A stretch of 17,615 bases of DNA from positions 1-17,615 of the forward strand of contig CAXTTL010000089.1 of the NCBI GenBank assembly GCA_964247135.1, in the 5' to 3' direction. The position numbers were made by a program, and so were the translations under genes. Source of the stretch: an uncultured Deinococcales bacterium. Its GTDB lineage: Bacteria; Deinococcota; Deinococci; Deinococcales; JAAFIG01. Positions within the stretch are counted from its first letter, which is position 1; each line of letters begins with the position of its first letter. The notes below the pieces were generated by a model. The model searched no databases. It was not told the DNA's origin and worked only from the letters and a program-made list of their open reading frames with translations. Shown piece by piece: positions 1 to 17,615 of the stretch.

Positions 1-2370
1 CTGCATCCGCGCCAACGAGACGTTCGAGGTGTTGTTTAAGTAAATGCCCATACCGCCTGTTGTGCTGCCGTCCGCTCCAGTCTTGTGCTGGATTGTGCCG
101 CCAGACCCTGCCGAACCGTTGCCCGTCACCGTCAGTCCGCCGCTCGAGCCAGTGTTGTCCAAGCTGATGCCGACCCCTGCCGTTCCCGCACCTGTTCCTG
201 CGGTGATACTGCGGAAGGTCAAGCCACTGCCACCAATGGTGGTGCTCGAGATGTTCAATGCCGTGCCAGTGGTTGTCGTCAGTGTGTTCACAATCGAAGT
301 ATTATTCTGCGTGGCACTGACCGTCCCACCACCCGTTGCAGTAAACGCATTGTTCGTGCCTGTGCTCAGATTGAGTCCGCCCGTGAAATTGATGCTCGAG
401 CCTGAGTTCGCATTTAAAAAAATACCACTGGCAGTGTCGGTGATTGCACCACTCAACGTGACACTGCCACCCGTGCGATTTTGAATGTCCACCGAACGCC
501 CCGAAGTGTTATTGATCGAACTTGCAAATGTCAGGTTCGCTGTGCCGCCACTGACCAGGACATCCGCTCCGCTCGCGCCACTGATCGCGCCAGCGTTGAC
601 CGTCAGTGAACCAGTCACACCTGTCAAACTGACGGCGTTTGTGCTGCTGGTGGACGACAGACTGTCAATCGTCACGGCAAGGTTGCCCCCGTTGATGTTG
701 AGGGCTGCGCCACCGCCGTTTAACGTCAGGTTGTCAACCGTTGCCGTGCCGACGCTCGAGCCAATCAGTTTTGTCCCCGACACATTGCCAACCAAAAAGC
801 CGCTGATGGTGTTGCCGCTTGCCAAGGTAATGCCATTGCCAGCAGCATTGGTCAGCGTTGGTACGTTGGCTGGTGTTGCTGGGCGCAAGGTTTGGCTGTT
901 GACAATCAGGTCAACACTTTCACCAATCAGGTGCTGTCCATTCTCGAGGGCTAAACCGGTGGTGTAACCAATTCCCTTCAAGACATAAATAAAATCGTTC
1001 GGCGCGTCGCTGTCGCCAGCCCCACCCGCGCCGTTGATGTTGCTAAAGTTCTGGAAAGGAGTACCGCCGCGTCCGTCACCACCTGCTGCCGCGCTCGAGT
1101 CCACATACCAGACCATGTTTGAAATACTGACATCGGCACTCTGATCTGGAATCGTACAACCCGCACCGTCACTGACACGGTACTTAAACGTTGCAGCCCC
1201 CGTCACGCCAACATTGGGATTAAAAATGTAATTCCCAGCGACCAACGTCGCACTGCCATTCGTACCCGCCCCAAGACCAGCCACGGCATTCAAACTCGAG
1301 ACGCCATCGAGCGGAGCGTAATGCCCAAGGACACTCGAGCCTGCAATGTTTTTTGGCGTATTGCCAATGGTACTAAAGCCAAACGCTGCGTTGCTGGTGA
1401 TCTTAATATTGCCACCAATCCAAGCTGTTGGCGTGACAACACCCGCCGTTTTCGCGCCAGGAATAAACACGCCAGCCGTCAAACTCGAGTTGCACAAGTA
1501 CGCCACCTGTGCCCCCAAGGCGGTGGCTCGGGTTGAGGCGGTGCTGCCCACACCTTGCTCCTCAAGACTTTCACTGACGCGGGTGATGTTGTCCGCGAAG
1601 ATCAAAAAGGTCATGCTGTAACGGTAGGCGTTGTTGCCCGCACCAGCATCACCATTCTGAGGGACGCGCAAACCAATGGTTAAGGTGTTGTTACTTGTCC
1701 CGTGCACAATATTGCGTCCGTTGGTCGCATTGCGGGCGACATAACCGTACTGCAACACGCCTTCACCGGCAACGCCGTTGTTAATCAATGTGCCTTGAGC
1801 ATCGGCTTGAATGGTGTTGGCTTCGCTGGGTGAAAAGATTTGCATGTCAGCATGGGTGTCATCCACCACGAACCCACCAAGACCATTGGGTTTCATGCCG
1901 TGGGTTGGACGCAATTGGGTTGCCCAGGTTGCAGCGTTGCTCGAGCCTCCACCGAAGTCTTGAATGTTTGAAAATGCACTTTCGGCAACGTTTAAGTTGG
2001 GGAGTTTCTGACGGTTGTAAGCGATGAAGCTGAGGTTTGAGTAGTCTGTGGCTGCGCTGAGGTTGGCGACGTTAAACCTGGCGTTTAAGAATCGGTCTGT
2101 GCCTGCGGTTGGGGTTTGGGCTTCAAAAAAAGCTGGGGTCATCTGAAATTCGGTTTCGGCAGGGAAGGTTGTGGCTCGGGTTTGGCGATCAATTCGGGCT
2201 TTGGTTGTTTTGCTGCTCGAGTCGAAATCGAAGGTCACGCTGCCGAGTAAGATGGGTTTAAAAGCTGTCGGCGCAGGTGTTTGTGGTTTGGAATTTGCGG
2301 TTGGGAGTTGTGGACATGCCACCAAAAAAGTGCTGAACAGCAAACCAATCCAGGCAAGACGTGATTTCAT
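1..2370 (-). CDS. Large surface lipoprotein/adhesin-like protein (lipobox, Ig-like domain, right-handed beta-helix repeats); 3' end runs off the window
   Basis: ATG at 2370 follows a GAGGAG SD. Hand translation gives MKSRLAWIGLLFSTFLVAC (lipobox Cys19), later NGSATLVAGNYIFNPNVGVTGAATFKYRVSDG (Ig/cadherin-like) and VWYVDSSAAAGGDGRGGTPF, then G/S/T/N-rich beta-strand repeats ending GIYLNNTSNVSLARMQ at base 1. No stop was seen, which is why the ORF track omits it. Confidence 0.9.
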   Translation of the reverse strand, partial: MKSRLAWIGLLFSTFLVACPQLPTANSKPQTPAPTAFKPILLGSVTFDFDSSSKTTKARIDRQTRATTFPAETEFQMTPAFFEAQTPTAGTDRFLNARFNVANLSAATDYSNLSFIAYNRQKLPNLNVAESAFSNIQDFGGGSSNAATWATQLRPTHGMKPNGLGGFVVDDTHADMQIFSPSEANTIQADAQGTLINNGVAGEGVLQYGYVARNATNGRNIVHGTSNNTLTIGLRVPQNGDAGAGNNAYRYSMTFLIFADNITRVSESLEEQGVGSTASTRATALGAQVAYLCNSSLTAGVFIPGAKTAGVVTPTAWIGGNIKITSNAAFGFSTIGNTPKNIAGSSVLGHYAPLDGVSSLNAVAGLGAGTNGSATLVAGNYIFNPNVGVTGAATFKYRVSDGAGCTIPDQSADVSISNMVWYVDSSAAAGGDGRGGTPFQNFSNINGAGGAGDSDAPNDFIYVLKGIGYTTGLALENGQHLIGESVDLIVNSQTLRPATPANVPTLTNAAGNGITLASGNTISGFLVGNVSGTKLIGSSVGTATVDNLTLNGGGAALNINGGNLAVTIDSLSSTSSTNAVSLTGVTGSLTVNAGAISGASGADVLVSGGTANLTFASSINNTSGRSVDIQNRTGGSVTLSGAITDTASGIFLNANSGSSINFTGGLNLSTGTNNAFTATGGGTVSATQNNTSIVNTLTTTTGTALNISSTTIGGSGLTFRSITAGTGAGTAGVGISLDNTGSSGGLTVTGNGSAGSGGTIQHKTGADGSTTGGMGIYLNNTSNVSLARMQ

Positions 2371-2771
2371 TGTCGCTCCTCAAAATGGAATAGGGTCGTC
2401 CCTGTTAAAGCCAAGACCCAAGGTTGCTCGAGCTTAGGGGTTTGCTGATCTTGCCTGTACCTCTTGAGTGCTAAGAGGGTTCGTTGGGGATTGGTCTCCT
2501 GTTCTTTTCAGGTCTGGGCATTGAAATCAAAACTTTGTTGTCTGAAATCTACAGTTTCAAAATTTAGAATCTCAATTTCTGTTTGTTTAAATAATGGCAA
2601 TCTAGCGGTCAGTTGGAAATTCTGTCAATGCACAATAGACTTTGGGCAAGGTAAAAGAGCATGTAAAGATTGACTTTGACACACTCATTTGCGTGCCGTA
2701 AGCAATTTTTTGAAGTACACAAACCTTAAATTGAGAGCCAAGCTCGAAAAACTTAACAGGTTCTAAAGCCA

Positions 2772-2808
2772 CAAATAAAACTCGAGAACCCACGGCGTTC
2801 TCGAGTTT
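2772..2808 (-). terminator. Intrinsic terminator of tetR
   Basis: Perfect 12-bp IR AAACTCGAGAAC (2778-2789) / GTTCTCGAGTTT (2797-2808) with a 7-nt loop and a T-rich tail on the minus strand, 20 nt after the tetR stop. Confidence 0.75.
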
Positions 2809-2828
2809 CAATATTTGGATTGTTGGGT

Positions 2829-3440
2829 TTAACGCTCGAAGACGCCTTCGGTTAGAATTTTGAAGGCTTTGTGCAATTCTTCTTGGACTGGGCGTTCGCT
2901 CATGAACGCACTCCAACGAAGCGCGGTCATCAGGAAGGTGTATGCCATCGTGGCGGCAATGCGTTCGTGCGATAAATCTTTGCGAATGCTCGGAATTTCG
3001 CGCAGCAACGCCTCAATGATTTTGGCGAGCGGCATGGCTTCGTAAGCGGTGTGCGCCCGAATCGGGTCGGGATTGATCAGTTCATACGTCAGCGGCGGAA
3101 TCAGCGTCCGTTCAGAACCCGCGACTTCAGCCAGATCGCGCCACAAACCCTCGAGAATCTCGAGTGGGGTGCGCCCCAAGGTTTTGCGTTCTTCGACGCG
3201 TTCGCGCACGCCAGCCACGATGCTCGCGCCGTAATCGAGCAACACGGCTTCTTTGTACGGGTAATAGTTAAAAAACGTGCCCCTCGAGACGTGGGCGGCT
3301 TTGGCGATATCGGTGGCGGTGGTTTTGTCAAACCCACGTTCTTTGAAGAGTTGGATGGCGACCGTGTAAATACGGTTTTTGCGGCGCGATTTTTGGCGTT
3401 CGCGCAACGATGGTGGCGCGTCTGGGTTGAGCATCCGCAT
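2829..3440 (-). CDS. TetR/AcrR family transcriptional regulator
   Basis: N-terminal HTH ...AIQLFKERGFDKTTATDIAKAAHVSRGTFFNYYPYKEAVL. The start is uncertain (GTG 3467, ATG 3440 or ATG 3434). Confidence 0.92.
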   Translation of the reverse strand: MRMLNPDAPPSLRERQKSRRKNRIYTVAIQLFKERGFDKTTATDIAKAAHVSRGTFFNYYPYKEAVLLDYGASIVAGVRERVEERKTLGRTPLEILEGLWRDLAEVAGSERTLIPPLTYELINPDPIRAHTAYEAMPLAKIIEALLREIPSIRKDLSHERIAATMAYTFLMTALRWSAFMSERPVQEELHKAFKILTEGVFER

Positions 3441-3472
3441 GGGTTTTTCTGAAAATGAGTCAAGCACGCGTG

Positions 3473-3500
3473 ATGATAGCACTTTTAATCTCGAGGTCAA
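3473..3500 (-). promoter_or_regulatory. Putative sigma70 promoter of tetR
   Basis: Minus strand TTGACC (3500-3495), 16-nt spacer, TATCAT (3478-3473), with an in-frame GTG 5 nt downstream. Confidence 0.5.
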
Positions 3501-3581
3501 GTTTAAACCCAGTCAAGGAATGATGAAAACATGAGGGTGTGACGTGGGTTTTTTGCTATCAAATGAAATAGAATCTCGTGC

Positions 3582-5018
3582 ATGGCAGTTTTAAAAACGA
3601 TTCCTCAAAATGCGAGCATCGCGCAATTGCAAGCCTTGCTGGCTGCGGCAAGAATCTCGAGCGCCCAACTGGTCAGGCACTATCAGACGCGAATCTCGAG
3701 CATCGACAAAAATGCTTTGAACAGCGTGCTCGAGGTGAATCCCGATGCGCTTAAAATTGCCCAAAAACTTGATTTGGAGCGGGCTTCAGGGATTTCTCGA
3801 GGATTGCTGCACGGCATTCCGGTGCTGTTAAAGGACAACATCAACACCGCCGACAAACTCCACACCAGCGCTGGAAGCTTGGCGCTGAGAGATTCTCGAG
3901 CTTTGGAAGATGCGGCATTGGTCGCCCAGCTCCGAGCGGCGGGCGCGATCATTTTGGGCAAAACCAACATGACCGAATGGGCAAATTTTATCAGCACCAA
4001 CATGCCCAACGGTTACAGCTCGAGGGGCGGACAGGTCTTAAATCCATACAACAAAAGTTTCAACACGGGCGGCTCGAGCAGCGGTTCTGGCGTGGCGGTC
4101 GCCGCCGATTTGTGTGCGGTCGCAGTGGGCACTGAAACCTCGGGTTCGATCCTCAGCCCCGCCAACAACAATTCGGTGGTTGGCATCAAACCCACCGTGG
4201 GTTTAATCTCGAGGCGCGGGATTGTTCCGATTGCAGCCAGCCAAGACACGGCTGGACCAATGGCGCGAACCGTCGAAGATGCGGCAATATTGCTGGGCGC
4301 AATGACGGGTTTTGACGCGAAAGATACCGCAACCAAAAACGCAAAAAGTTTAAGCGATTACACGGTTTTCCTTGAGAAAGATGGTTTGCGGGGTTTGCGA
4401 TTGGGAGTACCCAGGGATTATTTCTGGCAGCACATCAAGGAAGAGCAAAAACCAATTCTCGAGCAAGCTTTAACCGCGCTTCAAGATGGCGGCGCGGTCT
4501 TGGTCGAAGCCGAAATTGAGAGCGCCCAAGCCGTGGCTCACCTAAGTTATACGGTTTTGTTGTACGAATTCAAACGCGATCTGAACAAATACTTGCGAAG
4601 CCTCGCGCCCGAATTTCCGCGCAGTTTGCTCGAGTTGATTCGCTACAACGAACGCAACCACAAGAAAATGTTGCGCTACGGACAAACCTTGCTGCTGGCG
4701 GCGCAAAGCACGGGCGGCACCAATTCAGAGATTTACAACTACACTCGAGCTGAGGATTTGCGTCTCTCGAGACAGCGCGGTATCGACGCGACCCTCAAAA
4801 AACACAAACTCGACGCACTCGTCATGCCGATGTACTGGGGTGCTCAAATTGGTGCAAAAGCCGGATACCCAAGCGTTTGCGTGCCAGCAGGTTACTCGAG
4901 CGACGGGATGCCTGTGGGTATCACTTTCATGGGCACAGCCTGGAGCGAACCGACTTTAATCCGTGCCGCGTATGGTTTTGAACAATTGACCAAATCCAGA
5001 CGTGCCCCAAAACTTTGA
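3582..5018 (+). CDS. Amidase signature (AS) family amidase
   Basis: LHGIPVLLKDNI (catalytic Lys), GGSSSGS and GTETSGSI motifs of the Ser-cisSer-Lys triad; 478 aa. Confidence 0.93.
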   Translation: MAVLKTIPQNASIAQLQALLAAARISSAQLVRHYQTRISSIDKNALNSVLEVNPDALKIAQKLDLERASGISRGLLHGIPVLLKDNINTADKLHTSAGSLALRDSRALEDAALVAQLRAAGAIILGKTNMTEWANFISTNMPNGYSSRGGQVLNPYNKSFNTGGSSSGSGVAVAADLCAVAVGTETSGSILSPANNNSVVGIKPTVGLISRRGIVPIAASQDTAGPMARTVEDAAILLGAMTGFDAKDTATKNAKSLSDYTVFLEKDGLRGLRLGVPRDYFWQHIKEEQKPILEQALTALQDGGAVLVEAEIESAQAVAHLSYTVLLYEFKRDLNKYLRSLAPEFPRSLLELIRYNERNHKKMLRYGQTLLLAAQSTGGTNSEIYNYTRAEDLRLSRQRGIDATLKKHKLDALVMPMYWGAQIGAKAGYPSVCVPAGYSSDGMPVGITFMGTAWSEPTLIRAAYGFEQLTKSRRAPKL

Positions 5019-5047
5019 AGCTCGAGGAAGAGCGTTAAAAGAAAATT

Positions 5048-5139
5048 GTAGGGTGCGCCGTGCGCACCACGGGTAAACGACGGTGCGCACGGCGACCATG
5101 CCCGTTAGGTGCATTTTATGGTCAAGACGTGCACCCTAC
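5048..5139. repeat. Inverted pair of GTAG-type REP palindromes (REPIN-like); second copy interrupted
   Basis: GTAGGGTGCGCCGTGCGCACC (5048-5068) and its exact reverse complement split into GGTGCGCACGGC (5082-5093) and GCACCCTAC (5131-5139). It lies between convergent amidase and pstB. Confidence 0.8.
5094..5130 (+). mobile_element. 37-bp hairpin mini-element inserted in a REP (copy A)
   Basis: GACCATGCCCGTTAGGTGCATTTTATGGTCAAGACGT. Removing it restores the REP exactly. It is 33/37 identical to copy B at 9333-9369. Boundaries are ambiguous by about 1 nt. Confidence 0.7.
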
Positions 5140-5200
5140 CAGAGCGCTTTATGTGATGTAAGTCTCGAGTCTCAGTGGGCGGAAGACATACCAAGATCGC

Positions 5201-5971
5201 TTAACCGAAACGTCCCGTGATGTACGCCTCGGTGCGTTCGTCTTTGGGTGTTTGAAACACCGCTTCGGTCGCGCCGTGTTCGACCAGATCACCGACCAAG
5301 AAGAAACTGGTGGTGTCCGAAACTCGAGATGCCTGCTGCATGTTGTGCGTCACGATGATGATGGTGGTTTGTTGTTTGAGGCTTTCCATCAGGTCTTCGA
5401 TGCGTTGTGTGCTTTGCGGGTCCAGCGCACTGGTGGGTTCGTCCATCAGTAAAATCTCGGGTTCGACCGCCAGTGCCCTGGCGATACACAAACGCTGCTG
5501 TTGACCACCCGAGAGGCTCGAGCCGACGGCTTTGAGGCGGTCTTTGACTTCGTCCCAGAGTGCCGCGCCGCGCAGGCTGCGTTCGACGGTTTCATCGAGT
5601 TTGACTTTGCTCTTTTCGCCCGCCAGCCGTAAACCAGCTACAACATTGTCGTAAATGCTCATGGTGGGGAATGGGTTGGGTTTTTGAAAGACCATGCCGA
5701 TTCGGCGGCGCACGTCCACGGGGTCAACGTCGCTGCCATAAACGTCTTGCCCGTCGAGCATGATCTTGCCCGTGACCCTGGTATTTGGGGTCAGTTCGTG
5801 CATTCGGTTGATGGCACGTAAAAAAGTGGTTTTACCGCAACCGCTCGGTCCGATCAGGGCATTGACGGTGTTGGACCTGAAGGACACGTTGACGTTGCGC
5901 ACGGCATCTTTGGTGCCGTAAAAAACCCCAACGTTTTCGGTTTGCAATCGGATTGGACGGTCAGTGTTCAT
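5201..5971 (-). CDS. pstB: Phosphate ABC transporter ATP-binding protein
   Basis: GPSGCGKTT Walker [25 protein letters not shown] and C-terminal [10 protein letters not shown]. The true start is MNTDRP at 5971 after a GAGGAG SD; the ORF-track extension to 6295 overlaps pstA. Confidence 0.96.
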
Positions 5972-5994
5972 GCTTCTCCTCGAGAGATTGATTG

Positions 5995-6879
5995 TTAACG
6001 TTTTCTGGCGGCAAAACGCGCGACCAGACTGGCGACCAAAATGGCGAGCACCAACACGAGCGCCCCAGACCAGGCTCGAGCGACCGCAGATTCGCTCGGC
6101 TCGAAGGCGCTGCGGTAAACCGCCAGCGGTAAACCTGACATTTTCTGGGTTGGGTCCCAGGTCAAAAACGAGTTGCCAAAAGCAGTGAAAATCAGTGGTG
6201 CGGCTTCGCCCGAAACCCGAGCGACCGCCAGAATCACGCCCGTGATGATGCCCGAACGGGCGGTGGGCAACACGATGTTCATGATGACTTTCCAACGGGG
6301 CAAACCGAGTGCCAGTCCAGCCTCGCGCAAGGTTTGGGGCACGAGTTTGAGGACTTCTTCGGTGGCGCGAATAATCACTGGAATCATGATCAAGCCCAAG
6401 CTCAGACCGCCGGCGATACCGCTGTAACCAAGACCCAAACCGCGCACCACCAGCCCGTAGACCACCAAACCAACCACGATGGCGGGCATTCCGGTTAACA
6501 CATCGCCCATCAGGCGCACGCTCGGTACGAGGCGATGCTCGCGGTATTCGGTCAGAAAAATCGCTGTGCCAACGCCAATAATCACGCCAATGACCAGCGC
6601 GACCGCCAGCATGATGACCGAACCGACGATGGCGTTTAAGAAACCGCCGCCACTGCCCAAGAACGTGATCTCGGATTGGGACTGCGTAAAAAATTGCAGG
6701 TTGAGGCTCGAGAAGCCTTTAAGGAACAAATCTTTGAGAATCAAAAAAAGTGGAATCAGTACAATCAATGTTCCCAAACCAATCAAAACCATTGCCGCCG
6801 TGTTCTGAACGCGTCTGGCGGGGCTGAGGGTTTTGGAAATACCGACTTGTACGTTCTGGCTGTCTGCTCGAGTGACCAT
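5995..6879 (-). CDS. pstA: Phosphate ABC transporter permease
   Basis: Multi-TM protein with EAA loop ([16 protein letters not shown]) and [14 protein letters not shown]; position in the pst operon fits. Confidence 0.95.
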
Positions 6880-6881
6880 GT

Positions 6882-7835
6882 TTAGACCGTCCCTTGAGGG
6901 GTGAGTTTGGCAATCACGATTCGCGCCAGGAAATTCACGACGAGCGATACCACCAACAGCACAAAACCAATGCCAATGAGGCTCGAGACGAACTCTGGGC
7001 TGCTGGCTTCACCAAAGTTGGAGGCAATGATCGAACTCATGGTGGCGGTCGGCGAGAACAAATTATCTGGGAAACGGTTGGCGTTGCCAATGACCATCGT
7101 GACCGCCAGGGTTTCACCGATGGCGCGACCCAAACCCAGAATCACACCGCCCAAAATGCCCGCCCGAGCGTAGGGCAGCACCGCGTAGCGGATGACTTCC
7201 CATTTGGTTGCGCCCAGCGCAAATGCCGCCTCACGTTGATCGTTGGGCACAAGCTTGATCACGTCCCTCGAGATGGCGGCAATGAACGGGATAATCATGA
7301 CCGCCAAGAGCAACATGGCGCTGAACAAACCAGGTCCGATTGGGGCTTTCCAACCGAGGCTCGAGGCGAGCCATTGTTGGAATGGCAGTGTGGCTGGAAT
7401 CAGCACAAAAATACCCCAAAGTCCGTACACCACACTGGGAATCGCGGCGAGCAATTCGATCAGGTAGGCGACTGGGTTGGCGAGCCAGTCTGGGGCGTAC
7501 TCGGCGATGAACAAACTGGCAGCCAACGCCAGCGGCACGGCGACCACCAGCGCACCGATGGCGGTAAAAAACGTGCCCGCAATAAACGGGAAGGCTTGAA
7601 AATGCCCGTTGGCGGGGTCCCAGTTCGAGCCGAAGACAAAGCCCAATCCCTCACGTCCGAACGCCGACGCGCCGTTTAAAAGCAGCACAATTGAGTACGC
7701 CAAGGCGGTCATGAGGACAATGCTGGCGAGGGCTACAATGACGGTTTGAAACCTGGCATCCGCCTGTGAGCCGCTTCCCCTGCGCCGTTGTGGAATTGTC
7801 GCTTTCACAACCCCAGCATGAGGCGCAATTGTCAA
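6882..7835 (-). CDS. pstC: Phosphate ABC transporter permease
   Basis: ELLAAIPSVVYGLWG, REAAFALGATKWE and GRAIGETLAVTMVIGN motifs. The TTG start is uncertain. Confidence 0.95.
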   Translation of the reverse strand: MTIAPHAGVVKATIPQRRRGSGSQADARFQTVIVALASIVLMTALAYSIVLLLNGASAFGREGLGFVFGSNWDPANGHFQAFPFIAGTFFTAIGALVVAVPLALAASLFIAEYAPDWLANPVAYLIELLAAIPSVVYGLWGIFVLIPATLPFQQWLASSLGWKAPIGPGLFSAMLLLAVMIIPFIAAISRDVIKLVPNDQREAAFALGATKWEVIRYAVLPYARAGILGGVILGLGRAIGETLAVTMVIGNANRFPDNLFSPTATMSSIIASNFGEASSPEFVSSLIGIGFVLLVVSLVVNFLARIVIAKLTPQGTV

Positions 7836-7852
7836 GGAAATATCATGGAATT

Positions 7853-7884
7853 GAAAAACCCTCGAGAAAACGTCTCTCGAGGGT
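7853..7884 (-). terminator. Stem-loop between pstS and pstC (partial terminator or mRNA stabiliser)
   Basis: 10-bp IR ACCCTCGAGA (7858-7867) / TCTCGAGGGT (7875-7884) followed by a T-run on the minus strand. Confidence 0.7.
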
Positions 7885-7904
7885 GCAGCTTTGGTCTTGG
7901 GACT

Positions 7905-8939
7905 TTAGAGTGCTTTGCCGCCGTAAGTGATGCTGGCAACGATCTTCTTGGCTTTGGTCAGCGCCGAACCATCAATCTGACCGTAAGCCAGTTGTTCGTT
8001 GATCTTCTGACCGTCAGAGAGCATCCATTTGAGCAAATCCACTAGGCTCTTGGCTTGCTCTGCGGTGCGCTTGCCGTACTTTTGTTCCTTGTAGACCAAA
8101 ATCCAGGTGAAACCCGAGATTGGATAACCGATGTCGCTGTTGGTGAACGAAACCCGAGTGTCGTTCGGCAGTGATTTGGAATCGCTGGCGAGTGCCACTT
8201 CCTTCAGGTTGCCGCCGTCAACGTATTTACCCGTGCTGTTGCGAACAATGCCGTACTCGAGTTTGTTGGCTTTGGCGTACACGGTTTCGACGTAACCAAT
8301 CGAACCGGTGGTTTGTTTGACCAAACCTGCCACCCCAGCGCTCTGAGGTCCGCCGACGCCAACGGGCCACTTTACCGTGCTTTGTGGTCCTTTGGAAACC
8401 GTACCAGCCCAGTCGCTCGAGACTTTGGAAAGGTAATCGACGAAGATGGCTGTGGTGCCAGAGCCGTCAGAACGGTAGACGGGTTGGATTGCCAAATCGG
8501 GCAGCTTGACGCCCATGTTGAGTTTGGCGAGTTTGGCGTCGTTCCATTTGGTGATCTTGCCCAAGTAAATTTGCGCCAGCACATCGCCGGTGAATTTCAG
8601 CTTATCGGGAGCGCCAGGAACGTTGTAAACGGGAACGACTGCGCCGATTGCCATTGGCACGTGAACGATTGCACCTGGGGCGGTTTTCAAGAGTTCATCG
8701 TTCATGAACGCGTCAGAAGCGCCAAAGTCCACAGTCTGCGCAATGATTTGCGTGCGTCCGGCGCCCGAACCGACCGATTGATAATTGACTTGAACGCCGG
8801 TGGCTTTGTTGTATTGGGCGAACATTTCTTGGTAGAGCGGAAATGGAAAGCTTGCGCCCGCACCGGTGATGGTCTTCGCGTCTTGAGCCACAGCAATCGC
8901 CGCAACTGCCAATGCACCTGCAATCAGTAGTTTTTTCAT
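7905..8939 (-). CDS. pstS: Phosphate ABC transporter substrate-binding protein
   Basis: Signal peptide, GAGASFPFPLY, YQSVGSGAG, VDFGASDA and RSDGSGTT motifs; GGAGG SD upstream. Confidence 0.97.
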   Translation of the reverse strand: MKKLLIAGALAVAAIAVAQDAKTITGAGASFPFPLYQEMFAQYNKATGVQVNYQSVGSGAGRTQIIAQTVDFGASDAFMNDELLKTAPGAIVHVPMAIGAVVPVYNVPGAPDKLKFTGDVLAQIYLGKITKWNDAKLAKLNMGVKLPDLAIQPVYRSDGSGTTAIFVDYLSKVSSDWAGTVSKGPQSTVKWPVGVGGPQSAGVAGLVKQTTGSIGYVETVYAKANKLEYGIVRNSTGKYVDGGNLKEVALASDSKSLPNDTRVSFTNSDIGYPISGFTWILVYKEQKYGKRTAEQAKSLVDLLKWMLSDGQKINEQLAYGQIDGSALTKAKKIVASITYGGKAL

Positions 8940-8971
8940 GGATAATTCCTCCGCCGCTGAGTTTGCTCGGC

Positions 8972-8991
8972 AATTGTCATGGCAGCGTCAG
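8972..8991 (-). promoter_or_regulatory. Pho-box-like 11-bp-periodic direct repeat upstream of pstS
   Basis: Minus strand CTGACGC-TGCC-ATGACAA-TT (plus strand TTGTCAT-GGCA-GCGTCAG) resembles the 7-4-7 CTGTCAT Pho box. It matches the site at 9460-9479. Confidence 0.65.
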
Positions 8992-9098
8992 GGCAAAGCG
9001 CGATAACCCGAGCATCAATATTTATGATTTGCTTAGGTTTCTCGAGCGTCCAAAATGCTTTGGCGTGTTCAAAAAATGAGTTGCAATTGTGCCATTTT

Positions 9099-9290
9099 AC
9101 TCTTGACCATAATAAATAAATACGCACCTTCTTGAACCTAAGCCTGCACCGGGCAGGTTCGCTCACGGGCATGGTAGCTCATCTCCGACCCTTCCTACCC
9201 CTTACGGCAGCACTTCAAGACGCACCTTACGGGCGAAACCGCTTCAGGCTTTGGGCGCTTCTCCTGCCTGGCGGGCTACGGTTTGCACAC
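9099..9290 (-). other. Structured non-coding element (candidate ncRNA or MITE) with a mini-element-like 3' module and a nested insert
   Basis: Repeated GCCC-GNNA-GG(TGC) hairpins and stems AAACCG/CGGTTT and CAGGC/GCCTG. It ends in ACCATGCCCGTGAG[insert]GTGCG..TATGGTCAAGA. Confidence 0.5.
9128..9161 (-). mobile_element. 34-bp variant mini-element nested within a family member (copy C)
   Basis: C-GAACCT-GCCC-GGTGC-AGGCTT-AGGTTC-AAGAAG. Removing it restores GCCCGTGAGGTGC in the host copy. Confidence 0.6.
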
Positions 9291-9320
9291 AAATATTCAG
9301 TTGATTCCGATTCGTGCGAA

Positions 9321-9422
9321 AGGATGCAGCAAGCTTCTTGACCATAAAATGCACCTGGCGGGCATGGTCGCAGCATCCCCACAACCCTGTTTTTTGTCGT
9401 AGGGGCGCTGCTTGCTGCGCCT
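9321..9422. repeat. Inverted pair of GTAG/GTGG-type REP palindromes; one copy interrupted
   Basis: GTAGGGGCGCTGCTTGCTGCGCCT (+, 9399-9422) and GTGGGGATGCTGC|TTGCTGCATCCT (-, 9382-9321), the latter split by a 37-bp insert. Confidence 0.72.
9333..9369 (-). mobile_element. 37-bp hairpin mini-element inserted in a REP (copy B)
   Basis: GACCATGCCCGCCAGGTGCATTTTATGGTCAAGAAGC. Removing it restores a REP colinear with its neighbour. Confidence 0.7.
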
Positions 9423-9459
9423 TGCCTCTGCGCTTATTTGCCAGCCGCGTTGCTTTCCC

Positions 9460-9491
9460 TTGACGCTCCTCTGACAATTCCCGTGCATATT
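9460..9491 (+). promoter_or_regulatory. Pho-box-like repeat plus weak -10 upstream of the regulator operon
   Basis: TTGACGC-TCCT-CTGACAA-TT, then CATATT (9486-9491) 6 nt before ATG 9498; same geometry as the pstS site. Confidence 0.65.
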
Positions 9492-9497
9492 GACTTC

Positions 9498-10196
9498 ATG
9501 GTGAGTCATCACAGGTTAACTTTAATTTATGACGAACCCATTGTCCGTGAGGGTTTGCGCTCACATCTCGAGATGGGTGGTTTTGTCGTCAGGACTGAAG
9601 CTTCTGGGGTGCTCGAGCAATCTCGGGTCTCGAGTGATGTCACCGATTTGGTCGTGTTCCACTGGAAGCCCGAGTTGGCGTTCACGGACGCTGTCCATCA
9701 TGTGCCGATGCTGGCGATTCTCGATTCGAGCGCCACGATCAGCGATGCGCTCAGGGCTTGTGACGATTTTGTCTGTTATCCGTTCGACCCGCTTGAACTC
9801 AGCGTTCGGGCGAGGCGTTTGTGCGAGCAGCTCGAGCAGCCTGTGTTTTTGCCGAACGAGCATCAGGCGCAAATCAGTGTCGCGGATTTGCGGCTCGACA
9901 CGCATTTGGGTCGGGCTTGGAAGGATGAACTCGAGCTTCATTTGACGCGCCGTGAGTACGAGTTGCTGACGGTCTTGATGTTGAACGCTGGGCAAGTTTT
10001 AAGCAAACAAACGCTGTTGCGTTCGGCTTGGGGAACAGATTTTAGGGGCAAACCGCGCACGGTAGACCAGCACGTCTCGCAGCTTCGGGCGATTCTGGGC
10101 GACAACCGTGAGGACTCGAGGTACATTTCGACGGTGCATGGGCGGGGTTATGTTTTGAAGGTCAAATCTCAAGATCAATCCATGACGTTAAGCTGA
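9498..10196 (+). CDS. Atypical OmpR/PhoB-family regulator with a degenerate (pseudo-)receiver domain
   Basis: Intact winged helix (LTRREYELL...RTVDQHVSQLR...ISTVHGRGY). The receiver has DLVVFHWKP in place of the Asp-containing motif and YPF in place of KPF. Start assigned to ATG 9498. Confidence 0.85.
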   Translation: MVSHHRLTLIYDEPIVREGLRSHLEMGGFVVRTEASGVLEQSRVSSDVTDLVVFHWKPELAFTDAVHHVPMLAILDSSATISDALRACDDFVCYPFDPLELSVRARRLCEQLEQPVFLPNEHQAQISVADLRLDTHLGRAWKDELELHLTRREYELLTVLMLNAGQVLSKQTLLRSAWGTDFRGKPRTVDQHVSQLRAILGDNREDSRYISTVHGRGYVLKVKSQDQSMTLS

Positions 10197-10222
10197 CATC
10201 GGGCTTCGATAATTGCCTCATC

Positions 10223-10924
10223 ATGACGTTGACCGTTTTGGTAGTCGAAGACGAACTTGCGGTGCGTGAAGCCTTGCGCTTCCACCTCGAGCAGGCGGGT
10301 TATGCGGTGCGGGTGTGTGCCACGGCGCGTGAGGCTTGGGATCAACTGGCGAACGTCAGCGCGGTTGTTCTGGACTGGATGCTGCCCGACGAATCTGGGG
10401 TTCAATGGTTGTCGCGGCTTCGGGCGAACACGGCATTCGCAGCCCTGCCGGTTTTGATGCTGACGGCTCGGGCGGGCGAACGTGACCGCGTCGAGGGGCT
10501 TGACGCCGGCGCGGATGATTACCTGACCAAACCATTCAGCGCCGCAGAGTTGGCGGCTCGGGTGCGGGCGTTGCTGCGTCGTGTGGGCACGGACGGGCGC
10601 AAAAGTTTGGTGCGGCTCGGGGTGCTCGAGATTGACCAGGACGCCGGCGAGGCTCGGCTGGCTGGGCGGGTCTTAAATTTGACGCGCCGCGAGTTTGACC
10701 TGCTGGCGTTCATGGGCGCCCATGCGGGACGGGTCTACAGCCGTCAAGAATTGCTGGACCGGGTTTGGGGTTTGGAATTCGTGGGTGGCGAACGTACCGT
10801 CGATCAGCACATCACCCAACTGCGAGCCATCTTGGAGGAAAACCTGACCGCGCCAAAATTCCTTGAGACGGTACGCGGCAAGGGGTATCGTATGAGGGAA
10901 GTCAGCGACCTCAAACCAGTCTAA
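10223..10924 (+). CDS. phoB: Phosphate regulon response regulator (OmpR/PhoB family)
   Basis: Canonical VVEDE, VLDWMLP, LMLTAR and GADDYLTKPFS motifs plus winged helix; adjacent to phoU and pst. Confidence 0.88.
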   Translation: MTLTVLVVEDELAVREALRFHLEQAGYAVRVCATAREAWDQLANVSAVVLDWMLPDESGVQWLSRLRANTAFAALPVLMLTARAGERDRVEGLDAGADDYLTKPFSAAELAARVRALLRRVGTDGRKSLVRLGVLEIDQDAGEARLAGRVLNLTRREFDLLAFMGAHAGRVYSRQELLDRVWGLEFVGGERTVDQHITQLRAILEENLTAPKFLETVRGKGYRMREVSDLKPV

Positions 10925-10943
10925 GCTTACAAAAGGAGTTCCA

Positions 10944-11621
10944 ATGCGAGAAGCCCTAGAACGTGATTTGCGCGAACTGAGCGCCGAATTTGTCCGAATG
11001 TTGTCGCTCAACCTCGAGCAACTTTCCTTGGCGGGCAAAGTCTTGCTCGAGCGCGAAATTGACAAGATTGACCTGGTGCATGAGATTGAACGCCGTGTGG
11101 ACGAACTTGAATTAAAACTCGAGGCGGAATGCTTGAAAATCATTGCGCGGCATCAGCCGGTGGCGGGTGATTTGCGCCTGATTGCCGCGATTCTGAAATC
11201 GCTTTCTGACCTCGAGCGGGTCGGAGATTACGCGGTGCATGTTGCCGACGACGCACGATTGCTGGCAAGTGAGCCGCCCTTAAAGCGTTACATCAACCTG
11301 GCACAAATGATCACCAGACTCAAAAGCATGCTCGAGGTTGCCAGTCTGGCTTTTGTCCAACGTGACGCTTCCAGCGCCCATCAGGCGGCGCAGGTTGACC
11401 TCGAGATCGACGATTTGTACGAACAGATTCAGCGCGAACTGGTCACGTACATGATCGAAGACCCGCGCACGATCACCAAGGCGCTGGCACTGTTAAGGGT
11501 GGGGCGCAGCCTGCAACGCATTGGCGATCATGTCGAAAATGTTCTCGAGCGGGTGCAATATTGGGTTACGGGAGAGCGTGCCGCAAATGATCTTGGTACA
11601 GATGCCGCGATCAGCCAGTGA
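10944..11621 (+). CDS. phoU: Phosphate signalling complex protein PhoU
   Basis: IARHQPVAGDLR, DLERVGDYA and SLQRIGDHVENV motifs (two PhoU repeats); AGGAG SD. Confidence 0.96.
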   Translation: MREALERDLRELSAEFVRMLSLNLEQLSLAGKVLLEREIDKIDLVHEIERRVDELELKLEAECLKIIARHQPVAGDLRLIAAILKSLSDLERVGDYAVHVADDARLLASEPPLKRYINLAQMITRLKSMLEVASLAFVQRDASSAHQAAQVDLEIDDLYEQIQRELVTYMIEDPRTITKALALLRVGRSLQRIGDHVENVLERVQYWVTGERAANDLGTDAAISQ

Positions 11622-11785
11622 TCTGGTGCATTTCAACCTTGACATTTCTAAATCATGAATATCCGATAGAGCTGGTCTTTTGTTTTGCTTCTTTGTTTGA
11701 GCAAGACCACTGAGCGCAATATTCGTGTCAAAAAGACGTTTCAGACCTTGGTTTTGATCGCCACACAAGGTTAGACTGTGGGCGC

Positions 11786-12703
11786 ATGAATCAGGTCAAG
11801 GCTGTTCATCAAAACAAATTGGCTCGAGTTCGGGTTCCAGCCACGATGGCAAACCTCGGACCTGGTTTTGATTCGCTCGGGCTGGCGGTGTCACTCTGGC
11901 TCGAGGTGGACGCCGAACTTTTTGGCAAGGATGTTTTTGAATACTCGGGTCAAGGTCGTATTGCTGGAACCGATAATTTGATTCATCAAGGTTTCCGCGC
12001 CGCCTTTCATCATGCTGGTCTGCAAGCCCCCACCGTGCGCTTGAGTGCCCAAAACCCAATTCCACTGGCGAGGGGTTTAGGCTCGAGTTCGGCGGCATTG
12101 GTGGCGGGCGCGGCTTTGGGTGCGGCTTTCATTGGCGATCACTTTGGCAAAGATGCGGTTTTGCAAGTCTGTGCCAAACTCGAGGGACACCCCGACAACG
12201 TCGCACCGGCGGTGCTGGGTGGTTTTACGGCATCGGTCATGCGGGGCGACACTCCAATTTCGATTTCGATGGGTGTGCCAAAAGACTGGCGGGTCTTGGT
12301 GGCGGTACCGCAAAGCGAACTCAAAACCGAACACGCCAGGGCAGCCCTGCCCGTCAGCTACTCGAGGGCGGACATGGTTTTTAACCTCTCGAGGGCGGCA
12401 TTGTGGGTGGCTGGCGTGGCGACCGCCAACACCGACGTGCTGCGTGAAGCCTGCCGTGACGCCATGCACCAACCCTACCGAGCGGCGCTCGTGCCTGGAA
12501 TGCAAGCTGCCATCGAAGGGGCACTTGAGGCGGGCGCGGTCGCCGCGTTTTTGTCGGGCGCGGGTCCTAGCGTCAGCGCCATCGTCAACTCGAGCCAAAG
12601 CTTGGAAACCGTCAAAACCCAACTTGAGAAATTTAGCCCCGATATTTTGACATTGGAACCCGCAAGTGGTTTTGAGCTTTTAACGGTGGTTCATGGAAGG
12701 TAA
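11786..12703 (+). CDS. thrB: Homoserine kinase
   Basis: VPATMANLGPGFD, IPLARGLGSSSAA (GHMP motif), EGHPDNVAPA and LSGAGPS. Confidence 0.96.
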   Translation: MNQVKAVHQNKLARVRVPATMANLGPGFDSLGLAVSLWLEVDAELFGKDVFEYSGQGRIAGTDNLIHQGFRAAFHHAGLQAPTVRLSAQNPIPLARGLGSSSAALVAGAALGAAFIGDHFGKDAVLQVCAKLEGHPDNVAPAVLGGFTASVMRGDTPISISMGVPKDWRVLVAVPQSELKTEHARAALPVSYSRADMVFNLSRAALWVAGVATANTDVLREACRDAMHQPYRAALVPGMQAAIEGALEAGAVAAFLSGAGPSVSAIVNSSQSLETVKTQLEKFSPDILTLEPASGFELLTVVHGR

Positions 12704-13439
12704 TTTACAAGACACGCCACTTTCTAGTTTGCTCGAGTTGATTCATTTGACCAAGCAATCTGGGCGGGTGCAAATTACGGCAGATGTGCCACTTAATTTG
12801 TATGTTTCCAATGGCGAGGTGGTTTCGGGCGAGATTTTGGATTGGGAAGGTCTTGAAGCCGTTCAGAGTTTTTTGCTTCACCTTTCCAGCGGACAATTTC
12901 GGTTTTACCCCAATGCCACCGTGATTGTGTCGCCAAACGATTTCGCAATCCCATTTTCTTTGTTCATGACCGACTGGGCGCGTTTAAACGACGAATGGGC
13001 ACGGATTTTACCCTTCATTGGCAGCCCCTCACGCGTCATGGAACCCACCCAGGCTAGCGGTGCGGTCCCGCACCCATTCCAAGGCGGCAAGAGCATTCGT
13101 TCGCTCGCCAGGGCGCTCGGGGTCAGCAGTTTTGAGGTGGCGCAAAACACCCTGCCGTGGCTTCAACAGGGCGATGTGCGGCTGACAAGTCGTTTCGCTT
13201 GGCACAGTTTAAGAATTCAACATGCCAGTGCCCAAAGGCTTCCAAAATCCAGAACCTTAACGGATATCCCCGCCTGTCTTGACGGCTCGAGAAACATGGG
13301 CGAAGTCCTCGAATTGGGTTTTCAAGCGAACGATGTGCGTCAATACCTGATTCAGAGTTTGCAATCGGGTGAAATTCAAGTGCCTGGCAGCGGTTGGTTG
13401 TTGCGCGATTTGACTTGGGAACTCGAGTATCTCAAATAA
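12693..13439 (+). CDS. DUF4388 (PATAN-like) domain protein
   Basis: N-terminal MEGNLQDTPLSSLLELIHLTKQSGRV...G.F.F pattern typical of DUF4388; overlaps the thrB end by 11 nt. Confidence 0.75.
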   Translation: MEGNLQDTPLSSLLELIHLTKQSGRVQITADVPLNLYVSNGEVVSGEILDWEGLEAVQSFLLHLSSGQFRFYPNATVIVSPNDFAIPFSLFMTDWARLNDEWARILPFIGSPSRVMEPTQASGAVPHPFQGGKSIRSLARALGVSSFEVAQNTLPWLQQGDVRLTSRFAWHSLRIQHASAQRLPKSRTLTDIPACLDGSRNMGEVLELGFQANDVRQYLIQSLQSGEIQVPGSGWLLRDLTWELEYLK

Positions 13440-13441
13440 AA

Positions 13442-13590
13442 CTTGACGCGTTACAGCGGTTTTCATAGGAGTGAAAGCGCGGAGCGCGTCAACGGATATG
13501 AAAACCGCTGTCTGTTGCTACTCCCGCTGGTCGCCAACGTTCGACGCTTCGCGTCAAACATTGTGCAAGGCGCTGTAATAACGCGTCAAG
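13442..13590. repeat. Nested inverted-repeat element (MITE-like or bidirectional terminator) between convergent genes
   Basis: Outer IR CTTGACGCGTTA (13442-13453) / TAACGCGTCAAG (13579-13590), inner 15-bp IR ACAGCGGTTTTCATA (13453-13467) / TATGAAAACCGCTGT (13497-13511), and a GACGC-TTC-GCGTC hairpin. Confidence 0.6.
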
Positions 13591-13611
13591 ACTCGAGAAC
13601 GATTTTTGGTT

Positions 13612-14412
13612 TTAAGCCAAAGCCTGCTGCAAACCTGGCATTTGGCGTTGCACCAAGTAACGAACCGTACTTGGGATGTTCGCACCGCCAATAAACAGCA
13701 CCAAAGCGGTGGTGTCGTTGATGCGCTGCACAAAAACACTTTTGCCATTGAACTCCAGCGCCAAACCGTGCAACTCTGGAAACTCGAGGTTGCGTCCCAA
13801 CCCGCCACTGATCGAAATAAAGGTGCGAATGTAAACGGAAACCAATTCGCCGTTGCTGATTTCCTGCCCCGCCTGTGCCAACAATTGGGCTTCGGTGCTG
13901 GTGGTGACGATCAAAGCGGTTTCGATCTCGGCTTTCTCGAGAAGGGGCGTCAGATAGGTTTCAAAATGAATCTTGGGCGCTGGCATTCCAGGCTCGAGAG
14001 CGCTAGGTTCAATCACAATTGGCGTGCTGCTGGCGTTTAAGCTTGCGACTTTTGCCAGTGCCTTGTCAATCTGCGGAAACAAATCTTCCGGCGTGAACGG
14101 TTTTGAAACCACACTTTCCGCTCCAGAATCTTTGGCTTGGCTTTGCACGGCGCTGTCCACAATGCCCGAAATTAAAATCACCGGAATTTGCTTGTAACTG
14201 GGCATGGCTTTCAGGCGCTGACAAAGTTCAAAACCCGTCATGCCTGGCATGACCACATCGGCAATAATCAAATCAGGAACGGTGGTGGCAATCAATTCAA
14301 GCGCGTGCTCGGCACTCGAGGCGCTGGTGACATCAAAATCCCGTGGGGCAAGCAGGCGCTCGAGCGCTTTGCGCACACTGACAGAATCGTCTACGATTAA
14401 GACTTTACTCAA
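13612..14412 (-). CDS. Response regulator: receiver domain plus C-terminal roadblock/LC7 (MglB-like) domain
   Basis: TTG start at 14412 after GAGGAG; VLIVDDS, DLIIADVVMPG, ILISG and VSKPF motifs. The roadblock assignment of the C-terminus is by visual resemblance. Confidence 0.8.
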   Translation of the reverse strand: MSKVLIVDDSVSVRKALERLLAPRDFDVTSASSAEHALELIATTVPDLIIADVVMPGMTGFELCQRLKAMPSYKQIPVILISGIVDSAVQSQAKDSGAESVVSKPFTPEDLFPQIDKALAKVASLNASSTPIVIEPSALEPGMPAPKIHFETYLTPLLEKAEIETALIVTTSTEAQLLAQAGQEISNGELVSVYIRTFISISGGLGRNLEFPELHGLALEFNGKSVFVQRINDTTALVLFIGGANIPSTVRYLVQRQMPGLQQALA

Positions 14413-14548
14413 GTTCGTCTCCTCAAAAAAGGGTGAACGTTGCGCGTGAAGCGTCGCGTTTCGCCTGATGACATCTAGTTTAGGCGACAAATACGAATTC
14501 TGGTGTGGATTTTGCACCTCGAGCCTTAAAAATAATGCTCTGGCGGTC

Positions 14549-16279
14549 TTACTCAAACTGATCGAGTTTGACCCAGCCGTACCAGAGCGGTGCAATCGTA
14601 CCAACCAGGGTAAAGACCAGCAACAAGCCAAGCACCAACATTCCCTCGAGGTTGGCAAAATAACTTAAACCAGGATAAAGGCTGGGCTGGGTGACACTCA
14701 GGTATGCGGGTCGCGCCACAATAAGCACCAAAAACCCCGAGTAAAACAATGAAAGCACCATGTACAACAAACCGCCCGCACTGACCGCCACTTCCGCAGG
14801 GTTATCGGCTTTAAAACGCGGCAGGGCAGCGCCCACGCCCACGCCAAGCGCCGTGATCGCCAAAGCGCTCGAGATTGCCACCATCACACTCGAGAGTTGC
14901 AGCACGGCAGAAAGGTTTAAACTGCTGGCGCTAAAATAACCCAGCACCAACGCCAGCAGCAAAGTTGCCGGCAATGCGCCCCAGTATTTTGCCAGCACGA
15001 TGTTGCGGCTCGAGATTGGACCGGTGCGCAAAATCCAAAAGCCAGGACCTTCAAAACTGACGGTTGGGAATGCCATGCGAATGCCCACGCCCGAGATCAC
15101 AAAACCTTGAAACGCCAGGGTCATAAAACCAACTGCGTTTTTCATCAACTCGCCCTGAATTGGGAATGCACGAACACTGACCACGTACACGCCGCCGAGC
15201 GCCACCAGAATCAAGAGCTGCGACCATTGCGTGGCGTCCCTGAACAACAACCTTGCATCTTTGACGATCAAATGCCCACTGGCACCAAATGTTCCAAAGA
15301 AATTCTCGATGCCACTCGCTACCCTTGGGGTTGGGTCAAGCCGCACCCTGGAACTCTCGAGACCACGCACCCAACCCTCCTGATAGGCTTTGCTGGCAAG
15401 CCAACCTGCCACCAATAACAACAGAGCCGACAAGACCACCAGCGGGTAAATGCTGGTGGAAAACGAACCTCGAGCGCCATCCCAGATCACCCGAGACGCC
15501 CAGGAACTTGGCAGCAAGGGGTTGGACGGCGTGCCAAATTGCGTTAAAAACTGGGTGATGGCACTGTCGTTATCCAGATTCGCCAGGCGTTTGATCAGTT
15601 CTTCGGGTTTGGCGGCACGAATCAGGTACACCAAACTGGCGGACAGGATCACGCCCAAGCCAGTCGCCACCTCGCGCACACGACCGGCGGGGGCAAAACG
15701 CATCAGCAAAATGGCAATGCCCGCGCCCAAGCCCACGGGCAAGGCATACGCCAAAAGTGCCGAGAGCACCGCCAACGGATAAAACCAAAACGGCGCCTGA
15801 AAGAACACTCCGATTGCCAGCAACGGCGGTACAGTCAAGAGTGAAGGCACACCAGCCGCACTCAGGTACGTCTCGCCAAGCTTAAGCGCGAACACCCGAG
15901 CCGTCGGAATTGGTTGCGCCAACAAAAAATTCAGATCATCGCTCGAGTACAAGGTCGTGATTGCCGTGGTGATCGCCGAAAAGGTCACACCCGACGCCAG
16001 CACGATCAACCCCGTCTCGAGCGCCCGTTGCGCCACGCTGCGCCCGACCAAACTGCAAGACTCGGAAAAAATCTTGCCGAAGTTACAGAGGAACGTCATG
16101 GCTCGGTGCGTGCCCTCGAGTTCGGCGTACACGACCAGCATCACCACTGACAAAATGATGAAATACCCCAGTTTTGGACCCCGGCTAAGCGCATTGTAAA
16201 AAGCCCGAAATTTCAGGTTCAACAGCGAACTCGAGACGTTCGCATTGCCTGTCACATTCGCGGATTTCACCAGTGACAT
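14549..16279 (-). CDS. Putative ABC-2-type exporter permease (large multi-TM)
   Basis: 576-aa highly hydrophobic protein with DDLNFLLAQPI and FWILRTGPIS repeat motifs; TAATG-coupled to the ATPase gene. Confidence 0.85.
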   Translation of the reverse strand: MSLVKSANVTGNANVSSSLLNLKFRAFYNALSRGPKLGYFIILSVVMLVVYAELEGTHRAMTFLCNFGKIFSESCSLVGRSVAQRALETGLIVLASGVTFSAITTAITTLYSSDDLNFLLAQPIPTARVFALKLGETYLSAAGVPSLLTVPPLLAIGVFFQAPFWFYPLAVLSALLAYALPVGLGAGIAILLMRFAPAGRVREVATGLGVILSASLVYLIRAAKPEELIKRLANLDNDSAITQFLTQFGTPSNPLLPSSWASRVIWDGARGSFSTSIYPLVVLSALLLLVAGWLASKAYQEGWVRGLESSRVRLDPTPRVASGIENFFGTFGASGHLIVKDARLLFRDATQWSQLLILVALGGVYVVSVRAFPIQGELMKNAVGFMTLAFQGFVISGVGIRMAFPTVSFEGPGFWILRTGPISSRNIVLAKYWGALPATLLLALVLGYFSASSLNLSAVLQLSSVMVAISSALAITALGVGVGAALPRFKADNPAEVAVSAGGLLYMVLSLFYSGFLVLIVARPAYLSVTQPSLYPGLSYFANLEGMLVLGLLLVFTLVGTIAPLWYGWVKLDQFE

Positions 16280-17052
16280 TAAGCCGCCGCCTTCTCTCGA
16301 ACATTTTGCCGCTCGAGTTCTTCTTCCTCGACCAATTTAAAGAAAATCCGCTCGAGCGTGTTGCCCTCCACGCCGCCGCGTTCCGTGCCAGATTGATGTT
16401 GAAGTTCCTCGAGCGTGCCCTCCGCCAGAATATGCCCACGATCCAAGACCGCAATTCGGTGCGCCACCGCTTCCGCCACCGGCAAGGAATGCGTGGTCAA
16501 GAGCACGGTTTTCCCCTTCGCCGCATAACCCGCCAGCAATTCCCGCGCCTGTTTTGCCGCCCGAGGGTCAAGTCCAACCATCGGTTCGTCCACAATCAAC
16601 ACCGGCGGTTCGGGCAGCATGGCTGAAATAATGGTCAATTTCTGCTTCATACCGTGCGAGTAGGTTTCGATCAATTCATTGCCAAAATCTTCCAGGCTAA
16701 AAAACTCGAGCCAGCGTTCAATCTCCGAGTTTGGATTCTCGAGCTTGTGCAGCCCCGCAATAAACCGCAGCAACTCGCGCCCCGTCAACTTGGCGTACAA
16801 ATACGGACGGTCTGGAATGTAACCAAACGCCGCCTTGGCTTTGACCGGTTCGCGCCAGACATCAAAACCCCCAACCCGCACCGTACCCGTACTCGGGCGT
16901 GTCAAACCCACCATCGCGCGAATGGTCGTGGTTTTGCCCGCGCCGTTCGGTCCAAGAAGCCCAAAAACCTCGCCAGGAACGACTCTTAAATTCAGTTTGG
17001 AAACCGCCTCAACCCGACCATAGCGTTTCGAGAAACCCTCAATCTCAATCAT
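16279..17052 (-). CDS. ABC transporter ATP-binding protein
   Basis: GPNGAGKTT, YSHGMKQK signature, LIVDEPMVGLDP and TTH motifs. Confidence 0.95.
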   Translation of the reverse strand: MIEIEGFSKRYGRVEAVSKLNLRVVPGEVFGLLGPNGAGKTTTIRAMVGLTRPSTGTVRVGGFDVWREPVKAKAAFGYIPDRPYLYAKLTGRELLRFIAGLHKLENPNSEIERWLEFFSLEDFGNELIETYSHGMKQKLTIISAMLPEPPVLIVDEPMVGLDPRAAKQARELLAGYAAKGKTVLLTTHSLPVAEAVAHRIAVLDRGHILAEGTLEELQHQSGTERGGVEGNTLERIFFKLVEEEELERQNVREKAAA

Positions 17053-17177
17053 GCCCCTAGGTTACGCCCAAGCGCCAAACTCGAGCGTCCGAATGTCACA
17101 GACGTTTAAAACGATAAAGATGCTCGAGCTTGGTTTAAGGTTTATCGAAGATTGTGCGAAGAAAACTCGAGAGCTTG

Positions 17178-17615
17178 CTAAATATTACTGGGCGTTCGGT
17201 ATTTTTCAAGTCTAGGACTCAGTTTTACAGTCGGATTGGCAAGACAAATAAATCGAACCACCGCTTCAAATTGGGGGGATAAGTCAGTTGGAGTTCCCGC
17301 CATTCCCGAGTCAATCAGGTCTGCCTCTGGTTCGCCGCCCCAAAAATTCTTTGAACCCGCCAGCGATAAAGAAAGATGGGAAACAATGCCTCGGCTGCTG
17401 CTTTCCCAACCAGCAAAATAAATAAACCTGACCTGAGACGGATCAATGGAGCGCCACAACTGACAGGTGGAAATGTTGGCGTAACGGATATGTCGTTTCG
17501 TTGGATCGATATGAATGCGTTGAAACGCTGCCGCCAAACCCATCAAAAAGACCACCAGATTTATGAACAACCAGAACATCAAATTTTCCAAGGGAGGCTG
17601 ATAAAGGTTGCTCTG
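17178..17615 (-). CDS. Hypothetical membrane protein, probably 5'-truncated by the window edge
   Basis: The frame of ORF 17178..17591 stays open to base 17615. It has one TM segment (LMFWLFINLVVFLMGLAAAF) followed by a soluble domain. Confidence 0.55.
   Translation of the reverse strand, partial: QSNLYQPPLENLMFWLFINLVVFLMGLAAAFQRIHIDPTKRHIRYANISTCQLWRSIDPSQVRFIYFAGWESSSRGIVSHLSLSLAGSKNFWGGEPEADLIDSGMAGTPTDLSPQFEAVVRFICLANPTVKLSPRLEKYRTPSNI

Follow-up and report, generated by a model that had tools for sequence, protein, structure and literature searches.

Hairpin insertion elements of 36–42 nt in a Deinococcales family, nested in REP palindromes and in their own loops and possibly moved in trans by a Y1 HUH enzyme

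Terminal inverted repeats, target duplications and a length of about 100–400 nt characterise MITEs. Cyanobacterial SDRs, which Elhai et al. are said to have described in 2008, are reportedly 21–27 nt long, nested in one another and inserted in otherwise conserved sequence. We know of no enzyme that mobilises SDRs, and self-nesting and tandem arrays of the kind described below have to our knowledge not been reported for REPs. According to PMC8266576, RAYTs cleave REPs, folded as single strands, at a CT on either side, the tetranucleotide adjoining the stem picks the cut site, and in two RAYT systems certain loop bases are intolerant of change while a swap of the stem has a moderate effect only. 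The same paper describes IS200/IS605 elements as leaving no target duplication, recognising hairpins, inserting in one orientation beside a short motif and forming a single-strand circle. For the IS110 family, a bridge RNA architecture with a CT core is described in PMC11208160, and ISPpu9 mobilises ssr9, a small non-coding module, as stated in PMC12288879.

The window analysed here is a stretch of 17,615 nt from an uncultured Deinococcales bacterium (GCA_964247135.1, contig CAXTTL010000089.1). The initial annotation had reported two 37-nt inserts which split REP palindromes and carry a 6-bp inverted repeat with an asymmetric tail, and both observations were borne out (Table 1). Read directly from the sequence, the 37-mer at site 1 interrupts the inverted partner of an intact REP1 (GTAGGGTGCGCCGTGCGCACC), and the second copy interrupts a degenerate REP2-like palindrome. 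The 4 differences in 37 positions between the copies are two apical loop bases and two tail bases. When a 34-nt core was searched with up to 3 mismatches, two matches were found in the window against 0.00 expected, and none of 200 shuffles had any match. With a covariance model, two more units that the initial annotation did not contain were found in the window, namely a nested pair (9101–9178) and a truncated unit. Site 1 is flanked by an amidase gene and an ABC-transporter ATPase gene that converge on it; at site 2 the flanking genes, one for a phosphate-binding-protein-like protein and one for a response regulator, diverge. We read the 37-mer as a member of a superfamily of 36–42 nt non-autonomous hairpin insertion elements, with a Y1 HUH enzyme as the most likely class of mobiliser in trans, and give this reading a probability of about 0.55.

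Table 1. Repeats and hairpin units located in the window
Feature	Position	Strand	Basis
Intact REP1, GTAG-headed palindrome, left half of inverted REP pair	5048..5068	+	Sequence; motif intact 105 times in the genome
Inverted REP1, 5' part, split by the unit	5082..5093	+	No interruption of the orthologous REP in G001 or G003
Hairpin unit copy 1, GACCAT stem subfamily, 37 nt	5094..5130	+	Covariance model 5092–5130, 57.3 bits, E 1.2e-18
Split REP1, 3' part	5131..5139	+	Sequence
Outer degenerate ACCAT-type unit, 3' half (return stem and tail)	9101..9128	-	Sequence
Inner unit of the GAACCT stem subfamily, inside the outer unit's loop	9129..9162	-	Covariance model 9127–9162, 40 bits, E 1.9e-12
Outer ACCAT-type unit, 5' half (first stem and GCCCG)	9163..9178	-	Sequence
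Truncated unit, GGTTTC subfamily	9213..9242	-	Partial covariance-model match 9214–9237, 23.8 bits
Degenerate REP2-like host palindrome of copy 2, one half	9322..9332		Sequence read directly
Hairpin unit copy 2, GACCAT stem subfamily	9333..9371	-	Covariance model, 61.7 bits, E 3.3e-20; 37-mer at 9333–9369, 33/37 identical to copy 1
Degenerate REP2-like host palindrome of copy 2, other half	9372..9380		Sequence read directly
Intact REP2, example of an unoccupied target	9399..9421	+	REP2 intact 81 times and occupied 8 times in the genome

Judged by its sequence, the unit belongs among the very small non-autonomous hairpin repeats, and it departs from each of the closest systems in the defining features that were tested. 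Like REPs and REPINs with their RAYTs, the units are small hairpins present in many copies, most of them between genes; each genome has several sequence classes, and processing as single strands is presumed. Unlike them, the unit has no GTAG/CGTC head and no unit-flanked RAYT gene; it has a large conserved loop, a conserved 3' tail and a free stem, and it inserts into REPs and into itself. Compared with the cyanobacterial SDRs as they are reported, the nesting is alike, whereas the unit is 36–42 nt long, occurs in Deinococcales and has another sequence. The MITEs and the Rickettsia palindromic elements are likewise non-autonomous and high-copy and occasionally insert in frame into genes, as the unit does at site C2 and in an ORF on contig C24; in contrast to MITEs, however, the unit has neither terminal inverted repeats nor a target duplication. 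IS200/IS605 elements and PATEs share with the unit the lack of target duplication and the fixed orientation beside a short target motif (49 to 0 for the unit), and under the mechanism proposed below also hairpin recognition and a single-strand circle, but they have two different subterminal hairpins and at least 100 nt, and the unit has one hairpin in 36–42 nt. IS110/IS1111 elements (IS621, ISPpu9, ISPpu10) resemble the unit in making no target duplication and entering repeated hairpins, and their CT core may have a counterpart at those unit sites where CT stands on both sides. The unit differs from them in that it codes for nothing, its ends are unlike those of the resident IS110, and many unit-bearing genomes gave no IS110 gene; the resident IS110 is here a parasite of the unit. 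In the main texts of the literature searched, no description of the unit was found by topic or by two sequence words, and the word matches listed were unrelated and primer-like. As far as the sequences tell, the unit is unusual in nesting within itself at one set loop position, in combining a free stem with an unchanging loop and tail, and in having an IS110 parasite of its own.

The order of elements in the unit is GCG, a first stem of 6–7 nt, GCCCG, 1–2 variable bases, AGGTGC, a T-rich stretch of 4–8 nt, the return stem, AAGA and 3 variable bases, as derived from 72 aligned units. With 36–42 nt it cannot encode a protein. All of the 72 units start with GCG and end with CAAGA plus the 3 variable bases, and no variation occurs in the loop and tail columns. 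One hairpin is present per unit, and the inverted repeat is subterminal, with a 7-nt tail on one side. A GTAG or CGTC tetranucleotide at the palindrome foot is absent from the unit; GTAG belongs to the host REPs.

The stem is the free part. In the alignment, 5 of the 6 pairs of the outer stem vary on both sides, whereas four inner pairs and the loop never vary, and at least 10 stem subfamilies, paired through compensatory changes, share the fixed loop and tail. The percentage of paired positions in the alignment is circular, because its rows were preselected for at least 5/6 pairs, and the real evidence of covariation is therefore the count in 158 units collected by a pattern without pairing requirement. 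Fully complementary stems of differing sequence predominate there (GACCAT/ATGGTC 53, GGTTTC/GAAACC 15, GATCCC/GGGATC 7, and GATTCC/GGAATC, GACCCT/AGGGTC and GATGCC/GGCATC 5 each), and the classes with 7-nt stems are scored out of register by this pattern. Folded as single-stranded DNA, the unit forms the outer stem and a small inner stem with a stability not above that of shuffles (z = -1.47), whereas for the complete REP pair including the insert the stability exceeds that of shuffles (z = -6.19).

The genome of the window, G000, has 5.09 Mb in 386 contigs, 52.6% G+C and 84% completeness. Short-word BLAST of the 37-mer against it gave 89 matches, each of at least 16 nt and at least 30 bits. 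With a pattern for closed units (GCCCG, 0–3 bases, AGGTGC, 9–16 bases, AAGA), 160 units were counted on 103 contigs, compared with 0 in the reversed genome. A looser pattern (GCG, 5–6 bases, GCCCG) was uninformative, with 894 matches versus 838 in the reversed sequence. Under a stricter closed pattern 143 units were kept, among which 33 lie inside the loops of other units, 11 directly after another unit, 29 in GTAG-type REPs, 33 in EE palindromic repeats, and 37 elsewhere, in further repeat families and unique sequence. The nesting position is fixed, between GCCCG plus the variable bases and GTGC. So is the orientation, with 49 direct junctions versus 0 inverted ones; the two matches to an inverted-nesting pattern both arose by chance outside units. 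A token parser, some categories of which are noise, resolved 154 clusters (124 of depth 1, 23 of depth 2, 6 of depth 3 and 1 of depth 4). Tandem runs comprise up to 4 units, head-to-tail, with a period of 36–37 nt.

Intact host repeats outnumber the occupied ones throughout G000, with 105 intact versus 6 occupied for REP1, 81 versus 8 for REP2, 16 versus 3 for REP3 and 72 versus 16 for the EE junction. The 37-mer is therefore not part of the consensus of the REPs or of the other host repeat. These counts agree with the claim of the initial annotation that it is an insertion, and its expectation of further copies is matched by the 160 units. The REP- or hairpin-directed targeting that it proposed holds in part: units do occupy REPs, but the targeting is not REP-specific, as units are also present in repeats other than REPs, at unique sites, in an IS and, most of all, in their own loop.

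This arrangement also fits an account in which the units are not mobile by themselves and spread passively in REPINs or composite repeats, through gene conversion or template switching at palindromes. In the stricter set, 62 of the 143 closed units are in high-copy host repeats (the GTAG REPs and EE repeats above) and 44 more are in or beside other units. Certain subfamilies are fixed within particular larger repeats, the GCCCCAA-type in four copies of one and the GACCCAA-type in three copies of another, so many copies need not represent independent insertions, and many have probably spread additionally in this passive way. As a replacement for mobility, however, passive spread is quite unlikely. 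The flanking homology in REPs is just 9–12 nt, nesting occurs at one loop position in one orientation, different subfamilies are present at one orthologous site across species, and units in unique sequence have precise empty alleles (site C2 after an ORF start codon, and the left end of IS110). That the unit is an independently inserting, non-autonomous element is regarded as very probable.

Precise empty alleles in sister species were found at seven orthologous sites, as an insertion had led the initial annotation to anticipate. At site 1 of the window, the 37-mer of G000 corresponds to an uninterrupted REP1 partner in G001 and G003, G004 has a GACCAT-type unit with a GATTCC-type unit nested in its loop, and G002 and G005 have unrelated spacers. 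Five further sites are on contig C44. At site A, in an EE repeat, G001 is empty, G000 and G003 have a GCCCCAA-type unit and G002 has a GACCAT-type unit. At site B, in a REP2, G005 is empty and G000 and G001 are filled; at site C1, also in a REP2, G001 and G003 are empty and G000 is filled. Site C2 follows directly after ATG CCC AAC of an ORF, and the insert keeps the reading frame; the site is empty in G001 and G005, G000 has a 36-nt unit with a GATCCT stem, and G002 and G003 have a GACCTT stem, the two stems differing by compensatory changes; the junction is not exact at this site owing to a one-base divergence in the left flank. At site E, G003 is empty and G000 holds a 38-nt unit. The seventh site is the left end of the IS110 element, where the G014 copy is empty and 6 other IS copies are filled. 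No clean empty allele was found for site 2 of the window, where six congeners have spacers of 107 to 680 bp.

Two of the sites (site A and the IS110 left end) hold different subfamilies in different species or copies, which points to repeated events. The species are roughly equidistant (~87–91% identity in the gene adjoining site 1), so gains are not separable from losses; to judge from the alleles, either would require precise events. In contigs from three sequencing runs of one study (5% of sampled words each), no clean joint removing a unit was seen. The contigs of these runs contain a relative which is ~90% alike and has different intergenic content at site 1.

Comparison of filled and empty alleles revealed no target duplication, only microhomology of 0–3 nt (AAG, AG, GAG or GC), which agrees with the lack of a long duplication noted initially. 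On the opposite strand, most insertions read left flank, CT, unit, CT, right flank, with a single CT in the empty allele. CT is present on both sides at the loop, REP3, EE, site E and IS-left-end sites, whereas GC takes its place at the REP1 and REP2 sites. In 30 of the 37 other contexts an A precedes GCG, which places AG at the left as well as the right boundary of the unit. Going by the junction letters only, AG/CT stands on both sides of the unit at most sites, which could reflect a dinucleotide cleavage such as that of RAYTs. Since the insertions in REP1 and REP2 are bounded by GC, the cut register is either not fixed or not resolved.

These features can be combined into a mechanism. The unit would move as a folded single strand, and an enzyme acting in trans would recognise its loop and tail rather than the stem sequence and cleave at a dinucleotide on both sides. 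The released strand, probably a minicircle, would then be joined beside the same dinucleotide elsewhere, preferably in the exposed strands of other hairpins. The unit's own end would recreate the target, giving tandem arrays, and the one such dinucleotide in the loop would allow nesting. The enzyme would most likely be a Y1 HUH transposase of the IS200/RAYT kind. Such a type is favoured because the fold is kept with a free stem sequence and an exact loop and one-sided tail, and because the insertions are duplication-free, in one orientation, beside a short motif, in hairpin targets and in head-to-tail arrays. The conservation pattern of the unit matches the loop-essential and stem-tolerant behaviour of RAYTs described in PMC8266576. 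Since the unit lacks a GTAG guide and none of the Y1 genes is linked to it, we infer the enzyme class from these properties, and by analogy a hairpin-reading, single-strand HUH Y1 enzyme remains a tentative assignment, with the mobilisation presumably in trans.

A profile search found no Y1 or IS110 gene on the contig of the window. G000 has one IS110-family gene and four Y1 matches, with identities given by NCBIfam. The IS110 RNA-guided transposase is a single copy on contig C51 (197 bits, cut-off 140). An IS200 transposase on contig C249 (134.8 bits) has its own hairpins at the ends, unrelated to the unit. Two intact RAYTs (NF047646) were found, one on contig C1 (196.9 bits) flanked by REP1-like copies and one on contig C136 (83.2 bits) flanked by REP2 copies, and a truncated RAYT on contig C5 (51.8 bits) is interrupted by a GTAG REP. 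G000 thus has genuine REPtrons. No units were found beside the three RAYT-like genes or the IS200 gene, and the locus with matching ends that had been suggested as a check, of IS110 or of RAYT/TnpA type, was not found in G000.

An autonomous parent was sought as first-stem and complementary return-stem halves 80–8000 nt apart, and as first-stem halves running into foreign DNA; both searches yielded only nested units and one IS110 insertion. Three far half-pairs, 3.9–7.4 kb apart, look like separate units. Genes flanked by units were not telling, as only 8 unit pairs are 250–3500 nt apart; two inverted pairs among them enclose a SAM-synthetase-like ORF and a tRNA cluster. With its small size, the absence of a protein and no unit-flanked gene found, the unit agrees with the earlier description as an ultra-small, non-autonomous element.

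An exact-pattern scan over one genome per species gave at least 97 stretches, and all 80 among the matches listed were from 'MAG: Deinococcales bacterium'. A covariance model, R1, was built from the unit alignment and run on 61 genomes of the order. R1 matches were found in G000 and in 11 of 12 relatives from the window's own Deinococcales family, usually about 100 or more in each, where per-genome counts around 109 and above are lower bounds. The family members with low counts were G011 (15 matches) and G015 (0). Beyond the family, 48 genomes from four other families were scanned and 3 of them gave a single weak match apiece (E 3e-5 to 5e-4), and no stretch in viral contigs matched a generic unit pattern. 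Y1 genes were found in 15 of 18 genomes of the unit-bearing family versus 1 of 12 genomes from other families. G008 (91% complete, 56 R1 matches) and G006 (74% complete, 102 R1 matches) have units yet gave no Y1 match.

The units might instead be structured RNAs or protein-binding sites kept by host selection, for instance terminators, RNA stabilisers or nucleoid sites. Conserved loops and tails, covarying stems and the mostly intergenic location would suit such a function. Units occur in convergent, divergent and tandem spacers roughly as these spacers occur, although the gene calls for this comparison were crude and 40 units overlapped called ORFs, mostly at ORF ends. In tandem spacers the orientation to the genes is random, 28 with and 31 against, a test of low power; orientation relative to local GC skew was 65 to 58 (p = 0.59), also of low power since the mean absolute skew is only 0.019. 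Rfam gave no match at E up to 1 in the window or the IS110 locus, sister species differ in the presence of units at sites that are otherwise conserved, and the nested and tandem copies have no obvious regulatory logic. Host function by itself is very improbable as the explanation, and it leaves insertion unexplained, so that it complements mobility rather than replacing it.

The initial annotation had drawn an analogy to IS110-family elements, and this analogy turned out to run in the wrong direction: the resident IS110 does not have the ends of the unit and uses the unit loop as its target. In G000 the IS110 is inside a unit which is itself inside a REP1. Seven copies with identical junctions were found in seven genomes (G000, G001, G003, G004, G010, G012 and G014), the left flank ending in GCAC followed by CT and the right flank consisting of two variable bases followed by CGGGC. 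The insertion point is the unit loop irrespective of stem subfamily, and in G014 it is the loop of the innermost of three nested units. The G010 copy is in loop-like sequence that is not a unit, which defines where the IS ends are. These ends, TGTAAGTT... and ...ACGGCTG, differ from those of the unit.

The 5' non-coding end of the IS110 has a predicted stem enclosing an internal loop. The 5' strand of the internal loop repeats the left flank, and the 3' strand reads as CT plus the right flank in reverse complement. This is the same architecture, with a CT core, as that of the bridge RNAs described in PMC11208160. The 3' guide strand tracks the variable loop bases of its own target in all 7 copies, which comprise four variants: flank TTCGGG with guide CCCGAAG in G000, G001 and G012, TGACGG with CCGTCAG in G004 and G010, TATCGG with CCGATAG in G003, and TTACGG with CCGTAAG in G014. 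The 5' guide strand matches the flank in G000, G001 and G004 and has one mismatch in each of the other four copies. Judged from these sequences, the IS110 therefore targets the unit, as other family members target REPs.

The unit in turn enters the IS110. A unit ~50 nt upstream of the ORF is carried by 6 of the 7 copies, between ...GAACGG CT and GC(A/C)TGAAC, and the G014 copy is uninterrupted there. The unit is of the GACCCA-type in G000, G001, G003 and G010 and of the GCGAGTA-type in G004 and G012, a subfamily distribution which departs from the similarity of the IS copies and so indicates that the events were separate. The last eight bases of the IS right end recur in the interrupted stretch, which, on that resemblance, may be the donor guide. 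A search for the right donor guide in the IS110 RNA did not locate it.

A closer relation between the two elements would be that the units are minimal donors for an IS110-type bridge recombinase, with a 37-bp double-stranded circle, the junction ...GGTCG-CT-TCTTGACC..., a CT core, and the recombinase and bridge RNA supplied in trans. On the opposite strand, the IS110 and the nested units are indeed placed between the same letters in the same orientation (GCAC, CT, insert, CT, NNCGGGC), CT stands on both sides at the loop, REP3, EE-repeat and IS-left-end sites, and the tandem arrays read as circle junctions. According to PMC11208160 a 22-bp donor is enough for IS621 when the bridge RNA is given in trans, with CT as the conserved core, and according to PMC12288879 ISPpu9 moves its small module by itself. 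However, the CT shared by the IS110 and the nested units is the sole CT in the loop, so that the coincidence is weak, and the REP1 and REP2 sites use GC. The ends of the unit do not match those of the IS110, the left donor arm would span a stem that differs among at least 10 subfamilies, for which a single donor guide is insufficient, and the unit targets have only ~3 common bases around the core, far below a bridge-RNA target. In a search of 30 relatives, only 8 of the 18 genomes belonging to the unit-bearing family yielded IS110-family genes (PF01548); no such gene was found in G005, G007, G008, G009 and G013, which are 91–94% complete and unit-rich, G005 for example being 92% complete in 80 contigs with at least 110 R1 matches. 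This minimal-donor account is accordingly considered unlikely. Because of its different ends, its absence from many unit-rich genomes and the donor arm over a variable stem, the resident IS110 itself is unlikely to be the mobiliser of the unit, and the Y1 HUH reading is preferred.

Beyond this reading, we raise with some doubt the stronger possibility that the 36–42 nt hairpin is a complete transposable unit, the smallest known with all of its own cis signals, which would target its own loop as a single-stranded minicircle. On the same doubtful footing would stand a four-level stack of REP, unit, IS110 and unit, a bridge RNA naturally reprogrammed to the variable loop bases, and units entering an IS region that resembles its donor guide.

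The multiplication of very small repeats such as REPs and SDRs has long been a puzzle, for which this unit family provides unusually clean material. The precise alleles, the strict loop insertion and the fixed loop with its stem variants define the parts that an enzyme must read, so that a biochemical search for the enzyme is feasible with short oligonucleotides. For the Deinococcales genomes themselves, which are metagenome-assembled, the units break assemblies (14 of the 160 are at most 150 nt from a contig end), and their in-frame insertions affect annotation. The guide that tracks a two-base patch in all seven IS110 copies is a natural case of bridge-RNA retargeting and bears on the evolution of programmable recombinases.

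Particular larger repeats of the window's own genome (G000) hold fixed unit subfamilies (contigs C27, C30, C189 and C256; C40, C104 and C244). The GCCCCAA-type unit is fixed in one larger repeat with four copies and the GACCCAA-type unit in another with three, and part of the unit copy number is therefore hitch-hiking. Of the 160 closed units (complete pattern matches) in the whole G000 genome, 14 are no more than 150 nt from a contig end; on contig C74, one unit array adjoins a run of N. The units probably break the G000 assembly, so their copy numbers are lower bounds.

Loci carrying units, REPs or the IS110-family element
Feature	Contig	Position
Unit loop as IS110 insertion site; predicted 5' RNA	G000:C51	L133 1323-1432
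Unit within IS110 5' non-coding end	G000:C51	L132 about 1375-1420
REP3 copy carrying a 36-nt GATTCC-type unit, inside an open frame	G000:C24	28860-28925
36-nt unit in frame, just 3' of ORF start codon	G000:C44	L181 about 15610-15650
Segment of about 140 nt with perfect GTAG palindrome pair	G000:C44	L181 16195-16350
GTAG REP apparently interrupting RAYT-like gene	G000:C5	L130 1480-1515
Divergent spacer, phosphate-binding-protein-like gene/response-regulator gene	window	8940-9437

Units also occur within open reading frames. The frame on C24 encodes 936 aa and is uninterrupted through the REP3 and its unit insert; inspection by eye suggests a helicase/nuclease product whose C-terminus bears a cysteine cluster. 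At the ORF start on C44, the stem of the orthologous unit in two related genomes (G002 and G003) differs by compensatory changes, and two others (G001 and G005) have no unit at this site. At the other C44 locus, G003 and G005 have 13 nt in place of the palindrome-pair segment of G000. This is an insertion polymorphism of the REPIN type and does not involve the units. On C5, the stem of the REP in the RAYT-like gene and the commonest unit stem have the hexamers ATGGTC/GACCAT in common, in opposite arrangement. The divergent spacer in the window is hypervariable, ranging from 107 to 680 bp among six congeners. About 450 nt of additional sequence, similar between G001 and G003, is found in the spacers of these two genomes and may be an additional small gene.

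The loop of the unit is the insertion site of an IS110-family element on C51, and likewise at L134, L135, L136, L137, L138 and L145. Six of the seven copies carry a unit within their own 5' non-coding end, and these six units belong to two different subfamilies; the copy on contig C26 of G014 (L145, reverse strand) has no unit there. The final eight bases of the element's right end recur in the stretch interrupted by the unit, and this stretch may be the donor guide. Guide-like strands are located within an internal loop of the predicted 5' RNA. In every one of the seven copies, which comprise four variants, the 3' strand of this internal loop fits the copy's own target at both variable bases of the target loop. 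In the predicted RNA, this tracking of the target's variable bases by the 3' guide strand resembles the natural retargeting of a bridge RNA.

Follow-up and report, generated by a model that had tools for sequence, protein, structure and literature searches.

Insertion sequences of the IS200/IS605 group, such as IS608 and ISDra2, are recognized through hairpins and insert in a strand-specific manner 3′ of a short motif with no target duplication. These elements carry two different end hairpins, use a fixed target of 4-5 nt, and show a bias with respect to the replication strand. Rolling-circle origins and integron attC sites combine conserved loops or flanks with a free stem and are read on a folded single strand. 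At the lower end of the size range, a 2008 study of SDR repeats in Nostoc (Elhai) reportedly described mobile repeats of 21-27 nt that insert into one another and into conserved short sequences. A later report places the SDR repeats in Nostocaceae only, and SDR5 is said to insert at the HIP1 palindrome (PMC5861425). Repetitive extragenic palindromes (REPs) are a further point of reference, and one study describes some of them inside other palindromes, along with complementary changes in their stems (PMC3733652). Finally, a paper on Deinococcus radiodurans mentions SNRs, numerous small noncoding repeats "of an unusual, mosaic structure" (PMC1978522).

The locus described here comes from the genome of an uncultured Deinococcales bacterium (G000), within a stretch of 17,615 nt that we refer to as the window. 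An earlier note, made from the letters of the window alone, had flagged a short element nested within another near position 9100. We find that the flagged feature is real and well supported, and that it is unusual in combining a conserved loop with free stems and a precise habit of self-nesting. The repeats concerned, which we call modules, are near the lower size limit of mobile DNA, where the way in which repeats of a few dozen bases move is still unclear.

Anatomy, covariation, and distribution of the modules

The unit reads C-G-stem5 (5-7 nt), GCCCGNNAGGTGC, 4-8 nt, stem3, and AAGA, usually then AG, for a length of 35-39 nt that is most often 37. The module is a hairpin with a 5-7 bp stem that is free to vary, a conserved 13-nt loop, and a conserved tail, AAGA(AG). 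Across our two alignments, A1 and A2, GCG is invariant at the 5′ end and C-AA-A is invariant in the tail. The core GCCCGNNAGGTGC occurs 132 times in the 5.09-Mb assembly, and a covariance model built from alignment A2 has at least 141 matches in this genome at E values up to 0.01, a floor given that 150 of 4825 first-look candidates were scored. Within the window, the core is present three times against an expectation of 0.01, a number reached by 0 of 200 shuffles, and chance falls far short of explaining the pattern. A number of contigs have an end that falls within a module or an array of modules (for example, C26, C77, C168, C229, and C260), which indicates that the repeats break the assembly and that the copy numbers are underestimates.

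The tail and a complementary pair of arms accompany 110 of the core matches in this genome. The commonest arm pairs are GACCAT/ATGGTC (46 copies), GGTTTC/GAAACC (15), GACCC/GGGTC (10), GATGCC/GGCATC (5), and GATCCC/GGGATC (4), followed by many rarer ones. The earlier note had proposed that the family has subfamilies, and the more than 20 arm pairs, or stem types, that we find bear this out.

Its further proposal, that structure is conserved in place of the exact stem sequence, also stands. In alignment A2, which comprises 30 copies from six genomes, all 180 of 180 stem cells are paired, and at five of the six stem pairs both partners change (40 cells). A2 has a covariation score of 0.666 as compared to 0.242 for shuffles, 0 of 500 of which reached it, and controls in which the arms were slid show pairing in 17-55% of cells. 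The rows of A2 were chosen with a stem filter, so we rely on a set of 83 copies that fit a fixed frame without that filter as a check: 69 pair at six of six positions, seven at five, five at four, and two at fewer. Loci gathered from five other genomes, again without the filter, pair at six of six positions in 29 of 32 cases.

One subclass, with stems GCGAGTA, GCGAACA, and GCGAATA, has a 7-bp stem containing tandem G-A/A-G mismatches (GC-GA-xyz / x'y'z'-GA-GC) and is found on contigs C6, C54, C79, C268, and others of G000. Its three inner pairs covary. Tandem G-A/A-G mismatches are a stable motif in folded nucleic acids. Folding energies are modest across the family, with z scores of -2.4 for an intact copy, -1.8 for a guest, and -1.1 for a triple nest, and the minimum-energy DNA fold of the GGTTTC type lacks the covarying stem and uses other pairs.

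By crude ORF calls, 105 of 150 modules lie between ORFs, 28 lie in called ORFs, and 17 are at contig edges. The modules are oriented without bias to the neighboring genes on the same calls (38 in the same direction and 33 in the opposite one). Two familiar kinds of repeat were considered and set aside. A CRISPR array does not describe the modules, which run head to tail with a 37-nt period, have no spacers, and nest within one another. A MITE was rejected in view of arms that differ between subfamilies, the lack of any parent element among our findings, and a right end that equals the left flank in 4 of the 35 copies with a non-AG flank.

The modules are a regular feature of the family to which this bacterium belongs. 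All 18 genomes sampled from this uncultured Deinococcales family contain the pattern core-N(8-18)-CAAGA, at 1 to 251 copies, and the loop is kept across them while the stems differ. The same pattern gives a single match in 2 of 22 genomes of four other families, and reversed controls give 0-1. Among 301 genomes of the phylum, multi-copy occurrences outside the family are limited to G253 (45 copies), G221 (41), G197 (16), G208 (13), G104 and G161 (8 each), G246 and G302 (6 each), G280 (4), and G110, G174, and G216 (3 each). These genomes carry mostly a shorter GGGCAG/CTGCCC form ending in AAGACG. In a plasmid collection, modules match sequences of Deinococcus psychrotolerans, D. peraridilitoris DSM 19664, and Deinococcus sp. 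QL22, and not of D. radiodurans.

Three side observations concern these genomes. In G208 (L065), two inverted 168-nt repeats at 1856-2023 and 4083-4250, 92% alike, each carry a module; they flank an MFS transporter gene and an ORF with no Pfam match rather than a transposase gene, and a third copy lies 1.4 Mb away. In the genome of the window, the palindrome CTCGAG occurs 33,925 times in 5.09 Mb, or about once per 150 bases, as at window positions 9045-9050. A cyanobacterial origin of this genome was rejected, as GCGATCGC has only 2 copies and no photosystem reaction-centre match is present.

The nested locus and insertion into empty sites

The flagged stretch lies within a 498-nt spacer between a gene for a phosphate-binding protein (7905-8939, minus strand) and a regulator-like gene (from 9438, plus strand). 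As the earlier note had claimed, it consists of one element inside another: positions 9100-9177 of the minus strand read CTACCATGCCCGTGAG, CGAACCTGCCCGGTGCAGGCTTAGGTTCAAGAAG, and GTGCGTATTTATTTATTATGGTCAAGAG in turn, which places a 34-nt hairpin module exactly in the loop of a second module. The left half of the host, CTACCATGCCCGTGAG (9162-9177, minus strand; CTACCAT plus GCCCGTGAG), is of a decayed GACCAT type and ends at the insertion point AG^. The guest, CGAACCTGCCCGGTGCAGGCTTAGGTTCAAGAAG (9128-9161, minus strand), is a 34-nt module of GAACCT/AGGTTC type that ends in AAGAAG. The right half of the host, GTGCGTATTTATTTATTATGGTCAAGAG (9100-9127, minus strand), is made up of GTGC, a lengthened AT-rich spacer, ATGGTC, and AAGAG. 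Removal of the 34-mer joins GCCCGTGAG to GTGC and so yields the family core GCCCGNNAGGTGC, just as had been predicted. Two paired positions distinguish the arms GACCAT/ATGGTC from GAACCT/AGGTTC (C-G to A-T and A-T to C-G), again in agreement with the original reading.

A covariance model built from other copies matches the 34-mer at 9128-9163 with 42.3 bits (E 7e-9), and the guest folds as a hairpin at -5.9 kcal/mol (z -1.76). The flagged 80-nt stretch as a whole folds no better than shuffles (z 0.18) because the host is decayed, with CTACCAT in place of CGACCAT and a lengthened spacer. The guest is itself altered, its core being shortened to GCCCG^GTGC by the absence of 4 nt (NNAG) relative to a sister copy on contig C24. 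The missing bases, CAAG in the C24 copy, are exactly those that precede the insertion point of the family, and their loss may mark where a third-level guest once sat or may be a plain deletion.

The host itself stands in another repeat, which we term the scaffold. About 100 copies of the scaffold in the genome are empty and read CTCCCTTCTCYCC-loop-GGRGAGAAG^GGTYGGGGATGAG^..., and a minority are filled at the two marked sites. In the window, the host module sits at the GATGAG^ site of a scaffold whose middle part, GGTCGGAGATGAG, occupies 9178-9190 on the minus strand. A second nest (9191-9257, minus strand) occupies the GAGAAG^ site and consists of a decayed GCCCAA-type host (left half 9242-9257, right half 9191-9213) and a 3′-truncated guest of GGTTTC type (9214-9241, minus strand); intact forms of this host-guest pair are present on contigs C113, C172, and C191. 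The decayed 5′ hairpin of the scaffold, CCCGCCAGGCAGGAGAAG, follows at 9258-9275 on the minus strand. Over a longer stretch, the scaffold reads ...CTCGAGCCACACGTGTAAAAGAAYYAAA-CTCCCTTCTCYCC-loop-GGRGAGAAGGGTYGGGGATGAG-(A)GGGTRG, of which the window copy (9178-9275) is decayed, and the last bases of its G-rich tail change together with the hairpin type; the scaffold may be a mobile element, a small RNA, or a G-quadruplex former.

Three further features of the window involve REP hairpins. An intact 37-nt module of GACCAT type, copy A (9334-9370, minus strand; 58.3 bits, z -2.43), lies in the loop of a decayed REP-A hairpin with arms at 9371-9382 and 9321-9333. An empty REP-A hairpin, GGCGCAGCAAGCAGCGCCCCTAC, at 9399-9421 on the minus strand represents the kind of site that is filled by modules elsewhere. 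On the plus strand, another intact GACCAT-type module (5093-5129; 56.7 bits) occupies the loop of the right-hand REP in a REP-B doublet at 5048-5139.

Comparison of such sites across the genome and with relatives demonstrates insertion. Three abundant families of GTAG-headed REPs are present in this genome, most copies being empty (209 of 256 overall) and a minority holding a module or a nest. REP-C has 23 copies, with 16 empty, 2 filled in forward orientation, and 5 in reverse; for REP-A (104 copies) the corresponding numbers are 81, 7, and 7, and for REP-B (129 copies) 112, 0, and 11. All of these insertions are at the loop apex. The 11 REP-B modules share a single orientation, reverse to GTAG, whereas REP-A is filled seven times each way; the one-way filling of REP-B fits a requirement that the target strand of the loop carry G or AG.

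Orthologous loci were compared between G000 and five genomes of the same genus (G001-G005). At the position of the module at 5093-5129, the REP loop is empty in G001 and G003, contains one GACCAT module in G000, and contains in G004 a GACCAT module with a nested GATTCC guest at AG^GTGC. The scaffold is also present at the flagged locus in G004 and G005, where its GATGAG^ site is empty; orthologous loci without the modules, whose absence the earlier note had named among its refuting conditions, therefore do exist. A different gene is found there in G001 and G003. In G002, the right half of the host, GTGCACCTATCTGGTCAAGAG, is all that remains of it and abuts unrelated sequence precisely at AAG^GTGC; this genome lacks about 330 nt of the interval from the regulator gene to the host module (L005, ~870-920), with the junction ...GGTAAG|GTGC.... 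The two orthologous series are decisive for insertion, and the precise presence and absence of modules at orthologous and paralogous sites shows that modules are insertions.

The flanks of the copies define where modules land. The preceding base is G in 144 of 149 copies, and the preceding dinucleotide is AG in 114 of 149; after AAGA, AG follows in 108. Among the 35 copies with a left flank other than AG, 21 nevertheless have AG at the right end and in 4 the two flanks are identical, which indicates that this AG belongs to the 37-nt element and is not a duplication. Models with a 2- or 3-nt target duplication were rejected as a general rule on the same flank data. Modules therefore land after G, mostly AG, with no consistent target duplication, and they do so in either orientation and preferentially in unpaired DNA at a hairpin apex. 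The ends of a module can be slid by 1-3 nt, and some copies have CG, GG, CAG, or GAG in place of AG, so that the cut sites are placed only approximately.

Modules also enter one another. In this genome, 41 left halves run directly into the beginning of a further module, and the loop position is the same in every case. These junctions comprise 27 host-guest combinations in both directions, and 9 of the 41 reach a third level; on contig C4, for example, three modules are stacked inside a scaffold. Five genomes from four other genera have the same junction 24, 6, 9, 5, and 26 times, compared to 0 for the reversed control. The earlier note had suggested that the family can target hairpins, its own members among them, and this is borne out both by the 41 junctions of 27 kinds and by the filled REP loops (7 of 23, 14 of 104, and 11 of 129). 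Since the loop of a module carries a landing site of its own, GCCCGNNAG^GTGC, modules pile into one another up to three deep.

Some composites recur, including GACCAT>GACCCA on three contigs, GCCCCAA>GATTCC>GACCAT on two, and GACCAT(TG)>GAACCT on C24, on C175, and in the window. Such recurrence means that composites are copied as units and that the junction counts exceed the number of independent events; the three GAACCT copies of this genome, which share the host type and the NN (TG), derive from a single composite. Modules also form tandem arrays with a 37-nt period, in which types can mix. The tail of the module carries another landing site, which accounts for these mixed arrays, and their arrangement fits insertion after the AAGAAG tail of a resident copy. 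A search for half elements was restricted to known arms after a loose definition had given mainly chance matches. Orphan right halves and the deletion in G002 start exactly at ^GTGC, several of them after AAG; the numbers are small, and breaks at this position fit cutting after AG.

Candidates for a mobilizing enzyme and competing readings

The search for an enzyme covered the Y1_Tnp domain, of which this genome has four loci (L001-L004), and three RAYT-like genes are present. None of the four loci has a module beside it. GTAG-type REPs adjoin L002, L003, and L004 (on either side and inverted in the case of L002 and L004); L001 is accompanied by neither a REP nor a module. Twelve tnpA loci of other genomes likewise have no modules nearby, and conservation within the family is lacking for the one IS200-type TnpA that this genome encodes (contig C249). 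Of the 19 family genomes, 16 carry Y1_Tnp genes; beyond the family, such genes occur in 8 of 12 genomes with modules as compared to 1 of 12 without, whereas the module-rich genomes G008 (96 copies), G197 (16), and G104 (8) have no Y1_Tnp match. IS110 transposases show a similarly loose association (9 of 12 module-bearing versus 3 of 12 module-free genomes). Both associations may arise simply because some genomes are rich in mobile DNA, and related genomes do not count as independent cases. A search for the reverse transcriptase domain RVT_1 gave no match for 14 of the 19 family genomes and, among the 12 module-bearing genomes outside the family, for 9, closed genomes among them. We see no sign of replication-strand bias, with neighboring copies in opposite orientation on closed contigs and GC skew also examined against orientation.

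Taken as a whole, these results make it probable that the modules are mobile DNA recognized by its structure. The flagged stretch would then represent two members of a family of very small (35-39 nt), non-autonomous mobile DNA elements. A trans-acting protein would recognize the loop, the tail, and the shape of the fold, whatever the stem sequence, would cut one strand of the DNA following the AG that lies on either side of the hairpin, and would rejoin the ends. The cut strand would be pasted after AG in unpaired DNA, in the HUH/Y1 manner of IS200/IS605 or RAYT-like enzymes. This HUH step, drawn by analogy, is a tentative proposal. The scarcity of reverse transcriptases and the absence of an orientation bias relative to genes make RNA less likely than single-stranded DNA as the intermediate. 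It is possible, though doubtful at present, that the modules make up a class of minimal mobile element of their own, a 37-nt hairpin whose loop would be both recognition signal and integration site, moved by an enzyme of a kind other than RAYTs and reverse transcriptases, and kept through the whole history of the uncultured Deinococcales family with patchy spread to cultured Deinococcus.

Several other explanations bear on the same observations. The modules could be an unusual REP family served by a resident RAYT (TnpA-REP) gene, in the same system as the GTAG-type REPs that host them, and their size, copy number, hairpin form, and intergenic clustering are all REP-like. This genome has three RAYT-like genes, most module-bearing genomes contain Y1_Tnp, modules are often inside GTAG REPs, and both REPs inside other palindromes and complementary stem changes are published (PMC3733652). 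We nevertheless consider this reading unlikely: the module has no GTAG or CGTC head, it adjoins none of the four Y1_Tnp loci while GTAG-type REPs adjoin three, most REPs (209 of 256) are empty and many modules lie outside them, the conserved part is the stem in REPs and the loop in modules, and G008, G197, and G104 have modules with no Y1_Tnp match. Covarying stems beside a conserved loop are also the classic signature of a functional RNA, and a possible inner helix in the loop has a single pair that is free to vary, which does so in a covarying manner (CG 11, UA 11, UG 2, other 6 of 30). A structured RNA motif under selection in transcripts, such as a protein-binding or stabilizing hairpin, could accordingly have spread through an RNA copy that was reverse transcribed or reverse spliced. 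The junction AG^GTGCG also bears a resemblance to a splice-type junction, which would suit this reading. It is made rather improbable by the random orientation relative to genes (38 versus 33) and the filling of the same REP loops both ways, by the genomes in which RVT_1 is unmatched (14 of 19 in the family and 9 of 12 module-bearing ones outside it), by stem mismatches that show no excess of G-T over A-C (3 versus 4) and hence no asymmetry, and by the lack of any Rfam match at E values up to 1 in the window region 8800-9500.

A reading that dispenses with a dedicated enzyme invokes template switching, slippage, or gene conversion between hairpins, with the loop kept by selection for a host DNA-binding protein. 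Junctions do show microhomology of 1-5 nt (...AG ahead of the element, ...AAGAAG at its end), composites multiply as whole units, and the hunt for an enzyme found none. Against this, the 37-nt unit is inserted whole, in either orientation, and at one fixed loop position, and the target sequences are unrelated apart from a common G or AG. The stems of guest and host are likewise unrelated, which makes homology-driven conversion hard to invoke, and we regard an enzyme-free origin as very improbable. The earlier note had named local duplication and decay as the alternative to nesting, in which the 34-mer would be a product of chance or local rearrangement inside one repeat. Points in its favor are that both host and guest in the window are decayed and that the three GAACCT copies of G000 share one host type and an identical NN (TG). 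Sister genomes, however, have GAACCT modules in a GCCCAA host (G001), in a GACCCAA host (G003), and alone in unique sequence (G002), so that the independent copies sought by the note are at hand. With these other hosts, 27 kinds of host-guest pair, and the same junction in four other genera, local duplication is refuted and retains a negligible probability.

Structure-recognized mobile DNA thus remains our preferred reading, and the modules offer clean material for its study, with a fixed insertion point and many empty, filled, and doubly filled sites. Their loop is conserved across genera beside stems that covary freely, and the existence of cultured Deinococcus carriers makes experiments possible. 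Identification of the protein that would read the loop could reveal a new activity for structure-guided cutting and joining of DNA. In practical terms, modules break assemblies, create false ORFs, and remodel promoter regions, for instance upstream of the phosphate-uptake operon in the window.

Modules among known repeat systems

A literature search found no description of the module, which is not proof of absence. The SNRs of D. radiodurans come from the same bacterial order and may or may not be related to the modules. Rolling-circle origins and attC sites differ in that they are parts of replicons or cassettes, whereas modules are dispersed 37-nt repeats. Like the Nostoc SDRs, as these are reported, modules are nested, non-coding, and probably mobile repeats of far less than 100 nt. 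They differ from SDRs in their length of 35-39 nt, their occurrence in Deinococcales, their conserved 13-nt loop, and their covarying stems.

The resemblance to IS200/IS605 elements lies in insertion 3′ of a short motif with no duplication (AG in 114 of 149 and NG in 144 of 149 copies). Unlike those elements, a module is a single hairpin, its target is only (A)G, it has no visible strand bias, and no tnpA is linked to it.

The modules also resemble the REP, BIME, and REPIN repeats with their RAYT (TnpA-REP, HUH Y1) transposases (PMC2817692, PMC3116915, PMC3733652); such repeats are non-autonomous hairpins of 20-40 nt, present in hundreds of copies, intergenic, and clustered. In size and copy number the module compares directly with a REP, being a short imperfect palindrome with at least 141 copies that lie mostly between genes. 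In contrast to REP-RAYT systems, 0 of the 4 Y1_Tnp loci of this genome are flanked by modules, and in contrast to REPs, neither strand of the modules in alignments A1 and A2 has a GTAG or CGTC head. The pattern of conservation is the reverse of that in REPs, with a conserved loop and a free stem, and modules, unlike REPs, nest within their own kind precisely at one loop position, up to three levels deep.
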